Shown here: positions 1 through 64,000 of the stretch, piece after piece
How positions within the stretch are numbered: the stretch's first letter is position 1
How the letters are laid out: every line of letters begins with the position of its first letter
Assembly: GCF_004343705.1 (NCBI RefSeq)
Contig: NZ_SKFH01000008.1
Location: 1-64,000 of the forward strand
DNA from: Flaviaesturariibacter aridisoli
GTDB lineage: Bacteria > Bacteroidota > Bacteroidia > Chitinophagales > Chitinophagaceae
Reading direction: 5' to 3'
Length of the DNA stretch: 64,000 bases
The notes under the pieces: generated by a model
Told to the model about the DNA's origin: nothing
Seen by the model: the letters and a program-made list of their open reading frames with translations, nothing else
Databases searched by the model: none
Program-made: the position numbers and the translations under genes

Positions 1-1
1 G

Positions 2-157
2 CGGCGCGCGCCGCTCGACGCCCCGCTGCGGGGCTGGACATCGGCGCTGGCCACCGGGGTGCGCACCGACGGGGTGCTCCTCGCTGCCCAGCTGCTGGTG
101 GCCGCCCTGCTGTTGTATATCCTGGTGCGCTGGCTGCGCGGTGCGGCCCGCAGCTGA
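2..157 (+). CDS. partial CDS (3' end) of an upstream hydrophobic protein
   Basis: Open frame from window edge to TGA at 155-157; Leu-rich hydrophobic tail. No start in window. Confidence 0.3.
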   Translation, partial: RRAPLDAPLRGWTSALATGVRTDGVLLAAQLLVAALLLYILVRWLRGAARS

Positions 158-339
158 ATGCGATTGCCGGGCTTCCGGGCTCCCGGGGCTATTGCAATCG
201 TCCGAGGGGCGGACCGCAAGGCGCTACGAATATTGGTCGAAGGACCGCGGATTCGAGGAATACGTGGAGGTGGTGGAGGGGAGTTGTGAAGCGTTGGTGC
301 GGGTGTTGCGGGCGCATGGAGCGGATCATTAATACCCTA

Positions 340-373
340 CAAAAGAGGCCACCCAATGGGTGGCCTCTTTTGT
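340..373. terminator. bidirectional rho-independent terminator
   Basis: AAAAGAGGCCACCC-AAT-GGGTGGCCTCTTTTGT: perfect GC-rich hairpin flanked by A-run and T-run, between convergent genes. Confidence 0.6.
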
Positions 374-390
374 GTCACGGGGCGCGGGCA

Positions 391-1158
391 TCAGGCGCCC
401 GCCTGGGCTTCTGCTTCGGCTTCTAATGCCGTGCCGCGGGCGCGGATGATGTTGCGGAATTTCTCGGTGTGCGCATTTACGGCGGCGATGACCTCGGGCC
501 AGGGCGCAGCACCTTCGGCTACATCCAGCTCCACCTCCAGCTTGTGCAGGAGGTTTTCATACACCTCGGGGACCGCGTTGCGGAGGTCTTCAAATGTGTA
601 CTCGCTCGTTGCCTGTGAGCGCAGGATCGTGCGCTGCAGGTAGTTGTCGTTGAAGTCGTTGTTGATGGCAGCGAGGTCGTCGCTGAAATGCGCCGCCGGC
701 AGCAGGAGGGCGGCATCGGCGGCGCCGGGTGCGGTGCGGAGGTCTTTCAGGATGCCGTTGATGGCGGACGTCTGGTCGTTGTATTCGAGCCGGCGGACAT
801 CACTGGGCGTAGGGCCGTATTTCTTGAACAGGTTTTGCAACAGGAGCGCAGCCGCCCGCTCACGGGGTTTCAGCTCATTGGCCGCATAGGCGTCGAGGAG
901 CCAATACAAGCCGCTCAGGATGCCGTCGCGCAGGGCATCGAATCGGGCGATGGCGTCGGAAAGCTGCGAGTCGGTGCTTTGCTTGTGCACCAGTTCCATT
1001 TGCGCCACCTTGGTCCGAAGCTGGTCGATAAGGGCGGCGAGCTTCACCGAGGGGGCGGGAACGAGGCGCAGGATGAGGGTGACAAGGCCTTTGAGAAACT
1101 GGATCAGTTGTCCGTTGTGGAGCCGGGCGAGGCTCAGGGATGTGGTTTTGGTTGCCAT
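391..1158 (-). CDS. hypothetical protein (255 aa, helical, no recognizable motifs)
   Basis: Long ORF with native GC and plausible ATG; no catalytic motif recognized. Confidence 0.5.
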   Translation of the reverse strand: MATKTTSLSLARLHNGQLIQFLKGLVTLILRLVPAPSVKLAALIDQLRTKVAQMELVHKQSTDSQLSDAIARFDALRDGILSGLYWLLDAYAANELKPRERAAALLLQNLFKKYGPTPSDVRRLEYNDQTSAINGILKDLRTAPGAADAALLLPAAHFSDDLAAINNDFNDNYLQRTILRSQATSEYTFEDLRNAVPEVYENLLHKLEVELDVAEGAAPWPEVIAAVNAHTEKFRNIIRARGTALEAEAEAQAGA

Positions 1159-1261
1159 AAAATGTTTGATTTAGTTTATTTAAGCTAGGCAAAAGGACGG
1201 TTCCCAGCAAACTATTTTCGGTGCAACTGATAATCAATCGGTTCTGTATGACCGCTAGCGC

Positions 1262-1501
1262 CCAACGGCTGTTTTTTGCCGCTGCGCGCTGCAGCAGCCC
1301 GCCAACGATCGTTTTTTCGTTGCTGCACGCTGCAGCAGCCTTCCGATAGCCGTTTTTTGCCCGCTGCACGGTGCACGAAGCTTCCGACGTTCGTTTTTGG
1401 GCGCTGCACGGTGCAGGAAGAAAAAAACGGGTGTTTTTTGGGTGCTGCAGCGTGTAGGAAGGGAAAAACGACCGTTTTTGCGCTGCTGCCTTGTGGAGGG
1501 G
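1262..1501. repeat. tandem array, ~41-bp unit x6
   Basis: Degenerate units, each with CGTTTTTTG followed by GCTGCACGCTGCAGCAGC (contains GCTGC/GCAGC inverted repeat). Spurious ORFs on both strands cross it. Confidence 0.85.
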
Positions 1502-1569
1502 TTCGGCGGAAGCTGGAATCTGCAAAAAGAGAGCGGAAACTGCCCATCATGAGACAGCGAATCGGAGAA

Positions 1570-1610
1570 TTTGCTTAAAATCTGCAAATAATCGAAAAAA
1601 TATGTTTGTG
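1570..1610 (+). promoter_or_regulatory. putative Bacteroidetes-type promoter for the abiL-like operon
   Basis: TATGTTTG (TAnnTTTG -7 box) at 1602-1609 with TTG upstream, ~45 bp before the ATG at 1652. Confidence 0.4.
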
Positions 1611-1651
1611 GCTTCGGCGCTCCTACTACCTTAGCAGGTATAACCCATCCT

Positions 1652-2935
1652 ATGTTTATTGATTTCAGTGTCAAGAATTTCCGTTCAATCAAGGACTTGC
1701 AGACGATCAGTTTCGTAGCGACGGGACTAAAAAGCCCGGAGCAATATGTAGAAGTGGATCGGAACAATATAGTTAACGAGGGCGAGTTGCGATTACTGAA
1801 AACGGTTGGGATTTATGGGGCTAATGCGTCAGGAAAGAGCAATGTGGTGCTAGCATTAGATCGATTCATGGAAGCTATTTGGAGCGAGGCGAGCACTGAA
1901 TCAAATCTGGACGAATTATTTCAGCCTTTTCTTTTTCAAACTGACAGGGAGAATACGGATATTTTTTTCCAAGTTAATTTTCTACTCGAAGGGAAAAAGT
2001 ATAGATACGGGTTCACGGTTAAAAAGAATATGGAATACGATGGCGATAATAAAAATAGTCGCCATATTATTTCCAGTGAGTGGCTTTTCGGGCCGAAAGA
2101 GAAAAATGTTGTCCCTCTTTTTACAAGAAAAGGACTTGAAATCAAAAAGGATAAACTAGCGAATCATGAACGTATTCCCCCTTTGCAATATCCGCACACT
2201 CTTTTTCTGACTCATGCTTCTGCGTTTGATCGTGAGAGTATTTGTACGGAAGTGAGAGAATTTCTCAGACTCTACACTTTATCGAATGTCAACTTCAAGG
2301 AGCTAGCGCTCTTCCGAAGGAGTGCATTAAATCTTATTGAAGATGAGGGACGGAAGGAACCATTTCTTGCGATGATGTCAGCCTTCGGACTGCCTTACGA
2401 CGATGTTATCGTGGAGCGTGGTGGCGATGATGATTCTAAGGTTGTGTCGTTGGATAAGATTTTTCTAACTCGAAATGTGGTTGCTTCGGATGGTAAGGTC
2501 TATCCGGTAAAATTGAATTTAGGAACAACCGAGTCGGAGGGCACTCGTAAGCTTTTCGATTTATTAGGGCTGATTTATCGCGCTTTTGATTCTGTCGATC
2601 CAGCCATGTTTATTTTGGATGAGATCGATAGCAATTTCCATCCTAGCCTTTTGATTCATCTTCTAAAGATGTTCAACAATCCTGAGATAAATAAGAGTAA
2701 TTCTCAGTTGTTATTCACAAGTCATGATACAAACTTGATGTCGCCATCAATTATGCGTAGGGATCAATTCTTCTTTGCGGAAAAGCTGGATGAGGCAACG
2801 AAGGTTTTTAGTCTGTCCGACTTAAGGGGTATTCGAAATGATGCGGATTTCGCCCGTATGTATCTTTCTGGACTGTTGGGGGCAAAGCCAATTTTGCACG
2901 ACTATAAATTTATTGATAGCGATGGAAGTAATTGA
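1652..2935 (+). CDS. AAA_21-type ATPase (AbiLi-like abortive-infection ATPase)
   Basis: N-terminal MFIDFSVKNFRSIKD..IYGANASGKSN Walker A typical of the AAA_21/AAA_15 SMC-like ATPase family. Low-GC gene in high-GC genome. Overlaps downstream RloB-like gene. Confidence 0.85.
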   Translation: MFIDFSVKNFRSIKDLQTISFVATGLKSPEQYVEVDRNNIVNEGELRLLKTVGIYGANASGKSNVVLALDRFMEAIWSEASTESNLDELFQPFLFQTDRENTDIFFQVNFLLEGKKYRYGFTVKKNMEYDGDNKNSRHIISSEWLFGPKEKNVVPLFTRKGLEIKKDKLANHERIPPLQYPHTLFLTHASAFDRESICTEVREFLRLYTLSNVNFKELALFRRSALNLIEDEGRKEPFLAMMSAFGLPYDDVIVERGGDDDSKVVSLDKIFLTRNVVASDGKVYPVKLNLGTTESEGTRKLFDLLGLIYRAFDSVDPAMFILDEIDSNFHPSLLIHLLKMFNNPEINKSNSQLLFTSHDTNLMSPSIMRRDQFFFAEKLDEATKVFSLSDLRGIRNDADFARMYLSGLLGAKPILHDYKFIDSDGSN

Positions 2936-3671
2936 ACCTTGGGATCTACAGGCTGATTCAGTTAGAAGTTCGGATACTGTTAATAATGTTATCATTTTCT
3001 GTGAAGATGATGCCGTTGAGCCAACTTACTTTCAGGACTTTGGTACCCCTAATTTGCATGTCAGTATTAATAGGAATTACAAGCAGCATCACTTTCATGT
3101 AGATGCCGTTGTAGAACATTTTCGGGCAATAGGAATGTTGGAGTTTGTAGACGGTGTAGAACGTTTGAAAATTGATGAAGGGAGTTATGTGTGGTGTGTT
3201 TTCGATCGAGATAAAGCCCCGGATAAAGCCGACGCGGCTTTCAATTTATCTATAAGGAATGCGGAAGATATGGGCGTTCGAGTTGCTTGGAGCAATGATA
3301 ATTTCGAGCTTTGGCTCCTACTACATTTTGAAAATGTTCCTTTGGATAATCCAACTTTTGAACATAGGGATACTTATTATGGTCGTTTGACTGAAATCGT
3401 TGCTGAAGGGCCAGCTGTTAATTCTGCACATCAGGCAATACTAAATCAAATTGCAGCTGGCGCTCCAACGTACAGTTATTACAATTGGATGAAGAGTGAG
3501 TCAAATTTTAAAAATGTTACTAGACATTTATTAACGGGTCTCACATCCGATGCCATACAACGGGCAAGGGCCTTACACGATCATTTCTCAACGCCAGCAA
3601 GACCACCGCACCAAATGATGCCGTGCACGCTGGTCTATCAATTGGTAGAGCAATTACTGAGCCTGCAATAA
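2922..3671 (+). CDS. RloB-like / Toprim-like protein (AbiLii-like)
   Basis: Internal ATG overlapping stop of upstream ATPase by 14 bp. VIIFCEDDAVEP and VWCVFDRD acidic motifs typical of RloB (pfam13707) Toprim-like partners of AAA_21 ATPases. Low GC. Confidence 0.7.
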   Translation: MEVIEPWDLQADSVRSSDTVNNVIIFCEDDAVEPTYFQDFGTPNLHVSINRNYKQHHFHVDAVVEHFRAIGMLEFVDGVERLKIDEGSYVWCVFDRDKAPDKADAAFNLSIRNAEDMGVRVAWSNDNFELWLLLHFENVPLDNPTFEHRDTYYGRLTEIVAEGPAVNSAHQAILNQIAAGAPTYSYYNWMKSESNFKNVTRHLLTGLTSDAIQRARALHDHFSTPARPPHQMMPCTLVYQLVEQLLSLQ

Positions 3672-3683
3672 TAACTTGTAAGC

Positions 3684-4088
3684 ATGAGGCAGGCACTCAC
3701 CTTCCGCCCCCGCTACTTCCTCCTCGCCCTCCTCCTCTTCCTCATCGAAGTACTCATCGCCCTGTACGTCAACGACTGGCTCATCCGCCCCTATGGCGGC
3801 GACTACCTCGTGGTGACCCTGCTCTACTGCGGGCTGCGGGCATTCGTCAACGTGACGCCGTGGAAGGGCGCGCTCGCCGTGCTGCTGTTTGCCTACGCCA
3901 TCGAAACAGCGCAGTATTTCGAGCTCGTGCGGCACCTGGGTCTTTCCCATAACCGCGTGGCCCGCACCGTTATCGGTACCGGCTTCGAATGGAAGGACCT
4001 GCTGGCGTATACGCTGGGCATCATCACGGTGCTGCTGCTGGAATACAGAGTGCCCGTCACCCTTCGGCTGCGCTCAGGGCGACAGTAA
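3684..4088 (+). CDS. DUF2809-like small membrane protein
   Basis: 134 aa, 3-4 TM segments, ALYVNDWLIRPYGGDYLVV motif reminiscent of DUF2809. GC back to genome level. Confidence 0.5.
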   Translation: MRQALTFRPRYFLLALLLFLIEVLIALYVNDWLIRPYGGDYLVVTLLYCGLRAFVNVTPWKGALAVLLFAYAIETAQYFELVRHLGLSHNRVARTVIGTGFEWKDLLAYTLGIITVLLLEYRVPVTLRLRSGRQ

Positions 4089-4190
4089 GCTTTACGCCGG
4101 AATCTGAAATCCTAAATCTGAGATCAGACATCCGGCATCCGATAGCTCCCGTGTGGTTTCTCCCTACCTTCCGCTTCTATTTATTTCCAT

Positions 4191-6164
4191 ATGAACAAAC
4201 GCTTTCTTGCCCTCGCGGCCCTGCTCTGGTCGGCCGTTGCCCTGGCCCAGGATCCGGATACGGCCGCACCCGCTGCCGCCGCACCCTCGCGCTACGACCA
4301 CCATGCCGTCTTCACCCCCCATTTCTATCCCTGGCCCGGCAACGAGGTACGCTCCGCTTCCGGCGCGCCCGGACCGAAGTACTGGCAAAACCGCGCCGAC
4401 TACAACATCGGCGTGACCCTCGACACCGCCCGTCATTCGGTGGGCGGCTCGGCCACGATCACGTATACCAACAATAGTCCGGACGCGCTGCCCTTTCTCT
4501 GGCTGCAGCTCGATCAGAACATCTACCAGGCCGGCTCCCGCGCCACCGCCACCACCACGCAGGCCGGCGGCCGCTGGGCCAACCCCGCCTTCACCGCCGG
4601 CGATTCGCTGCTGAGCGTGCAGCTGGATATGGGCGGACAAAAAGGAACGCCGCAATACAGCATCACCGATACCCGCATGCAGGTGTTCCTGCCGCAGCCG
4701 CTGGCGCCCGGCGCCAAGCTGAGCCTGACGGTATCCTACAACTTCAGCATCCCCGAGCGCGGCACCGACCGCATGGGCCGCATGCGCACCAGCAATGGCT
4801 GGATCTACGCCATTGCCCAGTGGTTTCCCCGCATGGCGGTTTACGACGACATCTACGGCTGGAACACGCTGCCCTACCTCGGCGCCGGTGAGTTCTACCT
4901 CGAATACGGCGACATCACCTACAGCATCACGGCGCCGTCCAACCTCATCGTGGCCGGCTCGGGCACGCTGCTCAACGAAAGCGAAGTGCTCACCGCCGAG
5001 CAGGTGGCCCGCCTCGCGCAGGCCCGCAATTCGGACAAGACCGTCGCCATCCGCGCCGCCAAGGAAGTGACCAGCAAAAGCTCGCGCCCCACGGGTGGCT
5101 CGCTGACCTGGCGCTTCCGCATCGATAACGCCCGCGACGCGGCCTGGACCGCCTCGCGCGCTTTCGTGTGGGACGCCGCCCGCATCAACCTGCCTTCGGG
5201 CAAGAAGGCCCTGGCCCAGAGCGTGTACCCCGTGGAAAGCATCCGCAAGGACGGCTGGCAGCGCGGCACCGAGTTCACCAAGGCTTCGATCGAATACTAC
5301 TCCAACCAGTGGTTCGAGTTTCCCTACCCCGTGGCTACCAACGTGGCCTGCAACGTAGCCGGCATGGAATACCCCGGCATCGTATTCTGCAGCGCCGGCG
5401 ACTCGGGCGGCGACCTCTGGGGCGTAACGGACCACGAGTTCGGCCATACCTGGTTCCCGATGATCGTGGGTTCCAACGAGCGCAAGTATGCCTGGATGGA
5501 CGAAGGCTTCAACACCTTCATCAACGACGGCTCCACGAAAGCCTTCAACAAGGGTGAATTCGCCGGCACCGCGATCGGCTCCGGCGACGAGATGAACCAG
5601 TACATTTTCAGCGGCCATATGGACCCGCTGTGGACGGTGCCCGACGTGGTGCAGCAGTCGAATCTGGGCATCACGGCCTACTTCAAGCCGGGGATGATGC
5701 TGACGGCGCTGCGCGAGGTGGTGCTCGGCCCCGAGCGCTTCGACCGCGCCTTCCGCACCTACGTCGCGCGTTGGGCCTTCAAGCACCCCACCCCCTGGGA
5801 TTTCTTCCATACGATGGAGAACGTGAGCGGTGAAGACCTCGGCTGGTTCTGGCGCGGCTGGGTGTTCGACAACTGGCAGCTCGACCAGGCCGTGACCGGC
5901 GTCAAGTACAACAGCAACGACCCGTCGAAAGGCGCCTCCATCCAGATCGAGAACCGCGGCGAGATGGCCATGCCGGTGCCGGTGCTGGTCAAGGAAAGCA
6001 ACGGCAAGACTCATCGCCTCACCCTGCCCGTGGAAGTATGGCAGCGCGGCGGCAAGTGGGCCTTCACCGTACCCAGCACGAGCAACATCACCGAGGTCAC
6101 CATCGACCCCGACAAGAAGCTGCCGGATGTGAACCGCAAAAACAACAACCTGAAGCCGTTCTGA
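4191..6164 (+). CDS. secreted M1-family zinc metallopeptidase (aminopeptidase N-like)
   Basis: Signal peptide [19 protein letters not shown]; HEFGHTWF..18..WMDEGFNTF gluzincin HEXXH-E motif. Confidence 0.85.
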
Positions 6165-6188
6165 TAGCGTGCTGATGTGTTCATTAAT

Positions 6189-6222
6189 AAATGCCCCCGC
6201 CTGAACGGGGGCGTTTGCTTTT
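6189..6222 (+). terminator. rho-independent terminator after peptidase gene
   Basis: GCCCCCG-CCTGAA-CGGGGGC hairpin followed by TTTGCTTTT. Confidence 0.6.
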
Positions 6223-6649
6223 GGAACGCGGAGAAAGTAAGAATACATTTGGCCACGGAGGTTGGGGCGATGCAGAGAGGAGTTCTAGGGCTGGCGTCTC
6301 AACTGTCTGTACGAATCGTTTCTCAGGCTGGCGATCGTAGTTCAAGCCTCCCGCAAGCGGAACATGCGCGAAGGCCGCACTAGAGGTAGTGACTCTGACG
6401 TGACATTTTCCTGCGTAAACATTCTGGTTTCGTTCAGTCCACGAACTGTTGGAGTGCCTTCGCGAATGGATCGCCTTGCGATCCGCTCTAACTACGAAAG
6501 GCAAACCGTTACGAAGGGGACAAAGTGGCATTCAACTATGGACACAACATCGCGGCCTTCTCCACCTCTGCGCTCAAATATTTTCTTCTTGTCTTGGCGT
6601 TAAAGAATCCGGGACCACCCTCCTTCTGCGAATTTTCTAATTTCGGTGC

Positions 6650-7108
6650 ATGCGTCCGGTGATTGTTGGTTTTGGTTTGTTGATCCTGTGCCTGCTCCTG
6701 TTCTTCCGGATCGCGGAACTGCAGGTTTGGCAGGGGAATGTGCGGCTGGAGGTAATCGTGGCGGTGGCGGCGGTGCTGTTCTTTTTCATCGGGGTGTATT
6801 TCAACCGGAAGGCGGAAGGACCGGCTGCTAAGACCGGTACGTCCGGAAGCGATGTGCCCGCTGCGCCTGCGGAAGGGTCGACGCCGGTAGCGGCCGCAGA
6901 GGCCGCGCGGGCTGCCGGGCTCACCGGGCGCGAGCTGGAGGTGCTGCAAAAAATGGCCGAAGGCCTCAGCAATGCCGGGATCGGCGCGGCCCTCTACCTG
7001 TCGGAAAGCACGGTGAAGACCCACGTGTCGAACATCCTCTTCAAACTCGATGCCCCGCGGCGCGGTGCGGCCGTGCAGGCCGCCCGCGCCCGCGGAATCC
7101 TTTCCTGA
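6650..7108 (+). CDS. LuxR-family HTH transcriptional regulator with N-terminal membrane segment
   Basis: C-terminal LTGRELEVLQKMAEGLSNAGIGAALYLSESTVKTHVSNILFKL is a LuxR/GerE HTH. N-terminal TM helices. Confidence 0.75.
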   Translation: MRPVIVGFGLLILCLLLFFRIAELQVWQGNVRLEVIVAVAAVLFFFIGVYFNRKAEGPAAKTGTSGSDVPAAPAEGSTPVAAAEAARAAGLTGRELEVLQKMAEGLSNAGIGAALYLSESTVKTHVSNILFKLDAPRRGAAVQAARARGILS

Positions 7109-7200
7109 CGCGGAAATCCTACTTTCGTAGGAGCGAAATCCTCCTTCCGTACGAGGCCCCGGCCCCCCGGGAAGGCTAGGTTTGCATCAAAATTACTGCT

Positions 7201-7701
7201 ATGAAAAAAGTGTCTTTCCGCTACGGCTCCTTCGGTCTCCTAGTCATTATCCTGCTCAGCGCGCTCTCGATGAGCCTCCTCGGCTGCGACCACCCCTACA
7301 GCGAAGCGGCCGGTTACCTTACGATCCTGTTGTCGATGGTCTTTGTATTTTTCGGGCTCCGGCACTTCCGCAACGAGGTCAACGGCGGCTACCTCGGTTT
7401 CGGCCAGGGCATGAAGGTCGGCGGGCTGATCGTGCTCGTTCCGGCGGTGGGCTTCGGGCTGTTCGATATCCTTTACACCCGCGTGATCAACCCCTCCTGG
7501 AGCGCCAACTATACGGCCCGGATGACCGCCAACATGGACGCGGCCCAGAAGGAGGCCTTCGCGAAGCAAATGGCGCTATTCTCCAACCCGCTGTTCGAGT
7601 TTGCCCTGATGACCGCCACGGTGCTCATCGTCGGCGTCATCGTCACCATCATCTCCACGCTCGCGCTGATGCGGAAGCCGAAGAAGCAGTTTGTCGTTTG
7701 A
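7201..7701 (+). CDS. DUF4199-like integral membrane protein
   Basis: 166 aa, four hydrophobic segments; commonly paired with LuxR-type regulators in Bacteroidota. Confidence 0.5.
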   Translation: MKKVSFRYGSFGLLVIILLSALSMSLLGCDHPYSEAAGYLTILLSMVFVFFGLRHFRNEVNGGYLGFGQGMKVGGLIVLVPAVGFGLFDILYTRVINPSWSANYTARMTANMDAAQKEAFAKQMALFSNPLFEFALMTATVLIVGVIVTIISTLALMRKPKKQFVV

Positions 7702-7787
7702 AGTTTTTGGTTTGTAGTTTAGCTTGAACGCGGCAGCGCCGGCATTACTTACCGGCGTTGTATGCATTCGATGTACCCAAAATAAAC

Positions 7788-8207
7788 ATGATGAAAAAAG
7801 TGACCGGATTAGGCGGAGTGTTCTTTAAAGCAAAAGACCCCGCAGCCCTGCAGGCCTGGTATGAGCAGCACCTCGGCCTCAAGAAAAGCCCCTTCGGCGT
7901 GCTCTTCGGCTGGCGCCCCTTCGACAAGCCCGGGGAAAAGGCCTGTACCCTGTGGACGCCCTTCAAGGAGTCTACCGATTACTTCGGATCAGGAGACCAG
8001 TCGTTCATGATCAATTACCGCGTGGAGAACCTGGAAGCCCTGCTCGCGGAGCTGCAGGCCGCCGGCGTGACCATGGCGGGCGAGATGCAGACCTACGACT
8101 ACGGCAAGTTCGGCTGGATCATCGATCCCGAAGGCCGTAAGATCGAGCTCTGGGAGCCCATCGGCGGCACCTTCGGCGATATGGCGCAGGAGCATTCGAT
8201 TTATTAG
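7788..8207 (+). CDS. VOC family protein (glyoxalase/bleomycin-resistance fold)
   Basis: MMKKVTGLGGVFFKAKDP...KIELWEP pattern typical of small VOC proteins. Start chosen at internal Met 7788. Confidence 0.7.
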   Translation: MMKKVTGLGGVFFKAKDPAALQAWYEQHLGLKKSPFGVLFGWRPFDKPGEKACTLWTPFKESTDYFGSGDQSFMINYRVENLEALLAELQAAGVTMAGEMQTYDYGKFGWIIDPEGRKIELWEPIGGTFGDMAQEHSIY

Positions 8208-8221
8208 GACAGAGCCCCGGC

Positions 8222-8258
8222 CCCTGTCCCCCGAAGGGGGCACTTAGGAGGGTCTTTT
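8222..8258. repeat. dispersed repeat copy A (GCCCCGGCCCCTGTCCCCCGAAGGGGGCACTTAGG)
   Basis: Near-identical copies at 31789-31826 and, inverted, at 31953-31987. Contains CCCCCGAAGGGGG hairpin. Lies between convergent genes. Confidence 0.8.
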
Positions 8259-8370
8259 CTTCTGCGTTCCAGATATTCCTAAAGCAGCGTGTTTCAGTAA
8301 GAAGCCTCGATCGCAAAGCGATCGGGGCTTCTTCGTTCCCCTTCCCCTCGGGAAGGGGGTAGGGGATGGG

Positions 8371-9468
8371 CTAGGGGGCTATACATCGGTGCAACTCCTC
8401 CAGCGGCGACTCTTCCAGCACGTCGCGCATTACCCCGCTTCCTTCGCGGCGCCATTTAACCAGGCGCAGCTGGCCCCCTTCGATCTCGATCCCCGTGATC
8501 TCGCCGTCGGAGAAGCAGCAGCAGCCGCTGTTGAAATAAGTAGGCTTCAGCTTCAGGTAATCTTCGGAAAGATGGCTGTATTCAAACTGCCGCTTGCGGA
8601 TCTCGGCCTCGATGGCCGGCACCGAAGGATCGTTGTCGGCGCGGGCGTACAGCAACTGTCGATACAGCCGCTCGATGTGCGTGAGCGATTCGAATACGGG
8701 CTGGTGCGTGTGCCCGGTGATGAGCAGCAACCCGGGTTGCTGTGCGCTCCATTCGTACATCAGCGTGTTGTGGAGCGTCTTCAGCGTGGTGTCGTAGGCC
8801 GGCGTGTTGGGGTTGATCTGGAGCCAGCTTTGAAAGGGCGCCCAGATGCGGGCCACGAAGAATTTGCTGAACCAGTTTCCGTCGCTTACCTCGTCGCCCT
8901 GGTGGCCATGGGTGCAGAAGATCTCGAGCGGCCCGTTGGCGGTTTCGGTACGCAGCAATACACCCTCGTAAATGGGCACCGCGGTGCCGAAGGCGGCCTT
9001 GAGGTAAACGGGCGCCAGCGGATCGTTGTCCCACAGCAGGTCGTGGTTGCCAAAGATCTTGGTAAAGGCGCCACGGTCCTGGAACAGCCGCTCCTTTTCG
9101 AAGGTGGCGGCCTGCGCCTTACTCACGGCGAGCCAGCTGTTTTCCCAGAGCTCCTCGCAATCGCCGAGGGCGATGTAGTGATAGCCTTCGCGGTTGTAAT
9201 GCTCCAGCGCGGCGAGGTAGGCCGGCTCGCATACGGTGAAGTCGTCGGCACCGTTGCGCGTACCCTTGTGTTGGTCGGAAAAGATGATGAACTTCCCGGC
9301 GTCGCGGCTGAAAGGCAGCACGAGCCCTTTTTTAAAGGACCCTTTGCGCAAGCAGTCGAGCAGCTTCGAGAGGGCGGCAAACACGCGTTCCTTGTTGGGT
9401 GCCGACGAGTATCTGGCGGAGAGCCGGAGGACGGGTTTCAAGAGAATACGGCGGAGGAGTCTACGCAT
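8371..9468 (-). CDS. metallophosphoesterase (calcineurin-like)
   Basis: GDCEELW, GNHD, GHTHQP metal-binding motifs. Confidence 0.8.
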   Translation of the reverse strand: MRRLLRRILLKPVLRLSARYSSAPNKERVFAALSKLLDCLRKGSFKKGLVLPFSRDAGKFIIFSDQHKGTRNGADDFTVCEPAYLAALEHYNREGYHYIALGDCEELWENSWLAVSKAQAATFEKERLFQDRGAFTKIFGNHDLLWDNDPLAPVYLKAAFGTAVPIYEGVLLRTETANGPLEIFCTHGHQGDEVSDGNWFSKFFVARIWAPFQSWLQINPNTPAYDTTLKTLHNTLMYEWSAQQPGLLLITGHTHQPVFESLTHIERLYRQLLYARADNDPSVPAIEAEIRKRQFEYSHLSEDYLKLKPTYFNSGCCCFSDGEITGIEIEGGQLRLVKWRREGSGVMRDVLEESPLEELHRCIAP

Positions 9469-9482
9469 AAGTCACATTCGGA

Positions 9483-9604
9483 ACGTCATTGCGAGCGAAG
9501 CGAAGCAATCTGCTGCCCTTCGGCTCAGCAGCCTTGCGGGCACCCAAAACGTGGGTAAGATTGCTTCGTAGGCCGGCGCTTCACGCCGTCCGCCTCGCAA
9601 TGAC
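9483..9604. repeat. ~120-bp palindromic intergenic element (copy 1)
   Basis: GTCATTGCGAGCGAAGCGAAGCAATC ... GATTGCTTCG...CGCCTCGCAATGAC long inverted arms. Second copy at 54355-54470. Confidence 0.8.
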
Positions 9605-9606
9605 GG

Positions 9607-11145
9607 TTAATCGAGAGAATATTTCTTCATCAGGGCGAGCAATACCCCGTTCGTCCAGCCGAAGCCGTCCTGCGCCGGGTATTCGCCGCCGCCGCCGGGT
9701 TTGTTGGCGTGCACCACGTCGTATTTCTCGGTGAGCTTGCCGGTTTGGCGGAACACGCGCAGGTTGAGGGCTACCCAGCGGCCGGCGATGTTGCGGGCAA
9801 GGGCCTTTTCGCCGTAGCGCTCGAGCCCGGCCACCGTCACCCACTGCAGCGGGGCCCAACCGTTCGGCGCGTCCCACTGCTGGCCGGTATACCGAAGGGT
9901 GGTCACGACGCCACCGGGCTTGAGAAACTGCGTCTGGAGCAGCTTCTTCGCGGCGCGCATCTGCCCCTTGTCGGCGATGCCCAGGAAGAAGGGAAACAGT
10001 CCCGCGAGCGTGGGCACATGCCCGGCGCGCTTCGTGCGCGTGTCGAAATCCATATACCAGCCGCGCTGCGGCGACCAGCAAAACGTGCGGATGGCGCGGC
10101 TGCGGGCGGCCGCATGCGCCTCGAAGCGGCGGGCCGAATCGTTGAGTCCTTTGAGGCGCATCGCTTTGGCGATGGTTTGCTCCAGGTGCACCAGCAGACA
10201 GTTGAGATCGACGGGCCCGAGCTCGGTGGTATGAATGGTTTCTAGGGTCTTGCCGTCGCTGAACCAGCGGCTGCTGAAGTCCCAGCCGCTTTCGGCGGCG
10301 GAGCGCAGCTCGCGGTACACGCGGGGGCGCTGTGCTTCGGGGAAGTGGGCGGCGGTCTTCACGTCTTCGGTCCAGGCTTCCTGCCGCGGAATGTCGCGCT
10401 CATCCCAGTAGCGGTTCAGCAGCGATCCGTCGCGCATCCGGACCACGTGCTTCGTGTCGGCGGTGCTGTCCATCCAGTAGCGCCATTCCTTGTACAGCTG
10501 TGGCAGTAGATCCGTATAAATACGGTCGCCGCGAATGCCGGCCAGCAGTTCCACCATGAGGCTGAAGAAGGGCGGTTGCGAGCGGCTCAGGTAGTAGCTC
10601 CGGTTGCCGTTGGGAATATGCCCGTAGCTGTCGATAAGCCAGGCAAAGTTGCGCACCATGTGTTCGATGACGCTGTCTTCGCCGCTTTCCCTGAGGCCCA
10701 GCATCGTGAAGTAGGAATCCCAGTAATAGATCTCGCGAAAGCGACCGCCGGGTACCACGTAGGAGTGGGGCAGGGGCAGCAGGGAGGATCCAACGGCGGC
10801 GGTGTCGGCGCGCCGGTGCAGTACGTGCCACAACCGATTGATATGAACCTCCACATCGCTTTCGGTCGATTCGTAGTCGGAAAGCGGCTTCTGCGGCAGG
10901 TGAAAGTTTTCTTCCACGAAGCGCTCCAGGCTGAAGCGGATGGCGGGGTTGTTGCGCACCGCCTCGTAGTCCCGCCGGATGTCGGCGGGCGCCCGTTTGG
11001 GGAGCGCATCCACGAAGGTCTTGCTGTCGGCAAACAGGCCGCTTTGCTGCACATCGAAAAACAGCGCGCCGTACAGCTGGTCGGGAGTTTCTTTGTTCTG
11101 GGCCATCAGGGTGAGGGGCAACAATAGGAGGAGAAGGAATCGCAT
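9607..11145 (-). CDS. treA: alpha,alpha-trehalase (GH37), secreted
   Basis: GGRFREIYYWDSYF and QWDAPNGWAPLQW trehalase signatures. Signal peptide MRFLLLLLLPLTLMAQ; start taken at that Met. Confidence 0.85.
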   Translation of the reverse strand: MRFLLLLLLPLTLMAQNKETPDQLYGALFFDVQQSGLFADSKTFVDALPKRAPADIRRDYEAVRNNPAIRFSLERFVEENFHLPQKPLSDYESTESDVEVHINRLWHVLHRRADTAAVGSSLLPLPHSYVVPGGRFREIYYWDSYFTMLGLRESGEDSVIEHMVRNFAWLIDSYGHIPNGNRSYYLSRSQPPFFSLMVELLAGIRGDRIYTDLLPQLYKEWRYWMDSTADTKHVVRMRDGSLLNRYWDERDIPRQEAWTEDVKTAAHFPEAQRPRVYRELRSAAESGWDFSSRWFSDGKTLETIHTTELGPVDLNCLLVHLEQTIAKAMRLKGLNDSARRFEAHAAARSRAIRTFCWSPQRGWYMDFDTRTKRAGHVPTLAGLFPFFLGIADKGQMRAAKKLLQTQFLKPGGVVTTLRYTGQQWDAPNGWAPLQWVTVAGLERYGEKALARNIAGRWVALNLRVFRQTGKLTEKYDVVHANKPGGGGEYPAQDGFGWTNGVLLALMKKYSLD

Positions 11146-11233
11146 GGGAAGTAGTTTACAGTTTATCGTTTGCAGTTTGAAGTTGGCTTCCGGGTACAAG
11201 AACTATAAACGATAAACTTCAAACGGTAAACTT

Positions 11234-11614
11234 TCACGCGCCGGCGATCACGGAGATTTCCACATTCACGAAGCGGGGTAATGCGGATACCTGTACGGTT
11301 TCGCGGGCGGGAAAGGCGTCATCGAAATACTGGCCGTAGATCTCGTTGACTTCGGCAAAGCGGTTCATATCGGTCAGAAAGATGGTCGTCTTCAATACGT
11401 TTCCAAAGCCGAGTCCGGCTTCCTGGAGAATAGCTTTGAGGTTGGCCATCACCTGGTGGGTCTCTTCCTGCAGCGAGGCATTCTTCAACGCGCCGGTGCC
11501 GGCGTCGAGGCAGATCTGCCCGGAGACGAAGAGGAGGTCGCCGTAACGGACGGCCTGGTTGTAAGGCCCGATGGGGGCGGGGGCGTTGCTGGTATTGAGG
11601 ATCTTCTTTTCCAT
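11234..11614 (-). CDS. RidA family protein (YjgF/TdcF-like)
   Basis: PAPIGPYNQAV..GDLLFVSGQ..TIFLTDMN..PARETVQVSALP conserved RidA pattern. Start at internal Met. Confidence 0.8.
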   Translation of the reverse strand: MEKKILNTSNAPAPIGPYNQAVRYGDLLFVSGQICLDAGTGALKNASLQEETHQVMANLKAILQEAGLGFGNVLKTTIFLTDMNRFAEVNEIYGQYFDDAFPARETVQVSALPRFVNVEISVIAGA

Positions 11615-11682
11615 CCGCCGAATATCCGGATAAATCATTCCCGGCCGCGCAGAAATTTGCCGCGATCACCTAGGTTTGCGCC

Positions 11683-12285
11683 ATGCAAATCCTGCTCCTG
11701 GGCGCGGCCGGCCGGCCCGCCGGCTGGCCTTCCGATACCGATGGCATTCAGTGGATCCAGACACCCGAAGAAGCGCCCGCCGGCGCCCTGCTCGTCGACC
11801 TGCTTTTCGACGGCAGCCCCCTGCGCGTGAGCCAGCTGCGGGCACACCCCGGGCCGGTGTGGGTGAATGATGTGCCCGGCGCCACCGCCGGCAGCGACGC
11901 CTTTGTGCGCATCAACGGATGGAATGGGTTCGGTGCCGCGCCGCTACTCGAAGCGGCAGCTCCCGAAGCGCTGCGCGCCGGCGCGGAGGAAGCCGCGGCG
12001 CTCCTCGGCAAAAAGATCGAATGGCTGCCCGACGTTCCGGGCTTCGTCAGCCCACGCGTCATTGCCGGCATCATCAACGAAGCTTACCACGCCCTGTCCG
12101 AAGGCGTCAGCAGCAAAGAGGCGATCAATACGGCCATGAAGCTCGGCACCAACTATCCCCATGGCCCTTTCGAATGGGCTTCGATCATTGGCCTGAAAAA
12201 CGTGGCGCAGCTGCTGGAAGCGCTCGCGAAGGGGAATGAGCGCTATGCGCCGAATGAGCTTTTGCTGAAGGAAGCGACGCGTTAG
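11683..12285 (+). CDS. 3-hydroxyacyl-CoA dehydrogenase family protein (C-terminal domain type)
   Basis: NTAMKLGTNYPHGPFEWASIIGL matches the 3HCDH C-terminal domain. Only 200 aa. Confidence 0.55.
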   Translation: MQILLLGAAGRPAGWPSDTDGIQWIQTPEEAPAGALLVDLLFDGSPLRVSQLRAHPGPVWVNDVPGATAGSDAFVRINGWNGFGAAPLLEAAAPEALRAGAEEAAALLGKKIEWLPDVPGFVSPRVIAGIINEAYHALSEGVSSKEAINTAMKLGTNYPHGPFEWASIIGLKNVAQLLEALAKGNERYAPNELLLKEATR

Positions 12286-12369
12286 CGCCATTGCCGGGCA
12301 TACATACCGTCCGTTCGCGCTACCGCTTTGCTCCAGCCCTCGCAATAACGGGCCTCGCCTGCCTTTCTT

Positions 12370-12723
12370 TTACACGTGGTGGATGACAAACGTCACCACG
12401 CCCCAGATCATCTTTTCCGAAAAATTCTCCAGCGCGATAGGCGCCAGCTGCGCCTCGGGCAGCAGGCGCGCGCGGTGCTCGCCCTGCCTTTCCAGGCGGC
12501 GGATCAGCAGCTCCCCGTTGACCGAGGCGATCACCACCTTGCCGCTCACCGGTTCCAGTGAACGGTCCACGATCACTACATCTCCCTCCCGGATGCCCGC
12601 GCCGCTCATGGCATCGCTGCGCACGCGCAGGAAAAAGGTCGTCGCCTTGTTCCGTACCAGCTGCTCGTTGAGATCGATGCCACGCCCGGTAGGGGTGGGG
12701 AAAAAGTAATCGTTGTCATCCAT
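12370..12723 (-). CDS. S24 peptidase, UmuD-like (LexA-type autoprotease domain, no HTH)
   Basis: 117 aa; SM...GIREGD..KVVIASVNGELLIRRL S24 catalytic Ser/Lys region; too short to carry a LexA DNA-binding domain. Confidence 0.7.
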   Translation of the reverse strand: MDDNDYFFPTPTGRGIDLNEQLVRNKATTFFLRVRSDAMSGAGIREGDVVIVDRSLEPVSGKVVIASVNGELLIRRLERQGEHRARLLPEAQLAPIALENFSEKMIWGVVTFVIHHV

Positions 12724-12797
12724 AACAAAAAATTTCGTTTGCTAAAATTCTGGGTAAATTTATACTAATTAATTTAGCAAAAAGCAAACCAACGTCT
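12724..12797. promoter_or_regulatory. AT-rich divergent promoter region with inverted repeat TTTGCTAAA(N26)TTTAGCAAA
   Basis: Seen directly between divergent UmuD-like and 2H-like genes. Confidence 0.4.
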
Positions 12798-13409
12798 ATG
12801 GATACCCCAGCTCCCGCTCTTCCCGGTTACCGCGTTCACGAATACCGCCTTGTGCTGGCGCTGCCCGATCCGCTCCGGGAGCGCATTGCGCATTTACGCG
12901 AACGCCTCCACGAGCGCCACCGCGTGAAACCGCCCTTCGACCTGCAGCCTTCGCTGACGGTGCTGCAATGTCATGCCTTCGAAAAATCCGAGCCCCGCTT
13001 TCTTGAGCGCCTGCAGGAAGTAGCACGCGGGCTCAGTCCCTTCAAGGTGGAACTCGAAAACTTCGCGGCCTACCCCTCGCACACGATCTACATCCACGTG
13101 CCCACGCGCCGTCCCTTCCAGGAGCTGTCGCGGGAATTGAAAAAGCTGCAGTGGCTGATGAACATTCCCGGGCAGGAGCCGCACTTCATCACGGAGCCCG
13201 AGCTCATCCTGGCGCAGCGTCTGAAGCCGATGCCCTTTATCGGGATGTGGATGGAATGCGAGCACAGCGAATTCAGCGGCCGCTTTATGGCCGACCACCT
13301 GGTGCTGCTGCGCCGCCATGCCGGCATCGGTCACTGGGAAGTGCTGCGCCGCCTCGACCTGCTGGAATTGCCCTCAGCGGTCAAACAGGGATGCCTGTTC
13401 GGAGGATGA
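12798..13409 (+). CDS. hypothetical protein, possibly 2H-phosphoesterase/LigT-like fold
   Basis: 203 aa; weak resemblance to 2'-5' RNA ligase superfamily proteins. No clean HxT/S dyad seen. Confidence 0.35.
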   Translation: MDTPAPALPGYRVHEYRLVLALPDPLRERIAHLRERLHERHRVKPPFDLQPSLTVLQCHAFEKSEPRFLERLQEVARGLSPFKVELENFAAYPSHTIYIHVPTRRPFQELSRELKKLQWLMNIPGQEPHFITEPELILAQRLKPMPFIGMWMECEHSEFSGRFMADHLVLLRRHAGIGHWEVLRRLDLLELPSAVKQGCLFGG

Positions 13410-14117
13410 ACCCAGCTCGGGGTAATCTACCGGCGCCAGCGTAGCCTCGTGGTTGCTGTCGGCACCCGGCCGGCCGATGGAGCGATCGATCGTGTGGGCC
13501 TGCAGGAAGCCTTCGGGGCAGGGGCAAAGCAACTCCTGGACCTGCTCCTTCGCCAGCTCGGGGTCGAGCCAGCGGCTCCAGGCTTCACGCGGGAGGATCA
13601 CCGGCATCCGCTGCTTCGTGTTGTGGATGCGGGCCATAAAGGGATTGGCCTCGGTGGTGAGAATGGAAAAGGTGCGGTACAATTCACCCGTTTCCGGCTC
13701 GGTCCAATGGCTGTAGATGCCGGCGAACGCAAAGAGCTCGTCGCCCTGGGCGCGAACGAAATGCGGGTACTTCTTTTTCTGGTATTCCATCCATTCGAAG
13801 AAGCCGTCGGCGAGCACCAGGCAGCGCCGCTTGGGGATATAATTCCGGAAGGACGGTTTCTCGAAGACCGTCTCCGCCTTCGCGTTGAGCGTCTGGGTCC
13901 TCAGCTTTTGCGCCTCGGCCAGTCCGGCCGTCCAGTGCGGGATGAGGCCCCAGCTATAGGCCTGCACTTTGCCCGGTTCCTGCGACGTGATCACCGGCAT
14001 CAGCGGAAAGGTAAAACCGTTGGCGTGGTACACGGGCTCGAAGGGCATCTCCCATTCCGCGGCGATCAGCTGGAGTACCTGCGCCTGCTTCTTCGTAATT
14101 GAATAATGATAACACAT
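13374..14117 (-). CDS. SOS response-associated peptidase (SRAP/YedK, abasic-site processing protein)
   Basis: N-terminal MCYHYS (catalytic Cys2). Family-typical WGLIPHW and FAGIY motifs. Confidence 0.85.
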   Translation of the reverse strand: MCYHYSITKKQAQVLQLIAAEWEMPFEPVYHANGFTFPLMPVITSQEPGKVQAYSWGLIPHWTAGLAEAQKLRTQTLNAKAETVFEKPSFRNYIPKRRCLVLADGFFEWMEYQKKKYPHFVRAQGDELFAFAGIYSHWTEPETGELYRTFSILTTEANPFMARIHNTKQRMPVILPREAWSRWLDPELAKEQVQELLCPCPEGFLQAHTIDRSIGRPGADSNHEATLAPVDYPELGSSSEQASLFDR

Positions 14118-14140
14118 CGACCTAAAGTTAGAACAGCTTC

Positions 14141-15256
14141 ATGACACGAAACAACCTCCTCCATACGAAGAACGATCTCGGCAAGATTGCACAAAACGAA
14201 ACCGAAGATCCGTATGTCAAAGGGCGCGGTGCCCAGTTCAATACCGCCAACCGCTTCGACCGGACGCAGTACAGCACCGCGCACGTGGAAGGCATCGATG
14301 AATGGGTGGAAGCATCGGTACAAACCCAGTTCATCGAAGTGCAGGCCAAAACGCTGGTCAACAAGGTGGAGAGCCCCGACGTGGGCATGCTCTACAGCAT
14401 GAATCCTTACCAGGGTTGCGAGCACGGATGCATCTACTGCTATGCGCGCAATTCCTTTGAATACCTCGGCTTCAGCGCAGGCCTCGACTTTGAAAGCAAG
14501 ATCCACGTGAAGCAAAATGCCGCGCAACTGCTGCGGCAGTTCCTGCAACACCCGAAGTGGACCTGCGTACCTCTGAGCCTCAGCGGCAATACCGACTGCT
14601 ACCAGCCCGCCGAGCGCCGCTTTCGCCTCACACGCAGCTTGCTGGAAGTGTGCCTCGAATTCAACCAGCCGGTGGGCATCATCACCAAGAACGCCGGTGT
14701 GCTGCGCGATGCCGACCTGTTGCAGCAACTTGCTGAACGAAGGCTCGTGTCGGTGATCATGACCATCACCTCGCTGCAGGAAGACCTCCGCCGCGTGCTC
14801 GAGCCGCGCACCACCACCGGCGCGCAGCGGTTGCGCACCATCGAAGGCCTCAGTAAAATCGGGGTGCAAACGGGGGTGATGCTCGGCCCGATGATCCCCG
14901 GGCTCAACGAGCAGGAAATGCCCGCCATCCTGAAAGCCGCAAGCGAAGTGGGCGCCACCTTTTCCGCCTATACGTTCATCCGGCTCAATGGCGCCGTGAA
15001 GCTGCTTTTCCACGACTGGCTCTACAAGAATTTTCCCGACCGTGCCGACAAGGTGTGGCACTTCATCGAGTCGGCGCACGGCGGCCGCGTCAACGACAGC
15101 GAGTTTGGAAGGCGCATGCGCGGCGAGGGGAATATCGCGCAACTCGTGGCCGATCAATACAAAGCTTATACGCGGAAATACGGCTTTCACCACGAACGCC
15201 TGGGCCTCGATTGTACGCAGTTTCGCCGGCCCGGCGAGCAGATGAAGCTTTTCTGA
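14141..15256 (+). CDS. radical SAM protein, PA0069/SplB-like (COG1533 DNA-repair photolyase-like)
   Basis: CEHGCIYCYA CxxxCxxC radical SAM motif. Family signature residues follow. Confidence 0.8.
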   Translation: MTRNNLLHTKNDLGKIAQNETEDPYVKGRGAQFNTANRFDRTQYSTAHVEGIDEWVEASVQTQFIEVQAKTLVNKVESPDVGMLYSMNPYQGCEHGCIYCYARNSFEYLGFSAGLDFESKIHVKQNAAQLLRQFLQHPKWTCVPLSLSGNTDCYQPAERRFRLTRSLLEVCLEFNQPVGIITKNAGVLRDADLLQQLAERRLVSVIMTITSLQEDLRRVLEPRTTTGAQRLRTIEGLSKIGVQTGVMLGPMIPGLNEQEMPAILKAASEVGATFSAYTFIRLNGAVKLLFHDWLYKNFPDRADKVWHFIESAHGGRVNDSEFGRRMRGEGNIAQLVADQYKAYTRKYGFHHERLGLDCTQFRRPGEQMKLF

Positions 15257-15324
15257 AATGCAGGGGCGGGGAATATTCCGGCTGAATCCGAGATCAGAGA
15301 TCCGAAATCAGAGATTAGAAATTT

Positions 15325-15807
15325 CTAGTCGCCCTGGCGCATCCGCGGGCGTTCCTTCGGCCGGATGCTGATCACGTAATGACTTTGTCCCGCAACGGTT
15401 TCGATCGCGATGAGGTATTCGCGCGATGAATAGGTTTCAATGCGCTCGCCGGCTTCGTCTTTGGAGGGCAGCGCGTTGAAGGATCCGTCTTCGGCGATCT
15501 GCCGGCGGATGGCCGCAAAGTTGTCGGTGCTGCGGGTGCCGTATTGAAACATCATCGCTTCGTTGCCCGAGAGGCTTACGAAGACCATTTCGGTGAAGCG
15601 GGTCTTGCTCTTGTCGCGGTCGCCCATGAGCACGGCGTTGCCGTCGTCGGTGCGGCCGCGCACGTTGAAGCCGCGCTGGCGGATGTAGCGGAATACGAAG
15701 GCGGTGTCCTTGCGGCTTTCGGAAAGCTTGAGGAGATCGGTAAGCGTCAGGCGCTGGGCGGAAGCGCCGCCTGAAACGAGGAGGAGCAGGAAGAGGATCT
15801 TTTTCAT
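15325..15807 (-). CDS. hypothetical secreted protein
   Basis: Signal peptide MKKILFLLLLVSGGASAQ at internal Met. No motifs. Confidence 0.45.
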   Translation of the reverse strand: MKKILFLLLLVSGGASAQRLTLTDLLKLSESRKDTAFVFRYIRQRGFNVRGRTDDGNAVLMGDRDKSKTRFTEMVFVSLSGNEAMMFQYGTRSTDNFAAIRRQIAEDGSFNALPSKDEAGERIETYSSREYLIAIETVAGQSHYVISIRPKERPRMRQGD

Positions 15808-15969
15808 AGCGACAGCACTAAAGGTACGGCTTTCCATCCCGGGCGGCTTTCCCTGCTTTTCGGGAACATTACATTTCACATTTTCTTGCCGACCGTAGAA
15901 ATACGGACAAGCGATTTTGCATTGCTGATGCAAAAATATTTTCAGCGATTTTTTTGCTTGTTCGAAAAA

Positions 15970-16165
15970 AGCGTCCCTACTTTGCAGCGCAAACAAAAAC
16001 GCATACATCGTGAACCGCTATCAACTCCATACAATCGAAATGAAAAGCTTCGCACCCCTGGGTGAGAGCTTTGGCGGGGACTGTATCGCGGTCTGGTAAA
16101 AACAACTACCGAAACGCATTATACAAAACCCCGCGGCGCCTGCAGCGGGGTTTTTTCTTGTTGCT
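15970..16165 (+). ncRNA. candidate small RNA (promoter to terminator, ~170 nt), identity unknown
   Basis: TTG...TACTTTGC (TAnnTTTG box) near 15975-15997. Ends at hairpin CCCCGCGGCGCCTGCAGCGGGG + TTTTTT (16127-16165). No ORF. Confidence 0.35.
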
Positions 16166-16359
16166 GCCGCCCGGTCGAAATAAAGAAACGCGCACGCTAA
16201 AAATGAATTTGTGTAAACCGAATCGTACATCAGCCATCCAGGGACCCATAGGTCTGCCCACGGAGTTTCGCGCTGCATTCCGCAGCCTGCGCAGCCGCCT
16301 GGCCACCCTATGCCCCAACGCGGAGACCATTCCTCCTTTCTGCTAGCCGCAACGGCTTC

Positions 16360-16393
16360 GGAAGGCCCGGTCCCCGCACAGGACCGGGCTTTT
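16360..16393 (+). terminator. rho-independent terminator
   Basis: GCCCGGTCC-CCGCACA-GGACCGGGC followed by TTTTTGTT. Confidence 0.55.
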
Positions 16394-16633
16394 TGTTACG
16401 CTAAACCCGAAGCCATGAAATTTCTCCTCATCACACTCGCCATTACCGCGCTGTTCCGCTACCTGCTGCCGGAACGCACGGGAAAAACATAAGGCCCCCG
16501 GGCCAAAAAGCTTCCCCAACGGGAAGACAGGTATCCCGTCGGAGATCCAAACCAAGGTGAGGGTTTCCAACGCCCCGCAGTGCGGCCCGCATCGGTTGCC
16601 GTATGCTGTTGCCTCCGAGGCGGTACCTGCCAA

Positions 16634-16722
16634 CCACTGCCGCAAGGCAGACTCGTGTTGCGGGTTCGAATCCCGTTTCCACTTCGGGTGGAATAGCTCA
16701 ACGGTAGAGCAGGGCACTGTTA
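16634..16722 (+). ncRNA. circularly permuted tRNA-like element (T-arm / capped acceptor helix / D-arm); candidate YrlA-type Y RNA module
   Basis: GCGGG-TTCGAAT-CCCGT T-arm (16660-16676). Then TTTCCAC-TTCG(G)-GTGGAA helix with UUCG-type cap (16677-16693). Then TA-GCTC-AACGGTA-GAGC-A D-arm (16694-16711). Preceded by CTGCC-GCAA-GGCAG GNRA hairpin. No anticodon arm. Confidence 0.45.
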
Positions 16723-17013
16723 ACGCTCGATGGAGCCGGCCGCTCCCAAAACAGGCCAGCCAAATAAAAGCACGGTTCGCAAACCGGTTGTGCATCGCCG
16801 TTAGCAGCGATGATGCAGCACTCCGGTAGCAGCCTGTAGCCGGTAGGCAGCCCGGCGCCGCACGATCCGCCTCGCAAGCTTACCCGCAGCTCCAGCGCTG
16901 CGGCGCTTCCAGAGCCGCTTCACAACGCGCCCCGCTGCCGCCGTCTCCGCCGCCACCCGAGGGAAAGCGAGCCGTGCTTTTTTAAACAACTGAAACGAAT
17001 AAAAACGATAGCA

Positions 17014-18111
17014 ATGAAAAAGGTACGGATCGCTGCCGTGCAGGCAGCACTGGTTTTTCGCCACGGTGTATACCAGCGCCTCCTCACCGAGGGCGTATAC
17101 TGGCTGTGGGGCGCCGACACCGCGCAGGTGTTCGACAGGGGCCAGCCCTTTGTTCCGGGCATGGAGCTGAACCTCCTCCTGGCGCACGAAGACCTGGCCC
17201 GGGAACTGGAAGTAGTAGAAGTAGCAGGGCACGAGATCGTGCTGCAATACAGCGATGGCGTGCTGAACACCGTGCTGACGCCGGGCCGCTACGCCTTCTG
17301 GAAGGGTGTGCTGCGCTACGACTTCGTGCGGGCCGACCTCTCGAAGATCGCGATCACCGAGCCCATCGACCGCACCACGCTCGGACATCGGCTGGTGGCG
17401 CCCTTCGTGCGCAGCTACACCGTGGAAGCCTTCGAGCGCGCCGTGCTCCTTGTAGACGGCAAGTACGCCGGCCTCCTCGACAGCGGCACCTACCAGTGGT
17501 GGAAGAACGCCATCACGATCCAGGTAGCGAAGGTGGATACGCGCCTGCAGCAGCTCGAGCTGAGCGGCCAGGAGATCCTGACCCGCGACAAGGCGATGCT
17601 GCGGATCAACGCCTTTGCACAGTACGGCGTGACGGACGTGGAAAAGGCGCTCCTGCACAACAAGGAACACGAGCGGCAGCTCTACGTACAGGTGCAGCTC
17701 GCCCTCCGCGAATACATCGGCGGCTACTCCCTCGACGAGTTGCTCGAAAAGCGGGCCGACCTCGTAGAATCGGTGCTCCGCTCGGTGCAAACCGCGGCCG
17801 CAACGCTCGGTGTGGAAGTACGGCACTTCGGTATCCGCGACATCATCCTGCCGGGGGATGTAAAGGAGATCCTCAACAGCATGCTGCTGGCGGAGAAGAA
17901 AGCACAGGCCAACAGCATCATGCGCCGCGAGGAAACGGCGAGCACGCGCAGCCTGCTCAACACGGCCAAGCTGATGGAAGAAAACAGCATGCTGTTCAAA
18001 CTCAAGGAGCTCGAATACGTGGAGAAGATCGCCGACAGGATCGGCAGCCTATCGGTGAGCGGCAACAGCCAGCTCCTCGAGCAGCTGAAGGCCCTGTTCG
18101 TGCCGAAATAA
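17014..18111 (+). CDS. SPFH/band-7 (slipin/stomatin-like) domain protein
   Basis: Central SPFH-like region with long C-terminal coiled-coil. Typical stomatin-family organization. Confidence 0.75.
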   Translation: MKKVRIAAVQAALVFRHGVYQRLLTEGVYWLWGADTAQVFDRGQPFVPGMELNLLLAHEDLARELEVVEVAGHEIVLQYSDGVLNTVLTPGRYAFWKGVLRYDFVRADLSKIAITEPIDRTTLGHRLVAPFVRSYTVEAFERAVLLVDGKYAGLLDSGTYQWWKNAITIQVAKVDTRLQQLELSGQEILTRDKAMLRINAFAQYGVTDVEKALLHNKEHERQLYVQVQLALREYIGGYSLDELLEKRADLVESVLRSVQTAAATLGVEVRHFGIRDIILPGDVKEILNSMLLAEKKAQANSIMRREETASTRSLLNTAKLMEENSMLFKLKELEYVEKIADRIGSLSVSGNSQLLEQLKALFVPK

Positions 18112-18121
18112 GAACAACCAA

Positions 18122-18157
18122 GACCGGGAAGCGACTTCCCGCCTCCCGGTCTTTTTT
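18122..18157 (+). terminator. rho-independent terminator
   Basis: GACCGGGAAGCGACTTCCCGCCTCCCGGTC hairpin + TTTTTT. Confidence 0.65.
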
Positions 18158-18159
18158 AC

Positions 18160-18232
18160 TGGCCTGTAGCTCAATGGTAGAGTACGCGCCTCTTAAGCGT
18201 GGGGTTGTGGGCTCGCGTCCCACCGGGCCAAC
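18160..18232 (+). tRNA. tRNA-Lys (anticodon CTT), atypical T-loop
   Basis: Cloverleaf folds by eye: acceptor TGGCCTG/CGGGCCA, D-arm GCTC-AATGGTA-GAGT, anticodon stem CGCGC/GCGTG with loop CTCTTAA, T-stem GTGGG/CCCAC. T-loop is CTCGCGT rather than TTCRANT. Coordinates +/-1. Confidence 0.6.
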
Positions 18233-18235
18233 GAA

Positions 18236-18308
18236 GGACAAATAGCTCCAATTGGTAGAGCAGCGGATTGAAGCTCCGCCCGTGCAGGTTCGAGTCCTGC
18301 TTTGTCCA
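18236..18308 (+). tRNA. tRNA-Phe (anticodon GAA)
   Basis: GGACAAA acceptor, GCTC-CAATTGGTA-GAGC D-arm, GCGGA-TTGAAGC-TCCGC anticodon arm, GCAGG-TTCGAGT-CCTGC T-arm, TTTGTCC-A 3' end. Confidence 0.85.
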
Positions 18309-18405
18309 CTGATCAAACCGGTAGCGGACCGGGGTGCCAGGGGCACTGAAAGTCGAAAATGGATGAACCGGCCGCCGCACGGCCACAATCAAAAAGGAGG
18401 CGTTT

Positions 18406-18822
18406 ATGCTTTGGAAATTATTCGGCCGCCGGATCAAAAGCCCGGTAGGCCTCTTCAACGGACCGTTCTTCGACGTGCGCACGGCCTACGTGCTCCGTTT
18501 CGATCGCTTGCCCTCGGTAACGGGCGTGGGCGAGATCGACGGCGGCAAGGCCTACGCGCACCTGCGCGCCGCCCTTGGGCCGCGTGTGCGGAAGACCTGG
18601 CAGCACAGCTACTTCGATCGCTCGGAAGATGGCGTGCGCTTCAACGTCACGATCCTGGAGCTCGACAACCGGTCGATGCTGGAGATCGGACCCGCCTGGG
18701 TGGAAGTGTTGCACGATGGCGACTTCCACTGGGCCAACACATTGGTTACGGAGCTGGCCGCCTTTCGCGATCAGCCCAAAGAAACAAGCATCGGCTTTGC
18801 CCGCAGCAGGTCGATGAATTAA
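18406..18822 (+). CDS. hypothetical protein (138 aa)
   Basis: ORF with native codon usage, 1-bp gap to downstream AAA ATPase gene (operon-like). Confidence 0.45.
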   Translation: MLWKLFGRRIKSPVGLFNGPFFDVRTAYVLRFDRLPSVTGVGEIDGGKAYAHLRAALGPRVRKTWQHSYFDRSEDGVRFNVTILELDNRSMLEIGPAWVEVLHDGDFHWANTLVTELAAFRDQPKETSIGFARSRSMN

Positions 18823-18823
18823 A

Positions 18824-19906
18824 ATGCAGACAGACATGCAACATTTAATTGACCAGAAAACGGTCAGCATCAACGAAGCGCTGGGCGATTATTTTCCCGA
18901 CAGCCGCGCCTTTTACCTCGCGCACTTCGGGCGGATACCGAGCCGGCATTTTATTTCCGGCGTCAGCGGCGACCGACTGGTGACCGCTTTCCGAGAAGCG
19001 TTCGGGTCACTGATCGCCGACACCTACCAGAATCAGTGGTACGACGGCAAGCGCAAGCGCTACGAGCTCGACAAGACGCTTTTTGTGCTGCACAACGGTT
19101 GCGTAGTGGAGATCGCGCATTACTGCGAAATCCTGCACAACGGTAGCCAGGAAGCTTTTATAGCCGACTGCACCCGGCTGGCAGGCAAATACCGCGAACG
19201 GGAAAAGCGGCAGCCACAGGAGATCAACCTCATCGTGCGGGGCGAGTACGGACTATCGCTCAAGTCGATGGAGATCAAGCGCACGCGGCTCGACACGACG
19301 CTGTTTTACGAAGACGACTTCGCTCCCGTAGATTCCGTGATCCGGCAACGCCTGCGCCAGAAGAACGACAAGGGGATCGTGCTGCTCCACGGCCTGCCAG
19401 GGACTGGTAAGACTACGTACCTGCGCTACCTGGTAGGGCAAACCAAAAAGCGCGTGCTCTTCCTGTCGCCTTCGGTGGCGGGCAACTTGATGGATCCCGA
19501 CTTCATCGACCTGCTGGTGGACAATCCCAACACAGTGCTGGTGATCGAGGACGCAGAGAACGTGCTGATGGACCGGCGCGCCGGCCCCCATGCCGGGGTG
19601 TCGAACCTGCTCAACATCTCCGAAGGGCTGCTGGCCGACTTCCTGAACGTGCAGCTCATCTGCACCTTCAACAGCCCGGTGGCGCTCATCGACGCGGCGC
19701 TGTTGCGGAAGGGTCGCCTCATTGCCCGCTACGAATTCGGGAAGCTGGGCGTGGACAAGGCGCAGCGGCTCAGCGATGCGCTCGGCTTCGGCAGCCGTAT
19801 CACGCGGCCCATGACGCTGGCGGAGATCACGACGCAACATGAGCCCGCGCCACCCGAAATGCGTACGGAGGTGATCGGCTTTAGGCGGTTCGCGCTCGAG
19901 AACTAA
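18824..19906 (+). CDS. AAA+ ATPase (classical AAA domain) with ~180-aa N-terminal domain of unknown function
   Basis: GIVLLHGLPGTGKTT Walker A, VLVIEDAE Walker B, LLRKGRL arginine-finger/sensor region. Confidence 0.75.
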   Translation: MQTDMQHLIDQKTVSINEALGDYFPDSRAFYLAHFGRIPSRHFISGVSGDRLVTAFREAFGSLIADTYQNQWYDGKRKRYELDKTLFVLHNGCVVEIAHYCEILHNGSQEAFIADCTRLAGKYREREKRQPQEINLIVRGEYGLSLKSMEIKRTRLDTTLFYEDDFAPVDSVIRQRLRQKNDKGIVLLHGLPGTGKTTYLRYLVGQTKKRVLFLSPSVAGNLMDPDFIDLLVDNPNTVLVIEDAENVLMDRRAGPHAGVSNLLNISEGLLADFLNVQLICTFNSPVALIDAALLRKGRLIARYEFGKLGVDKAQRLSDALGFGSRITRPMTLAEITTQHEPAPPEMRTEVIGFRRFALEN

Positions 19907-19987
19907 CCTCACCCCCGACCCCGCTCCGGGCGGAGCGGGGAGTGCTTCACGTAAAGACGCACCAGGTGCGTCTCAAAACAAACGACA

Positions 19988-20470
19988 ATGGAACAAAACC
20001 AATGGCGGCGGCTGGATGGCAGGACCATCCAGTTGCCCATCGATGAAGAAGTGCGGCGGGCCCTGCTCCGCGAAGGAGCTGCCGGCCACGAACTCAGCGT
20101 GAGCATCGGCTCCGACAGCCAGGTGAAGGGCGGCACGATCGTGTTTGCCACGGTGATCGTATTTCTGCGGAAAGGCCGTGGTGGCTTCTTCTTTATTCAG
20201 AGCGACAAAGCCGAGCGGCGCATGACCGTCAAGGAGCGGATGCTCGAAGAGGTAACCCGGGGCATCGAAACGGCATACGAATTGGCGCCCGTCTTTGCGA
20301 AATACGGCGTGCCGCTTGAAGTGCATGCCGATATCAACCCGGACCCGAAGTTCAAAAGCAACGAGGCTTTCCGGGAGGCAATGGGATACATCATGGGCAT
20401 GGGCTTTTCCTTCCGGGCCAAGCCGAACGCCTTTGCCGGCTCCAGTTGCGCAAACAAAGTAGTACAATAA
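19988..20470 (+). CDS. DUF458/YkuK-like (RNase H-like fold) protein
   Basis: IGSDSQ, HADINPD and KPNAFAGSSCANK motifs recalled from the B. subtilis YkuK family. Confidence 0.5.
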   Translation: MEQNQWRRLDGRTIQLPIDEEVRRALLREGAAGHELSVSIGSDSQVKGGTIVFATVIVFLRKGRGGFFFIQSDKAERRMTVKERMLEEVTRGIETAYELAPVFAKYGVPLEVHADINPDPKFKSNEAFREAMGYIMGMGFSFRAKPNAFAGSSCANKVVQ

Positions 20471-20541
20471 CGTAACGCGTATACCGTGGCCGTGAGCATT
20501 TCGCTGGCGGCTTACCGGTTGCGGCTCGAAAAAAAAGTAAA

Positions 20542-21996
20542 ATGGCAAAATTGAAAATGACCGGAAAGGAGCTTCGCGGCATCGGTTACCCAGAGTCGCC
20601 GGTGATCTCGATGGCCATGGGGCTGATGGAAAAGCACTACAAGCATTCCTCGCTCGATGAGGCGTTGAAGATCCTTTCGAATATCAAAGAAGCGCCGGCC
20701 GACTACCTGGAGCACCCGGTGCTGGGCAAGATCGCGGCGCAGCTGCTCCCGAAGCCGGCAGCGGAAGGCGCCGAAGTGTCGCTCAATTCGAGCGGCATTA
20801 CGTTCTCCGTGTTCGGATCCGAAGGCATCGAGGCCGGGGCGCTGCACCAGATGTACACCGCGGCCAAGCTGCCCGTGGCGGTGGCGGGCGCCCTCATGCC
20901 CGACGCGCATTCGGGCTACGGCCTGCCTATCGGGGGCGTGCTGGCCACCGACAACGCCGTGATCCCCTATGGCGTGGGGGTAGACATCGGCTGCCGGATG
21001 TGCCTCTCCGTGTTCGACTTGCCCGAAAAGGACCTCGAGGCGAAGACCGGGTTTTTCGCACGCACCATCCAGGAGAATACCGTCTTTGGTTCGGGCGGTC
21101 AGCTGGCCCGGGCCGCCGACCACGAGGTGCTGCACAGCAACCTGTTCAACGAGATCGGCCTGCTCAAAGGGCTGCACGGCAAGGCCTGGAAGCAACTCGG
21201 CACTTCGGGCTCGGGCAACCACTTCGTGGAGTTCGGGGCGGTCACCGTAGACGAGTTCGACCCGGTGCTGGGCGTACCGGCGGGCACCTACCTGGGCCTG
21301 CTGTCGCACTCGGGCTCGCGGGCGCTGGGGGCAAACATCGCCAACCACTACACGAAGCTGGCCAAACAAAAGCGGCGCCTGCCGGCCGAAGCCTCGAACC
21401 TGGCCTGGCTGGGACTGGATGAAGCAGAAGGCATGGAGTACTGGCTGGCGATGAACCTGGCTGGCGACTATGCCGCGGCATGCCATCATGTGATCCATGA
21501 AAAAGTGGCGCGGGCCCTGGGCCGCCGGCCGCTGCGGCGGGTGGAGAACCACCACAATTTCGCCTGGAAGGAGCCGTGGGAGGGGCGCGAGGTGATCGTG
21601 CACCGGAAAGGCGCCACCCCGGCGGGCGCGGGCGTGCTGGGCATCATCCCCGGCTCGATGACCGCCCCCGGCTTTATTGTAAAGGGCAAAGGCGAGCCGG
21701 CCTCCGTGCATTCGGCTTCCCACGGCGCCGGCCGGCGGATGAGCCGCACCGCGGCCCTGCAGTCGATCTCCCACGCCGCGCTGCAGGAGCAGCTGCGCGC
21801 GCAGGGAGTGACCCTGCTCGGGGGCGGGCTCGACGAGGCACCGATGGCGTATAAAGACATCCACGCCGTGATGGCCGCCCAGGAGGCGCTGGTGGAAGTG
21901 CTGGGAACCTTTCAGCCGCGCATCGTGCAGATGGATGGTACGCCGCCGAAGCCGTGGATGAAGAAGGGAAAGGGGGAGGAAGTGCCGGGAGCGTAA
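20542..21996 (+). CDS. rtcB: RNA-splicing ligase RtcB
   Basis: MPDAHSGYGLPIGGV, GSGNHF and ASHGAGR RtcB metal/GMP-binding motifs. 484 aa. Confidence 0.9.
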   Translation: MAKLKMTGKELRGIGYPESPVISMAMGLMEKHYKHSSLDEALKILSNIKEAPADYLEHPVLGKIAAQLLPKPAAEGAEVSLNSSGITFSVFGSEGIEAGALHQMYTAAKLPVAVAGALMPDAHSGYGLPIGGVLATDNAVIPYGVGVDIGCRMCLSVFDLPEKDLEAKTGFFARTIQENTVFGSGGQLARAADHEVLHSNLFNEIGLLKGLHGKAWKQLGTSGSGNHFVEFGAVTVDEFDPVLGVPAGTYLGLLSHSGSRALGANIANHYTKLAKQKRRLPAEASNLAWLGLDEAEGMEYWLAMNLAGDYAAACHHVIHEKVARALGRRPLRRVENHHNFAWKEPWEGREVIVHRKGATPAGAGVLGIIPGSMTAPGFIVKGKGEPASVHSASHGAGRRMSRTAALQSISHAALQEQLRAQGVTLLGGGLDEAPMAYKDIHAVMAAQEALVEVLGTFQPRIVQMDGTPPKPWMKKGKGEEVPGA

Positions 21997-22391
21997 GTCG
22001 GGAAGCCGGAAGTCGGATCTCGGAAGTTGGTTTTCGCCGGTCACTTCCAACTTCACACTTCCGGCTTGCTTACTTAAAAAAAGAAACTCCTGTAAAAACA
22101 GGAGTCGTCACCTAAACCAACTGCATGTTGAGAAAGGGACAATGCCAGGAAGGCATTATGTATCTCGAGCAGAGCTACGAAGGTGGGGTTTTCCGGTGGA
22201 TAATGCGTGCTTTTTTTTCGCCGATTGATTTATTTAGTTGTTAAGACGCCCAATTGGGCGGATGGGCTGTTCCTTTTGCCTGAGTGTAAGGCGTTTAGAA
22301 GCCGGGGAAAAACTCCCGGGAGGGGAGGCGGCGGTCCGAAAAAAGACGGCGCGGGTCCACAATCCTTATTTTTACCGCAATTCGCGCAACT

Positions 22392-22895
22392 ATGGCCATT
22401 CGCATTTTCGTTACCGGCGGCACCTTCGATAAGGAATACAACGAGCTGACGGGTCAGCTGTTCTTCAAAGACTCGCACCTGCCCGAGATGCTCCAGCTGG
22501 GGCGCAGCCGCGTGCCGGTAGACATCCGTACGCTGATGATGATCGACAGCCTCGAGATGGAAGACCTGGACCGCGAGCTCATCGTCCGGCACTGCCTCGA
22601 AGCCGAGGAGCAGCAGATCATCATTACCCACGGTACCGACACCATGGCCGAAACCGCGGAGCTGCTCGCCCGCGCGGTGTCGGGCAAGACCATCGTGCTT
22701 ACCGGCGCGATGATTCCCTACAAATTCGGGTCTTCGGACGGGCTGTTCAACCTCGGCAGCGCCGTAGCTTTTGTGCAAACACTGCCCGAAGGTGTATACG
22801 TGGCAATGAACGGCCGCGCTTTCAAGGCCGGAAATGTGAAGAAGAACAAGCTTACCGGGGAGTTTGGTCCCCTGTCCCCGGAAGCGGGAACCTGA
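22392..22895 (+). CDS. asparaginase domain-containing protein (short, N-domain type)
   Basis: IFVTGGTFDK...IIITHGTDTM match L-asparaginase N-terminal TGGT / HGTDT motifs. Only 167 aa. Confidence 0.55.
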   Translation: MAIRIFVTGGTFDKEYNELTGQLFFKDSHLPEMLQLGRSRVPVDIRTLMMIDSLEMEDLDRELIVRHCLEAEEQQIIITHGTDTMAETAELLARAVSGKTIVLTGAMIPYKFGSSDGLFNLGSAVAFVQTLPEGVYVAMNGRAFKAGNVKKNKLTGEFGPLSPEAGT

Positions 22896-22919
22896 TTGGA
22901 GCTGTGCTTGCAATAAGGG

Positions 22920-23366
22920 CTACACGCCGAATTGCCGCAGGTGGTGATCGAGGTGCTTCCACGCGAGGCGGCTCCAGTCCTGGGCACTCATTTTACCGAA
23001 AAAAGGATGATGCGGTGCATGCAGCAGGATGCTGCTGCCCGAAAAGCGCTCGATCAGTGCCGCCAGCCGGTCGCGCTCGGTGTCGAATTCGTGGTCGTCG
23101 GCCACTACGAACTCGCGTGCCGTGGGCAGGCCCTGCGGCCAGGGTTTGTCGGAAAAAAGCTTACGCTTTGCTATGCGTCCGAAAAGCAGGCCTGCAAAAC
23201 TTTGCTTCAGCTTCAGCTCGCCGAAATACACGGTGAAAGGCGCCTGGCAGTGCCGCAGCATCTGGGCAGCGCTCATTTTACCCCAGCGGGGCGGTTGGCC
23301 GGGCTCGAGGCTATAGAGGCGCTCCAGTATTTGCGAAACGCTCCCGGAATCGAAGAGATCGTTCAT
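22920..23366 (-). CDS. hypothetical protein (possibly DUF1569/DinB-like)
   Basis: 148-aa ORF with HxxH-containing C-terminus; assignment weak. Confidence 0.4.
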   Translation of the reverse strand: MNDLFDSGSVSQILERLYSLEPGQPPRWGKMSAAQMLRHCQAPFTVYFGELKLKQSFAGLLFGRIAKRKLFSDKPWPQGLPTAREFVVADDHEFDTERDRLAALIERFSGSSILLHAPHHPFFGKMSAQDWSRLAWKHLDHHLRQFGV

Positions 23367-23468
23367 GCGATGGCTTTGGTTTGGGGAACGTCAAGATATG
23401 GCATTTGACGGCACGGCCAAAAAAAAAGGGCCGCCCCACGGGCAGCCCTTCTTCCGTAGGAATACGGT

Positions 23469-24047
23469 CTATGCATCGTGTCGCGTATACTGGCCGGTGG
23501 TGGCGTGCTTGCCTTCGGCGATCTCCTCGAGCATCTTCTTGTTGAAAGCCGGGATATCCTCTGGACTGCGGCTCGTAACGAGCCCATTGTCGGTCACCAC
23601 TTCCTTGTCTTCCCACAAGGCACCGGCATTCACCAGGTCGGTGCGCACCGATGGGTAGGAGGTAAGGGTGCGTGTGCTGATCATCCCGGTTTCGATGAGC
23701 AACTGCGGGCCGTGGCAGATGGCTGCCAGCGGCTTGCCTGATTCCAGGAAATGCCGCGCAAAGTCCACCGCTTTCGGGTTGGCGCGCAGCTGGTCGGGGT
23801 TGAGTACGCCGCCGGGCAGCAGCAGGGCGTCGTAGTCTTCGGGATTGGCGCTGTCCAGCTGGCGGTCTACAGGCAGCTCGATACTCCAGTGGTCGTGGTT
23901 CCAGGCCTTCACCTTTTCTTTCTGCGGCGACACGATGTGCACTTCGGCGCCCGCTTCGCGCAGGGCTTCCACGGGTTTGGTAAGCTCTACTTCTTCAAAG
24001 CCGTTTTCGGTAAGCACGGCTACTTTCTTTCCATTCAACTTGGGCAT
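23469..24047 (-). CDS. DJ-1/PfpI family protein (class I glutamine amidotransferase-like)
   Basis: KKVAVL..GFEEVE..AAICHGP nucleophile-elbow Cys motif. Confidence 0.8.
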   Translation of the reverse strand: MPKLNGKKVAVLTENGFEEVELTKPVEALREAGAEVHIVSPQKEKVKAWNHDHWSIELPVDRQLDSANPEDYDALLLPGGVLNPDQLRANPKAVDFARHFLESGKPLAAICHGPQLLIETGMISTRTLTSYPSVRTDLVNAGALWEDKEVVTDNGLVTSRSPEDIPAFNKKMLEEIAEGKHATTGQYTRHDA

Positions 24048-24159
24048 GATCGATAAAATTTGGTCCGCCCGAATCCCGCAAAAAGGGAGCCATTGCTGCA
24101 GCCCTATCTTTGTTGCGAACGGCCCGCGGTGTGGGCCGGAGTATCTTCAACAGTTGCCC

Positions 24160-24975
24160 ATGAAACGCCTGCCGCTGCCCCTCTTTTTGCCGCTTCTCGT
24201 ATTGGTTCTCTGCTGCAACCGCAGACCCTACGCCGCCACCAACAAGCAGTACCGCAGCACGGCGAAGAAATACGCCCGCGAGCTGGAGGGCAACCCGGCC
24301 GGCCAAACGATGGCCACGGCCGAGCCCTGGGTGGGCACCATCAACTTCAACCTCCGCAAGCCCAACATCGTGGTGCTGCACCACACGGCACAGGGAAGCT
24401 GCGATACCACGCTCCGTACCTTCACGCTCGAGCGCACGCAGGTGAGCGCCCACTACGTGGTGTGCCGCGAGGGACTGGTGCACCATATGCTCAACGATTA
24501 CCTGCGCGCCTGGCACGCCGGCGCCGGCCGCTGGGGCAACCTCCAGGATGTGAACTCCTCGTCCATCGGCATCGAGATCGACAACAACGGGGTGGAGCCC
24601 TTCAGCGAGGCGCAGATCGCCGCCACGCTGCAACTGCTCGATACCCTGAAACGCAAGTACAACATCCCGGCAGCCAACTTCATCGGGCATGCCGACGTGG
24701 CGCCGACGCGCAAGAACGACCCGAGCATTCTTTTTCCCTGGAAGCGCTTTGCCGACGCCGGTTACGGCCTCTGGTGGAGCGACACCACGGGCGTACAAGT
24801 GCCGGCGGGCTTCAATGCCCTCGACGCCCTGCGCATCGTGGGTTACGACGTGCGCGACAGCAGCGCCGTGTTCAGCACCTTCCGCCGCAAGTACCTGGCC
24901 GTAGAGCAAAAGGGATCGCTGAGCGAACCTGAAAAGAAGGTGCTTTATACCCTGTACAGAAAGTTTCTCCAGTAA
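24160..24975 (+). CDS. N-acetylmuramoyl-L-alanine amidase (Amidase_2/AmpD-like), secreted
   Basis: Signal peptide MKRLPLPLFLPLLVLVLC. VVLHHTA...AHYVV...WHAG...IGIE...GHADV zinc amidase motifs. Confidence 0.75.
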   Translation: MKRLPLPLFLPLLVLVLCCNRRPYAATNKQYRSTAKKYARELEGNPAGQTMATAEPWVGTINFNLRKPNIVVLHHTAQGSCDTTLRTFTLERTQVSAHYVVCREGLVHHMLNDYLRAWHAGAGRWGNLQDVNSSSIGIEIDNNGVEPFSEAQIAATLQLLDTLKRKYNIPAANFIGHADVAPTRKNDPSILFPWKRFADAGYGLWWSDTTGVQVPAGFNALDALRIVGYDVRDSSAVFSTFRRKYLAVEQKGSLSEPEKKVLYTLYRKFLQ

Positions 24976-25245
24976 ACTGGAAAGTAAGCAAGTGGGAAGT
25001 CGGAATTGCAATGCCCACTTTGAACTTCCGACTTTAAAACTTTTAGTTATGGCCTACGGCGTGCTCATCTGCGGGTTAGGGTCGGAGCTTGCAAAAAATC
25101 GCTGATGCCTGATGGCGGATTTCTGATGTAGATCAGAGGTAAAGAAGAGAGTAATGAACTGTGTCTTGAAATCAGACATCCGAAATCAGGCATCCGACAG
25201 CTCCCTCTTGGCAGGTGTTTTGTTTAAGGTAGGCTAAACTCGGTT

Positions 25246-25512
25246 ATGAACGTCAAACGCACATTCGGCGTCATCCTTACGATACTCGGCATTGCGGGCC
25301 TTATTTATGCGGCCGTGGTATTTATGGACGCCAAGGGCACCTCGGCCCAGATCAAGACCCTCATCGTGTACGGCCTGCTCGGCGCTATCTTTTTCTTTAC
25401 CGGCATCGGCCTCATTCGCGGCACTGCCGACGACGCCCGCTCGGCTGTGGGCGGCACCGACCGCACCGTACACCGCGAAACGCGGACCTACCGGACGGAT
25501 ACGGATGTGTAA
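25246..25512 (+). CDS. small membrane protein (hypothetical)
   Basis: 88 aa with two TM helices; weak call. Confidence 0.3.
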   Translation: MNVKRTFGVILTILGIAGLIYAAVVFMDAKGTSAQIKTLIVYGLLGAIFFFTGIGLIRGTADDARSAVGGTDRTVHRETRTYRTDTDV

Positions 25513-25772
25513 CACTACCAAAGGCGGAACGTCAATAATAATAGAAGCAATAAGCGCCTTGGATTTGCCAGTAAGTGTCTTTTTCGAGGTAGAGCACTTG
25601 ACCCCCATTGGGGGTGTCCAACAATATGATCGCTTTTTTCTTCGATAGGAAAACGGGTTTTGAAAGGCCGATCCAATTCCGATAAGGCGGAGCTTTAGCC
25701 TCCTTGGTCGTTACGATTTCCGCAACCCATGATCATTTTTTAAGAATCGGTGCCGCTTGGTACATTTGCGCC

Positions 25773-26471
25773 GTGGCACTACTGCTTCATATCGAAACCG
25801 CCGTAGCCGGCGCCTCCATCGCTTTTTCAGAGAACGAGCGGATCCTCGTCTTCAAGAATACCGACGAACCCCGCGACGCGGCCGCCTGGCTGCAGGTGGC
25901 CATCCGCGATGCGGCCGCCGAAGCGGGCATTACACTAAGTGCCCTCGATGCCGTTTGCGTGAGCAACGGCCCCGGCTCGTATACTGGCCTGCGCGTAGGC
26001 CTCGCTTCTGCGAAAGGACTCAGTTACGCGCTGCAAAAGCCACTCATTACTCTGCCTACGCTCCAGGTGATGAGCGCGGCCGCGCTGGAAGGTCTCCGTT
26101 CCGGTGCTGCTGTGCAACTGAACGAGGTCCAGGCACTTTGTCCCATGATCGACGCCCGGCGCCAGGAAGTGTTCACGGCACTATACGACCAGGCGCTTCA
26201 GGAACTTGCTCCCGCGCACAGCCTCGTGCTCGACGAAAATTCCTTTGCCCGCGAGCTGGAAGCCGGCCCCGTACTCTTCTTCGGCAATGGCAGCGCCAAA
26301 TGGCGCGCTCTCACGCAGCACCCTCACGCGCTTTTCACCGAAGGGCATCCTTCGGCGCGCCACATGGCGGGCCTGGGTGTGGCAGCCTTCCGCGCCGGTC
26401 AATTCGCCGACCTGGCTTATTGCGAGCCCTTATACGCAAAGGAGTTTTACACGACCATGCGCCCGAAATAG
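25773..26471 (+). CDS. tsaB: tRNA threonylcarbamoyladenosine biosynthesis protein TsaB (YeaZ)
   Basis: LLLHIETAVAGASIAF...SNGPGSYTGLRVGLASAKGL typical of TsaB; start inferred at in-frame GTG (25773). Confidence 0.7.
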   Translation: MALLLHIETAVAGASIAFSENERILVFKNTDEPRDAAAWLQVAIRDAAAEAGITLSALDAVCVSNGPGSYTGLRVGLASAKGLSYALQKPLITLPTLQVMSAAALEGLRSGAAVQLNEVQALCPMIDARRQEVFTALYDQALQELAPAHSLVLDENSFARELEAGPVLFFGNGSAKWRALTQHPHALFTEGHPSARHMAGLGVAAFRAGQFADLAYCEPLYAKEFYTTMRPK

Positions 26472-26564
26472 CCTCTTATTCACCTGTTTTTTCCACGCGC
26501 ACGTTTTGTACGGCCGGGATTGATACATTTGCCAAATAATATATAAGAAAAAGTAAGATTTATC

Positions 26565-26897
26565 ATGAGTGAACTTTTAGTCGAGAAGCCGGTGAAAGGG
26601 GAAGTGGACCTGAAGATCGATGTGCTCACCTTGAAGAAGGCGGCCCTCGTTTTGCGCGCCATCAACCATAAACTGCGCCAGCAGATCCTGAAGCTCATTC
26701 AGCAAAAAGGCGAGATCACCGTTACCGAGATCTACGTGAAGCTGCGCCTCGAGCAGTCCGTAGCCTCGCAGCACCTGGCCATCCTCCGCAAGGCCGGGTT
26801 TGTCCAAACCAACCGCGACGGTAAGTTCATCTACTACTCCGTCAACGAAGAGCGCCTCGCGCAGGTGCATCTCTTCGCCGCTCAACTGTTAAAATAA
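26565..26897 (+). CDS. ArsR/SmtB-family transcriptional regulator (Cys-free)
   Basis: Winged-helix core ITVTEIYVKLRLEQSVASQHLAILRKAGFV. No cysteine residues anywhere. Confidence 0.8.
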   Translation: MSELLVEKPVKGEVDLKIDVLTLKKAALVLRAINHKLRQQILKLIQQKGEITVTEIYVKLRLEQSVASQHLAILRKAGFVQTNRDGKFIYYSVNEERLAQVHLFAAQLLK

Positions 26898-26984
26898 CCC
26901 GACTCCGCTACGGATGACAGTCTCCTGACGAGGATCAGCGGGTAAGCGCGTCCGAAGCGGCTACCTTTGCACCAAAGCCTCACT

Positions 26985-28394
26985 ATGTATATCCAGCAAT
27001 TGTACACCGGTTGCCTGAGCGAAGCCGCTTATTATATCGAAAGCAACGGGGAAGCCGCTATTGTGGACCCCCTGCGCGACATCGACGCCTACCTGCAGCT
27101 CGCTGCCGAACGCAAGGCCACCATTAAATACATCTTCGAAACACACTTCCACGCCGACTTCGTGTCGGGCCATATCGACCTGGCCAAAGCCACCGGCGCC
27201 ACGATCGTTTACGGTCCGGATACCGAAACCCGCTTGCCGGTGCACATTGCCCGCCACGGCGAGGCCTTTCGCATCGGCGCCCTCACGGTAACGGTGCTGC
27301 ACACCCCCGGCCACACGCTCGAGTCGTCGTGCTACCTCCTCACCGATGAGCAGGGCAAAGAACATTGCCTCTTCACCGGCGACACGCTCTTTGTTGGCGA
27401 CGTAGGCCGCCCCGACCTCGCCCAGAAAGGTGCCGACCTGACGATGGAAGACCTCGCCGGCATGCTCTATGACTCCCTCCACAAGCACATCCTGACCCGT
27501 CCCGACGACGTCATCGTATACCCGGCGCACGGTCCTGGCTCCGCCTGCGGCAAGAGCCTCGGCCCCGAAACCTTCAGCAGCATCGGTCAGCAAAAGGCAA
27601 CGAATTACGCCCTGCAGCCGCAAACAAAGGCCGAGTTCGTGCAGGCCGTTACCGACGGACTGACCGCGCCCCCGCAATATTTTCCCATCAACGCCCGCAT
27701 CAATAAAGAAGGCTATGAAGAGCTCGACAGCGTGCTGGCCAAAGGCCTTACCCCGCTGAGCGTGGCCGATGTCAAGGCGGCGCTGGAGCGCGACGCCCTG
27801 CTGCTCGACACCCGCCACGCCTCGGTGTTTACGGAAGGATTCGTGCCGGGCTCGGTGTTCGTGGGCCTCGAAGGCCGCTTTGCCGAATGGGCCGGGTCGC
27901 TGCTACCCTACACGGGCGAGATGATCCTGCTGACGGAGCCCGGCAAGGAGCGCGAAACACTGGTACGCCTCGCCCGCGTGGGCTTTCAGAACGTGATCGG
28001 TTACCTCGAAGGCGGATTCGAAGCCTGGCAAAAAGCCGGCGAAGCCATCGACCTCATCATCGATGTGGACGTTGACGAGCTGGCCATGGACCTGCCCTTT
28101 GATGAGAACCTGCTGGTGGTCGACGTGCGCAAGCCCGCCGAATTTGCCGAAGGCCATGTGAAGGATGCACAAAACCTTCCGCTCAACGATATGACTGACC
28201 CGGCCCTGCTGGCCCAGTTTGAAGACGAGCAGAACCTGTACGTGCATTGCCAGGGCGGCTACCGCAGCGTGATCGCCATTTCGCTGATGAAGCGCCAGGG
28301 TATTCATAACGTCCGCAACGTACTCGGCGGCTGGAACGCCATCAAGAAGGAGGAAAAGATCAGGACCGAAAAGGAAAGCAGCGTGCTGAATTGA
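26985..28394 (+). CDS. MBL-fold persulfide dioxygenase-like hydrolase fused to two rhodanese domains (Blh/CstB-like)
   Basis: HFHADFVSG and TPGHT metallo-beta-lactamase motifs. C-terminal CQGGYRS rhodanese active-site loop. Confidence 0.8.
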   Translation: MYIQQLYTGCLSEAAYYIESNGEAAIVDPLRDIDAYLQLAAERKATIKYIFETHFHADFVSGHIDLAKATGATIVYGPDTETRLPVHIARHGEAFRIGALTVTVLHTPGHTLESSCYLLTDEQGKEHCLFTGDTLFVGDVGRPDLAQKGADLTMEDLAGMLYDSLHKHILTRPDDVIVYPAHGPGSACGKSLGPETFSSIGQQKATNYALQPQTKAEFVQAVTDGLTAPPQYFPINARINKEGYEELDSVLAKGLTPLSVADVKAALERDALLLDTRHASVFTEGFVPGSVFVGLEGRFAEWAGSLLPYTGEMILLTEPGKERETLVRLARVGFQNVIGYLEGGFEAWQKAGEAIDLIIDVDVDELAMDLPFDENLLVVDVRKPAEFAEGHVKDAQNLPLNDMTDPALLAQFEDEQNLYVHCQGGYRSVIAISLMKRQGIHNVRNVLGGWNAIKKEEKIRTEKESSVLN

Positions 28395-28395
28395 T

Positions 28396-28500
28396 CGCTG
28401 ATGTCGGATTTCTGATGTCGGATTTAGAAAGAGATCGCATTGCGATCTCTTTTTTTTACGCTTACATCAGATATCAGACATCAGCGATTTTTGCCGTTGG
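28396..28500. terminator. large palindrome with central terminator hairpin
   Basis: GATCGCTGATGTCGGATTTCTGATGTCGGATTT / AGAGATCGCATTGCGATCTCT + TTTTTTT / inverted copy of first arm. Confidence 0.6.
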
Positions 28501-28869
28501 CGGTAATGCGGATGAGTATGCGCAAATCCGCTGTGGGCAAAGCTTTTGCTGCTGAGGCAGTTGTTTAGCTATCGTGTAAACGGGATTAAATTGGTCGGTG
28601 GCGGAGAAATACCCGGTCTACTTTAGCAGCAGAAAGAACGCTACCGGGGATGGTAAGGGAGAAGAAAAGAAAAAAGCAAGCAATCGCAGTCTTCGGGTAA
28701 GCAAGCAGAACGCGTTACGTCCTAATTCAAAAATTTCATATAGCAAGCAATCGTTACGTCCGCTGTTTCCACAGGGGACTTTTTGTTGCCACAAGGTTAA
28801 GCCCTTTTTTCGAAGAATCGTTGATAATTTTTTAACATTTCGCCCCATGGCACCCGTACTTTCGCGGGC

Positions 28870-29163
28870 ATGACGCCAGAGGAAAATCGTTTCCGCGCCA
28901 TCGGCGGCGCCTTACCCGGGGCCGAAAGCGGCCAGTTGTTCGGCAAGCCCTGTTTCAAAATGGGCGGTAAGGCCTTTACCTGTTTTTTCCAGAACGAAAT
29001 GGTGTTCAAGCTCACGGGACCGGCCCATGCCGGCGCCCTCGCCGTACCCGGCGCCCGCCTGTTCGATCCTTCCGGCAAGGGCCGTCCCATGAAAGAATGG
29101 GTGCAGGTGCCGCCGGCAGGCGATTGGGAAAAGCTGGCCCGCGTGGCCGCGGGCATTGAATAA
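28870..29163 (+). CDS. small hypothetical protein (97 aa; possibly MmcQ/YjbR-like)
   Basis: ORF in AT-poorer island with preceding low-GC leader; weak family recall. Confidence 0.35.
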   Translation: MTPEENRFRAIGGALPGAESGQLFGKPCFKMGGKAFTCFFQNEMVFKLTGPAHAGALAVPGARLFDPSGKGRPMKEWVQVPPAGDWEKLARVAAGIE

Positions 29164-29237
29164 TGTCTATTGAATAATGTCTATTGTATAACGAGGATGT
29201 TCCCCTTATTCAATATTCAATAGACATTAATGATTAT
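29164..29237. repeat. AT-rich palindromic spacer between convergent genes
   Basis: AATGTCTATTGAATAATGTCTATTG ... CAATAGACATTAATGATTATTCAATAG. Confidence 0.6.
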
Positions 29238-30116
29238 TCAATAGAGCACCGGTCCATACTCCGGCCGCCATTCGTGCTTCCAGCGGCGGTGGCTCCAGAG
29301 CCATAGCTCGGGGTTGGCCGACATCACCTCTTCGAGGTAGCGGGCGTATTGCACCGTCAGCGCGCCCTCCGGCAGCTGCGCCGGGTGCAGCGCCGCGAGC
29401 CGGATGTGGCCTACATAATGCCCCCGGCTCTTCTTGGTAAAGTGCGCGAAGAAAACCGGCAGGTCGTTGCGGCGCGCGGCCATCTCTGGTGTTTTCAGGA
29501 AGCCCGTGGGGCGGCCGAAAAACTCCACCCAAAAGGCCCGTGCGGGAATCGCGGGGCTCTGGTCGGCTACCAGACCGAGAATGTATTGCTTTCCGCGGAA
29601 GGGCAGCATCTCCTCCCGCATGCGCGTGGCCGCCACCAGCTTTACGCCCGACCGCGAGCGGATCTTCCGGAACAGGCGGTCCACCGGCTTCGACTTGATC
29701 GGAAGGTAAACGCCTACGTGGGGCTCCGGCATCAGCGCCGGCACGCCCAGGTTCACCAGCTCCCAGTTGAAGTTGTGGCCCAGGTGGAATTGCACCGAGC
29801 GGCCGTCGCGGTAAACGTCGTGCAGCACCGAGAAGTCGGCCTCGAGGTGCTTCCTGAAAAAACGCGGCGAGGCGCTGATGAACTTGATGGTTTCGATAAA
29901 GGTGTCGGTGAAATTCCGGTAGAATTTTTTAGCGATGGTTACGCGCTCGGCCTCCGTCTTGTGCGGAAAAGCGATGCGGAGGTTATCGAGCACCACCTGC
30001 TTGCGGTAGCCCATAATGTGGTACACCAGCCCATAGGCCGCGTCGGAAAACAGGTACAGCACCCGCAGGGGCAGGAGCGACACCAGGTAGAGGAAGCCGT
30101 ACAGGAGGTAATACAC
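29238..30116 (-). CDS. lysophospholipid/lipid A acyltransferase (LpxL/HtrB family)
   Basis: N-terminal TM anchor, HxxxxD-like region, ~290 aa typical of LpxL-type acyltransferases. Confidence 0.7.
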   Translation of the reverse strand: MYYLLYGFLYLVSLLPLRVLYLFSDAAYGLVYHIMGYRKQVVLDNLRIAFPHKTEAERVTIAKKFYRNFTDTFIETIKFISASPRFFRKHLEADFSVLHDVYRDGRSVQFHLGHNFNWELVNLGVPALMPEPHVGVYLPIKSKPVDRLFRKIRSRSGVKLVAATRMREEMLPFRGKQYILGLVADQSPAIPARAFWVEFFGRPTGFLKTPEMAARRNDLPVFFAHFTKKSRGHYVGHIRLAALHPAQLPEGALTVQYARYLEEVMSANPELWLWSHRRWKHEWRPEYGPVLY

Positions 30117-30198
30117 GGAGCGAAGTTAGCAAGTCGGAAGTCGGAAGTGCGAAGTATTGCTTTTCTTCCGACTTCGCACTTCCGACTTAACTACTTTT

Positions 30199-31857
30199 TT
30201 AGAGGATGATGTTCTGCACCAGCTCTCCGTGTTGCGGGTAATCGGTGTTGTAGTGCAGGCCGCGGCTTTCCTTGCGGAAGGAAGCGCCCTTGGTAACGAG
30301 GTAGCCCACCGTGATCTGGTTGCGCAGCTCGAGCAACTGCGGCGACACCGTAGTACTACGGTACAGGTCCTCGGTCTCGTCGAAGAGGAGGTCGATGCGC
30401 TTCATGGCGCGGGCGAGGCGCACGTTGTTGCGCACGATGCCCACGTAGTCGCTCATCACCTGTTGCAGCTCTTTGAGGCTTTGGGTGATGAGGATCATCT
30501 CCTTCGGCTCGGCGGTGCCCTGGGCGTTCCAGTCGGGGATCGCGGGCAGCTCGGGGAGCGCCTCAAAGCGGCGCACGGCGTCTTCAAAGCAGCGGTGGGC
30601 AAACACCATGGCCTCGAGCAGCGAGTTGGAGGCGAGGCGGTTGGCGCCGTGGAGGCCGGTAGACGCGCATTCGCCGCAGGCATACAGGTTGGCGATGGAG
30701 CTGTGGCCCCATTGGTCGGTCTTGATGCCGCCGCAGCTGTAGTGCGCCGCCGGCGCCACGGGAATCATCGCCGTGGCCACATCGATGCCCAGGGAAAGGC
30801 AGCGCTCGTAGATGTTGGGAAAGTGCTCCTTGAATTTTTCGATATCCATATGGCGGCAGTCGAGCCACACGTGCTCGGTGCCGCCGATTTTCATTTCGCT
30901 GTCGATGGCGCGGGCCACGATGTCGCGCGGGGCGAGGTCCTTGCGGGCGTCGTAGCGCTCCATAAAGGCTTCGCCGGCGCCGTTGCGCAGGATGCCGCCG
31001 TCGCCGCGCACGGCCTCGGTGATGAGAAAGGCCTGCCCGCGCCGGCCGGCCTCGTAGAGCGCCGTGGGGTGAAACTGAATGAACTCCATGTTCTCGATGC
31101 GGCCCTTGGCGCGGTAGACCATGGCCACGCCGTCGCCGGTGGCGATGGCAGGATTGGTGGTGGTACGGTACACCTGGCCGTTGCCGCCGGTGGCCAGCAG
31201 CGTCAGCTTCGACAGCACCTTCTCGATGCGGTTGGTGACCATGTTGAGCACGTATACGCCGTAGCAGCAGATATCGGGCGTGCTTTTCGTAACCAGGTAG
31301 CCGAGGTGGTGTTGGGTGATGATATCCACCACGAAGCAGTGCTTCACGATGTGGATGTTGGGGGTGTTTTCTACCGCGGTGAGCACGGCGCGTTCCATCT
31401 CCTTGCCCGTTACGTCTTTGTAGTGGAGGATGCGGTACTCGGAGTGGCCCCCCTCGCGACCGAGCTTGTAGGAGCCTTCGGCGTCCTTGTCGAACTGGGC
31501 GCCCCAGTCGATGATCTCCTGCACGCGGGCGGGGCCTTCCTTTACCACGATCTCCACCACATTGGGGTCGCAGAGGCCGTCGCCGGCGATGAGTGTGTCT
31601 TCGATGTGCTTGGCGAAGGAATCGTTCTCCAGGTCGTTCACGACGGCGATGCCGCCCTGGGCGTACTTGGTGTTCGTTTCATCCGCCGCCGCCTTGGTGA
31701 TGATGGTCACGCTCCGGTCGGGAAAACGCTGCGCCACCTTGAGCGCGTAAGTGAGGCCGGCGATGCCGGAGCCGATGACGAGGAAGTCGGCCCCGGCCCC
31801 CTGCCCCCCGAAGGGGGCACTTAGGTCAGTACTGTCCGTTATGTTTTGTGCTTTCAT
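30199..31857 (-). CDS. nadB: L-aspartate oxidase
   Basis: DFLVIGSGIAGL FAD fold, RHMDI...HYSCGGI...NRLASNSLLE NadB/SdhA-family motifs. First 12 codons lie in a MITE-like insertion. Confidence 0.85.
   Translation of the reverse strand: MKAQNITDSTDLSAPFGGQGAGADFLVIGSGIAGLTYALKVAQRFPDRSVTIITKAAADETNTKYAQGGIAVVNDLENDSFAKHIEDTLIAGDGLCDPNVVEIVVKEGPARVQEIIDWGAQFDKDAEGSYKLGREGGHSEYRILHYKDVTGKEMERAVLTAVENTPNIHIVKHCFVVDIITQHHLGYLVTKSTPDICCYGVYVLNMVTNRIEKVLSKLTLLATGGNGQVYRTTTNPAIATGDGVAMVYRAKGRIENMEFIQFHPTALYEAGRRGQAFLITEAVRGDGGILRNGAGEAFMERYDARKDLAPRDIVARAIDSEMKIGGTEHVWLDCRHMDIEKFKEHFPNIYERCLSLGIDVATAMIPVAPAAHYSCGGIKTDQWGHSSIANLYACGECASTGLHGANRLASNSLLEAMVFAHRCFEDAVRRFEALPELPAIPDWNAQGTAEPKEMILITQSLKELQQVMSDYVGIVRNNVRLARAMKRIDLLFDETEDLYRSTTVSPQLLELRNQITVGYLVTKGASFRKESRGLHYNTDYPQHGELVQNIIL
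31789..31826. repeat. dispersed repeat copy B (inside 5' end of nadB)
   Basis: GGCCCCGGCCCCCTGCCCCCCGAAGGGGGCACTTAGG; encodes SAPFGGQGAG within nadB. Confidence 0.8.
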
Positions 31858-31952
31858 CTTATGGTAGTTTCAAAAATACAGATGGTTCGCTACGCGAACC
31901 ATCAATTACGCCATTGGAATGAAGACTGATTGAAATAAAGAAGAATGACCGA

Positions 31953-31987
31953 CCAAAGTGCCCCCTTCGGGGGACAGGGGGCCTAAT
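31953..31987. repeat. dispersed repeat copy C (inverted relative to B)
   Basis: Reverse complement TTAGGCCCCCTGTCCCCCGAAGGGGGCACTTTGG. B and C bracket a 126-bp AT-rich segment containing the nadB ATG. Confidence 0.8.
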
Positions 31988-32703
31988 TTAAAAGTTCCTG
32001 CCGCAGCGCCTCGGCGCTTTTCCTGGGTGCGCGGGGTGGGGTGATGTGGTTGAGGAGGCCGAGGGAGAGAAGCAGCTGTGCGACGCCGTAAGTACCGATG
32101 ATCAGCAGGCTGTGGGCGGTGCTTGTTTCTTTCCAGTAAAAACGGGTGAGCGCGAGCACCGAGTCGGAGGCCACGAAGAGGAGGGCGCCACCGAAAAGGA
32201 GGCCCGCGCTGCGCCGGTTCTTGAGACGCACGAGCTGCAGCGCCATCGCCAGCATAAGGGAGATGACGGCGCCATATGCCAGCACCGGCAGGCGCAGCGC
32301 GCCGAGGTGCTCATAGAGCAGGGTGATGAGGCACACGTAGTACGTGGCCACGGGCACGAGCATCAGCGGGCGAAAGCGCAGGCCCTTTTGCTGCCGCAAC
32401 TGGATGAAGGCGATCGCGTAGGCGATCTGCGCCAGCAGGAAAGCGGCGATACCGGCGATGAAGTAGCCTTCGCTGGAGCGCAGCAGGAGCACATCGCCCA
32501 CCCAGGAGGCGGCGAGGGCGGCCAGCAGCAGCACCTTCAGGCGCGTGGTGAAGTGGGGCGTGTTGTTGAGCACCATCCCGATCAGTAGCAGCGTGAGCAG
32601 CGGCTTGCTGAACACGCGCAGGCCGTCGTCGTGCATGAAGATGAACACCCCGTCTACGAGGAGCGCCGCGATGAAGAAGAGGGACCAGTAGAGTCGTTTC
32701 ATA
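31983..32703 (-). CDS. lysoplasmalogenase (YhhN/TMEM86 family) membrane protein
   Basis: Multi-TM, ~240 aa, YhhN-like hydrophobic pattern. Start at MKRLYW. Confidence 0.65.
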
Positions 32704-32773
32704 TCGTGAAGCGTGAGGCGTGAGGCGTGAGGCGTGAGGCGTGAGGCGTGAGGCGTGAGGCGTGAGGCGTGAA
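32704..32773. repeat. heptanucleotide tandem repeat (GCGTGAG)x8-9 abutting start codon
   Basis: Perfect 7-bp repeats 1 bp upstream of the ATG. Inverted partial copy CCCCTCACGCTTCACG at 32876-32893. Confidence 0.9.
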
Positions 32774-32892
32774 AATTTGGGTTACGTAAGGTACTGCTTA
32801 ATCGTAGCAAAAATCATATCCGCGTTAATCATCTCGATCCTATAAAATCTGCGTTCTTTCTCTTCTCACAACTGACCCCTCACGCTTCACGA

Positions 32893-34953
32893 TCATGCTT
32901 CCACCAGCGGCTCCACCCAGGCCCCGGCTTCCTTCAGCAGCCCGATCAGTTCTTCCACGGCCACTTCGCTGGGGACGTTGCGCTTCACCACTTCCTTGCC
33001 TTTATAGAGCGTGATCTTGCCCGGGCCGCTGCCTACGTAGCCGAAGTCGGCGTCGGCCATCTCGCCGGGCCCGTTTACGATGCAGCCCATAATGGCGATC
33101 TTGACGCCCTTCAGGTGGTGGGTCACGGCGCGGATCTTCGCCGTGGTTTCCTGGAGGTCGAAGAGGGTGCGGCCGCAGGAGGGGCAGGAGATGTATTCCG
33201 TTTTGGAAATGCGTGTGCGCGTGGCCTGCAGGATGCTGAAGGCCGTGTTGTTGAGAAACTGGGCGTTGCTGCCCACTTCCATATAGGTGCGGCCTGACAC
33301 GCGGCTGTTGTGCAGCTTCGACGGGTCGTTCATCAGCCACACGCCCTTGCCGATGCCGTCGAGCAGCAGGGTGCCGGCGGTGGTGGCGAAATCGATCAGT
33401 TGTTCGTCGACGGTGCTGCTGTGGCTTTCGGCGCCGATCACGACCGGGAGGCGCGCCGGCAGGGCGGCGACAAAGGCCCGGATATCGGCTGTAGGGTTGG
33501 CGCTGCTGGCATACACGCATAGCACGATTTTGGCGCTGCCGGCTAACAGCGCGCCGAGCGATCCCGGGCTGGTAGCCGAGGCATCTACTGCGATGAAATT
33601 CAGTGCCGCCGCGAAATCCGGCTGCAGGCCGGCGGCGGACGCTTCCAAGAGCTTCGCCGCTTCAAAGAGCGGGTAGTGCCGCTCGAGCTCCGGCTTCCAT
33701 ACCGGGGCGTTGCAGATGACGCCGAGGGTTCCGGGCAGCGCGAAATCAATGACCTTGCTGGCCGTATAGATATAGTCGGCCGCGGAGTCGCCGATGTTCC
33801 ATTTGTCGAGCGCGGCGCTGTAGCGGTAGCCGATGGCGGCAAGGTCTTCCGGAGAAATGCGGTCGGCATGCATGTAGTCGGCAATGACGACGGGGACGGG
33901 GCTGCCAGCGACCGCCTCCCGCACCGACCCATCCTCCCGACCTCCTTCCCACGGGGAAGGAGGGGCAGACCTCACCCCCGACCTCCCGCTTTCGCGGGAC
34001 AGGCTCTCTCCAAAGGAGAGGGGGGCGCTTTGGCTCCCCGCCCCGCCCGGGGAGGGGCTGGGGTTTTTCAACGCTTCTACTTTTTTCACCAGGTCCTTGC
34101 AAACGGGCAGCTCGAACTCGGGGTCTTCGGTGAGCGACACGCGGATGGTGTCGCCGATGCCTTCCTGCAGGAGGGTGCCGATGCCAATGGCGCTCTTGAT
34201 GCGGCCGTCTTCGCCGTCGCCGGCCTCGGTCACGCCGAGGTGCAGCGGGTAGCATTCGCCGAACTCCTGCTCCATGTGCCGCACCAGCAGGCGGTAGGCT
34301 TCCACCATCACGATCGGGTTGGAGCTTTTCATGCTCAGCACGATCTGGTGGTAGTCTTCGGAGCGGGCGATGCGGAGGAATTCCATGGCGCTTTCCACCA
34401 TCCCGATGGCGGTGTCGCCGTAGCGGCTCATGATGCGGTCGGAGAGGGAGCCGTGGTTGGTGCCGATGCGCATGGCGGTGCCGTGCTCTTTGCAGATGCG
34501 CACCAGCGGCGTAAAGCGCTCGCGGATGCGGTCGATCTCTTCGGCGTATTCGGTATCGGTGTATTCGATCTGCTCGAACTTCTTTTTATCGACGTAGTTG
34601 CCCGGGTTCACGCGGACCTTTTCCACGATGCGGGCGGCGATCTCGGCGGCGTTGGGCGTAAAATGGATGTCGGCTACGAGCGGAACGTTGTACCCGCGGC
34701 GGTGCAGCTCGTCGCGGATGACGCGCAGGTTTTCGGCTTCCTTTTTCGAGGGGGCGGTGATGCGCACCAGCTCGGCGCCCGCCTCGATGCAGCGGATCGT
34801 CTGGGCCACGGTGGCCTCGGTGTCCATCGTGTCGGTGGTGGTCATCGTCTGGATCCGGATCGGGTAGTCGCCCCCCAGCCAGAGGTCGCCGATGCGGACG
34901 GGACGGGTGTGGAGCCGCTGGTACGAAGCGGTTTTTTCGGGTTGGGTCTGCAT
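32893..34953 (-). CDS. ispG: 4-hydroxy-3-methylbut-2-en-1-yl diphosphate synthase (flavodoxin), long-form
   Basis: GcpE N-terminal TIM-barrel motifs and C-terminal CPSCGRT...GCIVNGPGE 4Fe-4S motif. Large insert domain as in Bacteroidota/plant-type IspG. Confidence 0.9.
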   Translation of the reverse strand: MQTQPEKTASYQRLHTRPVRIGDLWLGGDYPIRIQTMTTTDTMDTEATVAQTIRCIEAGAELVRITAPSKKEAENLRVIRDELHRRGYNVPLVADIHFTPNAAEIAARIVEKVRVNPGNYVDKKKFEQIEYTDTEYAEEIDRIRERFTPLVRICKEHGTAMRIGTNHGSLSDRIMSRYGDTAIGMVESAMEFLRIARSEDYHQIVLSMKSSNPIVMVEAYRLLVRHMEQEFGECYPLHLGVTEAGDGEDGRIKSAIGIGTLLQEGIGDTIRVSLTEDPEFELPVCKDLVKKVEALKNPSPSPGGAGSQSAPLSFGESLSRESGRSGVRSAPPSPWEGGREDGSVREAVAGSPVPVVIADYMHADRISPEDLAAIGYRYSAALDKWNIGDSAADYIYTASKVIDFALPGTLGVICNAPVWKPELERHYPLFEAAKLLEASAAGLQPDFAAALNFIAVDASATSPGSLGALLAGSAKIVLCVYASSANPTADIRAFVAALPARLPVVIGAESHSSTVDEQLIDFATTAGTLLLDGIGKGVWLMNDPSKLHNSRVSGRTYMEVGSNAQFLNNTAFSILQATRTRISKTEYISCPSCGRTLFDLQETTAKIRAVTHHLKGVKIAIMGCIVNGPGEMADADFGYVGSGPGKITLYKGKEVVKRNVPSEVAVEELIGLLKEAGAWVEPLVEA

Positions 34954-35074
34954 TGGGGCAAAAGTACCGAACGAATCGGTTTAGGGTTTAGAGGTTTAGA
35001 AAGGTTTAGGGGTTTAGAAGGGTTTAGAAAGGTTTGGGGGTGTGCCTGTTCCCTCCTCTTGTCGCAAAATACCC

Positions 35075-35295
35075 CTCCGGCCGGTATTTGCCCCGGTCGG
35101 CATGACGTTCTTGCAGGTCGGCGCCTGTTTGGAGCAAGTCGGCGCCTGTTTATTGAAGGTCGGCATGACGTTATTGCAGGTCGGCAGCTGTTTGGCGATG
35201 CCCGGCAGCTGTTTCGTGTAGGCCGGCAACCGTTCGACGCCTCCCGGCCACCGTTTCGCGTTATCCGCGGAGCGTTTCACGCGTCCCGGCGCCGG
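35075..35295. repeat. tandem array, ~21-bp unit x9-10 (GGTCGGCNNCTGTTT...)
   Basis: Seen directly; produces repeated peptide in spurious ORF 35014..35316. Confidence 0.8.
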
Positions 35296-35378
35296 AAGTA
35301 TCCCGGACGCCCCCAAATCCGAAATCCGAAATCCGAAATCAGAAATCTGAAATCAGAGATCCGACATCCTACATCTCC

Positions 35379-35930
35379 TCACCAGTCCTTATTCGGCTGG
35401 TTCCCCCCGCCTTTGTCTTTTTTGCTCTGCTGCAGCTTCCGCTCCTTGTCCTGCAGTTCCTTGAGCTTGCGGTCCACGTCGTTGTTCTTGTTTTTGTCGT
35501 TGGAGGCGCCGCCGCCGCCGCTGTTCTGCTTCAGTTCCAGCAGGGCCTTCTGCAGGTTTTCGCGGGCTTCCTTGTCGTAGGGAGCGATGCGGAGGGCCGA
35601 TTTATAGGCCTCGATGCTTTGCTCGAGCGCCTTCTGGCGGGTGTATACGACGCCCATATTGTACCAGGCCTTGCTGCGCAGGGAGGCGTTGTTGCCGGGC
35701 GCCGTCAGGGGCGACAACACGGCGAGGGCTTCGTCGTAGCGGTTCTGGCGGATGAGGGCGTTGGCGAGGTTGTACTGCGCCACGGGGTGGTTGCCGGCCT
35801 GGCGGTACTGGTTTTCGGCAAAGGTCCAGTCGGCGTTGCGGTAGGCTTCGTTGCCGGCGCGGATGGCTTCTTGCTGGCCGTTGGCAACGGCGCCGACGGC
35901 GAGGGCGAGGAGCAGCAGGAGGGCTTTCAT
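35379..35930 (-). CDS. tetratricopeptide-repeat protein (BatC-like), secreted
   Basis: Signal peptide, TPR-like YNLANALIRQNRYDEAL repeats, K/E-rich tail. Confidence 0.6.
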   Translation of the reverse strand: MKALLLLLALAVGAVANGQQEAIRAGNEAYRNADWTFAENQYRQAGNHPVAQYNLANALIRQNRYDEALAVLSPLTAPGNNASLRSKAWYNMGVVYTRQKALEQSIEAYKSALRIAPYDKEARENLQKALLELKQNSGGGGASNDKNKNNDVDRKLKELQDKERKLQQSKKDKGGGNQPNKDW

Positions 35931-36940
35931 GCGCGTACTTTTTTACGTTGCGGAATAAAGGCTTCGGCCAGCAGCAGGAGGAGCATCGGGCCCACGAGCC
36001 ATTGGAAATAGGGCTCGTAGCTCAGTTGCGTCTTGTCGATCAGCGGCGTGTTCTTTACCGTCGACAGGCTGGCCAGCAGGGCGCGGGCGGTGCTGGCCGG
36101 CTCGTCGAGGTGGAGGTAGTGGCCCTTGCCGGTGGCGGCCACCTGCTGCAGGAGGGCTTCGTTGAGCTTGGACAGCACGATGTTGCCGCTCTCGTCCTTT
36201 TTGGGCGCTTTTGTCTGCGGGTCGATGATGGTAGTGCCGCCGGCCGACCCGATGCCCACGGTGTTGATCAGCACGCCGTGGTCGGCGAGCTCTTTGGCCT
36301 GCGTGGCGGCATCCTCGTCGTGGGTTTCGCCGTCGGTGAGCAGCAGTACGGTGCGGTAGCGGTTCTCTTCGTTGCCGAAGGTGAGCACGGCCTGCTGGAG
36401 GGCTTCGCCGATGGCGGTGCCCTGGCCGGACACCTGCTGCGGGTTGGCGGTTTCGATAAAGAGCGAGGCGGCGCCGTGGTCGTAGGTGAGGGGCAGCTGG
36501 GCGTAGGCGTGGCCGGCGAATACGATGAGTGCCACGCGGTCGTCGGGGCGGGCCTTCAGCACGGCCTGGAGCATGCTTTTGGCGGCGTCGAGGCGGCTGG
36601 GGGCCACGTCGGTGGCCAGCATGGAGTTGCTTACGTCGAGCAGGAACACCTGGTCGATGCCGGAGCGGGCCTGGAGGTCGCCGGCAGCGGGGCGGCGCGG
36701 GTTGGCCAGGGCCAGCACGCCGAGGGTAAAGGCGAGGGTAAACAGTACAAAACGGACCGTAGCGCGGCCGGGGGCATAATCGGGGAGCACGCGCTTCAGC
36801 GCTTCGGGCTCGCCCAGGGCGCGGAGGGCGCGGGTGCGCCGTACGCGGTACCACCCGTAAAAAAGTAGCAGCAGGGGCACGAGGCCCAGCAGGTACAAGG
36901 CTTCGGGACGTTCCAGCTGCAGGTCGAAGGGAAGGGTCAT
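35927..36940 (-). CDS. VWA domain-containing protein (BatA-like aerotolerance protein)
   Basis: Two N-terminal TM helices then VFLLDVSNSM MIDAS-containing von Willebrand A domain. Confidence 0.75.
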   Translation of the reverse strand: MTLPFDLQLERPEALYLLGLVPLLLLFYGWYRVRRTRALRALGEPEALKRVLPDYAPGRATVRFVLFTLAFTLGVLALANPRRPAAGDLQARSGIDQVFLLDVSNSMLATDVAPSRLDAAKSMLQAVLKARPDDRVALIVFAGHAYAQLPLTYDHGAASLFIETANPQQVSGQGTAIGEALQQAVLTFGNEENRYRTVLLLTDGETHDEDAATQAKELADHGVLINTVGIGSAGGTTIIDPQTKAPKKDESGNIVLSKLNEALLQQVAATGKGHYLHLDEPASTARALLASLSTVKNTPLIDKTQLSYEPYFQWLVGPMLLLLLAEAFIPQRKKVRA

Positions 36941-37036
36941 TGCGGCGCTTTCTGTAAATATCACGCCAAAACGGATTGCGGATTTCAGATCCCGGATTTC
37001 AGATTTCAGATTTTGGAGGCCGGATTCTTATTCAGG

Positions 37037-37490
37037 GCAACCGCTAGCATGCCGGAGGCATGCACGCTCGATAGCCCGGCATACCATGCCGGGATAACGC
37101 GGTTGGCCGATTCGGGGCATGCCGGAGGTATGCGCGATGTGCGGCGATTCCCGGTTTCCGTCCCGGGATTGCATCCCGGGTGGTGAAACGCGCATGCCTC
37201 CGGCATGCATGGGCGCCATCCTTCTTTCCGTCCCGGGATTGCATCCCGGGTTGTGAAACGCGCATGCCTCCGGCATGCAGGGACGCCATCTGTCTTTTCG
37301 TTACCGGGGTTGCATCCCGGGTGGTGAAACGCGCATGCCTCCGGCATGCAGGGATGCCATCCGTCTTTTCGTTACCGGGATTGCATCCCGGGTTGTGAAA
37401 CGCGCATGCCACCGGCATGCATAGATGCCATCCGTCTTTCCGTCCCGGGGTGCATCCCGGGTTGTGAAACGCGCATGCCTCCGGCATGCT
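37037..37490. repeat. tandem array, ~70-bp unit x6-7, each with two hairpin palindromes
   Basis: Unit GCATGCCTCCGGCATGC...CCCGGGATTGCATCCCGGGTTGTGAAACG. Spurious repeated-peptide ORFs on both strands. Confidence 0.9.
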
Positions 37491-37628
37491 CCGAAAAGCG
37501 CGCGAGACAGCAGGCGGGCCGTACACAATGCGTGCATCCGCCACACGAAGCGCCCCGCTTTCGGCGGGGCGTGCATAAAAAATCGGTAAAGACTCCTGAC
37601 TCTTAAATCCTGAATCTGAGATCTGAAT

Positions 37629-38435
37629 TCATTTCTGTCCCTTCAGGTATCCCAGCTTCGTCAGAATGCCTTTCAGCATGTTCATCCGCACGGTGGGTAC
37701 GTCCACGCCGGGTTTGAGGGTTTCGAAGTTGAGCGCGAAGAAGTAGGGGTGGTTGTTTTCTTCCACCCAGCCCACGACCCAGGCGAGGTCGCGGCCGTTT
37801 TCCTTTTTACCCCAGCCCGTCTTATAGGCAAGGCGGTAGGCGGGGGTGCTTTCGAAGAGCATCGCGCGCTTCACGATCTCCTGGTTGGTCTTGAAGAAGG
37901 GCAGCTGGTTGAAGTAGAGGCGCTTCACGAGGCCGAGCTCTTCGTCGGGGCGGATCTTGAGGGAATTGTCGAGCCAGAAAGTGTCCACTTTGGAGATCTT
38001 CTTGTTGCCGTAGGCGAGCGAGTCGAGCCAGCGCTGCATGGTATCGCGGCCGATGCGGCGGGCGGCTTCCTGGTACCAGGCCGGGCAGGAGCGGCGAAAG
38101 GCGGTGTACATACTCATGTCGGCATCGCACTCGGTGCGGCCCGAAGGCACGCCGTTCCAGCGGATCACCATCGAGTCGTTGCTGATGATGCCCGTTTGCA
38201 GCCCGACGAGCGAGTTGACGATCTTGAAGGTGGAGGCGGGCGTAAAGGCGCTGTCGCGGAAGCGCGGCAGGTTGTACATCGTAAAGGCGCCGGTGGCGTT
38301 GTTGAGCACGGCAAAGCAGCCTTCGGTGCCGTTGTCGCTGAAGAATTTGCCGAGCGAGTCGTCGGTGGTCACGTTGTTGGTGGAGCAGCCGGCCAGGAGG
38401 AGCACGGCTGCAAATGAAGCAAGAATGGTGCGCAT
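37629..38435 (-). CDS. class D (OXA-type) beta-lactamase
   Basis: Signal/lipobox MRTILASFAAVLLLAGCS. STFK active-site serine box, YGN, KTG, WxxG motifs. Confidence 0.85.
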   Translation of the reverse strand: MRTILASFAAVLLLAGCSTNNVTTDDSLGKFFSDNGTEGCFAVLNNATGAFTMYNLPRFRDSAFTPASTFKIVNSLVGLQTGIISNDSMVIRWNGVPSGRTECDADMSMYTAFRRSCPAWYQEAARRIGRDTMQRWLDSLAYGNKKISKVDTFWLDNSLKIRPDEELGLVKRLYFNQLPFFKTNQEIVKRAMLFESTPAYRLAYKTGWGKKENGRDLAWVVGWVEENNHPYFFALNFETLKPGVDVPTVRMNMLKGILTKLGYLKGQK

Positions 38436-38451
38436 GGGCGCAAAGGTAGGG

Positions 38452-38642
38452 CACGCGGAAAACGCGGAAGACGCGGAATCTTTTTTGGTAGCAGTTTCCA
38501 ATTGTTCCGTACCTATTCCAGTTGGAAAACCTTGTGGGTGGTAGCGTCCTATAAAAAAGGGAACTGCTTTCAGAAGGCAACTCCATACCTGAAGAGCACT
38601 TCCAAAAGAAACGCCTTCCGCGTCTTCCGCGTTTTCCGCGTG
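38452..38642. repeat. perfect 27-bp inverted repeat pair bracketing 137 bp, 17 bp upstream of bla ATG
   Basis: Left arm CACGCGGAAAACGCGGAAGACGCGGAA (38452-38478); right arm is its exact reverse complement (38616-38642). Arms are three 9-bp ACGCGGAAN subrepeats. Confidence 0.9.
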
Positions 38643-38703
38643 TCCATCCTCGCCGCTATATGCGGGATTATCCTCATCTTTAGCCTCCAAAACTGATTGC
38701 GTC

Positions 38704-39615
38704 ATGCGTTTTCTCTCCGCCCTGCTGCTCGCGGGCATCGTAGCCCTCGCTTCCTGCAAAAAGAATACAACCGCCGAGGAGCGGGCCCAGCTGATCTTCA
38801 AGTTCCGCTTCGACAGCACGCAGGTGCGGCTCAACAACGTGGGGCAACCCAACGGCCTCGGTGTGGGCAATGCCGCGCAGAGTCCCGTTTTTAACGGGAT
38901 GAGCGCCCACTACCTCGAGCTGGCGCCCACGGCCCATACGCCCCTCGGCACCGGCGTGGTGCTGTACCGCGCCGACGAAACGACCGCCGGCGGCGCACTC
39001 GCCATCGACTTCAGCAAGGCCAGCGTGGTGGGCAACAACGGCGTCTTCCTCAGCGTACCGCTCAGCGACGTTCCCCCCGGCGAATACGAGTGGCTCCGCA
39101 CTTCGCTTGCCTACCAGAATTTCGACGTCAAGTATTACGTAGACGATACGGTGGCCGGTATGCCCATCCGCCAGGAATTCATGGGCACCGTGGCCGGGTT
39201 CATCGGTTTCAACAACTACATCACGTCGTTCCGCATCAAGGACACGGCCATCACCGTCAACAAGAACCGCCCGCAGGGCTTCTGGGGCTTCGAGTCGCAG
39301 GTGCGCTACGGGGGCTACAACTTCCGCATCGTAGATACGGCCACCGCCGCGGCGGGTGCCACCACCGTGGTCAACCCGCTCTTCGCCACCTCGCCCGTTC
39401 CGGCAGGCTCCTGCGTGGTCACGGCTGCCTTTGCGCCGGGCCACCTCGTCATCCGTGGCGACGAAACGAAGAACATTATCGTAGAAGTGTCGCTGTCCAC
39501 CAACAAGAGCTTCGAATGGAACGAGGTGGTCCGCGACGGCCGCTGGGAACCCGGCAAGGGCGAAACGGTGCAGGATATGGGGATCCGGGGCATGATCCCC
39601 CGCGTGCTGCCGTAA
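38704..39615 (+). CDS. hypothetical lipoprotein
   Basis: Lipoprotein signal MRFLSALLLAGIVALASC. No motifs. Confidence 0.5.
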   Translation: MRFLSALLLAGIVALASCKKNTTAEERAQLIFKFRFDSTQVRLNNVGQPNGLGVGNAAQSPVFNGMSAHYLELAPTAHTPLGTGVVLYRADETTAGGALAIDFSKASVVGNNGVFLSVPLSDVPPGEYEWLRTSLAYQNFDVKYYVDDTVAGMPIRQEFMGTVAGFIGFNNYITSFRIKDTAITVNKNRPQGFWGFESQVRYGGYNFRIVDTATAAAGATTVVNPLFATSPVPAGSCVVTAAFAPGHLVIRGDETKNIIVEVSLSTNKSFEWNEVVRDGRWEPGKGETVQDMGIRGMIPRVLP

Positions 39616-39731
39616 GACCTGGTGATCCCGGATCTTTGGATCCCGGACCTGTGCGCCGCTGCACGCTGCTGTCTTAGATCCGGGATTCCCGGATCCGCGA
39701 TCCAAAGATTCCCCTGCCTATCTTCGCCCCG

Positions 39732-40286
39732 ATGGCCCAACCCGCACAAGACGACGCCGAGCTGCTCCGGAAGTTCCGCGAGCCCGCCACGCGCGAAGCC
39801 GCCTATACGGCCCTGATCCGCAAGTACCAGGAGCGGCTCTACTGGCACGTGCGCCGCATGGTGGTGCACCACGAAGATGCCAACGATGTGCTGCAGAACG
39901 TCTTCATCCGCGTGTGGAACGCCCTGCAGAACTTCAAGGAAGAATCGCAGCTCTATACCTGGCTCTACCGGATCGCCACCAACGAGTGCCTGACCTACAT
40001 CGAGAACCAGAAAAAGCGCTCGGCCGTCGATTTCGACGACGTGGCCTCGGGCCTCGAAAACCAGGTGCGCGCCCAGGAGGGCTTCGACGCCAACAAGCTC
40101 GAGTGGAAGCTGCAGCTGGCCATCCAGCAATTGCCCGAAAAGCAGCGCATTGTGTTTACACTCCGCTATTACGACGAGATGCCCTACGAGGAGATGAGCC
40201 GGGTGCTCGAAACCAGCGAGGGCGCCCTCAAGGCGAGCTACCACCACGCAGCCAAAAAAATCGAGGATTATATCCGCAATCATTAA
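39732..40286 (+). CDS. ECF-subfamily RNA polymerase sigma-70 factor
   Basis: Region 2 (YQERLYWHVRRMV..DANDVLQNVFIRVW) and region 4 (QRIVFTLRYYDEMPYEEMS) motifs. Confidence 0.85.
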   Translation: MAQPAQDDAELLRKFREPATREAAYTALIRKYQERLYWHVRRMVVHHEDANDVLQNVFIRVWNALQNFKEESQLYTWLYRIATNECLTYIENQKKRSAVDFDDVASGLENQVRAQEGFDANKLEWKLQLAIQQLPEKQRIVFTLRYYDEMPYEEMSRVLETSEGALKASYHHAAKKIEDYIRNH

Positions 40287-40320
40287 ACTTCAGGGCCTTT
40301 GCCGGGTCACAGAAAGCTGA

Positions 40321-41028
40321 ATGGAACCACGCAAAAACATAGCTCTGGAACTGCAGGAAGGCGGGCTTCAACTCCCCGCCGGCCTCCACGTGCCGCCTTA
40401 CGCGGTGCCGGAGGGCTATTTTGCCGCGTTCGCAGCGACGGTTCTGGCGCGTATCCACCGCGAAGAAGCGGCCGCCGAGCTGCAGGAGCTCGCGCCGCTG
40501 CTGGCAGGGCTGCCGAAGTCGATGCCCTTTGCCGTGCCCGAAGGCTACTTCGCAGCACCCGCCGTTCCTTCGCTCCTCGACAGCCTCGACCGTAAGATGC
40601 CCTTCAGCACGCCCGCCGGCTATTTCGAAGGCCTGCCGGGGCTGTTGCTGACGCGCCTGCGCCAGGGCGAAGCGGTTCCGGCAACTTCGCAGCCCGCCCG
40701 GGTTGTGGGGATGCGTCCCCGCTGGGTGCGGATGGCTGCCGCCGCGGTGCTGGCCGGCGCCATCGCCGTGGGCGGCTGGCTTTATGAAAGCCGTACGCCC
40801 GCTGCCAACCCTGAAGCCGTGGTGCAGGCCGGTCTCCGCACGGTGCCCGACGGCGCCCTGGACGAGTTCCTGCAGACGGCCGACCCGGCCTCGGCTACCG
40901 ATGTGGCCCAAAGCAGCAGCCCGCACAGCGACGTGCGCCAGATGCTCCACGACGTGAGCGTTTCGGAGCTCGACGCCTTCCTGGAAGGAGTACCGGGTGA
41001 GGACGACCCGCTGGCGGATATCAATTAG
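40321..41028 (+). CDS. putative anti-sigma factor / membrane-anchored hypothetical with VPEGYFAA repeats
   Basis: Immediately downstream of ECF sigma. Single TM (AAAVLAGAIAVGGWL). Triple (M)PFxVPEGYFxx repeats. Confidence 0.45.
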   Translation: MEPRKNIALELQEGGLQLPAGLHVPPYAVPEGYFAAFAATVLARIHREEAAAELQELAPLLAGLPKSMPFAVPEGYFAAPAVPSLLDSLDRKMPFSTPAGYFEGLPGLLLTRLRQGEAVPATSQPARVVGMRPRWVRMAAAAVLAGAIAVGGWLYESRTPAANPEAVVQAGLRTVPDGALDEFLQTADPASATDVAQSSSPHSDVRQMLHDVSVSELDAFLEGVPGEDDPLADIN

Positions 41029-41094
41029 GAAAGAAAGTAGTTTTGCACCGGTTGTGTGCCCGATTTTGTGTTACCCGGAAAACCAGATAGAACC

Positions 41095-41502
41095 ATGAAG
41101 CGCATTCTTTATATAATGATGATGACCCTGGGCCTCGCCTTCAGCGCAACCGCCCAGGACGGTGGCCCCGGCGGCCGGATGCGCCAGCGGATGCAGGAGT
41201 ACCTGCAAACCCGCCTGCACCTGTCGGATAGCGAGGCCGAGCGCTTTACCCCCGTTTTTATCAATTACTTCAACGAGCTGCGCCAGGTGAACCAGCAATA
41301 CCGCGGCGACCGCCTCATATTGCAACAGAAGATCGTAGACCTGCGCCTCCGATACCGCGACCAGTTCCGACCCATCATGGGCGAAAAACGCAGCAACGAC
41401 ATCTTCGTTTACGAACACGACTTCGTAGACCAGGTGAAGCGGATCCGGGAAGAGCGCCTACAGAATCGCCCCAATTATGACCGGCCGGGAAAAAGATTTT
41501 AA
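41095..41502 (+). CDS. hypothetical periplasmic protein (Spy/CpxP-like helical?)
   Basis: Signal peptide MKRILYIMMMTLGLAFSATAQ. Charged helical body. Confidence 0.4.
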   Translation: MKRILYIMMMTLGLAFSATAQDGGPGGRMRQRMQEYLQTRLHLSDSEAERFTPVFINYFNELRQVNQQYRGDRLILQQKIVDLRLRYRDQFRPIMGEKRSNDIFVYEHDFVDQVKRIREERLQNRPNYDRPGKRF

Positions 41503-41848
41503 CATACCGTTGCGCCGATGCACAATTTCTCCTATATTTGGAATTGGTGTTTTTCATAGGTTAGCAACGGCCGGCTCTTTTTAGGGCAGGCCTTTTTTCT
41601 TTTAAGCCCTTCCGGTAGCGTCACCGCCATATTGCTCAACTAATCAAACCCGCGTCCCGCCTGCATCCTGGCGGGATTTTCATTCCCGGAAAAACACCCC
41701 TGAGATTCTTGTTTTGTGGCAGTAACCGGCGTTCCGGTGCGTCCCTCCGTAGCGGCAGGCAATGGTACGGAAGCTGTTCGCGAAGCATTACGCAAACGTT
41801 CCCGGAGCTCCACCCCCGAATTTTTTTTTAGTTTTTTTTAAGATTTTT

Positions 41849-43858
41849 TTACCGGATCAGGACCACGGTTCCTTTCCGGAGCACCGGCGCACCCGTGTCG
41901 CGATCGGTGTACCGCGCGTACCATACAAAGACGCCCGTTCCCTGCTCAATGCCGTTGATCTTACCGTCCCAGCCTTCCTTCCAGTTGCGCGACTCGAACA
42001 CCACGCGGCCCCAGCGGTTGTAGACCAGGAGCTGGAAGTCAACGGCCTTCACGGCGTTGAGCACGTGGAAACGGTCGTTGCGGCCGTCGTTGTTGGGCGT
42101 AAAGGCGTTCGGTACGTCGATGTAGCAGCTGGGGTACACGACGATGCGCTTGCGGGCCACCGAGGTGCAGTTGAACGAGTCGGTGACGTTGAGTGTAATG
42201 GTGAAGGCCTTCTCCCGCATCGGAGCCGTGTAAAACGGGCTCGGCGTCACATCGGTGGAGCGGTCGCCATTGCCGAAATCCCACTGGTAGCGCAACTGCC
42301 GGCCCACCGAGGTGTTGGTGAGCAACACCGGTTCGTTGGGGCACTGGTCTTCCAGCACGTTGAAGCCGGCCTTGAGGTAGTTGATCAGCAGCACCTGCGC
42401 GGTGGAAGTGTCGCTGCAAAAGCCGTTACTGACGACGAGCCGCACGTCTTTCGGCTGGTCGAAGACGCTGTAATAAGCGGTCGGCGCCTGCGTCGTGGCC
42501 GTTTGGCCCTCACCGAGGGTCCAGGCCCAGCTGTCCACGCGGTGGCCGCCGGGGTGGCTGAAATGCACGGAATCTTTCTGGCAGCCGTAGTCGATGGTAT
42601 ACGTGAAGTTAGCGTTGACGGTGTCTTTGACGCTGAAATCCACGAACTGGCCCGCGGGTGTTTGCTCGCCGCATTCGTCGAAAACGGTATTGCCGTCGGA
42701 GCCCTGGCGGAGGGTGAGGCGGAAGCTTCCTTCGGTATAAAGCGGCTGCGCGAGGGTAACAATGATCTCCTTGCTTACGGTGCTGCCGTTGCTGCAGGCG
42801 CCGCGGGCGCCGGTGATGGTGGCGGGGTAGGTGCCCGAAAGCTGGAAGTCGCTGCCGTCGGCGGCGACGGTGTTGCACAGCATGGGGCGGCGAAATACGA
42901 GGTGTAACTCAGTAGGGGCGCAGGAAATGGGTGCCATGCTGTCCATCGGTGTCGGGGCGCGGGGCAGCAGGATAAAGGGGAGCTTATTGGTGTCGGGAAT
43001 GTTGCGGTCGCAGACGTCGAGCAGCGTGTTGCCGTCCGACCCGGCGCGGATGCCGAGGGTATAATTGCCCGGGTTGAGAAAGGTAGACAGGCGCAGCTCG
43101 AGGGAGTCGGTGTCGAAGCCGGTGTCGCAGCCAAAGCCGCTGGCGCTGACCACGGTGGCCACGGCGGGCGTGAGGAAGAATTCGCTGCCGGTGGCCGTCA
43201 GCGACGTGCATTTCATCTTCTTATTCAGCTTTACGCGCAGGATGTCGCCACCGCAGGAGGCTTCGATGGCTTTGAGGCGGGGCGGCGTGGTGTCGGTGAT
43301 GACGGCGGTGCCGCCGCCGAAGGAGAGGGCGTAGCCGTCGGTAGTGCGGGTGAAGTGGCTTACCAGCAGCAGGTAATTGTGGCCCTGCTCCAGGTCGGGC
43401 ATGCGGCTGAAGCGGGGGCGGCCGGGACCGTCGCAGACAAATTGCTGGCTGCCGGCGGGCGAGCAGCCCGTGGTGCCGCCATCGGCGCTCCAGTTGTCGG
43501 CGATGGTGAGCGAAGCGTCGGTGTACACCTCGGCCGGGTTGCGGCCCGTGACGTCGTACAGCGCCCAGTCGTAGTCGTCGCTGATGTTGTCGGGGGTGAT
43601 CACGAAGGCAAGGGTACCGCTCTGGTAGCAGGTGAACTTATACCAGAACGGGTTGATGTCGGTGAGGGTGGCGCCGCTGCAATGCTGCAGGCCCACGGGG
43701 CGGTTGCCGCATTGGGGCACGGTGGTTTGCGCGAAGGTGCTTGTGCCGCATACCGGGAAGGCGGTGGACGGGTTCTGACCCGGGGCAGTGCAGGTCGTTT
43801 GCGCCGCAGCGCCGGTGGCGAGCAGCAGGAAGCAGGTCAGCAGGCGCAGAAACTTCAT
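41849..43858 (-). CDS. T9SS type-B C-terminal sorting domain protein (gliding motility-associated CTD), large secreted beta-rich protein
   Basis: C-terminal PNAFTPNNDGRNDRF...WNGK motif of the gliding-motility-associated CTD (type B T9SS signal). N-terminal signal peptide. Confidence 0.8.
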   Translation of the reverse strand: MKFLRLLTCFLLLATGAAAQTTCTAPGQNPSTAFPVCGTSTFAQTTVPQCGNRPVGLQHCSGATLTDINPFWYKFTCYQSGTLAFVITPDNISDDYDWALYDVTGRNPAEVYTDASLTIADNWSADGGTTGCSPAGSQQFVCDGPGRPRFSRMPDLEQGHNYLLLVSHFTRTTDGYALSFGGGTAVITDTTPPRLKAIEASCGGDILRVKLNKKMKCTSLTATGSEFFLTPAVATVVSASGFGCDTGFDTDSLELRLSTFLNPGNYTLGIRAGSDGNTLLDVCDRNIPDTNKLPFILLPRAPTPMDSMAPISCAPTELHLVFRRPMLCNTVAADGSDFQLSGTYPATITGARGACSNGSTVSKEIIVTLAQPLYTEGSFRLTLRQGSDGNTVFDECGEQTPAGQFVDFSVKDTVNANFTYTIDYGCQKDSVHFSHPGGHRVDSWAWTLGEGQTATTQAPTAYYSVFDQPKDVRLVVSNGFCSDTSTAQVLLINYLKAGFNVLEDQCPNEPVLLTNTSVGRQLRYQWDFGNGDRSTDVTPSPFYTAPMREKAFTITLNVTDSFNCTSVARKRIVVYPSCYIDVPNAFTPNNDGRNDRFHVLNAVKAVDFQLLVYNRWGRVVFESRNWKEGWDGKINGIEQGTGVFVWYARYTDRDTGAPVLRKGTVVLIR

Positions 43859-44071
43859 GTGAAAATTGAGTTACAAATATCCTCCTTTGCTGCACCGACC
43901 TTGCCAAGAGATTGTGAAAGGTAGCTCGTCAGCGGACCGGTTGTCATTTTTGACGGATGAATAAGGGTATTCGCGGGGTTTTTGCACGGAACCCCCGAAA
44001 GTTCAGCACAGCGGGGGTGAATGGCCTATTTTAGCGCCGGTCAGAAACGCCAAACCAATCTTATTCGTGGT

Positions 44072-45070
44072 ATGCCGCAAGGGAAATTCGTGGTCTCGCT
44101 GGATTTTGAACTTTACTGGGGGGTGCGCGATACCCTGTCGCTCGAAAAATACGGGGCCAATATCCGCGGGGAACAAACGGTAATTCCCCGGACGCTCGAC
44201 CTGTTCGGCGCCTACGGCATCCGGGCCACCTTCGCCGTGGTCGGGTTCCTGTTTTTCGAAACCAAGGAGCAGCTGCTGGCCCACATCCCGGAGCGCGTGC
44301 CCCACTACGATGATCCCGACTTCACCCCCTACGACGGTTATTTCGCCGAGGTTGGCCCCGACTACCGCTCCGATCGCTACCACTTCGCCCCGCACCTGAT
44401 CGAGCTGATCCGCCGCCAGCCGCAGCACGAGCTCGCCACGCATACCTATTCCCACTACTATTGCCTGGAGCCGGGGCAGACCGTGGCCGACTTTGAAGCC
44501 GACCTCGAGATGGCCATCCGCGTGGCCGCCGACCGCGGCATTCGTTTCCGGAGCCTTGTCTTCCCGCGCAACCAGTTCAACAACGAATACCTCGAAGTCT
44601 GCCTCCGCCACGGCATCACCTGCGTGCGAAGCAACGAGAAATCCTGGCTCTACGAGCCGCGCAACCGCAAGCAGGAAACCCTGTTCCGGCGCTCGCTGCG
44701 CCTGCTGGACGCCTACCTGCCCTTGTCGGGCAACCACAACTGGAGCCCCCGCGCCGTGTCGCCGAAGGAGCCGGTATTCGTGCCGTCGAGCGGGTTCCTG
44801 CGGCCCTACCTCCCCGCGCTGCGTCCCTTTGAGGGGTTGCGCCTGCGCCGCATCAAGGCGGCCATGACGGAGGCTGCCCGCAAGGGACTCGTGTATCACC
44901 TCTGGTGGCACCCCCATAACTTTGGCGTCAACCAGGACGAAAACTTCGCGTTCCTGGAGGCCATCCTGCAGCATTACCGCGACCTCCAGGGCCGCTACGG
45001 CTTCAGCAGCTGCACGATGCACGAGATGGCCGAAGAAATCCAGGCCCTTCATGGACAAAGCCCCCGATAA
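44072..45070 (+). CDS. polysaccharide deacetylase family protein
   Basis: NodB-like motifs DFELYWG...HTYSHY. Confidence 0.65.
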   Translation: MPQGKFVVSLDFELYWGVRDTLSLEKYGANIRGEQTVIPRTLDLFGAYGIRATFAVVGFLFFETKEQLLAHIPERVPHYDDPDFTPYDGYFAEVGPDYRSDRYHFAPHLIELIRRQPQHELATHTYSHYYCLEPGQTVADFEADLEMAIRVAADRGIRFRSLVFPRNQFNNEYLEVCLRHGITCVRSNEKSWLYEPRNRKQETLFRRSLRLLDAYLPLSGNHNWSPRAVSPKEPVFVPSSGFLRPYLPALRPFEGLRLRRIKAAMTEAARKGLVYHLWWHPHNFGVNQDENFAFLEAILQHYRDLQGRYGFSSCTMHEMAEEIQALHGQSPR

Positions 45071-45989
45071 ACTCAGCTTTCGCCCCGCCCGCGTTGAAGA
45101 CGCGGGCCTCCTCTATGCACTTGTGCGGGCCAACGGCGGCAACGAGCGCCTCGAGCCTGCCTTCCTGCAACACTGGTATTTCAACAACCCGAGCCACTCC
45201 TTTTCGATCGAGACCGTTTGGCTCGACGGCCGTCCCGAGGGTATGGCCACCAGCAACAACTTCCGCTTTCGCATCAACGGCCGCGAGCGCCTCGTGGCGA
45301 TGCCGCAGAACGTGCTCACATCCGATGCCGTGCGCGGTAAAGGCCTCTTCGGCAAGCTCTACTTCCGCACCGAGGCGGCCAACCGGGCTGCCGGCGCCGA
45401 CACCTTCCTGACATTCACCAACGAGCTGAGCACGCCCATTTTTCTGCAGAAATTCGGCTACCGCCGTGGTCGCTGCCCCGATGTGCTGCTGCACCCGTTC
45501 CACCCGCTGGCACTGCTTTCCAGCTACCGTTTCCGCACGTTGGCAGGGCCGGAAGCGCTCCCGCTGTCGACGCTGCACCGGCCCGAAAATGCATTGCTGA
45601 AAGACGCCGCCTGGTACGGCTGGCGCTACGCGGCCTATGCCCCCGGCGTTATCCGCTTCGTGGAGGTGTCGAAAGGCGGGCGGGTGCTGGGTGCGCTCGT
45701 CTTAAAAAAGGAAAAGAAAAAGGGACTGCCGTTCTTCCTGCTGATGGACGCCGTGGCGCCCGACGAAGCGACCTTTGCCGAAGTGTTGCGCGCCGCGCCG
45801 GTTGCCGCCACCCGCGCCGGGGCGCCTTTTTTACTGATGTACGATGCCGGCTTCGCCCCACCCCGCGGTCCCTACAAGCGGATCCGTAACCGCTTCAACT
45901 TCCTCGTCAAAGGAACAGACGCCGCCGATACGGAAGCCCTGGCGGAAACGGATTTCCGGCTGTTTTTCGGGGATATGGATATCGTATGA
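45051..45989 (+). CDS. GNAT-like N-acetyltransferase domain protein
   Basis: ORF overlapping upstream stop by 20 bp. Acyl-CoA N-acyltransferase-like core (weak). Confidence 0.45.
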   Translation: MDKAPDKLSFRPARVEDAGLLYALVRANGGNERLEPAFLQHWYFNNPSHSFSIETVWLDGRPEGMATSNNFRFRINGRERLVAMPQNVLTSDAVRGKGLFGKLYFRTEAANRAAGADTFLTFTNELSTPIFLQKFGYRRGRCPDVLLHPFHPLALLSSYRFRTLAGPEALPLSTLHRPENALLKDAAWYGWRYAAYAPGVIRFVEVSKGGRVLGALVLKKEKKKGLPFFLLMDAVAPDEATFAEVLRAAPVAATRAGAPFLLMYDAGFAPPRGPYKRIRNRFNFLVKGTDAADTEALAETDFRLFFGDMDIV

Positions 45990-46210
45990 CCCATCCCCAT
46001 CCCCGGCCTCCGCGCCTTAGGCCGCTTTGGCCGGCGGCACCGGCCCATCCCCGGCCCTTCGCGAAGGGAAGGGTGCCCCTGTTGGGTCTTCCTTTTTTTC
46101 TGAAAACAGGTTTTAGGTGGAGATGGCTGATAGAACAATCTTTAAAAGCGCAGAATCACGCTGTAACCTGACAAGAGCGCCGTGTAAATCGGTCATAGCA
46201 GCAGGTAAGA

Positions 46211-46340
46211 TGTCGCAATCAGCCCGTCAGGGGCTTTTTCCGACATGTAAGGTGACAGAATCAGTAGGTAAATGCATTATTTCACTGTGTCAATTGTCGC
46301 AATCAGCCCGTAAAGGGATTTTTCCGACAGGTAAACGGAC
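46211..46340 (+). repeat. two ~47-bp direct repeats each carrying a terminator-like hairpin
   Basis: GTCGCAATCAGCCCGTCAGGGGCTTTTTCCGACA... repeated at 46211 and 46294. Confidence 0.7.
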
Positions 46341-46436
46341 AAAAGCGGCGTGTAAAACCTCACCGACCTCACCCATAACCTGCATGCTCCGGAACGGAGC
46401 GGGAAACGAAACGCCCCGAGGCCATAGGCATCGGGG

Positions 46437-46859
46437 TCATTCGATAATCGTCACATTAAACCGGTTGCGCAGGAGGTACGTCGTCAGAATTCCGCGCATC
46501 AGTTCCACGGAAATGCCCAGCGAGAGGGCGCAGAGGCCGAGGAGCTCGGAGCTCGACTCGGGTAGTTGTCCGTCCTGGGTCATCAGTTCGCAGATCATGC
46601 AGAAGAGGGTTTCGCGAAACTCCGGGTCTACCAGCGGGGCCGCCCGCTCGATGAGGGTCTTGGCGCCATCCTGGGTGAACAGAGTCAGCGCCTTGGCCGA
46701 CATATCGCTCAGGTTGTGGCCGCGGAAGCGCGCACAGAGCACCAGCATCCGCGACAACTGCTCGATCTGCGCCTCGCCCGGCTGGGCCTGCTGGCTGAAG
46801 AGGCAGGAAAACAGTATGGCTACGGCAGCTTCTTGCTCGTTTTGGAGGGTGGTGGTCAT
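46437..46859 (-). CDS. hypothetical protein (140 aa, helical)
   Basis: Native composition ORF. The overlapping + ORF 46117..46872 is Arg-rich and judged spurious. Confidence 0.45.
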   Translation of the reverse strand: MTTTLQNEQEAAVAILFSCLFSQQAQPGEAQIEQLSRMLVLCARFRGHNLSDMSAKALTLFTQDGAKTLIERAAPLVDPEFRETLFCMICELMTQDGQLPESSSELLGLCALSLGISVELMRGILTTYLLRNRFNVTIIE

Positions 46860-46924
46860 GCGGCGAAGATAATGTGCTGTGAACCGGTTAATCCATTAAC
46901 CGGTTAATTGATTGACCGGTTTCA

Positions 46925-48181
46925 TCAAACTTTGACGTAGATGCGCTTCTTATCCATCCAGTAACAGATCGCCCACATAAAGAGAATGACGGTGAGGGCG
47001 AAGAGGAGGGAGCCGATGCGCGGGTCGCCGGGAATGAACTTGTAGACCTTGTCGTAGAGAAAGTTCCAGGGGTTGGTATAGGCCGGCTCCCCCTTGTCGT
47101 TGACACCGTTGGGGATACGCAGCAGGCGCAGGCCGCGGGGCAGGAAGGCGCTCAGGGCGAAGACGAAGAGGGCGTTCTTGCCAAACACGTCGAAGAAGCG
47201 CGTCCAGCCGCCGCGCACGCCGCGGAGCTCGATGGCGTAGAGCAGCGTGCACAGCACCAGGATGGCCATCCCGGTGGTGGCCACCACGTACGAGGAAGTC
47301 CAGATGCGCTTATTGGCGGGGAAGGCGAGGTCCCAGATGTAGCCGGCTACCAGCAAACCCACGGCCGTTACAAACAGGCCGGTGAGCGTGCGGTAAAGCC
47401 GGGCCGTGGTATCGGCGGGGCTGTCGGTGCTGGGCGCCTTCGTGTTATTGATGATATAATGGCCCACGAGGTAGCCGAAGATCACCTGGGCGATGGCCGG
47501 CGCCGTGCTGCCGAGGCCTTCGGGGTCGAAGATCTGGGGCAGGCCTTCCCAGGTTTCGCGGTTGTACATATGGGGCACCTGGAGCACGGCGGTGTCGATG
47601 CGGTTGCCGAAGAAGCCGGGCATCGTGTAATCGCCGAGGGCGAAGCAAAGCCCCCAGTAGAGCAGCAGGATGATCATGCCGGCCAGCATGGCGCCGCGGG
47701 GTTTCAGGTAGTAAACGAGCACGGAGGCCGCCAGGTAGCAGATGGCAATCCGCTGGAGCACCCCCAGGATGCGGATCCCGAAGAGCTGCTGCGCGCCGTT
47801 CTTGATGCCGGCAATGCCCGGCGCGGCGGGGCCCCACCAGGTCCAGCCGGTGGCGAGGAGCTGGTTGTCCTGCCAGCGCACGAAGGGCCACCAGTTGAGA
47901 AAGAGGCCGATGGCGAAGATGAGGAAGCTGCGTTTGAGGACCTTGCGCCAGAAGGCGCCGTCGCCGGCGGCGGCAAAGCGGGGCATCACGAAGGCCATGG
48001 CATTGCCCACGGCAAAAAGGAAAAAGGGGAAGACGAGGTCGGTGGGGGTGATACCGTTCCATTCGGCATGCTCCAGCGGCCCGTAGATGTGCCCCCAGTT
48101 GCCGGGATTGTTCACCAGGATCATCAGGGCAACGGTGGCGCCCCGGAACACGTCGAGGGCATAAAAGCGGGGAGACTTCAT
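46925..48181 (-). CDS. acyltransferase-3/DUF5009-like multi-pass membrane protein (HGSNAT-like)
   Basis: ~11 TM segments, N-terminal MKSPRFYALDVFRG motif typical of DUF5009/heparan-alpha-glucosaminide N-acetyltransferase-like proteins. Confidence 0.6.
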   Translation of the reverse strand: MKSPRFYALDVFRGATVALMILVNNPGNWGHIYGPLEHAEWNGITPTDLVFPFFLFAVGNAMAFVMPRFAAAGDGAFWRKVLKRSFLIFAIGLFLNWWPFVRWQDNQLLATGWTWWGPAAPGIAGIKNGAQQLFGIRILGVLQRIAICYLAASVLVYYLKPRGAMLAGMIILLLYWGLCFALGDYTMPGFFGNRIDTAVLQVPHMYNRETWEGLPQIFDPEGLGSTAPAIAQVIFGYLVGHYIINNTKAPSTDSPADTTARLYRTLTGLFVTAVGLLVAGYIWDLAFPANKRIWTSSYVVATTGMAILVLCTLLYAIELRGVRGGWTRFFDVFGKNALFVFALSAFLPRGLRLLRIPNGVNDKGEPAYTNPWNFLYDKVYKFIPGDPRIGSLLFALTVILFMWAICYWMDKKRIYVKV

Positions 48182-48201
48182 GGCGGTAAGTTCGGGAAAA
48201 A

Positions 48202-48243
48202 TCGTGAGGCGTGAGGCGTGAACCGTGAGCCGTGAGCCGTGCG
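48202..48243. repeat. degenerate heptamer repeats (CGTGAGG-like x6) upstream of gene start
   Basis: CGTGAGGCGTGAGGCGTGAACCGTGAGCCGTGAGCCGTGCGA 20 bp upstream of the ATG. Confidence 0.8.
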
Positions 48244-48566
48244 ACGGCGCGGCGGGAATCGGCAATGGATGCCGGAACATCAAATTCCAAACAACAAACC
48301 CTTCCCGCCCAAACCTTCCGGAACCTTCCGGAACACGCTCCGGAGGCTAAGAAAGTTCCCTTAGTCGCTCATTATCAGTAGCGTATGCATCAGGTGGGCG
48401 GTTTTTGGAGTTCTGAATCAATAACTAATTCATAATCTGTTCTTTTTAATAGCTTGTCAGTCCCACATGCCGATTATATTTGCAGCGCGAAACCCTCCTC
48501 AACCAACCCGGCATTTTGAAAAAATGCCTGGGACTGAGGTGGCGAAGCTATGCCTAAGCCCCTGTC

Positions 48567-49073
48567 ATGAGTCAAAAATGGTACGCTATATATACGAGGC
48601 CCCGGTGGGAAAAAAAGGTCCATAACCTTCTGGTACAGAAGGGTATCGAGAGCTATTGCCCGCTCAACAAGGTGCACCGCAAGTGGAGCGACCGGGTGAA
48701 ACTCATCGAGGAGCCGCTGTTCAAATCGTACGTGTTTGTGCGGGCGGCCGACGAGATGCGCACCGAGGTGCGGATGACGGATGGCGTGATCAACTTCGTG
48801 TATTGGGACGGCAAGCCGGCGGTGATCAAGGAAAAAGAGATCCAGGCCGTGCGGAAATTCCTCGACGAACACCAGAACGTGGAGCTCGTGAAGGTGGACT
48901 GGAAGCCCGATGAAAAGGTGGCGGTGCTGTCGGGGCCGCTGGTGAACGCCGAAGGGCGCGTGGTACAGGTGAACAGCAAGACCGTCAAAGTACTGATCGA
49001 AAGCCTCGGCTACCTGCTGCTGGCCAACATCGATAAAACAAAGCTAATTTCCCTCGAACCCATTAAAACGTAA
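48567..49073 (+). CDS. UpxY-family transcription antiterminator (NusG-like)
   Basis: WYAIYTRPRWEKKV NGN domain and C-terminal KOW. Heads polysaccharide loci in Bacteroidota. Confidence 0.8.
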   Translation: MSQKWYAIYTRPRWEKKVHNLLVQKGIESYCPLNKVHRKWSDRVKLIEEPLFKSYVFVRAADEMRTEVRMTDGVINFVYWDGKPAVIKEKEIQAVRKFLDEHQNVELVKVDWKPDEKVAVLSGPLVNAEGRVVQVNSKTVKVLIESLGYLLLANIDKTKLISLEPIKT

Positions 49074-49079
49074 ACAGAT

Positions 49080-49844
49080 ATGCGCTTTTTTTACTATATA
49101 TTTGTGGTCGCAGTGCTGGCCGCCAGCTGCAAGCCGCAGCGGGTGTTGCACAACTACCTGGAGGACATCAAGGATACGTCTTTCAAGCGGGAGGTGCTGC
49201 TGGCCGACCCGGTGATCCAGAAGAACGACCTGCTCTCGATCAAAGTATCGAGTGCGAGCCTCAACCCGCAGACGGACCAGCTGTACAACCTGACGGCTAC
49301 CAGCCAGGGAAGCGGTTTACAGCAGGAGCCGGGCTACCTGGTAGACGTGTACGGCAACATCGAGATGCCGCGCATCGGCCCCCTGCACGTGGAAGGACTG
49401 ACAAAGACAGAACTGGAAAAGACGATAAAGGCGAAATTGAAGGACGTATTGACCCAGCCTTCGGTAACCATCCGGTTCCTGAATTTCCGGATCACGGTAC
49501 TGGGCGAAGTGGCCCGGCCGGGCGTACAGACGATCCCCACGGAGCGGCTGAACATCCTGGAAGCCGTGGGCATGGCCGGTGGGATCACGGAGTTCGGCAC
49601 CATTCAACGGGTGCGGGTGCTCCGGGAGAACAACGGCCGCCGCGAAACGGCGGTGCTCGACCTCACCACTAAAAAGGTGTTCGAGGATCCCTATTACCAG
49701 CTCCAGCAAAACGACGTGGTGCTGGTAGACCAAACCGATTACAAGCTTCGCCTAGGCGAGCAGCAACGCAGAACCCAGCAGATCACCTTTGCCCTCGCGA
49801 TCGTGACGAGTTTGGCGCTGCTCTATAACATCTTATCCCGCTAA
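49080..49844 (+). CDS. polysaccharide export protein (Wza/BexD-like)
   Basis: Poly_export + SLBB pattern, lipoprotein-type signal. Confidence 0.8.
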   Translation: MRFFYYIFVVAVLAASCKPQRVLHNYLEDIKDTSFKREVLLADPVIQKNDLLSIKVSSASLNPQTDQLYNLTATSQGSGLQQEPGYLVDVYGNIEMPRIGPLHVEGLTKTELEKTIKAKLKDVLTQPSVTIRFLNFRITVLGEVARPGVQTIPTERLNILEAVGMAGGITEFGTIQRVRVLRENNGRRETAVLDLTTKKVFEDPYYQLQQNDVVLVDQTDYKLRLGEQQRRTQQITFALAIVTSLALLYNILSR

Positions 49845-49862
49845 ACACCTTAATCAACCTCA

Positions 49863-52316
49863 ATGTCTTCGAACATCCAGGCCACCCGCAGCGACCAGAC
49901 CGGATTCAACCCGAAAGAGTTTCTCTTCAAGTACCTCCGGTTTTTACCGCTGTTCATCCTGTCGTTGGTCCTTTCACTGATCATCGCCTTCTTCTACCTC
50001 CGCTATACGTCGCCGACCTTCCAGTCGCGCGGGGCGCTGGTGCTGACGGAGGACAAATCGAACGCCAACCCCAACGACAAGTTTTCCCAGATCTTCGTGG
50101 ACGACCGTTCCAAGAATATCAACAATGAGCTCGAATACCTGCGTTCGAAGTCGCTGATGACCCGCGTGGTGGACACCCTCGGGCTCAATGTACAGTACTA
50201 CGCCAAGGGTAAGATCAAGCAGCTCAACATTTACAAGGACGCGCCCTTCCGCCTCCAGGTGCTGCGCCTTACCGATTCCACCCGCTCCTTCGACCTCGTG
50301 TTGAACTTCATCAACGCCGGTTCGTTTCACCTCGGTACCGACAAGAAGAAGACCTACACGGTGGGTGACAACTTCACCACGGCCGACGGCGAGTTTCGCA
50401 TCGTACCAACGGGTGTGCTGAGCGCCAACAGCCAGTACAGCGTCCGCTACGCCTCGGTGCGCCGCACCGTGGCCGCGCTGCTCGGCGGCCTCACCCCGAT
50501 CAACAAGGCGGGCTCGGCCGGCATCATCATCCTCACCATGGAGGCCGACAACGCCAAGATGGCCGCCGATGTGGTGAACGAGATCATGGACCAGTACCGC
50601 CTCGCTACGGTGGAAGACAAGAACGCCAAGACCCAAAAGACCCTCGACTTCCTCAACGGCCGCCTGGCCATTGTAGGCCGCGAGGTAGACAGCATCAGCC
50701 GCCTGGTGAACAACTACCAGCGCGCCAACGGCATCACCGACGCCGAAGCCCAGTCGAGCAACTACATCACCCGTTCTTCGGCTACCGACGACGCTATCCG
50801 CGGCATCCAGAGCCAGGTGTCGATCCTCGACATCGTGGACCAGGACCTTCGCAACGCCGGCAAGATCTACGAGCAGGTGCCCTTCTCGCTGGATATCCAG
50901 GACGCCACGCTGCAAGAGCAGATCAAGGCCTTCAACAGCCTGCAGGCCGAGCGGAAAAAACTGATCTCGGAAGACAACGTGCCCGTTGCCCACCCGCTGG
51001 TGCAACAGGTGCAGGAGCAGATCGCCTCCGGCCGCCGCGGCATCCTGCAGGGCATCGTCAACGTGCGCCGCGCCTTCGGGGCCCAGATCGCCCAGCTGCG
51101 CGCTACGAGCGGCGCTATCAAAGGGGAAATGAGCGCCCTGCCCGCCAAGCAGCAGGGACTCGAAGAGCTGAAGCAGGCCCTCCAGACGAAAGCCGACCTC
51201 TTTAAATTCCTCAACGAAAAGAAAGAAGAAACCGCCATCTCGCTGGCCGCCACCATCTCCAATACCCGGGTGCTGGAGCAGGCGGAAGTGAGCAAGGCGC
51301 CCGTTCGTCCTACCTCGGGCAAGGTGCGCGGCATCGCGCTGCTCATCGGCCTCATGATCCCGCTGCTGTTTGTGCTGGTGCTGGAGATCATGGACGACAA
51401 GATCACCTCGCGCAACGACATCGAGCGCCAGACCTCCGCCACCGTGCTCGGCGAGATCGGCCATGCCGGCGCCGAGGAAACCCTCGTGGTGAAGGCGCGC
51501 AGCCGCTCTTTCATTGCCGAGCAGTTCCGCATCGTACGCTCCAACCTGCAATATGTGCTCACGGAGGGGCCCAAGAGCGGCAAGGCCCCCGTGCTGCTGA
51601 TCACCTCCTCGTTCTCGGGTGAGGGTAAATCCTTTGTATCGACCAATATGGGCGCCGTGATGGCCCTCGCCGGCAAGCGCACCGTGATCCTTGAGTTCGA
51701 CGTACGCAAACCGAAAATCCTCTCCGGCCTCGGCATCACCAAGAAGCCGGGTCTGACCAACTTCATGCTCGGCAAGGCTTCTATCGAAGACCTGCTGGTG
51801 CCGGTAGACGGCATCGAGAACCTCTGGGTGCTGCCTTGCGGACCCATCCCGCCGAACCCCGCCGAGCTGCTGCTCGACACCAAGCTCGACGAGCTGTTCA
51901 GCTACCTGACCACGCATTACGACTTCCTGGTGATGGACACCGCCCCCGTGGGCATGGTAGGCGACGCGATGACGCTGGCCGCCCGCTATGTGGACATGAC
52001 CCTCTACATCGTGCGCCAGGGTGTTACCCACAAGAAGCAGCTGGAAATGGTGAACGACTTTTACAAGAGCGGCAAGCTGCCGAAGATGAATATCATCCTC
52101 AACGACGTGAAGCTCCGCGCGGGCTATGGCTACTACGGCTACGGCCGATACGGCTATGGCTACGGCTACGGTGGTTCTTACGGTTATGGCTATGGCTACG
52201 GCTATGGCTACTACGATGACGATGTGGAGGGCACTTCCTTCATCCGTCGCTGGTTCGGATGGGCGCTCCCTTCCCCGAGCCGCAAGAAAAAGGCTAAGAA
52301 AGAAAAGGCAGGATAA
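49863..52316 (+). CDS. polysaccharide biosynthesis tyrosine autokinase (Wzc/PCP-2a) with extended Tyr-Gly tail
   Basis: Wzz-like N-domain with two TM, Walker [15 protein letters not shown], Walker B DTAPVG. C-terminal [33 protein letters not shown]. Confidence 0.85.
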
Positions 52317-52320
52317 GCTT

Positions 52321-53289
52321 ATGCGCATATTGGTAACTGGCGGAGCCGGGTTCATCGGCTCCAACCTTGTAGAAGAACTGCTGCGGCACCCGCAGGTAAC
52401 GGGGGTACGCGTGCTCGACAACCTGAGCACCGGCTACGCCCACAACCTGAAGGAGTTCGAAAGCGACACCCGCTTCGAGTTCCTGCAGGGCGACATCCGC
52501 GACTACGAAACCTGCCTCGCCGCCTGCAAGGATGTGCAACGCATCTCGCACCAGGCGGCCCTGGGCTCGGTGCCGCGGTCGATGGCCGACCCGCTGACCA
52601 CCAACGCCGTGAACATCACCGGCACTCTTAATATCTTCACGGCCGCCAAGGAAAGCGGCGTGGACCGCGTCGTGTACGCGGCCTCTTCCTCTACCTACGG
52701 CGACCATCCCGGCCTGCCCAAGGTGGAAGACCAGATTGGCCGCCCGCTGTCGCCCTACGCTGTGACCAAGTACGTCAACGAGCTTTACGCCCGCGTGTAT
52801 GCCGATGTTTACGGCACCGCGTTCGTGGGGCTTCGTTATTTCAACGTCTTCGGCCCGCGCCAGGATCCCAACGGCGCCTACGCCGCCGTGATCCCGCTGT
52901 TCATGAAGGCCGTGCTCGACAACGAGCCGCCGAAGATCAACGGCGACGGCGAAACGAGCCGCGACTTCACCTACGTGAACAACGCCGTGCACGCCAACAT
53001 CTGCGCGCTTTTTACAGAGAACGCGGAGGCGCTCAACCAGGTATACAACATCGCCTTCGGCGAGCGCACGACGCTCAACGAGCTGTTCGAAACCATCAAA
53101 GGCATCGCCGGCTCCGACCTGGCGCCGATCTACGGCCCCGAGCGCTCCGGCGATGTGCGCCACAGCCTCGCCGACATTACGAAGGCGCGCACCCTGCTGG
53201 GCTACGACCCGGCGGTTTCGGTACGCGAAGGCCTCAAGACCGCCTTTGCCTGGTATCGTCAACACCACAACTACTCTTACTCGGTATGA
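52321..53289 (+). CDS. NAD-dependent epimerase/dehydratase (UDP-sugar 4-epimerase-like, WbpP/TviC-like)
   Basis: [14 protein letters not shown] Rossmann motif, YxxxK (YAVTK) catalytic pair. Confidence 0.8.
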
Positions 53290-54341
53290 ACAAGACCCTC
53301 TTCATCACGGGCGGTGCCGGTTTTATCGGCTCGCACGTCGTTCGCCTCTTTGTAACGAAGTATCCCGACTACCGCATCGTGAACCTCGACGCCCTCACCT
53401 ATGCGGGCAACCTCGAGAACCTCGCCGACATCCAGGACGCGCCCAACTACGTGTTTGAAAAGGCCGATATCGTGGATGCCGCCCGCATCGCGGAGCTGTT
53501 TGCCCAGTACCGCCCCGACGGTGTCATTCACCTCGCCGCCGAGTCGCACGTGGACCGCTCCATCGAGTCGCCGCTCGACTTCGTGATGACCAACGTCATC
53601 GGTACGGTGAACCTGCTCAACGCCGCCCGCGAGGCCTGGAAAGGGGCCATGGACGGCAAGCGCTTCTACCACGTTTCGACCGACGAAGTGTACGGCGCGC
53701 TCGGCGCCGAGGGCCTCTTTACGGAGACGACGCCCTACGACCCGCATTCGCCGTACTCGGCTTCGAAAGCCTCTTCGGATCACTTTGTGCGTGCTTACCA
53801 CGACACCTACGGGCTGCCGGTGGTGATCACCAACTGCTCGAACAACTACGGGCCGAACCACTTCCCCGAGAAGCTCATCCCGCTGTGCATTCACAACATC
53901 ATTCACAACAAGCCGCTGCCGGTGTACGGCGACGGCAAGTATACCCGCGACTGGCTCTTTGTAAAAGACCATGCGCGCGCCATCGACCTCGTTTTTCACA
54001 AAGGCAAGACCGGCGACACCTATAACATCGGCGGCTTCAACGAGTGGCAGAACATCGACCTGGTGAAGCTGCTCTGCCAGCAGATGGACGAAAAGCTGGG
54101 CCGCCCCGCCGGCACGAGCGCGCAGCTCATCACCTTCGTGAAAGACCGCCCCGGCCACGACCTGCGCTACGCCATCGACGCCTCCAAGATCAACAAGGAG
54201 CTGGGCTGGTCGCCGAGCGTGACCTTCGAGCAGGGCCTTGCGCTGACCATCGACTGGTACCTCTCCAACGAGGAGTGGCTGAAAAGCGTCACCAGCGGCG
54301 CCTATAAAAGCTACTACGAGGGCATGTACGCCGGCCGGTAA
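53286..54341 (+). CDS. rfbB: dTDP-glucose 4,6-dehydratase
   Basis: [33 protein letters not shown] catalytic motif. Confidence 0.9.
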
Positions 54342-54354
54342 GCCTACCTGGGCG

Positions 54355-54470
54355 TCATTGCGAGCATAGCGAAGCAATCTCATCGCGCCGGGTCTGCCGC
54401 CTCATGAGGCCCCGGAGCCAACGAGGGTAAGATTGCTTCGCTTCCCTTCGTTTCGCTCGCAATGACGGTA
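54355..54470. repeat. ~120-bp palindromic intergenic element (copy 2)
   Basis: GTCATTGCGAGCATAGCGAAGCAATCT ... AAGATTGCTTCGCTTCCCTTCGTTTCGCTCGCAATGAC. Same family as 9483-9604. Confidence 0.8.
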
Positions 54471-54538
54471 CCGGAGGAACAACGCGGCCAGCGCAGCAAT
54501 AGACCTAATAAACCAGTTAATTAATCAACTCCTTCTTC

Positions 54539-55408
54539 ATGAAAGGAATTATTCTCGCCGGGGGCAGTGGCACCCGGCTTTACCCCATTACCAAGGCCAT
54601 CTCGAAGCAGCTGATGCCCATCTACGACAAGCCGATGGTGTATTACCCGCTGTCGATCCTGATGATGGCCGGCATCCGCGAGATCCTGATCATCACCACG
54701 CCCGAAGACCACAGCCAGTTCAAGCGGTTGCTCGGCGACGGATCGCAGGTGGGCTGCCGCTTTGAGTATGCCGTGCAGGAAGTGCCCAACGGCCTCGCGC
54801 AGGCCTTTGTGATCGGTGCCGACTTTATCGGCGACGACAAAGTGGCGCTGGTGCTGGGCGACAACATCTTCTTCGGCGCCGGCCTCGGCCGACAGCTGCA
54901 GGAGCTCAACGACGTGGAGGGCGCCTACGTGTTTGCCTACGCCGTGAGCGACCCCGAGCGCTATGGGGTGGTGGACTTCGATGAGGCCCAGAACGTGCTG
55001 TCGATCGAGGAAAAGCCCGCACAGCCCAAAAGCAACTACGCCGTTCCCGGCCTGTATTTCTACGACAACGAGGTGGTACAGATCGCCCGCGACCTGCAGC
55101 CCTCGCCCCGCGGCGAATACGAGATCACCGATGTGAACAAGGAATACCTCCGCCGCGGCCAACTGAAGGTATCGGTGCTGCAGCGCGGCACCGCCTGGCT
55201 CGACACGGGCACCTTCGACTCGCTCAACGACGCTTCCGAGTTCGTGCGCGTGATCGAAAAGCGCCAGGGCCATAAGATCGGCTGCATCGAGGAGATCGCC
55301 TACATCATGGGCTACATCACGGCCGACGAACTGAAGCAGCAGGCCGACGCCCTCATCAAGAGCGGCTACGGCGCCTATCTCCACCACGTATTAAAAATGA
55401 ATCAATGA
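54539..55408 (+). CDS. rfbA: glucose-1-phosphate thymidylyltransferase
   Basis: [18 protein letters not shown]...YDKPM classic RmlA N-terminus. Confidence 0.9.
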
Positions 55409-55986
55409 GTGACCAACAGTACTACGCACACCCCTCGGCCATCGTTGACGAAGGCTGCGTTATCGGTGCCGGCACCAAGATCTGGCACTTCAGCCACGTG
55501 ATGCCCAACTGCGTCATCGGCGAAGGCTGCAACATCGGCCAGAACGTGGTGGTGAGCCCCAAGGTAACCCTGGGCCGCAACGTGCGCGTGCAGAACAATG
55601 TTTCCATTTACGAAGGCGTCATCTGCGAAGACGACGTGTTTCTCGGCCCCTCGATGGTGTTCACCAACGTGATCAACCCGCGCAGCGCCGTTAGCCGCAA
55701 GAGCGAATACAAGCAAACGCTGGTGCGCCGCGGTGCCTCCATCGGCGCCAACGCTACGATCGTGTGCGGCAACGAGATCGGCGAGTTCGCCTTCATCGGT
55801 GCCGGCGCCGTAGTAACGAAGCCCGTGCCTGCTTACGCCCTCGTGGTGGGCAACCCCGCCCGCCAGACCGGCTGGATGAGCGAGTTCGGCCACAAGCTGA
55901 AGTTCGACGCCAACGGCAGCGCCAAATGCGACGAGAGCGGCGAAGGCTACGAGCTGAAGGAAGGCAAGGTGCGGAAGCTGTCCTGA
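55405..55986 (+). CDS. left-handed beta-helix sugar N-acetyltransferase (WbpD/PglD-like)
   Basis: Hexapeptide repeats ([20 protein letters not shown]). Confidence 0.75.
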
Positions 55987-56097
55987 AGGCAGGAAAGACG
56001 CCAACAGTGAGACGCACATGGTGCGTCTATACCAACGTAGGAAACAAGATGTAAAGACGCGCGATGCGCGTCTCCCAATAGACCCATAAACGAATCC

Positions 56098-57120
56098 ATG
56101 TCAGACAAAAAGATCCGCTTTGCCGTCATCGGCTGCGGCCACATCGGGAAGCGCCATGCCGAGATGATCGACCGTAACGACGAAAGCGAGCTCGTAGCCC
56201 TCATCGACATCAAGGAACCCACCGCGCTCGGCATCGACAAGTACAACGTACCGGTATTTACGTCGCTCGAAGCTTTCTTCGACGCGGGTATCGAGGTGGA
56301 TGTAATCAACATCGCCACGCCCAACGGCTACCACGCCGAGCATGCCCTCAAGTCGCTCGAGCACAAAAAGCACGTAGTGGTGGAGAAGCCCATGGCCCTC
56401 CGCCGCACCGATGCAGAGAAGGTGATTTACAAGGCGCTCAACGTGCACCGCCACGTGTTTGCCGTGATGCAGAACCGCTACTCGCCGCCGTCCGTCTGGA
56501 TCAAAGACATGGTGGAGTCGGGGCGCCTCGGCAAGATCTACATGGTGCAGCTGAGCTGTTACTGGAACCGCGACGACCGTTATTACAAGGCCGACTCCTG
56601 GCACGGTAAGAAAGACCTCGACGGGGGCACGCTGTTCACCCAGTTCTCGCACTTCATCGACCTGATGTACTGGCTCTTTGGCGACATCGAGCATATCCGC
56701 GGCCGCATGGCCTGCCACAACCACCAGCACCTGACCGAATTCGAGGACAGCGGCTCGGTGAGCTTCGACTTCGTCAACGGCGGCCAGGGTGTGCTCAACT
56801 TCTCCACCTCGGTGTGGGACAAGAACCTGGAGAGCTCCATGACCATCGTGGCTGAGCACGGCACGGTAAAAGTGGGCGGCCAGTACATGGACAAGGTGGA
56901 ATACTGCCACGTAAAGGACTACGAAATGCCGGAGCTCGAGCCGACCAATCCCGGCAACGACTACGGCGCTTATAAAGGCTCGGCGCAGAACCACCACTAC
57001 GTGATCGACAACGTGGTGGACGTGCTGCAGAACCGCGCCACCATCACCACCAATGCCCTCGAGGGCCTCAAAGTCGTAGACATCATCGAAAGAATCTACA
57101 AGGAAACAGATGCTCGGTAG
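56098..57120 (+). CDS. Gfo/Idh/MocA-family oxidoreductase (WbpB-like UDP-sugar 3-dehydrogenase)
   Basis: IRFAVIGCGHIGKRH NAD-binding N-terminus, EKP motif, ~340 aa. Confidence 0.8.
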   Translation: MSDKKIRFAVIGCGHIGKRHAEMIDRNDESELVALIDIKEPTALGIDKYNVPVFTSLEAFFDAGIEVDVINIATPNGYHAEHALKSLEHKKHVVVEKPMALRRTDAEKVIYKALNVHRHVFAVMQNRYSPPSVWIKDMVESGRLGKIYMVQLSCYWNRDDRYYKADSWHGKKDLDGGTLFTQFSHFIDLMYWLFGDIEHIRGRMACHNHQHLTEFEDSGSVSFDFVNGGQGVLNFSTSVWDKNLESSMTIVAEHGTVKVGGQYMDKVEYCHVKDYEMPELEPTNPGNDYGAYKGSAQNHHYVIDNVVDVLQNRATITTNALEGLKVVDIIERIYKETDAR

Positions 57121-58453
57121 TATCCTGCAGAAATTCCGCAGCTCGGACTTCTCGAAGAACACGTTCATCATCATGTTGGGAACGATCTTCTCGCAGTTCG
57201 TGCTGATCGCGGCCACACCCTGGCTGTCGCGCATTTACACGCCCGACGAGTTCGGGCTGTACGGGATGTTCATCGGTATGGCCATGCTGCTCGGATCGGC
57301 CATGACGCTGCGGTACACCATTGCCATCATGATTGCCGACACGAGCGAGAAGGCCCACGACGTGGTGAAGCTTTGCCTCCTGCTTTCGGTGTGCATTACC
57401 GTGATACTCACCGGCGTGGCGGCCGTGTTTTACGCACCGCTGCAAGGGCTGCTCAACCTGAAGGACATTGGTTATTACCTCATACTGCTGCCGGTGTATG
57501 CCGGCGTGCTGGGGATCAACGAAACGCTCTTCAGCTGGCTCAACCGCAACAAGGCCTACAACTACATTTCGATCAACCGCATCGTGACGTCGTCGCTGAC
57601 GCTGGCCACCACGCTGCTGTGGGGCTACTTTGTAGACCGCACGGCGCACGGGCTCATCATGGGCTCGCTGGTAGGGCAGGGGATGGGTACGGTGCTGCTG
57701 TTTTTCCGGGGCCTCCGCTTCCGCCCGTTCGATTTTCATATCGACCTTCCGCGTATCCGCGCCATGGCGCGCCAGTACCGGTCGTTCCCGATCTATACGC
57801 TGCCTTCGGAGTTCATCAACATCTTCACCAACCAGCTGCCGGTGTTCATGCTCAACAGCCTCATGAAGAACTCCGCCGCCGCGGGCAACTTCAGCATGAC
57901 CAACCGGGTGCTCGGCATTCCGCTGGTGTTTGTATCGAATTCGATCTCGGAAGTGTTCCGCCAGAAGGCAGCCGACGAGTACCGCCTGAAAGGCACCTGT
58001 CGCCCGCTGTTCCTGAAAACCACGGGCGCCCTGGCGGCCATGGGAATCATTCCTTTCGCGGTGCTGTTCTTCTTCGGTCCGCAGATCTTCACCTTCGTGC
58101 TGGGCCCCAAGTGGACGCAGGCCGGTGAATATGCCCGCGTCCTGGCACCGCTCTTCTGCCTCAAGTTCATCGTCAGCCCGATGACTGTTACCTTTTTCAT
58201 CGCCCAGAAGCAGCGCGTGGACTTTTACATCCACATCGCGATGCTGACGCTGACGGCGGCACCGTTCTACATTGCCAACTATTATTACCACAATACGTAC
58301 TATGCGCTGATCGGCTTTTCGCTGGCCTACAGCCTCATATACCTACCCTATTTCTATTTATCTTTAAAGTTTGCCACCAACGAAGCGCACACGCCTCCTC
58401 CGCAGGACCCGGTTGTGGTGCCCGGCCTGGTGAGTCAACCCGAAACGATATGA
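57110..58453 (+). CDS. Wzx-type oligosaccharide flippase (MOP superfamily)
   Basis: ~12 TM, 447 aa. Confidence 0.8.
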   Translation: MLGSILQKFRSSDFSKNTFIIMLGTIFSQFVLIAATPWLSRIYTPDEFGLYGMFIGMAMLLGSAMTLRYTIAIMIADTSEKAHDVVKLCLLLSVCITVILTGVAAVFYAPLQGLLNLKDIGYYLILLPVYAGVLGINETLFSWLNRNKAYNYISINRIVTSSLTLATTLLWGYFVDRTAHGLIMGSLVGQGMGTVLLFFRGLRFRPFDFHIDLPRIRAMARQYRSFPIYTLPSEFINIFTNQLPVFMLNSLMKNSAAAGNFSMTNRVLGIPLVFVSNSISEVFRQKAADEYRLKGTCRPLFLKTTGALAAMGIIPFAVLFFFGPQIFTFVLGPKWTQAGEYARVLAPLFCLKFIVSPMTVTFFIAQKQRVDFYIHIAMLTLTAAPFYIANYYYHNTYYALIGFSLAYSLIYLPYFYLSLKFATNEAHTPPPQDPVVVPGLVSQPETI

Positions 58454-59064
58454 TCGCGATCATTGATTACGGTATCGGCAACCTGTTGTCGGTAAAGAAT
58501 ATGCTGAAGAAGGCGGGCGTGACGGATGCCGTCATCACCGGCGACCCCGGAGAAGTGCGCCGGGCCGATCGGATCATCCTGCCCGGTGTGGGTCACTTCG
58601 ACTACGGCATGCGCAAGCTGAAAGCTTCACCGGCCTTCGACGAGCTCAATCGCAAAGCCCTCGAGGAGAAAGTCCCGGTACTGGGCATCTGCCTCGGCGC
58701 TCAGCTGCTCACCAACGGTTCCGAAGAAGGCACCGAGCCCGGTCTCGGCTGGATCGACGCCGATACGGTGCGCTTCGAGGTGGACCAGCTGGCCGAGCGT
58801 CTTCCCATCCCGCACATGGGTTGGTCGGAGATCGACTTCACGCCGCACCCGCTTTTTGAAGGCATGTACGCCGAGCCGCGCTTTTATTTCGTACACTCTT
58901 TTTACCTGAAGCCGAAAGACGACGCCAACAAGCTGTGCATGGCGCGCTACGGTCACCCCTTTGCCGCAGGCATCCAGCGCGACAACATCATGGGCGTGCA
59001 ATTTCACCCTGAGAAAAGCCACAAGTTCGGCCTCAGGCTTTTGGAAAACTTTTCCCGTCTGTAA
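58450..59064 (+). CDS. imidazole glycerol phosphate synthase HisH-like glutamine amidotransferase (WbuY-type)
   Basis: MIAIIDYGIGNL...GICLGAQLL triad Cys, HPEKS. Confidence 0.85.
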   Translation: MIAIIDYGIGNLLSVKNMLKKAGVTDAVITGDPGEVRRADRIILPGVGHFDYGMRKLKASPAFDELNRKALEEKVPVLGICLGAQLLTNGSEEGTEPGLGWIDADTVRFEVDQLAERLPIPHMGWSEIDFTPHPLFEGMYAEPRFYFVHSFYLKPKDDANKLCMARYGHPFAAGIQRDNIMGVQFHPEKSHKFGLRLLENFSRL

Positions 59065-59828
59065 TGAGAAGAATCCGTGTCATACCGGTGCTGCTGATCC
59101 ACGAAGGTGGGTTGGTGAAATCCGTGAAGTTTAAGAACTACCAATACGTAGGCGATCCCATCAACGCGGTGAAGATCTTCAACGATAAGGAGGTGGACGA
59201 GATCTGCATTCTCAACATCTCCAACAGCAAGGCGAAGAAGGGCCCGGACATCCAGGCCGTAGCCGACATCGTGAGCGAGGCCTTCATGCCCGTGGCTTAC
59301 GGCGGCGGCGTGACCACGATGGAGCAAGCGGAAAAACTTTTTTACAACGGCGTGGAAAAGATCGTGCTGAACTATGCCACGGTTACCAACCCGCAGCTGA
59401 TCACCGACATCGCCAAACGCTACGGCAACCAGGCGGTGCTCGTAAGTATCGACTATAAAAGCAACTGGCTTGGCAAAAGCGGCGTGTATACGCTCAACGG
59501 CAGCGAAGCCGTGAAGCGCACACCGGTGGAGATGGCCCAATTCGTGGAAAGCCTCGGCGCCGGCGAGATCATGCTCAACAGCATCGAGCGCGACGGTACT
59601 TATGCGGGCTACGACCTCGACACGCTGGAAAAGGTAGTGGCAGCCGTCAACATCCCGGTGATCGCCTGTGGCGGCGCGGGCTCGGTCGACGATTTCCGCA
59701 AAGCTGTTTCGAAAGGCGCGTCGGCGGTGGCCGCCGGCAGCATGTTCGTGTTTCAGCGCCCCCACAATGCCGTACTGATCTCCTACCCACCCTACCAACA
59801 ATTACAAGAAACATTAAACGCACAATAA
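59064..59828 (+). CDS. HisF-like cyclase (AglZ/HisF2/WbuZ-type)
   Basis: RVIPVLLIHEGGLVKSVKF...(b/a)8 HisF pattern, C-terminal CGGAGS. Confidence 0.85.
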   Translation: MRRIRVIPVLLIHEGGLVKSVKFKNYQYVGDPINAVKIFNDKEVDEICILNISNSKAKKGPDIQAVADIVSEAFMPVAYGGGVTTMEQAEKLFYNGVEKIVLNYATVTNPQLITDIAKRYGNQAVLVSIDYKSNWLGKSGVYTLNGSEAVKRTPVEMAQFVESLGAGEIMLNSIERDGTYAGYDLDTLEKVVAAVNIPVIACGGAGSVDDFRKAVSKGASAVAAGSMFVFQRPHNAVLISYPPYQQLQETLNAQ

Positions 59829-59832
59829 GCTT

Positions 59833-61002
59833 ATGTTCCATTGGTCGTATAACGAAGAGAACCTGAGGCAGAATCCTGTCGTAAATGGCGGCAGACCTTA
59901 CCAGCAGTGCACCAAGACCGTGATGGACACCATCATGGACCCGGATATCACCTTCGACGAAGACGGTGTATGCAACTACTACCACAACTACATGAACCAG
60001 GTGGACAAGGTGGTGTTCAAAGGCGCGGAAGGCGACCGGCGCATCGAGGAAATGGTGCGTACGCTGAAAGCCAACCAGAAAGGAAAATACGACTCCATCA
60101 TCGGTCTCAGCGGCGGTGTAGACAGCACCTACATGGTGTACAAGGCCAAGGAATGGGGCATCAACCCACTCGTGGTGCACTTCGATTATGGCTGGAACCT
60201 CGAGCTGGCCGTGCAGAACATTGAGCAAACGCTCAAGCATGCAGGCCTGGAATTGTATACCTACGTAATGAACTGGGAAGACTTCAAGCACCTGCAGCGC
60301 GCCTACTTCAAGGCGGGCGTGCTCGACCTCGACGTGCCGGCCGACCACCTCATCTTTGCCGCCCTCAACATGGTGGCCAAGAAATTCAACATCAAGTACC
60401 TGCTGAAAGGCTACAACTTCCAGTCGGAGGCCATCCTGCCCCGCACCTGGAACTACAACCGCAAGTTCGACCTGAAAAACCTGCAGGACATCAACCGCCA
60501 GTTCGGCGAGCGCAAGCTGAAAGACCTGCCGAAGCTCGGTCTCTGGCAGCAGATCTACTACGAGCGCATCTACAACCTGAAAAGCTTTTCGCCCCTCAAC
60601 AACTTCGACTACAACAAGGAAGCCTGCAAGAAAGAGCTCATCGAAAAGATCGGCTGGGTAGACTATGGCGGTAAGCACTTTGAGAATGTGTTTACGCGTT
60701 TTTACCAGGGCTACATTCTTCCCACGCGCTTCGCCATCGACAAGCGCAAGGCGCACCTCAGCACGCTCATCTGCAGCGGCCAGGCAACCCGCGAAGAAGC
60801 CCTCACCGAGCTCCAGCGTCCTCCTTACGACCTGAAAGTGATGCAGGAAGATTATGTATATGTTTCAAAGAAGCTCGGGTTCAGCGAAGCGGAATTCGAC
60901 CAATGCCTCACCGGGCCGATCCGCCGCCACGACGAATTCAAAGAGGAAGTGAAGCTCCAGAATTTCCTGAGCAAAGCTGCCAAACTCATCATCCGTAAAT
61001 AA
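59833..61002 (+). CDS. N-acetyl sugar amidotransferase (WbpG/WbuX/PseA family, PP-loop ATPase)
   Basis: SGGVDS PP-loop; family-typical N-terminal zinc-ribbon-like region. Confidence 0.85.
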   Translation: MFHWSYNEENLRQNPVVNGGRPYQQCTKTVMDTIMDPDITFDEDGVCNYYHNYMNQVDKVVFKGAEGDRRIEEMVRTLKANQKGKYDSIIGLSGGVDSTYMVYKAKEWGINPLVVHFDYGWNLELAVQNIEQTLKHAGLELYTYVMNWEDFKHLQRAYFKAGVLDLDVPADHLIFAALNMVAKKFNIKYLLKGYNFQSEAILPRTWNYNRKFDLKNLQDINRQFGERKLKDLPKLGLWQQIYYERIYNLKSFSPLNNFDYNKEACKKELIEKIGWVDYGGKHFENVFTRFYQGYILPTRFAIDKRKAHLSTLICSGQATREEALTELQRPPYDLKVMQEDYVYVSKKLGFSEAEFDQCLTGPIRRHDEFKEEVKLQNFLSKAAKLIIRK

Positions 61003-61015
61003 GCCACTGCATAGC

Positions 61016-62068
61016 ATGAAGATCATTTCCATCATCGGCGCGCGTCCGCAGTTCATCAAGCACGCGCCCGTTTCGCTGGCCCTGAAGAAAAAGTTCCAGT
61101 CCCTTTCCATCCATACCGGTCAGCACTACGACGAAAACATGAGCAAGGTCTTCTTCGACGAGATGAAGATCGACCGCCCGGATTTCATGCTCGACATGGG
61201 CAAGGCTACGCGCCACGGTGCGCAGACGGCCGTAATGCTCCAGCAGATCGAAGAGATCCTGATCAACGAGAAGCCGGGAGCGGTGTTGCTATATGGCGAT
61301 ACCAATTCGACGGTCGCGGGGGCGCTCGCCGCGGCGAAGCTGGGTATCGGCATCATCCACATCGAAGCCGGCCTGCGCAGCTACAACCGCCACCTGCCCG
61401 AGGAAATCAACCGCGTGATGACCGACCACCTGTCGCAGCTGCTGTTTGCGCCTACGGCCAACGCGGTGGAAAACCTGAAGAAGGAAGGCATCACCAAGGG
61501 CGTATTCCAGACCGGCGACGTGATGTGCGATGCCGTGCGGATGACGACGCCGTACCTCGAGCGCAAAGCCGACGGCAACTACTACTTCGTAACGCTGCAC
61601 CGCCCCTACAATACCGACGAGCCCGGGCGCCTGCGCGCCATTCTCACCGAGCTCAACGGCCTCGGCAAGAAAGTGATCTTCTCCATCCACCCGCGCACGT
61701 CCAACAACATGACGAAGTGGAACATGGACCCGGCGCAGTTCGCCAACGTGGAATTCATTCCGCCGGTGGGCTACCGCGAATGCCTGTCGTACCAGACCTA
61801 CAGCGACGCCGTGATCACCGACTCGGGCGGCATCCAGAAGGAGGCCTATATGCTGCACAAGAAAGCCATCACGCTCCGCTCGGAAACCGAGTGGATCGAA
61901 ACGATGAAAGGCGGCGCCAATACCCTGGTATTCGACAACCTCTCCGACATCTCGAAGGTGCTGGGCGAAAAGAACCACATCGAGTTCGAAGACGCTTACG
62001 GCGACGGCCATGCTGCCGAGGAGACTGCCGACATTATTGAAAAAAATATTTCCCTGCTCAGCATATGA
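61016..62068 (+). CDS. UDP-N-acetylglucosamine 2-epimerase (non-hydrolysing), WecB/WbpI-like
   Basis: MKIISIIGARPQFIK...HTGQHYD...GDTNST...HIEAGLRS signature. Confidence 0.9.
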   Translation: MKIISIIGARPQFIKHAPVSLALKKKFQSLSIHTGQHYDENMSKVFFDEMKIDRPDFMLDMGKATRHGAQTAVMLQQIEEILINEKPGAVLLYGDTNSTVAGALAAAKLGIGIIHIEAGLRSYNRHLPEEINRVMTDHLSQLLFAPTANAVENLKKEGITKGVFQTGDVMCDAVRMTTPYLERKADGNYYFVTLHRPYNTDEPGRLRAILTELNGLGKKVIFSIHPRTSNNMTKWNMDPAQFANVEFIPPVGYRECLSYQTYSDAVITDSGGIQKEAYMLHKKAITLRSETEWIETMKGGANTLVFDNLSDISKVLGEKNHIEFEDAYGDGHAAEETADIIEKNISLLSI

Positions 62069-63222
62069 GTCAAAAGAAAGGCCTGCTCATCTTCCCGATC
62101 CTGAAAGACCTCAACGCGGCCGACGGGATCCTGGTGAAGAATGCCGGGATCCAGAAAGGCTTCGAAGAGAACAACATTCCTGTAGATGTACTGGAGTTCA
62201 ACTCGCAGGGCGTTTTCAACGGCAGCGAGAAGGTGTATTCGTTCTCGACGGGTCGCTACGGCCGCATCTACCAGTTTTACGTCAGTGCCTGGAATGCGAT
62301 CGCACGCTACGTGGCAAAGAAGCGCTACGACTTCATCTGGTTCCGCGTGCCGCTGCTGACGCCGTTCATCGCCGACTTCGTGGCCTACGTGCGCAAGCAG
62401 CTCCCCGACTGCCAGATCATTCTCGAATACGGCGGCTATCCCTACGAGAACGAGCTGCAGGGGTTCCGCAAGAAGTTTTACCTGATGAACAAGCGCTTCG
62501 AAAAGAAGCTGCACGGCAATGCCGACTTCATCATCACCTACCTCGGACAGGAGTCGGTGGACGGCCTGCCGAACATTCCCATCGGCAACGGCATCGACAT
62601 TGATAAGATCCGCATGGTGCAGGGGCAGCCGCCGCTGAACGAAGGCATCCAGATGATCTCGGTATCGAGCCTCAAGAAGTGGCATGCCTACGACCGCATC
62701 ATTGAAGGGATGGCCACCTACGTGCGCCGCCCCGACGCGAAGAAGATCGTGTTTCACGTGATCGGGATGGGGCCGGAGTACGAGCGCCTTACCGGCCTCG
62801 TAGCCCAGCACCAGCTGCAGGACTACGTGATCTTCCACGGCAACAAGATCGAGTCGGAGCTCGACACCCTTTACGACCAGGGCCACGTGGCCATTTGCAC
62901 GATGGGCTTCCACCGGGTGGGGGTGAGCACCTCCAGCTCGCTGAAGAACCGCGAGTATTTCGCACGCGGCCTGCCCATCGTTGTGTCCATTCCCGACGAA
63001 GACATGCCCGTGGACCTGCCGTCGGTGCTGGAAGTGCCGGCCGACGAAAGCCCGGTAGACATTGAAGCCATTGTACGGTTCACCGAAAAGGTGTACGAAG
63101 ACCCGAACGCGGGTCGCAACATCCGCGCCTGGGCCGAAGACAAGGTGACCTGGAAAAGCAAAGTGCGGACTGTGCTCGAATTCCTGGAGAAGCACAAGCG
63201 CCCTGTAGCCATTAACTCTTAA
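62065..63222 (+). CDS. glycosyltransferase (GT-B fold, GT4-like)
   Basis: ~385 aa with C-terminal GT-B donor-binding-like region. Confidence 0.6.
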   Translation: MSQKKGLLIFPILKDLNAADGILVKNAGIQKGFEENNIPVDVLEFNSQGVFNGSEKVYSFSTGRYGRIYQFYVSAWNAIARYVAKKRYDFIWFRVPLLTPFIADFVAYVRKQLPDCQIILEYGGYPYENELQGFRKKFYLMNKRFEKKLHGNADFIITYLGQESVDGLPNIPIGNGIDIDKIRMVQGQPPLNEGIQMISVSSLKKWHAYDRIIEGMATYVRRPDAKKIVFHVIGMGPEYERLTGLVAQHQLQDYVIFHGNKIESELDTLYDQGHVAICTMGFHRVGVSTSSSLKNREYFARGLPIVVSIPDEDMPVDLPSVLEVPADESPVDIEAIVRFTEKVYEDPNAGRNIRAWAEDKVTWKSKVRTVLEFLEKHKRPVAINS

Positions 63223-63232
63223 TACCATCGAT

Positions 63233-64000
63233 ATGTGCGGCATTGCCGGATTTTTCACGAAGGGCAGCACGCGCCCGCAACTGCAGGAGGCCACCGATAC
63301 CATGGTGCACCGCGGTCCCGACGCGGGCGGCTATTTCTATGACGACTGCGGCATCGGCCTCGGTCACCGCCGCCTTTCCATCATCGACCTTTCCGAAGGC
63401 GCGCACCAGCCGATGTATTCGGCCGACGAGCGCTATGTAATGATCTACAACGGCGAGGTGTACAACTTCCAGGAACTCCGGGCGAAGCTGCCCGACCACG
63501 CCTGGAAAACACATGGCGACTCTGAAGTGGTGCTGGAGCTTTTCGTGCGCTACGGCCCCGAGAGCTTTGCCTGGCTCAATGGTATGTTCGCCGTGGGCAT
63601 CTACGACAAGCAGACCGAGCAGCTCACCATCGCCCGCGATCCCGTCGGCATCAAGCCCCTGTATTACTATTATGACGGCACTTCCTTCAGCTTTTCTTCG
63701 GAGCTGAAGTCCATCAAGCAACTGTATCCCAACCTCGCTGTCAACCGCGAGGCGATCCCGTATTTCCTGCACCTGGCCTACATCCCGGTGCCGCTGACGA
63801 TCTACAAGGACGTCTATAAATTCCCTTCGGGACACTACCTGGAAGTGTCGCTGAAAGACGGCGCGCCGAAGCTTTCCGAGGCGCGTCCCTTCTGGCAGGT
63901 GAGCCAGCACATCAAATCCGAAACGATCTCCGACGAGGCGCAGGCCAAGAGCGGACTCAAAGACATTCTCTTCGGCGCCGTACAGCGCCAGCTGATCTCC
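63233..64000 (+). CDS. asnB: asparagine synthase (glutamine-hydrolysing), 5' partial (runs off window)
   Basis: MCGIAGFF N-terminal nucleophile Cys2; HRGPD...GHRRLSI..YNGE. Confidence 0.85.
   Translation, partial: MCGIAGFFTKGSTRPQLQEATDTMVHRGPDAGGYFYDDCGIGLGHRRLSIIDLSEGAHQPMYSADERYVMIYNGEVYNFQELRAKLPDHAWKTHGDSEVVLELFVRYGPESFAWLNGMFAVGIYDKQTEQLTIARDPVGIKPLYYYYDGTSFSFSSELKSIKQLYPNLAVNREAIPYFLHLAYIPVPLTIYKDVYKFPSGHYLEVSLKDGAPKLSEARPFWQVSQHIKSETISDEAQAKSGLKDILFGAVQRQLIS

Follow-up and report, generated by a model that had tools for sequence, protein, structure and literature searches.

The region at approximately positions 1463-3695 of the window, that is, of the whole 64-kb stretch of DNA that was analysed, is best read as a horizontally acquired, promoter-bearing two-gene cassette of Flaviaesturariibacter aridisoli that encodes an AbiL-type abortive-infection or anti-phage system, a reading to which we assign a probability of about 0.85. 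The two genes, abiLi and abiLii, are intact and translationally coupled. They are compositionally foreign and missing at the same site in close relatives, and in homologues the two are always paired. Anti-phage activity of the Bacteroidota AbiL clade is assumed from HMM membership. The features of the locus are collected in Table 1.

Table 1. Features of the AbiL locus and its flanks; positions refer to the window, and L081 is a contig from a relative of the host.
Feature	Position	Strand	Description and evidence
DUF6261 host gene, left flank	391-1158	-	255 aa; Pfam DUF6261, 6.3e-17; GC3 0.78; 5' end faces the array
41-bp tandem array	1271-1489	.	TRF, repeat search; host backbone, tied to the divergent DUF6261 gene
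Left junction zone	1463-1510	.	Homology with L081 stops at ~1462, followed by a decayed sixth repeat unit that is absent in L081 (alignment, blastn)
AT-rich leader	1511-1651	+	43% GC; imported with the cassette
Inverted repeat ATTTGC-N9-GCAAAT	~1570-1589		In the leader
TATGTTTG box	1601-1608		In the leader; candidate promoter element
Conserved CTACCTTAG	~1626-1634		In the leader
abiLi	1652-2935	+	427 aa; ABC-type (Rad50/SMC-like) ATPase; Pfam AAA_21, PADLOC AbiLi
abiLii	2922-3671	+	249 aa; RloB-family Toprim-like putative nuclease; Pfam RloB, PADLOC AbiLii
Right junction	3672-3695	+	Alignment of the window, L081 and F. terrae; blastn; terminator scan
DUF2809 host gene, right flank	3684-4088	+	134 aa; Pfam DUF2809, 2.3e-25

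The window holds a single strong GC trough, at 1.5-3.7 kb, with ~41% GC as compared with 59.9% elsewhere. The lowest 2-kb window starts at position 1601, has a GC content of 41.0% and lies 8.8 sd under the remaining 2-kb windows. The GC content is 40.9% in abiLi, 41.2% in abiLii and 43.3% in the leader, and the GC3 values of abiLi (0.42) and abiLii (0.34) mark both genes as foreign next to the three flanking genes (0.78-0.88). The first-pass annotation had described an AT-rich stretch at 1.55-3.67 kb amid high-GC DNA. The trough itself and its depth against a background of ~60% were borne out, with no second trough in the 64 kb, whereas the left edge had to be moved, as low GC begins at ~1511.

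The product of abiLi is the AAA_21-type ATPase with a GANASGKSN P-loop that had been proposed from the DNA, with a Pfam AAA_21 match at 3.5e-27 (96.7 bits, cut-off 27). Among the PADLOC models the best match, far over the next one, is AbiLi (PDLC02335; 1.1e-75, 252.7 bits). The Walker A motif occupies residues 56-64 (G56-N64; nt 1817-1843) and is accompanied by the signature S295-G297, Walker B D323-E324 and the H-loop residue H358. Across 24 sequences of AbiLi homologues G56, N58, S60-N64, S295, G297, D323, E324 and H358 are invariant, and A57 is kept in at least 90%. An AF2 model (pLDDT 80) matches the heads of Rad50, SMC and PtuA with E 1e-10, and the predicted fold is that of a Rad50/SMC head; a sequence search of AbiLi against the PDB found nothing. 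An NCBI entry from Flaviaesturariibacter aridisoli, annotated as 'AAA family ATPase', has the identical sequence (100%).

The second gene was likewise confirmed as RloB-like, with a Pfam RloB match at 1.4e-31 (110.7 bits, cut-off 31.5), so that both Pfam families are recovered well over their gathering scores. Its sole PADLOC match is AbiLii (PDLC02337; 6.6e-23), and the best matches of the two genes to the AbiLi and AbiLii models support the two-gene AbiLi/AbiLii architecture named in the first-pass annotation. These PADLOC models stand as a proxy for the prototype proteins of L. lactis pND861. The two motifs noticed earlier, VIIFCEDD and VWCVFDRD, lie at residues 23-30 and 90-97, and the acidic residues comprise E28 (nt 3003-3005), E33 and E129 as well as D95 and D97 (within nt 3189-3212). 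Homologues show no variation in the E...DxD acidic residues of this putative Toprim-type core. The start at 2922 is backed by the N termini of homologues and by the 249-aa NCBI protein, and it overlaps the end of abiLi by exactly 14 nt (2922-2935), the length given at first reading. For AbiLii, Foldseek against the PDB returned only noise and a sequence search of the PDB found nothing. NCBIfam profiles matched none of the four proteins encoded by abiLi, abiLii and the DUF6261 and DUF2809 genes.

Because the logic of an ABC ATPase combined with a Toprim protein is shared with PARIS (AriA/AriB) and Gabija/OLD, the pair could in principle belong to one of these systems instead of AbiL. In PADLOC, the first gene does match 'AriA' (4e-26) and, weakly, GajA (3.4e-4). 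However, the coordinates of the 'AriA' match are those of the generic AAA_21 Pfam match, and it scores ~160 bits under the AbiLi match. The second gene matches RloB/AbiLii only, with DUF4435 or Toprim_OLD in 0 of 31 homologues. Furthermore, the ATPase and the putative nuclease are encoded in separate genes, and the neighbours are DUF6261 and DUF2809 rather than a GajB-type helicase. An assignment to PARIS, Gabija or OLD is therefore considered very unlikely.

In all five homologous loci examined (L083, L084, L086, L087 and L088) the AbiL pair was kept together, the stop of the first gene overlapping or abutting the start of the second, and in four of these five other hosts its GC content is below that of its own flanks. 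The nearest homologues all derive from low-GC Bacteroidota and are at most 60% (AbiLi) and 50% (AbiLii) identical. AbiL relatives are common on small plasmids, where one AbiLi homologue is annotated as RloA, and the closest AbiLii relative sits amid defence-type genes, namely a KAP NTPase and MmeI fragments. This distribution bears on whether the cassette could be a selfish addiction module, in which a Toprim toxin neutralised by the AAA ATPase would stabilise itself and have no dedicated anti-phage role. The frequency on small plasmids, the bare two-gene unit and the translational coupling would fit such a module, and pairs of AAA and TOPRIM_OLD proteins act as toxin and antitoxin in neutralisation assays (PMC10440598). 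On the other hand, the prototype AbiL and, by architecture, its relatives PARIS, OLD and Gabija are experimentally anti-phage (PMC13064643, PMC11464382), the closest AbiLii relative keeps company with defence-type genes, and a toxin-antitoxin mode can coexist with abortive infection. A purely selfish module thus appears unlikely. As an intact AbiL-type pair, the cassette is a typical representative of a defence family already known, and the defence call is routine: PADLOC or DefenseFinder would give the AbiL label, and the NCBI annotation already reads 'AAA family ATPase' and 'RloB family protein'.

The junctions of the cassette were assigned by comparison with relatives that lack AbiL. In the contig L081, with ~93% nucleotide identity, the array is followed first by 314 bp of unrelated DNA and next by DUF2809. 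F. terrae (L082) and L091 likewise lack AbiL but keep DUF2809 and the M1 peptidase gene. Since L081 shares the array and DUF2809 with the window and has 314 bp of unrelated sequence between them, the cassette at ~1463-3695 appears to be a recent replacement or insertion; the only empty site of near-identical sequence comes from one MAG contig, 1136 bp long. The earlier suggestion of recent horizontal acquisition is thus supported by the foreign composition and by a site that is empty or differently filled in all three relatives. All the checks suggested in the first-pass annotation turned out in favour of its reading. The direction of the event, a gain here as opposed to a loss there, is inferred from composition rather than from an outgroup with the same left flank. 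Among 80 Chitinophagaceae loci recovered by a contig scan with the M1 peptidase, which did not include the source genome, none has DUF2809, DUF6261 or AbiL upstream; with amino acid identities of at most 71%, these loci are not close enough to be used as empty sites.

At the right edge, the abiLii stop is separated by 12 nt from a new DUF2809 ATG at 3684, and homology with the relatives restarts at 3696 (CTCACC...), right behind the position of their ATG. DUF2809 accordingly begins with the four codons MRQA where the relatives have a single M, and its protein is 95% identical to that of L081 and 78% to that of F. terrae. Between the flanks there are no integrase or transposase genes, and no tRNA lies near the cassette, the nearest tRNAs being located at 18.1 kb. 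A target-site duplication was considered for the best flanking 12-mer (ATCATGAGACAG / AGCATGAGGCAG; 10/12 matches) and rejected as chance, as 47 of 300 shuffles reached the same score. The cassette may have arrived through recombination in which it took the place of ~0.3 kb of intergenic DNA, without the help of a dedicated mobility gene, and it would have landed against the DUF2809 start codon, with the consequence that DUF2809 now uses an ATG from the cassette side. No terminator-like site was found by the terminator scan in the interval between abiLii and DUF2809, and read-through from the abiL promoter into DUF2809 is probable. With a bare 2.2 kb, a leader and two genes, and both junctions located within a few tens of bases against the empty site, the cassette is a clean minimal case; it would illustrate that such modules move without mobility genes of their own and can rewire the start codon of a neighbour.

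The leader can be aligned in blocks with that of L083, the closest AbiL relative; the TATGTTTG box does not align. The first-pass annotation had placed a promoter box before the module. The box is present, and it fits the Bacteroidota -7 promoter consensus. However, it is unconserved in L083, and TAnnTTTG occurs 20 times in the window against 15.5 matches expected, which is not a significant enrichment, so that the box by itself is statistically uninformative. A sigma-70 promoter and terminator scan yielded no more sites than shuffled sequence, the organism using a different promoter type. A promoter function of the leader is inferred only.

The tandem array upstream of the leader was analysed with two approaches. 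TRF reported 1271-1416 (3.6 copies) and 1392-1489 (2.4 copies), both with a period of 41 and 74-75% matches, and a repeat search identified five in-register copies that are 62-76% identical to the first and spaced by 41, 41, 40 and 41 bp. The core in this array reads GCTGCAC-NN-TGCAG(G/C)AAG. The six-copy 41-bp array described earlier as lying immediately upstream is therefore correct in its period, but the array is degenerate, with five clear units and a decayed sixth, and a gap of ~160 bp separates its end from the abiLi ATG. Nor does it belong to the low-GC islet or to the AbiL module, although the coordinates of the first-pass annotation included it. With 57-58% GC it is host-like, L081, a contig devoid of AbiL, keeps it with 89% conservation, no such array stands upstream in any of the five other AbiL loci, and arrays of the same type recur upstream of DUF6261 genes. 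The array is host sequence outside the AbiL cassette.

The array might nevertheless be thought a working part of the module, as a ToxI-like repetitive RNA antitoxin or regulator of a type III toxin-antitoxin system (ToxIN/AbiQ-like). Some six units of 41 bp are placed upstream in the same intergenic region, and folding of the array is much more stable than that of shuffled sequence (z -7.4 and -6.0). This is already contradicted by its conservation in a relative devoid of AbiL, by the array-free AbiL loci, by its host-like GC content and by the company of DUF6261 in distant lineages; moreover, the degeneracy of its units is unlike ToxI, and AbiLii is not a ToxN/AbiQ-type RNase. We give this reading next to no credence. 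A known RNA was also rejected, as Rfam returned no match for the window, for L081 or for four array loci, and so was a dispersed genomic repeat, as the 64 kb contain no further occurrence of the core.

The association with DUF6261 came to light when DNA was scanned for the pattern of the array core: arrays of the same type (CTGCA-N3-TGCAG, period 41-42 bp) stand upstream of DUF6261 in several distant Bacteroidota lineages, in fixed orientation (L122/L152, L123, L136/L139/L148 and L155). Their units have a palindromic core, CTTCCTGCA-NN-GTGCAGC, repeated about four helical turns apart, with array-specific linkers. A metagenome scan, plasmid tblastn and viral scans returned no relatives of DUF6261, and DUF6261 had no match in PADLOC, PHROGs or the PDB. 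Tentatively, the arrays could represent an undescribed, widespread Bacteroidota class upstream of DUF6261, which may serve as a phased operator or a transcribed hairpin array and possibly as a structure-prone insertion site for foreign cassettes, although we consider this less likely than not; in that reading the array would be a more unusual object than the AbiL pair. The association offers a minor clue to this uncharacterised gene family.

For the AbiL pair itself, a mode of action can be proposed on the model of PARIS and OLD and of related toxin-antitoxin pairs that combine an AAA with a Toprim protein, with the ATPase as a sensor that would restrain the Toprim nuclease. AbiLi would oligomerise and keep AbiLii inactive, acting as sensor and antitoxin in one. 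A phage-derived cue sensed by the ATPase would then release or activate the metal-dependent nuclease, which might cut host or phage nucleic acid, either tRNA as AriB or DNA as OLD and GajA. The cutting would stop phage production, and the infected cell would be sacrificed. No structure or mechanism of AbiL has been published and no PDB relative is found by sequence; a well-behaved homologue from the large Bacteroidota clade could hence help to test whether AbiL works in a PARIS-like way.

In PARIS, which offers the best-studied model for the mechanism, a hexamer of the ATPase sequesters the nuclease, a phage protein triggers its release, and the nuclease cleaves tRNA (PMC11464382, PMC13064643). 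AbiL has been grouped with the ABC ATPase and TOPRIM systems, and a PARIS-like mode has been proposed for it but is untested (PMC13064643, PMC11464382). The present pair resembles PARIS in its split ABC ATPase (AriA in PARIS) and Toprim effector (AriB), but AriB is of the DUF4435 type and AbiLii is an RloB protein; AbiLii and AriB are reported to have no significant sequence similarity and to superimpose poorly in structure (PMC13064643). HHpred relates RloB to OLD_TOPRIM, and TOPRIM_OLD toxins are neutralised by AAA partners (PMC10440598). In the OLD family (P2 Old and class 2 OLD) and in GajA, however, a single polypeptide carries both ATPase and Toprim; the present pair splits them between two genes, with no detectable sequence similarity to OLD or GajA and no helicase partner. 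RloA/RloB of Campylobacter, found in type I restriction-modification loci, share the Pfam RloB family and an ATPase partner with the present pair, whose direct neighbours are not hsd genes but DUF6261, DUF2809 and an M1 peptidase. The closest likeness is to AbiL of L. lactis pND861 as represented by the PADLOC and DefenseFinder models, in which a two-gene operon likewise encodes first an AAA_21/Rad50-like ABC ATPase and then an RloB-family Toprim-like protein. The L. lactis system is plasmid-borne, whereas the pair described here is chromosomal in a high-GC Chitinophagaceae host and belongs to a Bacteroidota subclade with nearest relatives that are 60% and 50% identical.

The two genes of the low-GC islet encode proteins that are 100% identical to NCBI entries of Flaviaesturariibacter aridisoli (Chitinophagaceae). 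A first-pass annotation had read the AAA_21 ATPase and the RloB protein as an AbiL pair, and profile searches bore this out. Gene 1 is hit by Pfam AAA_21 (3.5e-27) and PADLOC AbiLi (1.1e-75, with all other models far behind), gene 2 by Pfam RloB (1.4e-31) and PADLOC AbiLii (6.6e-23, its sole PADLOC match), so that both of the domains expected from HMM searches were recovered. The ORF layout, the P-loop and acidic motifs and the 14-nt overlap of the two ORFs were all as first described. The Walker A, signature, Walker B and H-loop residues show no variation across 24 AbiLi homologues, and an AlphaFold2 model of AbiLi (pLDDT 80) resembles the ATPase heads of Rad50, SMC and PtuA (E 1e-10). With a probability of roughly 85%, the locus is an AbiL-type module, intact and of horizontal origin. 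The AbiL call itself is standard, and both proteins already carry a generic NCBI annotation; what is added here is the mapping of the junctions with an empty site, the remodelled start of DUF2809 and the reassignment of the upstream array to DUF6261.

The cassette is an acquired islet on two independent grounds, its composition and the comparison with relatives. Positions 1511-3683 form the sole deep GC trough within the 64-kb window, in keeping with the low-GC islet noted at first: the GC content is 40.9% in abiLi, 41.2% in abiLii and 43.3% in the leader versus 59.9% in the rest of the window, and the minimum over 2-kb segments is 8.8 sd under the others. Third-position GC is 0.42 in abiLi and 0.34 in abiLii versus 0.78-0.88 in three flanking genes. 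As to relatives, the Chitinophagaceae MAG contig L081 (1136 bp) aligns with 89% identity over the array (window 1241-1462) and 93% across DUF2809 and beyond (window 3696-4294). Between both blocks it holds 314 bp of unrelated sequence with 54% GC (L081 224-537) versus 2233 bp in the window. No convincing ORF or Rfam match was found in these 314 bp, for which an ancestral spacer and a remnant of other cargo are both candidate origins. In F. terrae (L082), DUF2809 and the M1 peptidase are retained behind three other genes, and a further relative (L091) carries an isochorismatase gene upstream of DUF2809. The interval is therefore variable and AbiL one lineage-specific filling of it; the alternative that these low-GC genes are core content of relatives is contradicted by all three sites, which lack AbiL, and the proposed horizontal acquisition is upheld.

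The leader shares alignable blocks with that of the closest AbiL relative (L083), namely an ATTTGC-N9-GCAAAT inverted repeat and CTACCTTAG, which indicates that the leader arrived with the genes and places the left junction between 1463 and ~1565. The inverted repeat (window 1570-1589; L083 ~45-65) is conserved in both leaders, unlike the TATGTTTG box, and may serve the cassette as an operator or promoter element. The right junction is sharply defined: homology restarts at 3696, right behind the position of the relatives' ATG. At this junction DUF2809 lost its ancestral ATG and starts instead 12 nt further upstream, at another in-frame ATG (3684-3695), giving MRQA-LTF where L081 has M-LTF and F. 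terrae M-LRF. No terminator-like site was found between abiLii and DUF2809, so read-through expression into the latter is likely. No integrase, nearby tRNA or significant flanking repeat was found at the locus, and the event looks like recombinational replacement rather than element-encoded integration.

The nearest relatives, at 60% (AbiLi) and 50% (AbiLii) identity, all come from low-GC Bacteroidota. Each of the five homologous loci fetched keeps the gene pair, with a stop and a start that overlap or abut, and the GC of the pair is lower than that of the flanks in four and equal in one. Their neighbourhoods range from housekeeping genes to defence-type genes (KAP NTPase, MmeI fragments), and one pair sits in an element that also carries AAA_25 and DUF6371 genes. 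In one metagenomic lineage (L088 3072-8082), AAA_25, Zn-ribbon/DUF6371 and small ORFs directly precede the AbiL pair, a context suggestive of AbiL riding as cargo on a small integrative or satellite-like element. PHROG families match both proteins, hence phage-borne relatives exist, and relatives are found on ~175 plasmids, the closest of them on a Prevotella replicon (51%).

The array described at first as six 41-bp copies immediately upstream of the genes is real and has a period of 41, but it is degenerate (about five clear units and a decayed sixth, 74-75% matches) and ends ~160 bp ahead of the abiLi ATG. Its GC is 57-58%. That it forms part of the AbiL module was rejected: L081 keeps the array without AbiL, the five other AbiL loci are without any tandem array upstream of the pair, further copies of the core are absent from the rest of the window, and no Rfam family matches. 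A long, imperfect hairpin results when the array is folded as RNA (z -7.4 on the plus and -6.0 on the minus strand). Between its halves (1291-1375 and 1405-1489), 74% of the positions are complementary over 85 nt, the T-runs in units on the left pairing with the A-runs in those on the right, so the whole array can form a ~100-bp hairpin or cruciform.

A pattern for the array core retrieved 79 loci from a metagenome scan and, slightly relaxed, two from a viral-contig scan. True arrays (period 39-42 bp, 2-14 copies) occur in 25 of these 81 loci, apparently a widespread repeat class. They have in common the palindromic core CTGCA-N3-TGCAG and flanking GGAAG, with array-specific linkers; as the loci were picked by the core, only gene association and periodicity are independent observations. 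In seven of the 25 loci, the array is found 40-470 bp upstream of a DUF6261 gene that has its 5' end toward it, the geometry also seen in the window. The array-linked DUF6261 proteins, of at least four lineages, share 19-29% identity with the window's protein; together with the window, the arrangement is seen in at least five lineages. The array is assigned to the DUF6261 gene rather than to AbiL, its candidate roles being a phased operator array or a transcribed hairpin array. No DUF6261 gene was found in 80 Chitinophagaceae loci (~1.2 Mb), and the protein has no match in PADLOC, PHROGs, NCBIfam or PDB. Arrays away from DUF6261 reach 14 copies; those on gut Bacteroidales contigs, for instance, have an ITPase gene on one side and a gene for a 765-aa lipoprotein-like protein on the other.

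Features of the window and tandem arrays at other loci
Feature	Locus	Position	Strand	Remarks
DUF6261 gene	window	391-1158	-	5' end toward array
Array	window	1271-1489		by DUF6261
abiLi	window	1652-2935	+	427 aa; GANASGKSN = residues 56-64
abiLii	window	2922-3671	+	249 aa; VIIFCEDD and VWCVFDRD motifs
DUF2809 gene	window	3684-4088	+	
LuxR-type regulator	window	6650-7108		within 6145-8387
Membrane protein	window	7201-7701		within 6145-8387
VOC-like protein	window	7758-8207		within 6145-8387
Array	L139	5076-5196		DUF6261-linked, period 41-42 bp
Array	L148	6377-6488		DUF6261-linked, period 41-42 bp
Array	L136	4858-5020		DUF6261-linked, period 41-42 bp
Array	L122	4375-4555		DUF6261-linked, period 41-42 bp
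Array	L152	1586-1740		DUF6261-linked, period 41-42 bp
Array	L123	7089-7169		DUF6261-linked, period 41-42 bp
Array	L155	8560-8784		DUF6261-linked, period 41-42 bp
Array	L120	709-1094		away from DUF6261
Array	L141	4899-5202		away from DUF6261
Array	L146	1378-1721		away from DUF6261
Array	L137	2445-2707		away from DUF6261
Array	L117	1466-2061		away from DUF6261
Arrays	others			away from DUF6261

Elsewhere in the window, F. terrae has nothing that corresponds to the segment 6145-8387 at the syntenic position. Three more distant relatives (L043, L045 and L052) carry the genes for the LuxR-type regulator and the membrane protein behind the M1 peptidase, which points to F. terrae having lost or replaced the segment.

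AbiL is grouped with PARIS, OLD, Gabija and MADS as an ABC ATPase (AAA_15/21) combined with a TOPRIM nuclease, and whether it works in a PARIS-like manner is still an open question in the literature (PMC11464382, PMC13064643). HHpred ties RloB to OLD_TOPRIM, and TOPRIM_OLD toxins are neutralised by AAA partners in assays (PMC10440598). By analogy with these related systems, AbiLii would be sequestered by AbiLi oligomers until a phage cue, sensed via the ATPase, releases a metal-dependent nuclease that would cleave tRNA or DNA and so abort infection; for AbiL, we would give this specific PARIS-like sequence of events an even chance.

Follow-up and report, generated by a model that had tools for sequence, protein, structure and literature searches.

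In bacterial RtcB repair loci, a tRNA-like RNA goes together with a scaffold protein, either Ro60 or a Band-7/MVP-like protein. For the Band-7 version, two sources describe a Band-7-associated tRNA-like RNA ('b7a-tRNA') that is encoded beside a Band-7/SPFH (MVP-like) protein and RtcB and is proposed to serve as a scaffold cofactor, analogous to the Ro-Y RNA pair (10.1101/312249, PMC13404743); the first of them presents this non-coding RNA (ncRNA) beside RtcB as a prediction by Burroughs & Aravind (2016) that was never validated (10.1101/312249). For the Ro60 version, YrlA-type Y RNAs have been described as a succession of T, acceptor-like (AS) and D stem-loops with covariation at the Levitt pair, and a GNCGAAN0-1G motif near their 5′ end is a putative Rsr contact (PMC4201824). 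A role as competitive inhibitor has been proposed for the YrlA mimic (PMC7790460). The RNA family reported here bears on the role of these RNAs, a question akin to that of the function of eukaryotic vault and Y RNAs. What we contribute is a concrete, covariation-supported family; its architecture, in which a permuted mimic that includes an anticodon arm is joined by a pseudoknot and two further domains; and a gene setting with one invariant protein neighbour and frequent companions (tRNA array, DUF458, AAA and RtcB).

A conserved RNA precedes slipin

We analysed a 64-kb stretch of DNA from Flaviaesturariibacter aridisoli (the window), in which an earlier note had flagged a tRNA-like element as a candidate YrlA-type Y RNA. 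The flagged piece forms the middle domain of a larger RNA that is conserved and about 480 nt long (16503-16983, + strand), in which a permuted tRNA mimic is preceded by a 5′ three-way-junction domain and followed by an H-type pseudoknot and then by a closed 3′ domain of about 220 nt. Its parts are as follows.

16503..16619, + strand: 5′ domain (full-length match of covariance model R2; covariation)
16620..16659, + strand: linker to the mimic, holding a GNRA hairpin; U16659 corresponds to tRNA position 48
16660-16676, + strand: T-arm GCGGG / TTCGAAT / CCCGT (sequence and R1 alignment)
16677-16693, + strand: closed acceptor-like hairpin TTCCAC / TTCGG / GTGGAA, 6 bp (sequence and R1 alignment)
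16694..16711, + strand: U8-A9 (TA, 16694-16695), D-arm GCTC/AACGGTA/GAGC (16696-16710) and A26 (sequence and R1)
16712-16728, + strand: anticodon-like arm, stem GGGCA/CGCUC, 7-nt loop CUGUUAA, 'anticodon' GUU (R1 alignment)
16732..16757, + strand: H-type pseudoknot, both stems covarying
16766..16983, + strand: 3′ domain (minimum free energy fold and recurrence in relatives)

Two covariance models from which the window was left out recover the RNA. R1, built from 25 relatives, matches at full length with 60.4 bits (E 1.6e-13 in the whole 64-kb window), and R2, built from 29 relatives, matches at full length with 78.2 bits (E 6.8e-15). Each finds a single match in the window, on the + strand, and R2 finds one match per relative locus; the mimic itself stands as two tandem copies in most relatives and as one in the window. 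The tRNA-like piece is thus beyond chance, both by R1 and by the Rfam YrlA model (E 7.6e-8 in a 1-kb search). The family has more than 90 members of 0.45-0.6 kb in Chitinophagales, Cytophagales and Flavobacteriales, and it is without an entry in Rfam 15. It merits one, together with a corrected annotation of the locus.

Covariation, which the earlier note had proposed to look for at homologous loci, is extensive: every helix shows compensatory changes, as does the tertiary pair. Across the family alignments 96.8% of helix cells are paired, with 336 both-side changes against 83 in shuffles; for the 5′ domain (R2, 66 sequences) the corresponding values are 91.6% and 385 against 113. When the structures were shifted by 1-3 columns as a control for both alignments, just 30-51% of cells were paired. 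Because the single-sequence folding energy of the core is no better than that of shuffles (z = -0.38), we call the support for the RNA comparative, not thermodynamic. Together these data establish a conserved RNA family with a defined strand, a secondary structure, some tertiary structure and a fixed position before slipin.

Transcription of 16503-16983 and the RNA ends placed there are predicted from sequence. The Bacteroidetes -7 box TAnnTTTG was found upstream of the RNA at 1 of 65 loci, and a sigma-70 scan found none; given this absence of a promoter motif, the RNA may exist solely within a long operon transcript. In a metagenome pattern scan, among the matches listed (at least 80 loci), 24 were confirmed by R2 and 56 were chance. 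A viral origin was considered and rejected, all seven IMG/VR pattern matches being chance and none being matched by R2.

Architecture of the mimic and its flanking domains

Judged from its sequence, the core mimics a tRNA in circularly permuted form, with the acceptor sealed and the tRNA elbow contacts retained. The T-arm, the closed hairpin, the TA dinucleotide and the D-arm, in this reversed module order, are all borne out as first described. The T-arm helix is paired in 100% of cells in the family, with covariation in three of its five pairs, and all four modelled pairs of the acceptor-like hairpin covary (98.8% of cells paired). Among the elbow residues, U8 is conserved in 61 and A14 in all 62 of 62 sequences, G18G19 and the T-loop are conserved as well, and the Levitt pair 15-48 covaries, being U48-A15 in 32/62 and C48-G15 in 21/62 sequences. 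With its acceptor helix sealed, the mimic has no CCA end to charge and cannot be aminoacylated.

The earlier note had stated that there is no anticodon arm, and it had overlooked the pseudoknot; on the first point it was mistaken. An anticodon-like stem is present at 16712-16716/16724-16728 with one A.C mismatch, and all five of its pairs covary in the family. Its loop keeps U33 in 50, R37 in 54 and A38 in 50 of 58 sequences, and the triplet occurs in 22 forms; this variable 'anticodon' could be merely unconstrained. We rejected the idea that the D and anticodon half results from module swapping with tRNAs of the neighbouring arrays: its closest match shares the anticodon in just 4 of 44 cases, with low similarity, and the stems hold to CUACA/UGUAG or AAGCA/UGCUU as the triplet varies. 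R1 does give weak matches (25-50 bits) to junctions of adjacent tRNAs in neighbouring arrays, which suggests, at the level of sequence, that the mimic arose from such a tRNA-tRNA junction.

Outside the mimic, the 5′ domain shows compensatory changes in 21 of 33 pairs (RNAalifold), and these further elements lie on the + strand.

16511-16515 with 16522-16526, + strand: hairpin P1, CTTCC/GGAAG, in the 5′ domain
about 16548-16556 with 16606-16611, + strand: P2 of the three-way junction that follows P1
16557-16578, + strand: P3 of the same junction
16580-16604, + strand: P4, AGUGCGG...CCGUAUG, third arm of the 5′ junction
16732-16736 with 16742-16746, + strand: pseudoknot stem 1, GGAGC with GCUCC, covarying
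16738-16741 with 16754-16757, + strand: pseudoknot stem 2, GGCC with GGCC; loop 3 is A-rich (CAAAACA)

The GNRA hairpin that had been pointed out (CTGCC-GCAA-GGCAG) does exist, in the linker at 16637-16650, but it aligns as an insertion and is absent at that place from 31 aligned relatives. Pseudoknot stem 2 is found in 52 of 62 sequences, in more than 12 different complementary pair sets (CACC/GGUG, CGCC/GGCG, CAGC/GCUG, CAUC/GAUG and UGCC/GGCA among them). The 3′ domain is closed by a 15-bp long-range helix in which AAAAGCACGGUUCGC (16766-16780) pairs with GCGAGCCGUGCUUUU (16967-16981); the U tract behind it runs to 16983, 30 nt short of the slipin ATG. The closing helix, as (U)AAAGCNGG.../...CCNGCUUUA, is seen again in relatives with compensatory changes, and its U-rich tail lies 25-100 nt upstream of the slipin start codon across them; within the domain, a UCCG is invariant in the family and inner long-range pairs covary.

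Slipin and the gene neighbourhood

The genes downstream of the RNA in the window are the following.

17014..18111, + strand: slipin (SPFH/Band-7; Pfam Band_7, E 3e-27)
18160-18232, + strand: tRNA-Lys(CUU), directly 3′ of slipin (ARAGORN; Rfam tRNA 59.4 bits)
18236-18309, + strand: tRNA-Phe(GAA) (ARAGORN; Rfam tRNA 60.9 bits)
18406-18822, + strand: p138, paralogous to the AAA protein's N-terminal domain
18824-19906, + strand: AAA ATPase (Pfam)
19988-20470, + strand: DUF458 RNase-H-like protein (Pfam)
20542-21996, + strand: RtcB RNA ligase (Pfam)

Pfam bears out the AAA, DUF458 and RtcB context that had been claimed, and the element belongs to an RtcB RNA-repair locus. PADLOC and NCBIfam returned no match for the AAA, DUF458 or p138 proteins. 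The slipin, a 365-aa protein named slipin family protein of Flaviaesturariibacter aridisoli, carries three beta repeats at its N terminus together with an SPFH domain and long helices; it is without a transmembrane helix (maximum 19-residue hydropathy 0.93). Its AF2 model (pLDDT 78.7) has structural matches to the cage-forming stomatin/HflK and to the major vault protein (MVP), and the Pfam Vault/MVP families gave no match among 41 slipins.

Of 80 Bacteroidota species loci searched with R1, 75 have the RNA 5′ of slipin and in the same orientation. In the reciprocal test, all 16 of the listed RNA-anchored metagenome contigs that extend far enough carry slipin 343-535 nt downstream. RNA-then-slipin is the sole order seen (75/75, besides those 16/16), even where other genes have moved, as in the window and in relative L006. 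The usual order across the 80 loci (tblastn) is tRNA array, DUF458, AAA, RNA, slipin, RtcB; slipin is followed by RtcB in 48 of them, and 37 have an upstream array of five or more tRNAs, in which those for His, Lys, Asn, Asp, Arg, Gln and Glu abound.

The region around the RNA had been called gene-free, and here one exception emerged: a 25-codon ORF (16416-16493) whose protein sequence is conserved in three related loci. A 94-codon ORF at 16062-16346 was considered as kin of the 98-99-aa genes called there in two relatives (L001 and L002) and proved unrelated.

Identity of the RNA

We consider the RNA very probably to be the b7a-tRNA of RtcB repair operons, an identification that draws on secondary descriptions. 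Like the b7a-tRNA, it is a tRNA-like ncRNA that directly adjoins a Band-7/SPFH gene (at 30 nt in the window; in 75/80 genomes and 16/16 listed contigs) with RtcB in the neighbourhood. It differs in that the secondary sources liken the b7a-tRNA strongly to authentic tRNA, whereas the mimic in the window is permuted, sealed and one domain of a larger RNA.

The candidate assignment of the earlier note, a genuine YrlA-type Y RNA (whose partner Rsr/Ro60 would then be encoded elsewhere in the genome), is in our judgement very unlikely. YrlA (RF02553) is the best Rfam match of the element, with 42.4 bits at 16633-16737; the RNA shares with it the permuted T-arm, sealed acceptor-like stem-loop and D-arm, the tRNA tertiary contacts (T-loop, D-loop GG, U8-A14 and the covarying Levitt pair) and the RtcB locus that is the typical YrlA setting. 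That score nevertheless falls short of the gathering score of 69, relatives reach 33-44 bits, and a match at gathering level was found neither in the window nor in 11 relatives. The GNCGAAN0-1G motif has no match in 16500-16990. Where YrlA has its Ro-binding stem, the slipin-linked RNA has a true anticodon arm, and it forms no terminal stem from its own ends: the outer YrlA stems are mostly non-pairs or gaps in the cmscan alignment, and the flanks of the mimic run into other conserved domains. The mimic is usually tandem-duplicated inside an RNA of about 0.5 kb (about 480 nt here), whereas Y RNAs total 80-130 nt. In more than 90 loci the RNA has slipin, and not rsr, as its fixed neighbour; no rsr/TROVE gene lies within 4 kb, all genes within 5 kb being identified, and the 40 large ORFs of the window include none, as the earlier note had also reported. 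Its view that the element is not a tRNA gene likewise stands, since the only tRNAs that ARAGORN calls are tRNA-Lys and tRNA-Phe at 18160-18309 and the Rfam tRNA model (RF00005) reaches 15.1 bits (16687-16748) against a gathering score of 29. A decayed tandem-tRNA remnant, or a functionless att-site/tRNA fragment of a mobile element, would account for the weak matches of the permuted model to tRNA-tRNA junctions, but it is hard to reconcile with conservation across three orders, with compensatory changes throughout, with dedicated non-tRNA domains on both flanks and with a segment that has no direct repeat in the window, and we regard it as highly improbable. Least credible of all is a tmRNA, whether permuted, two-piece or part of a one-piece molecule: a tRNA-like domain next to a pseudoknot with an A-rich loop recalls one, and Rfam tmRNA models weakly match module 1 in two relatives (18.6-21.9 bits), yet ARAGORN finds no tmRNA, the Rfam tmRNA families have no match in 16100-17100 at E up to 10, the acceptor is sealed without a CCA end, and there is no tag reading frame.

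Proposed function

Our preferred explanation, to which we give a probability of about 55%, is that the RNA is the ncRNA of a Bacteroidota tRNA-damage-response island and the RNA partner of slipin. The island would comprise the tRNA array, DUF458, the AAA ATPase, the ~480-nt RNA, slipin and RtcB, with the RNA most likely co-transcribed with slipin. By analogy with Y RNA-Ro60 and vault RNA-vault, it would associate with a soluble, oligomeric, stomatin/vault-like slipin to which its non-tRNA domains would anchor it, and the mimic would display a tRNA body and anticodon loop that recruit tRNA-recognising repair enzymes (RtcB, DUF458). Alternatively, the mimic may be a decoy that competes with real tRNAs for anticodon nucleases. 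Slipin binding and a handle or decoy role are proposed here by analogy; for the component of a trans-acting RNP with slipin, taken by itself, we see the odds as even.

The invariant order of RNA then slipin and the U-rich tail 25-100 nt before the ATG fit a cis-acting leader at least equally well, and the two readings are compatible, not mutually exclusive. As the 5′ leader of the slipin(-rtcB) message, the RNA would use its long-range closing helix and U tract as a terminator or attenuator and the mimic as bait: a cut in its anticodon loop by an anticodon nuclease, or a tRNA-recognising factor bound to it, would refold the 3′ domain and turn on slipin and rtcB, replacing the RtcR/tRNA-fragment sensor of enterobacteria. 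Consistent with this, the short distance to the ATG leaves scant space for a separate promoter, the anticodon loop retains its tRNA-like U33/R37 frame with a free triplet, and the rtc operon of Salmonella is induced by damaged tRNAs (PMC7790460). A terminator stem enclosing about 190 nt would be atypical, however, and the consensus terminator scan does not report this one; a simple attenuator would need less than the large, conserved and covarying 5′ and 3′ domains, and no alternative, mutually exclusive pairings were found. We rate the leader as unlikely. Somewhat more doubtful again is that the RNA founds an undescribed class of large ornate RNAs in which one or two sealed permuted mimics with live anticodon loops act as a built-in sensor or decoy for anticodon nucleases and gate a slipin mini-vault for RtcB-dependent tRNA repair. 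Whether the slipin cage is expressed or assembled would then depend on the mimic being cut or occupied; if true, a single bacterial system would connect tRNA-damage signalling with Y RNA and vault RNA. Culturable Bacteroidota now allow direct tests of the scaffold, decoy and sensor ideas.

Comparison with other structured RNAs

The slipin-RNA pair differs from the vault particle (an MVP cage with the TROVE protein TEP1 and vault RNA) in several respects: slipin has 365 aa and three repeats against the nine of MVP, there is no TROVE protein at the locus, the RNA is a tRNA mimic and not a vault RNA, and kinship of slipin to the MVP repeats at the level of sequence is unsupported by Pfam. With viral tRNA-like structures and the tRNA-like domain of tmRNA the RNA shares tRNA mimicry and an H-type pseudoknot, but their acceptor end is open and chargeable whereas the slipin-linked mimic is sealed. 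GOLLD (RF02032) and ROOL are, like the RNA described here, large multi-domain bacterial RNAs beside tRNA genes; they have no sequence or model match in the window and another architecture, and the gene partner is fixed here. As a separate observation, the tRNA array and the slipin-linked RNA of one relative (L083) are separated by a GOLLD-like RNA, which scores 128.6 bits (gathering score 150).

A slipin-linked RNA with a permuted tRNA mimic

The earlier note had described a T-arm, a closed acceptor helix and a D-arm, in the reverse of tRNA order, at 16600-16770, and all three are present in the sequence. Its statement that the element has no anticodon arm was wrong: an anticodon-like arm follows the D-arm, and the module is embedded in an RNA of about 480 nt (16503-16983) upstream of a gene for a slipin, an SPFH/Band-7 protein. 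The parts of the RNA are as follows; those from the GNRA hairpin to the D-arm were assigned by reading the sequence.

16503-16619, plus strand: 5′ domain (match to covariance model R2)
16637-16650, plus strand: GNRA hairpin
16660-16676, plus strand: T-arm, GCGGG/TTCGAAT/CCCGT
16677-16693, plus strand: closed (sealed) acceptor-like hairpin directly 3′ of the T-arm, TTCCAC/TTCGG/GTGGAA, 6 bp
16694-16695, plus strand: TA
16696-16710, plus strand: D-arm, GCTC/AACGGTA/GAGC
16712-16728, plus strand: anticodon-like arm, loop CUGUUAA
16732-16757, plus strand: pseudoknot
16766-16983, plus strand: 3′ domain, closed by a 15-bp helix (16766-16780 with 16967-16981), then a U tract
17014, plus strand: slipin ATG

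The GNRA hairpin, also noticed earlier, is present here but missing at that place from the 31 aligned relatives. ARAGORN and Rfam gathering scores return only tRNA-Lys(CUU) and tRNA-Phe(GAA) in the window, in agreement with the view that the element is not a tRNA, and even at relaxed thresholds the Rfam tRNA model gives the segment only 15.1 bits. A tmRNA and an att-site repeat had been named as alternatives; ARAGORN detects no tmRNA in the window, no tmRNA family appears in a relaxed 1-kb Rfam search, and no second copy of the segment was found in the window. The folding energy of the segment is ordinary (z = -0.38), and the case for structure must therefore rest on comparison.

Conservation and covariation

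Loci fetched through close slipin homologues keep their synteny, and the entire intergenic region 5′ of slipin is conserved among them, beyond the tRNA-like piece. A scan with a slipin alignment over one genome per species gave at least 586 relatives, of which the best 80 loci, used here, span Chitinophagales, Cytophagales, Flavobacteriales and others; nearly all 80 carry one or two GGUUCGA T-loops 350-550 nt 5′ of the slipin start codon. Reading the sequences and alignments yielded a consensus anatomy, from 5′ to 3′:

Part 1: 5′ hairpin
Part 2: three-way junction with conserved strands AAACCRG/CUGUU and AGUGCAG/CUGUAUG
Part 3, module 1: T-arm, closed acceptor-like stem, D-arm
Part 4: linker, 11-15 nt
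Part 5, module 2: T-arm, closed acceptor-like stem, D-arm, and a 5-bp stem with a 7-nt anticodon-arm-like loop
Part 6: H-type pseudoknot, GAAG-CACC-CUUC-AAAAAA-GGUG
Part 7: 3′ domain, 225-806 nt from the pseudoknot to the slipin ATG

A long-range helix, (U)AAAGCNGG.../...CCNGCUUUA, closes the 3′ domain; its U-rich tail lies 25-100 nt from the slipin start codon, and the domain contains an invariant UCCG and additional long-range pairs that covary. The window holds the single-module form, which recurs in about 7 of 54 loci in several lineages.

We built two covariance models from relatives, leaving the window sequence out of both: R1, covering module 2, the anticodon arm and pseudoknot stem 1 (25 sequences), and R2, covering the 5′ domain (29 sequences). 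R1 has one full-length match in the window (16655-16759, 60.4 bits, E 1.6e-13) and in 75 of 80 species loci has a same-strand match 5′ of slipin, while R2 matches 16503-16619 (78.2 bits, E 6.8e-15) and occurs exactly once per locus, always 5′ of slipin. In alignments that were fitted to their models, and are thus biased toward the structures, standard pairs fill 96.8% of cells in the 62 best R1 matches, with both-side changes at 21 of 23 pairs (336 changes vs 83 ± 9 in shuffles), and 91.6% of cells for R2 (385 vs 113). When the R1 structures are slid by 1-3 columns only 41-51% remain paired, and because of these controls and the many pair types we consider the helices secure. Of the 62 sequences, 52 contain pseudoknot stem 2, with over a dozen distinct sets of complementary pairs. 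Covariation between the second nucleotide of the D-loop and the one immediately 5′ of the T stem corresponds to the Levitt 15-48 pair of tRNA (U-A in 32/62, C-G in 21/62, other in 9/62) and is also reported for YrlA (PMC4201824); U8 is retained in 61 of the 62 sequences and A14 in every one.

The anticodon-like loop has 7 nt across the family and retains U33 in 50, purine 37 in 54 and A38 in 50 of 58 loops. Its central triplet takes 22 forms, most commonly GUU (11) and UUU (7), while the arm stems stay constant (CUACA/UGUAG or AAGCA/UGCUU), which indicates a loop of preserved tRNA shape whose triplet is free or diversifying. That the D and anticodon halves are copies of same-locus tRNAs was considered and rejected on comparison with those tRNAs. 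Together, these comparisons show that a structured RNA of roughly 0.5 kb is conserved on the plus strand, and that it carries one or two permuted tRNA mimics, sealed at the acceptor helix, with the L-shape signature and the anticodon-loop frame.

Relationship to YrlA and Band-7-associated RNAs

YrlA RNAs are characterized by GNCGAAN0-1G near the 5′ end, by T, AS, D and often V stem-loops, by a terminal stem, and by a position within 4 kb of rsr (PMC4201824). The earlier reading of a YrlA-type RNA holds for the tRNA-like domain: in the relaxed 1-kb Rfam search YrlA is the top family for 16633-16737 (E 7.6e-8). However, its 42.4 bits lie below the gathering score of 69, the motif was not found in the window RNA, and the terminal stem and an rsr neighbour are lacking; as the earlier note had also stated, no TROVE domain occurs among the 40 large ORFs of the window. 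The RNA thus resembles YrlA without being a member of that family, and a true Rsr-dependent Y RNA is highly improbable. Since gathering thresholds on 11 loci return nothing except tRNAs, and YrlA scores only 33-44 bits on modules of relatives, the family is absent from Rfam 15.

The RNA very probably belongs to the Band-7-associated tRNA-like RNA class, as that class is described in later papers. One of these calls it unvalidated and notes that YrlA occasionally adjoins Band-7 (10.1101/312249). The kind of system is already known from computational prediction. The RNA, itself uncharacterised, far exceeds YrlA or a simple tRNA-like gene in size and elaboration. The initial observation is confirmed and its interpretation partly supported.

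A soluble slipin

The SPFH protein matches the "slipin family protein" of Flaviaesturariibacter aridisoli (Chitinophagaceae) at 100% identity, and no transmembrane segment was found in it. It is closest by sequence to stomatin, HflK and QmcA, whose structures have been solved as large rings or cages. In the AlphaFold (AF2) model (pLDDT 78.7), three five-stranded beta repeats at the N terminus (residues ~2-41, ~65-108 and ~132-175) precede an SPFH domain, and there are long helices. Foldseek aligns the model with stomatin and HflK over ~240 columns; the alignment with major vault protein, at 420-473 columns, takes in a larger part of the protein than the one with stomatin. The Pfam Vault families do not match it. 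Bacterial MVP-like proteins with Band-7 domains have been reported in Bacteroidetes (10.1101/872010).

Gene neighbourhood

Pfam confirmed rtcB, DUF458 and AAA ATPase genes downstream, as the earlier note had listed. Protein genes from the radical SAM gene onward are Pfam assignments and tRNAs are from ARAGORN.

12798-13409: 2′-5′ RNA ligase/LigT-like gene
13374-14117, minus strand: SRAP gene
14141-15256: radical SAM gene, PA0069-family
17014-18111, plus strand: slipin, SPFH/Band-7
18160-18232, plus strand: tRNA-Lys(CUU)
18236-18309, plus strand: tRNA-Phe(GAA)
18824-19906, plus strand: AAA ATPase
19988-20470, plus strand: DUF458 RNase-H-like protein
20542-21996, plus strand: RtcB

The position of the RNA before the soluble SPFH gene is fixed, and across the 80 loci the usual order on one strand is tRNA array, DUF458, AAA, RNA, slipin, RtcB. 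RtcB lies 3′ of slipin in 48 loci, and same-strand arrays of at least five tRNAs (5-16 genes) lie 5′ of DUF458/AAA in 37 of the 80 (L006-L085). In the window and in F. amylovorans, AAA and DUF458 are relocated 3′ of slipin, and RNA-then-slipin is unbroken. Searching reciprocally from the RNA, with a 5′-domain pattern over metagenome contigs, gave at least 80 loci, at least 24 of them confirmed by R2; among the matches listed, slipin lies 343-535 nt downstream on the same strand in 16 of 16 R2-confirmed contigs with at least 700 nt of room. All seven pattern matches in viral contigs were chance occurrences.

The commonest array tRNAs are Phe-GAA, His-GUG, Lys-UUU, Asn-GUU, Asp-GUC, Arg-ACG, Ile-GAU and Gln-UUG, many of which are targets of known anticodon nucleases, e.g., colicins E5 and D and PrrC. 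The permuted-mimic model also has weak matches at junctions between neighbouring tRNAs of the arrays, a hint of how the mimic may have originated. In cyanobacteria, long tRNA arrays are co-regulated with rtcB (PMC8421152).

Possible roles of the RNA

In many loci the conserved RNA sequence begins at the AAA stop codon, and the Bacteroidetes promoter motif TAnnTTTG was seen 5′ of the RNA in only 1 of 65 loci, which suggests co-transcription with the flanking genes. We propose that the RNA would be made together with slipin and be the partner of a slipin cage, as in Ro-Y RNA or the vault. Its mimic would then either offer a handle to repair enzymes that recognise tRNA or act as a decoy for anticodon nucleases; Hughes et al. 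suggested that the YrlA mimic might competitively inhibit an anticodon nuclease (PMC7790460). We put the probability of such a trans-acting ribonucleoprotein role at about 0.5. The principal alternative is a leader acting in cis, with a long-range terminator-like helix that would respond when the mimic is damaged or occupied. Both the invariant order and the spacing before slipin fit such a leader well, and we regard a primarily cis-regulatory role as possible but rather unlikely; the two readings can coexist.

Additional elements of the loci

In many Chitinophagaceae loci, a small GTTGA...TCAAC hairpin comes after a conserved GTTCTTTAAAATATTG; this element starts right at the AAA stop codon, 40-60 nt before the P1 hairpin of the RNA (e.g., L012, ~5300-5350), and is absent from the window. 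So are the ATCTGTG(G/T) repeats between RNA and slipin in L007 (5900-5990) and L027 (5930-5990), which may be an operator. In a Maribacter sp. locus (L083), a 14-gene tRNA array (3072-4034) and the slipin-linked RNA (5397-5640) are separated by a GOLLD-like RNA (RF02032; 4711-5185, plus strand; full model, 128.6 bits vs gathering 150, E ~1e-33); no GOLLD-like RNA was seen in L007, L060, L061, L066 or L079.

Directly 5′ of the first hairpin of the RNA, the window encodes a 25-codon ORF, MKFLLITLAITALFRYLLPERTGKT (16416-16493, plus strand), with a hydrophobic helix and a basic tail. Kept as protein in L001, L002 and L004 despite many nucleotide changes, preceded by a Shine-Dalgarno AAGGAGGT in L001 and L002, and seen, among the loci read, only in Flaviaesturariibacter-like ones, it could be a small membrane peptide, a toxin or a leader peptide. 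A 138-aa ORF that follows the tRNA pair and precedes the AAA gene (18406-18822, plus strand) has no Pfam, NCBIfam or PADLOC match and is a stand-alone paralogue of the AAA N-terminal domain (tblastn 24-53% identity, overlapping the AAA N-terminus in other loci). Far upstream, an AAA_21 (AbiEii-type) ATPase ORF (1652-2935, plus strand, E 3.5e-27) may belong to a defence or toxin-antitoxin element with no relation to this locus. L004 is likewise flanked by the LigT-like, SRAP and radical SAM genes, and two of these, the LigT-like and the radical SAM gene, recur in L013, L015, L041, L048 and L138; the repair island may thus reach further.

Follow-up and report, generated by a model that had tools for sequence, protein, structure and literature searches.

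A probable RtcB-centred RNA repair and tRNA backup locus in Flaviaesturariibacter aridisoli

The locus described here, located in the first 64,000 nucleotides of contig NZ_SKFH01000008.1 of F. aridisoli (the window), is probably an operon for tRNA/RNA repair and backup centred on the RNA ligase RtcB, of the class that combines a Band-7 protein with a tRNA-like RNA, inherited within the Chitinophagaceae and trimmed in this organism. Its conserved core consists of a catalytically intact RtcB and a Bcs1/YjoB-like AAA ATPase, which are persistently linked; the variable modules are a DUF458 protein, a soluble SPFH protein with a structured RNA, and divergent tRNA genes in a co-directional array. 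From genomic context we infer the roles of all parts other than the chemistry of RtcB, such that the locus would bring the ligase together with an ATPase, a nuclease and a scaffold protein as well as with spare tRNA genes and a tRNA-like RNA. A preliminary description had reported two tRNAs followed by four co-directional genes, an arrangement confirmed by ARAGORN, the open reading frames and Pfam: tRNA-Lys(CUU), tRNA-Phe(GAA), a 138-aa ORF, the AAA ATPase, DUF458 and RtcB all lie on the plus strand, and the four ORFs (18406-21996) are separated by spacers of 1 (or 13), 81 and 71 nt. The features, including those upstream of the tRNAs, are:

16506..16760, plus strand: core of a conserved structured ncRNA upstream of the SPFH gene (12-locus profile, Rfam YrlA, consensus fold)
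17014..18111, plus strand: SPFH/Band-7 protein, 365 aa (Pfam PF01145, E 3.1e-27, residues 136-307)
18120..18159, plus strand: hairpin and U6 tract between SPFH and tRNA-Lys, intrinsic terminator or attenuator (MFE -23.1 kcal/mol)
18160-18232, plus strand: tRNA-Lys(CUU) (ARAGORN, ctt; Rfam 59.4 bits, gathering score 29)
18236-18309, plus strand: tRNA-Phe(GAA) (ARAGORN, gaa; Rfam 60.9 bits, gathering score 29)
18406..18822, plus strand: 138-aa protein (BLASTP to residues 24-136 of the AAA ATPase, 27% identity, E 5e-11)
18824..19906, plus strand: AAA ATPase, 360 aa (PF00004 AAA, residues 186-305)
19988..20470, plus strand: YkuK/DUF458 RNase H-like protein, 160 aa (PF04308 RNaseH_like, E 4.5e-30)
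20542..21996, plus strand: RtcB RNA ligase, 484 aa (PF01139, E 3.8e-81)

RtcB ligates RNA ends carrying a 3'-phosphate or 2',3'-cyclic phosphate to 5'-OH ends. The protein encoded here has an N-terminal extension of ~95 aa outside the assigned families, and its alignment to P. horikoshii RtcB, in which MPDxHxGYG, the D..C motif, GSGNHF, HSGSR, HHN and SHGAGR with the guanylylated His are all kept, predicts a catalytically intact enzyme. Linkage was surveyed in 80 species-level Chitinophagaceae loci anchored on the ATPase (52-76% AAA identity). Where 6.5 kb or more of downstream sequence is available (61 loci), RtcB follows AAA on the same strand in 53; at the lower AAA identities of 43% and 49%, 6-7 nt separate the two genes. 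Among the 53 loci with full coverage, 35 encode DUF458; the order is shuffled, with DUF458 and SPFH each occurring before or after AAA, and the linkage persists. Five related loci carry an RlaP nucleotidyltransferase gene (PF10127, E 4e-68) between SPFH and RtcB, which together with the AAA-RtcB linkage and DUF458 supports the earlier reading of an RNA-centred stress or repair locus. Since all 80 loci belong to one bacterial family, part of this co-occurrence reflects shared ancestry. The conservation of the four-gene neighbourhood, proposed as a check at the outset, thus holds for AAA, DUF458 and RtcB, but not for the 138-aa gene, which is limited to a few genera; the genes downstream of RtcB in the window were found only in its own genus.

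Bcs1 and YjoB are chambered AAA ATPases that act on folded clients. The ATPase of the locus, whose database version starts at M5 (position 18836), most resembles these proteins: Foldseek with the whole 360-aa model gave Bcs1 and Bacillus subtilis YjoB as the best structural matches (E ~1e-12), a PDB sequence search likewise returned Bcs1, and the predicted fold, an N-terminal alpha/beta domain (~residues 1-180) followed by a single classical AAA module, corresponds to theirs over its entire length. The N-domain had been called novel, which holds insofar as it has no close solved relative when taken alone and residues 1-180 gave no Pfam match, but not for the ATPase as a whole. Membership of the ATPase in a housekeeping family, which would have spoken against a repair locus, was not found; its family is one without a known housekeeping role. 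The 138-aa protein, without a Pfam match of its own and originally listed as a separate hypothetical component, aligns along the N-domain of the ATPase and is, judged by this alignment, a stand-alone paralogue of that domain rather than a fourth independent part. Intact homologues number only nine database proteins, all from Chitinophagaceae, and a free-standing N-domain copy occurs in 7 of the 80 loci, in some cases between tRNA genes. YjoB has been characterized as a chambered, substrate-specific chaperone (PMC9565160).

The proposal that the 160-aa protein is YkuK/DUF458-like and RNase H-like proved correct, as it is a clear member of PF04308. To our knowledge, this family has no known function. 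The family (PF04308, COG1978) was placed among the RNase H-like proteins by Knizewski and Ginalski (2005) and Majorek et al. (2014, PMC3985635), and the present protein shares with it the single-domain build and the conserved Asp (beta1), Glu (alpha1) and Asp (beta4), but differs in the fourth catalytic carboxylate, which is Asn156 here and Asn throughout this clade, a point against the repair reading. D43, E88, E111, H113, D115 and K145 do not vary across homologues ranging from Chitinophagaceae to Vibrio phages.

According to ARAGORN, tRNA-Lys and tRNA-Phe are the sole tRNAs of the 64-kb window. Rather than simply flanking the cassette, they are, by the comparison, part of the system: what is left of an accessory tRNA array that is conserved among relatives. 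In 43 of the 65 loci whose upstream sequence suffices, the first protein gene is preceded, at a distance of 12-316 nt, by up to 15 tRNA genes on the same strand. DUF458 is found in 33 of 38 loci with tRNAs and in 2 of 15 without (Fisher p 8e-7, kinship ignored), SPFH in 26 of 38 and 2 of 15, respectively (p 5e-4, again with kinship ignored). An ordinary housekeeping tRNA operon, with the cassette placed downstream by inherited synteny or drawn to a strong tRNA promoter without shared function, would not be expected to show this co-variation, nor arrays that differ so much in size between related genera (0 to 15 genes), a range incompatible with their being the sole copies of essential tRNAs. 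Within one family, same-anticodon array tRNAs of different species reach a median identity of only 63-84%, and the arrays include Ile(UAU), some degenerate members and degenerate anticodons. Nearly all of the 44 tRNA-Phe(gaa) genes of the related loci and the window close their array on its 3' side. Compared with the single canonical-looking tRNA-Phe of the data set, these genes show 53-70% identity and have G37 or an odd D-arm, and the tRNA-Phe of the window is of this type (G37 in the anticodon loop UUGAAGC, unusual D-loop). On the other hand, the array tRNAs score well (38-72 bits on the Rfam tRNA model) and keep the identity elements for aminoacylation, with G-1 and C73 in 25 of 25 tRNA-His and canonical discriminator bases in the others; every locus comes from one family; and many loci share a further upstream gene, for a radical-SAM protein, that has nothing to do with RNA repair, so that some plain synteny does exist. 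On balance, a housekeeping operon seems decidedly improbable. The array tRNAs, although divergent, still look chargeable, and their divergence, odd anticodons and variable array content suggest the term accessory.

In F. aridisoli the array has apparently been reduced to Lys and Phe. The tRNA-Lys is the one that follows SPFH in the Flaviaesturariibacter/Flavisolibacter clade (43-50 nt after SPFH in loci L003, L006 and L013). Its T-arm reads GTGGG-CTCGCGT-CCCAC, with C at both positions 54 and 58, which bears out the non-canonical T-loop reported earlier; the loop is non-canonical in all three Flaviaesturariibacter species and seems to be decaying. This damage implies that part of the system may be decaying here. 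The hairpin between SPFH and tRNA-Lys is strong (z -4.8 against shuffles) and its stem ends 7 nt before the tRNA, such that co-transcription of the whole locus is only putative.

Supernumerary tRNA arrays are also tied to RtcB in cyanobacteria, where the tie is functional as well: the long L-arrays (trn operon) are found beside rtcB, are induced together with it when translation is stressed, and promote survival; the role proposed for them is that of a backup or sponge when such stress leads to tRNA cleavage (Santamaria-Gomez et al. 2021, PMC8421152). Their co-regulation with rtcB was also described in the work on the TrcR repressor (PMC10272220). The Chitinophagaceae arrays are shorter (~15 genes at most, two in the window) and appear to have descended vertically at a single chromosomal position instead of spreading horizontally. 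Unlike the L-arrays, they immediately precede AAA/DUF458/SPFH/RtcB in the same orientation; PMC8421152 makes no mention of AAA, SPFH or DUF458.

The tRNA-like element noted earlier upstream of the tRNAs is real. A profile built from 12 related loci matches the window at 16506-16713 (E 4.5e-21), and the consensus fold of the 12 homologues contains 77 pairs, 42 of them with compensatory changes. The RNA of ~300 nt comprises a 5' multi-helix domain and two permuted tRNA-like units, in the order 5' hairpins, permuted tRNA-like module (T-arm, closed acceptor-like hairpin, D-arm) and anticodon-like hairpin, with conservation weakening toward 17013. Of the 39 loci with an SPFH gene, 37 carry the RNA 264-393 nt before that gene, and the window has it ahead of SPFH as well. 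SPFH itself has no obvious transmembrane segment and an unassigned N-terminal region of 135 aa (no Pfam match for residues 1-139). A homologue was detected somewhere in 39 of the 80 loci; among the 53 covered fully on both sides, 28 have one.

Operons of Ro60 (Rsr), YrlA Y RNA and RtcB(A) are well known, e.g. rsr-yrlBA-rtcBA of Salmonella. The present locus resembles them in having a tRNA mimic of T-arm, closed acceptor stem and D-arm near RtcB, together with a putative scaffold protein; in contrast, Ro60/TROVE, RtcA and RtcR are absent and the partner is SPFH. Rfam YrlA matches 16633-16737 with 42.4 bits (E 1.9e-7; 42-43 bits across loci), below the gathering score of 69, and no relation to YrlA extends beyond the tRNA-like module. 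A closer relative is the system predicted by Burroughs and Aravind (2016), in which, in the account given in bioRxiv 10.1101/312249, a Band-7 protein and a tRNA-like 'b7a-tRNA' stand next to RtcB, and a YrlA-type RNA is sometimes paired with Band-7, a pairing that the YrlA match suggests here as well. As far as that account describes the system, our locus is an extended variant of it: RtcB, Band-7/SPFH and an adjacent tRNA-like RNA are shared, with RlaP in some related loci, whereas the invariant partner of RtcB is the AAA ATPase rather than SPFH, DUF458 and as many as 15 real tRNA genes in an array are built in, and the ncRNA, of ~300 nt, has two permuted units and a 5' domain. Accordingly, the earlier view that DUF458 and AAA are not among the well-described partners of RtcB stands for the extension, which appears undescribed, but SPFH/tRNA-like RNA/RtcB had already been predicted. 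In the literature searched, no description was found of the AAA-RtcB core, the tRNA-array coupling, or a linkage of DUF458 to tRNA arrays, AAA, SPFH, RtcB or phage DUF2828/DUF7788, although some of the AAA, DUF458 and tRNA-array partners may already be listed in the 2016 work itself.

A mechanism can be sketched for such a repair and backup operon. Stress or toxin ribonucleases would cleave tRNAs or other RNAs of translation, leaving 2',3'-cyclic phosphate and 5'-OH ends, which RtcB would rejoin. By analogy with the proposal for Ro60 and YrlA, an SPFH oligomer with the tRNA-like RNA may serve as scaffold or decoy, and the accessory tRNAs could replenish the damaged pool or be decoys themselves. 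DUF458, which tends to occur where the array does, might process or trim array, non-coding or damaged RNA; the AAA ring might be a client-specific chaperone or remodeller of RtcB or its RNA-protein complex, with the 138-aa copy modulating the binding partner of the ATPase N-domain.

The preliminary description also considered a defence locus. Anti-phage or inter-bacterial conflict of the abortive-infection type would cast DUF458 as a toxic effector under AAA control, with RtcB and spare tRNAs limiting self-damage. An ATPase with a nuclease is a common defence design, large phages carry AAA and DUF458 homologues, and conflict-related RNA damage is a general theme of RtcB systems (Burroughs and Aravind 2016, through the citation in bioRxiv 10.1101/312249). 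At 33-38% identity, AAA homologues stand apart from RtcB, a point against the repair reading: one adjoins a WYL regulator, another comes after a metallo-beta-lactamase/RMMBL gene, with a WYL gene in the same mobile-element-like context, and the others examined showed no link. The WYL contexts of these homologues favour a conflict role. However, PADLOC gave no meaningful matches to known anti-phage systems, only TRIP13 (E 1e-3) and PbeC (E 4e-3) through the P-loop alone; the window has no integrase or mobile-element genes flanking the locus; inheritance is family-wide at a stable site next to the same radical-SAM gene rather than in a variable island; the core pair is AAA-RtcB, with DUF458 dispensable in many genomes; and the GC content is native, as first reported (0.59-0.67 against 0.54-0.67 across most of the window). 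A conflict system is therefore considered unlikely.

T4-like and jumbo phages carry tRNA arrays and RNA-repair genes against host anticodon nucleases, and the locus might be the domesticated remnant of such a module that no longer acts as a unit. AAA homologues were found in 80 IMG/VR loci, two of which (L124 and L136) have a tRNA array directly upstream; in T4-like Vibrio phages, DUF458 homologues directly follow a DUF2828/DUF7788 'RNA-binding protein', a pair that in phage D484 lies ~6 kb from a 9-tRNA array. This phage context of DUF458 fits the repair reading too. The tRNA-Ile(UAU) of the arrays, and the shrinking array and degenerate Lys T-loop of the window, would fit this origin. Yet no viral contig was found with AAA plus RtcB, DUF458 or SPFH, an absence that weighs against the repair reading as well, and the native GC again argues against a phage remnant. 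With the protein genes intact at 52-86% identity across many genera, which indicates purifying selection, such a remnant is most improbable.

Two tRNA genes followed by four co-directional protein genes, as proposed in the preliminary description, were recovered at the positions below by ARAGORN, Rfam, ORF calls and Pfam; the SPFH protein mentioned there was likewise confirmed upstream by Pfam.

Features of the RtcB locus in the window
17014-18111, same strand as rtcB: SPFH/Band-7 gene, 2.4 kb upstream of rtcB (Pfam)
18160-18232, + strand: tRNA-Lys(CUU) (ARAGORN and Rfam)
18236-18309, + strand: tRNA-Phe(GAA) (ARAGORN and Rfam)
18406-18822, co-directional with the tRNAs: 138-aa ORF, no Pfam family
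18824-19906, co-directional: AAA ATPase, 360 aa, PF00004 at residues 186-305
19988-20470, co-directional: DUF458 protein, 160 aa, PF04308 (RNaseH_like/DUF458), E 4.5e-30
20542-21996, co-directional: RtcB, 484 aa, PF01139, E 3.8e-81

The feature is real and conserved, and the locus is probably an operon centred on RtcB that provides repair and backup of tRNAs and other RNAs. The RNA-repair or RNA-centred stress function suggested earlier is supported and extended by an intact RtcB, a conserved gene linkage, a tRNA array and a structured non-coding RNA. All five protein genes of the locus are intact, its GC content is typical of the window, in line with the native composition reported before, and ARAGORN and Rfam agree on exactly two tRNA genes in the 64 kb. 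The tRNA-Lys, which starts 49 nt downstream of the SPFH gene, does carry the non-canonical T-loop that had been noticed, CUCGCGU with C at both positions 54 and 58; between the two genes lies a strong hairpin (-23.1 kcal/mol, z -4.8) that ends in a U6 tract.

The RtcB family reseals RNA ends carrying 2',3'-cyclic phosphate and 5'-OH groups, and the protein of the window keeps every metal-binding and guanylylation motif when aligned to P. horikoshii RtcB. The RNase H-like character attributed to the 160-aa protein holds, the match to PF04308 reaching 104.9 bits against a cut-off of 25. Residues D43, E88, E111, H113, D115 and K145 are invariant in homologues ranging from Chitinophagaceae to Vibrio phages, and the fourth carboxylate position is occupied by Asn156 in the window's clade; a PDB sequence search returned no solved DUF458 relative. 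The first 180 residues of the ATPase matched nothing in Pfam, and no BCS1_N match was obtained for this protein, whose top Foldseek matches were Bcs1 and YjoB (E about 1e-12, TM about 0.45) and whose family comprises about 1,500 clusters at 50% identity. The 138-aa ORF shows homology to the neighbouring ATPase over residues 24-136 of the latter (27% identity, E 5e-11); the gene of the 138-aa protein is intact and of narrow distribution, with 9 database proteins. NCBIfam assigned no family to the 138-aa, AAA or DUF458 protein. As a side observation, no database cluster at ≥ 90% identity was found for the DUF458 protein of the window, unlike its AAA protein, which has a 100% match from F. aridisoli; because the ORF is full length yet its best database match is 86%, the source genome may lack an annotation for the DUF458 gene or have it under a different gene call. 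Furthermore, a strong Shine-Dalgarno-like AAGGAGG lies 7 nt before the ATG of the 138-aa ORF (18386-18405), which is unusual given that Bacteroidota generally do without Shine-Dalgarno-led initiation. A sigma-70 promoter scan was set aside as meaningless for Bacteroidota.

Conservation of the neighbourhood was surveyed in 80 species-level genome loci fetched from an alignment of AAA homologues (52-76% identity, all Chitinophagaceae-like), on which the proteins of the window were placed by tblastn and the tRNAs by ARAGORN. Of the 61 loci having at least 6.5 kb of downstream sequence, 53 carry a same-strand RtcB gene in that direction. Among the 53 loci covered on both sides, DUF458 occurs in 35 and SPFH in 28, and DUF458, SPFH and RtcB are all present in 23. 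The gene order is not fixed: DUF458-AAA-SPFH-RtcB is seen most often, AAA-DUF458-SPFH-RtcB in Niastella and SPFH-tRNA-AAA in the clade of the window, and in the minimal form found in several genera RtcB follows straight after AAA. Even AAA homologues of 49% and, in Chitinophaga skermanii, 43% identity remain 6-7 nt from RtcB, and the link is lost at 33-38%. The four genes had been proposed as one cassette, and since the linkage holds across loci, their co-conservation stands for AAA, DUF458 and RtcB; the 138-aa protein falls outside it, being free-standing in 7 of the 80 loci only, sometimes between tRNA genes. The genes 3' of RtcB in the window recur only within its own genus.

The gap between SPFH and RtcB contains in 5 loci RlaP (PF10127, E 4e-68), labelled 'RNA repair pathway DNA polymerase beta family', and in 8 loci (L010, L017, L034, L058 and others, these handles denoting individual comparison loci) a DinB_2 protein. 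A DinB/DUF1569 gene also lies just 3' of the cassette in the window (22920-23366, - strand) and a DinB_2 gene upstream of AAA in Chitinophaga skermanii (L083), and DinB_2 may be a recurrent partner of the cassette. On the other flank, the window holds at 13374-15256 a divergent pair of an SOS-response-associated peptidase (SRAP, - strand) and a radical-SAM gene (PF04055, + strand). The radical-SAM gene is kept 0.4-7.5 kb upstream of AAA or of the tRNA array in 42 of the 80 loci, the array seeming to have been inserted between the radical-SAM and AAA genes; this proximity may be mere synteny or may tie the response to DNA damage functionally to that to RNA damage.

Same-strand tRNA genes stand directly upstream of DUF458 or AAA in 43 of the 65 loci with enough upstream sequence, at least 5 of them in 28 of these 43 and up to 15 in the longest array, the last tRNA preceding the first protein gene by 12-316 nt. 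The order (Pro Gly) (Glu Asp) Gln His Arg (Met Ile-UAU Ile-GAU Val) Lys Asn (Tyr Ser Cys) Phe (Trp) recurs, and the Lys-Phe pair of the window is a trimmed version of it. The array members are sound tRNAs, scoring 38-72 bits on the Rfam tRNA model, and their aminoacylation identity elements are retained: array tRNA-His has G-1 and C73 in 25/25 genes, and the other types have canonical discriminator bases; tRNA-Ile(UAU) and a few degenerate anticodons occur among the members. Genes of the same anticodon are unusually divergent for one family (median identity 63-84%), and the array tRNA-Phe genes, with G37 or an odd D-arm, are 53-70% identical to the sole canonical-looking tRNA-Phe seen outside an array. 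Because related genera have anywhere between 0 and 15 of these genes, and in view of this divergence, the array members are read, from their sequences, as accessory, functional tRNAs. Flaviaesturariibacter and Flavisolibacter have a tRNA-Lys 43-50 nt after SPFH, and since its T-loop is non-canonical in all three Flaviaesturariibacter species (3/3), relaxed constraint on this gene is suggested there. A few array members are over-long, namely a 113-nt Rfam tRNA match (L028 7717-7829), a tRNA-His with an insert in the T-arm region (L031 6723-6814) and a tRNA-Sec-like element of 40.6 bits (L043 6847-6931); introns, insertions or decay of the copies could explain them.

The tRNAs are probably part of the RtcB system. 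DUF458 is present in 33 of 38 loci with tRNAs vs 2 of 15 without (Fisher p 8e-7), and SPFH in 26 of 38 vs 2 of 15 (Fisher p 5e-4), both values being uncorrected for phylogeny. Set beside this co-variation, a housekeeping tRNA operon whose neighbours are retained by passive synteny is less well supported than the repair and backup operon.

In most loci a stretch of 630-720 nt 5' of SPFH is conserved as DNA and contains no conserved ORF. A missing reading frame in these AAA-to-SPFH gaps was considered and rejected, as ORF clustering gave only short frames resembling translated tRNA, which led to the recognition of a structured non-coding RNA. An RNAalifold consensus of 12 loci comprises 77 pairs with compensatory changes in 42, and the predicted fold starts with a multi-helix domain at the 5' end, continues with two permuted tRNA-like units in tandem and closes with a terminal hairpin; a single tRNA-like unit is present in the window and in the comparison locus L078. 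By profile the RNA was found in 37 of 39 SPFH-containing loci, full-length matches lying 264-393 nt upstream of SPFH, and in the window it matched at 16506-16713 (E 4.5e-21). The tRNA-like element reported upstream of the cassette is thereby accounted for: 16633-16737 matches the Rfam Y RNA-like family YrlA with 42.4 bits (E 1.9e-7), below the gathering score of 69, with T-arm, closed acceptor-like hairpin and D-arm, followed by an anticodon-like hairpin, and L058 scores 42.6 bits on the same model. With two tRNAs, one of which has a damaged T-loop, and one tRNA-like unit, the F. aridisoli locus is in a reduced state. In locus L074 a full-length copy (9106-9409) stands between AAA and RtcB and no SPFH gene was detected, so the RNA can persist without its usual partner.

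According to the summary of Burroughs and Aravind (2016) in a 2018 preprint (bioRxiv 10.1101/312249), RtcB is encoded in some bacteria beside a Band-7 protein and b7a-tRNA, a predicted RNA resembling tRNA, and YrlA is occasionally paired with Band-7. As far as that summary describes it, the locus fits this class: the window likewise has an RtcB with an intact active site, an SPFH gene in the same neighbourhood, as have 28 of the 53 fully covered related loci, and a tRNA-like RNA 300 nt upstream of SPFH, which is likened to b7a-tRNA by description, besides the tRNA-Lys of degenerate T-loop 49 nt downstream of SPFH. The locus does not qualify as a Ro60/YrlA ribonucleoprotein: the YrlA gathering score is not reached, and no Ro60/TROVE protein was found among the neighbours. 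An RtcR-like regulatory role of the ATPase was considered and rejected, the sigma-54 domain and HTH both being absent. RtcR of the Rtc system (RtcR-RtcA-RtcB) is a sigma-54 activator built of CARF, AAA+ PF00158 and HTH, whereas the ATPase of the window is a classical AAA protein (PF00004), and no RtcA was found among the genes at 13.4-24 kb. Cyanobacterial genomes have long arrays of supernumerary tRNA genes close to rtcB; translational stress induces both together, the arrays help the cells to survive, and a backup or 'sponge' role towards toxin-cleaved tRNAs was proposed for them (PMC8421152). These L-arrays are long, supernumerary, silent but stress-induced, and spread by horizontal transfer (PMC8421152). 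The window has 2 tRNAs and related loci up to 15, their supernumerary status is suggested by divergence, and the distribution in Chitinophagaceae looks vertical rather than horizontal. In the literature searched there was no description of AAA and RtcB as a core pair, of DUF458 being linked to them, of a tRNA array physically fused to the Band-7/tRNA-like RNA/RtcB system or of the 138-aa N-domain paralogue, part of which Burroughs and Aravind (2016) may already record.

It can be rationalized that, in such an operon, RtcB would reseal cyclic-phosphate and 5'-OH ends, while the accessory tRNAs, by analogy with the cyanobacterial arrays, might refill a damaged pool or serve as decoys. SPFH and the tRNA-like RNA may form a scaffold or decoy after the manner of Ro60 and YrlA, DUF458 may process or trim the array or non-coding RNAs, as its co-variation with arrays suggests, and adjacency and fold point to the Bcs1/YjoB-like AAA protein as a putative client-specific chaperone for RtcB or the RNA-protein complex that contains it. 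The alternative of a defence or abortive-infection system is less well supported than repair and backup; among known defence systems, PADLOC-DB 2.0 gave P-loop-level matches only (TRIP13, E 1.1e-3; PbeC, E 3.8e-3). A more far-reaching and rather doubtful version of the repair and backup operon is a chromosomal 'tRNA insurance' island, in which inducible, divergent but chargeable tRNAs would be co-expressed with RtcB, a dedicated AAA chaperone as a new RtcB cofactor, a DUF458 nuclease maturing or trimming the RNAs, and an SPFH cage loaded with poly-tRNA-like RNA, to protect against anticodon nucleases and other translation-targeting toxins. If true, this would provide the first functional context for DUF458 and for this large AAA family. 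The locus bears on the substrates and cofactors of bacterial RtcB, on the purpose of supernumerary tRNA arrays and on the functions of cytoplasmic SPFH proteins and tRNA-like RNAs, with all of them in one conserved gene cluster of cultivable soil bacteria. Two uncharacterised families, the Bcs1/YjoB-like AAA and DUF458/YkuK proteins, become candidate RtcB partners, and the naturally reduced variants, which run from AAA and RtcB alone to complete loci with 15 tRNAs, form a series suited to genetic dissection.

Large phages have genes similar to those of the bacterial loci, which links the two. For DUF458, homologues were found in 74 phage records, of which 58 are from Vibrio phages. In the T4-like Vibrio phages EniLVp02 (locus L089, 4323-6519) and D484 (L091, 6464-8471) DUF458 comes straight after a gene for an 'RNA-binding protein' (DUF2828/DUF7788, about 470 aa), and in D484 this pair lies about 6 kb from a 9-tRNA array, which stands upstream together with a homing endonuclease. 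The pairing may be a phage counterpart of the scaffold-plus-DUF458 arrangement. AAA homologues are present in jumbo phages and in 80 IMG/VR loci, none with RtcB, DUF458 or SPFH nearby, and the IMG/VR scan gave no confirmed DUF458 relatives; the context of the homologue in Pseudomonas jumbo phage PA5oct is uninformative, and tRNAs within 8 kb of AAA in 12 of the 80 IMG/VR loci were not taken as evidence. In view of the intact genes in the window and of viral AAA homologues of this kind, a decaying phage-derived module is less well supported than the repair and backup operon. In two large viral contigs from IMG/VR (L124 5089-8558; L136 3167-8525) a 7-tRNA array (Tyr, Gln, Ile-UAU ... Arg, Glu) precedes, at a distance of about 400-900 nt, an AAA homologue, which in L124 includes the N-domain, a layout echoing the bacterial arrangement but without RtcB.

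Among the AAA homologues at 33-38% identity, one stands beside a WYL regulator, another comes after a gene of the metallo-beta-lactamase/RMMBL (RNA-metabolising) type, in surroundings that resemble a mobile element and include a WYL gene, and further ones are without any link. These distant members near WYL/WCX regulator genes (35-38% identity) are in L086 (4052-9065) and L087 (8001-10118), the one with the RMMBL gene being in L086. The AAA family may be involved more broadly in RNA metabolism or conflict. Elsewhere in the window, positions 1001-4000 have a GC content of 0.40-0.49 vs about 0.6 in the rest, and could be a foreign or otherwise unusual segment, unrelated to the RtcB locus.
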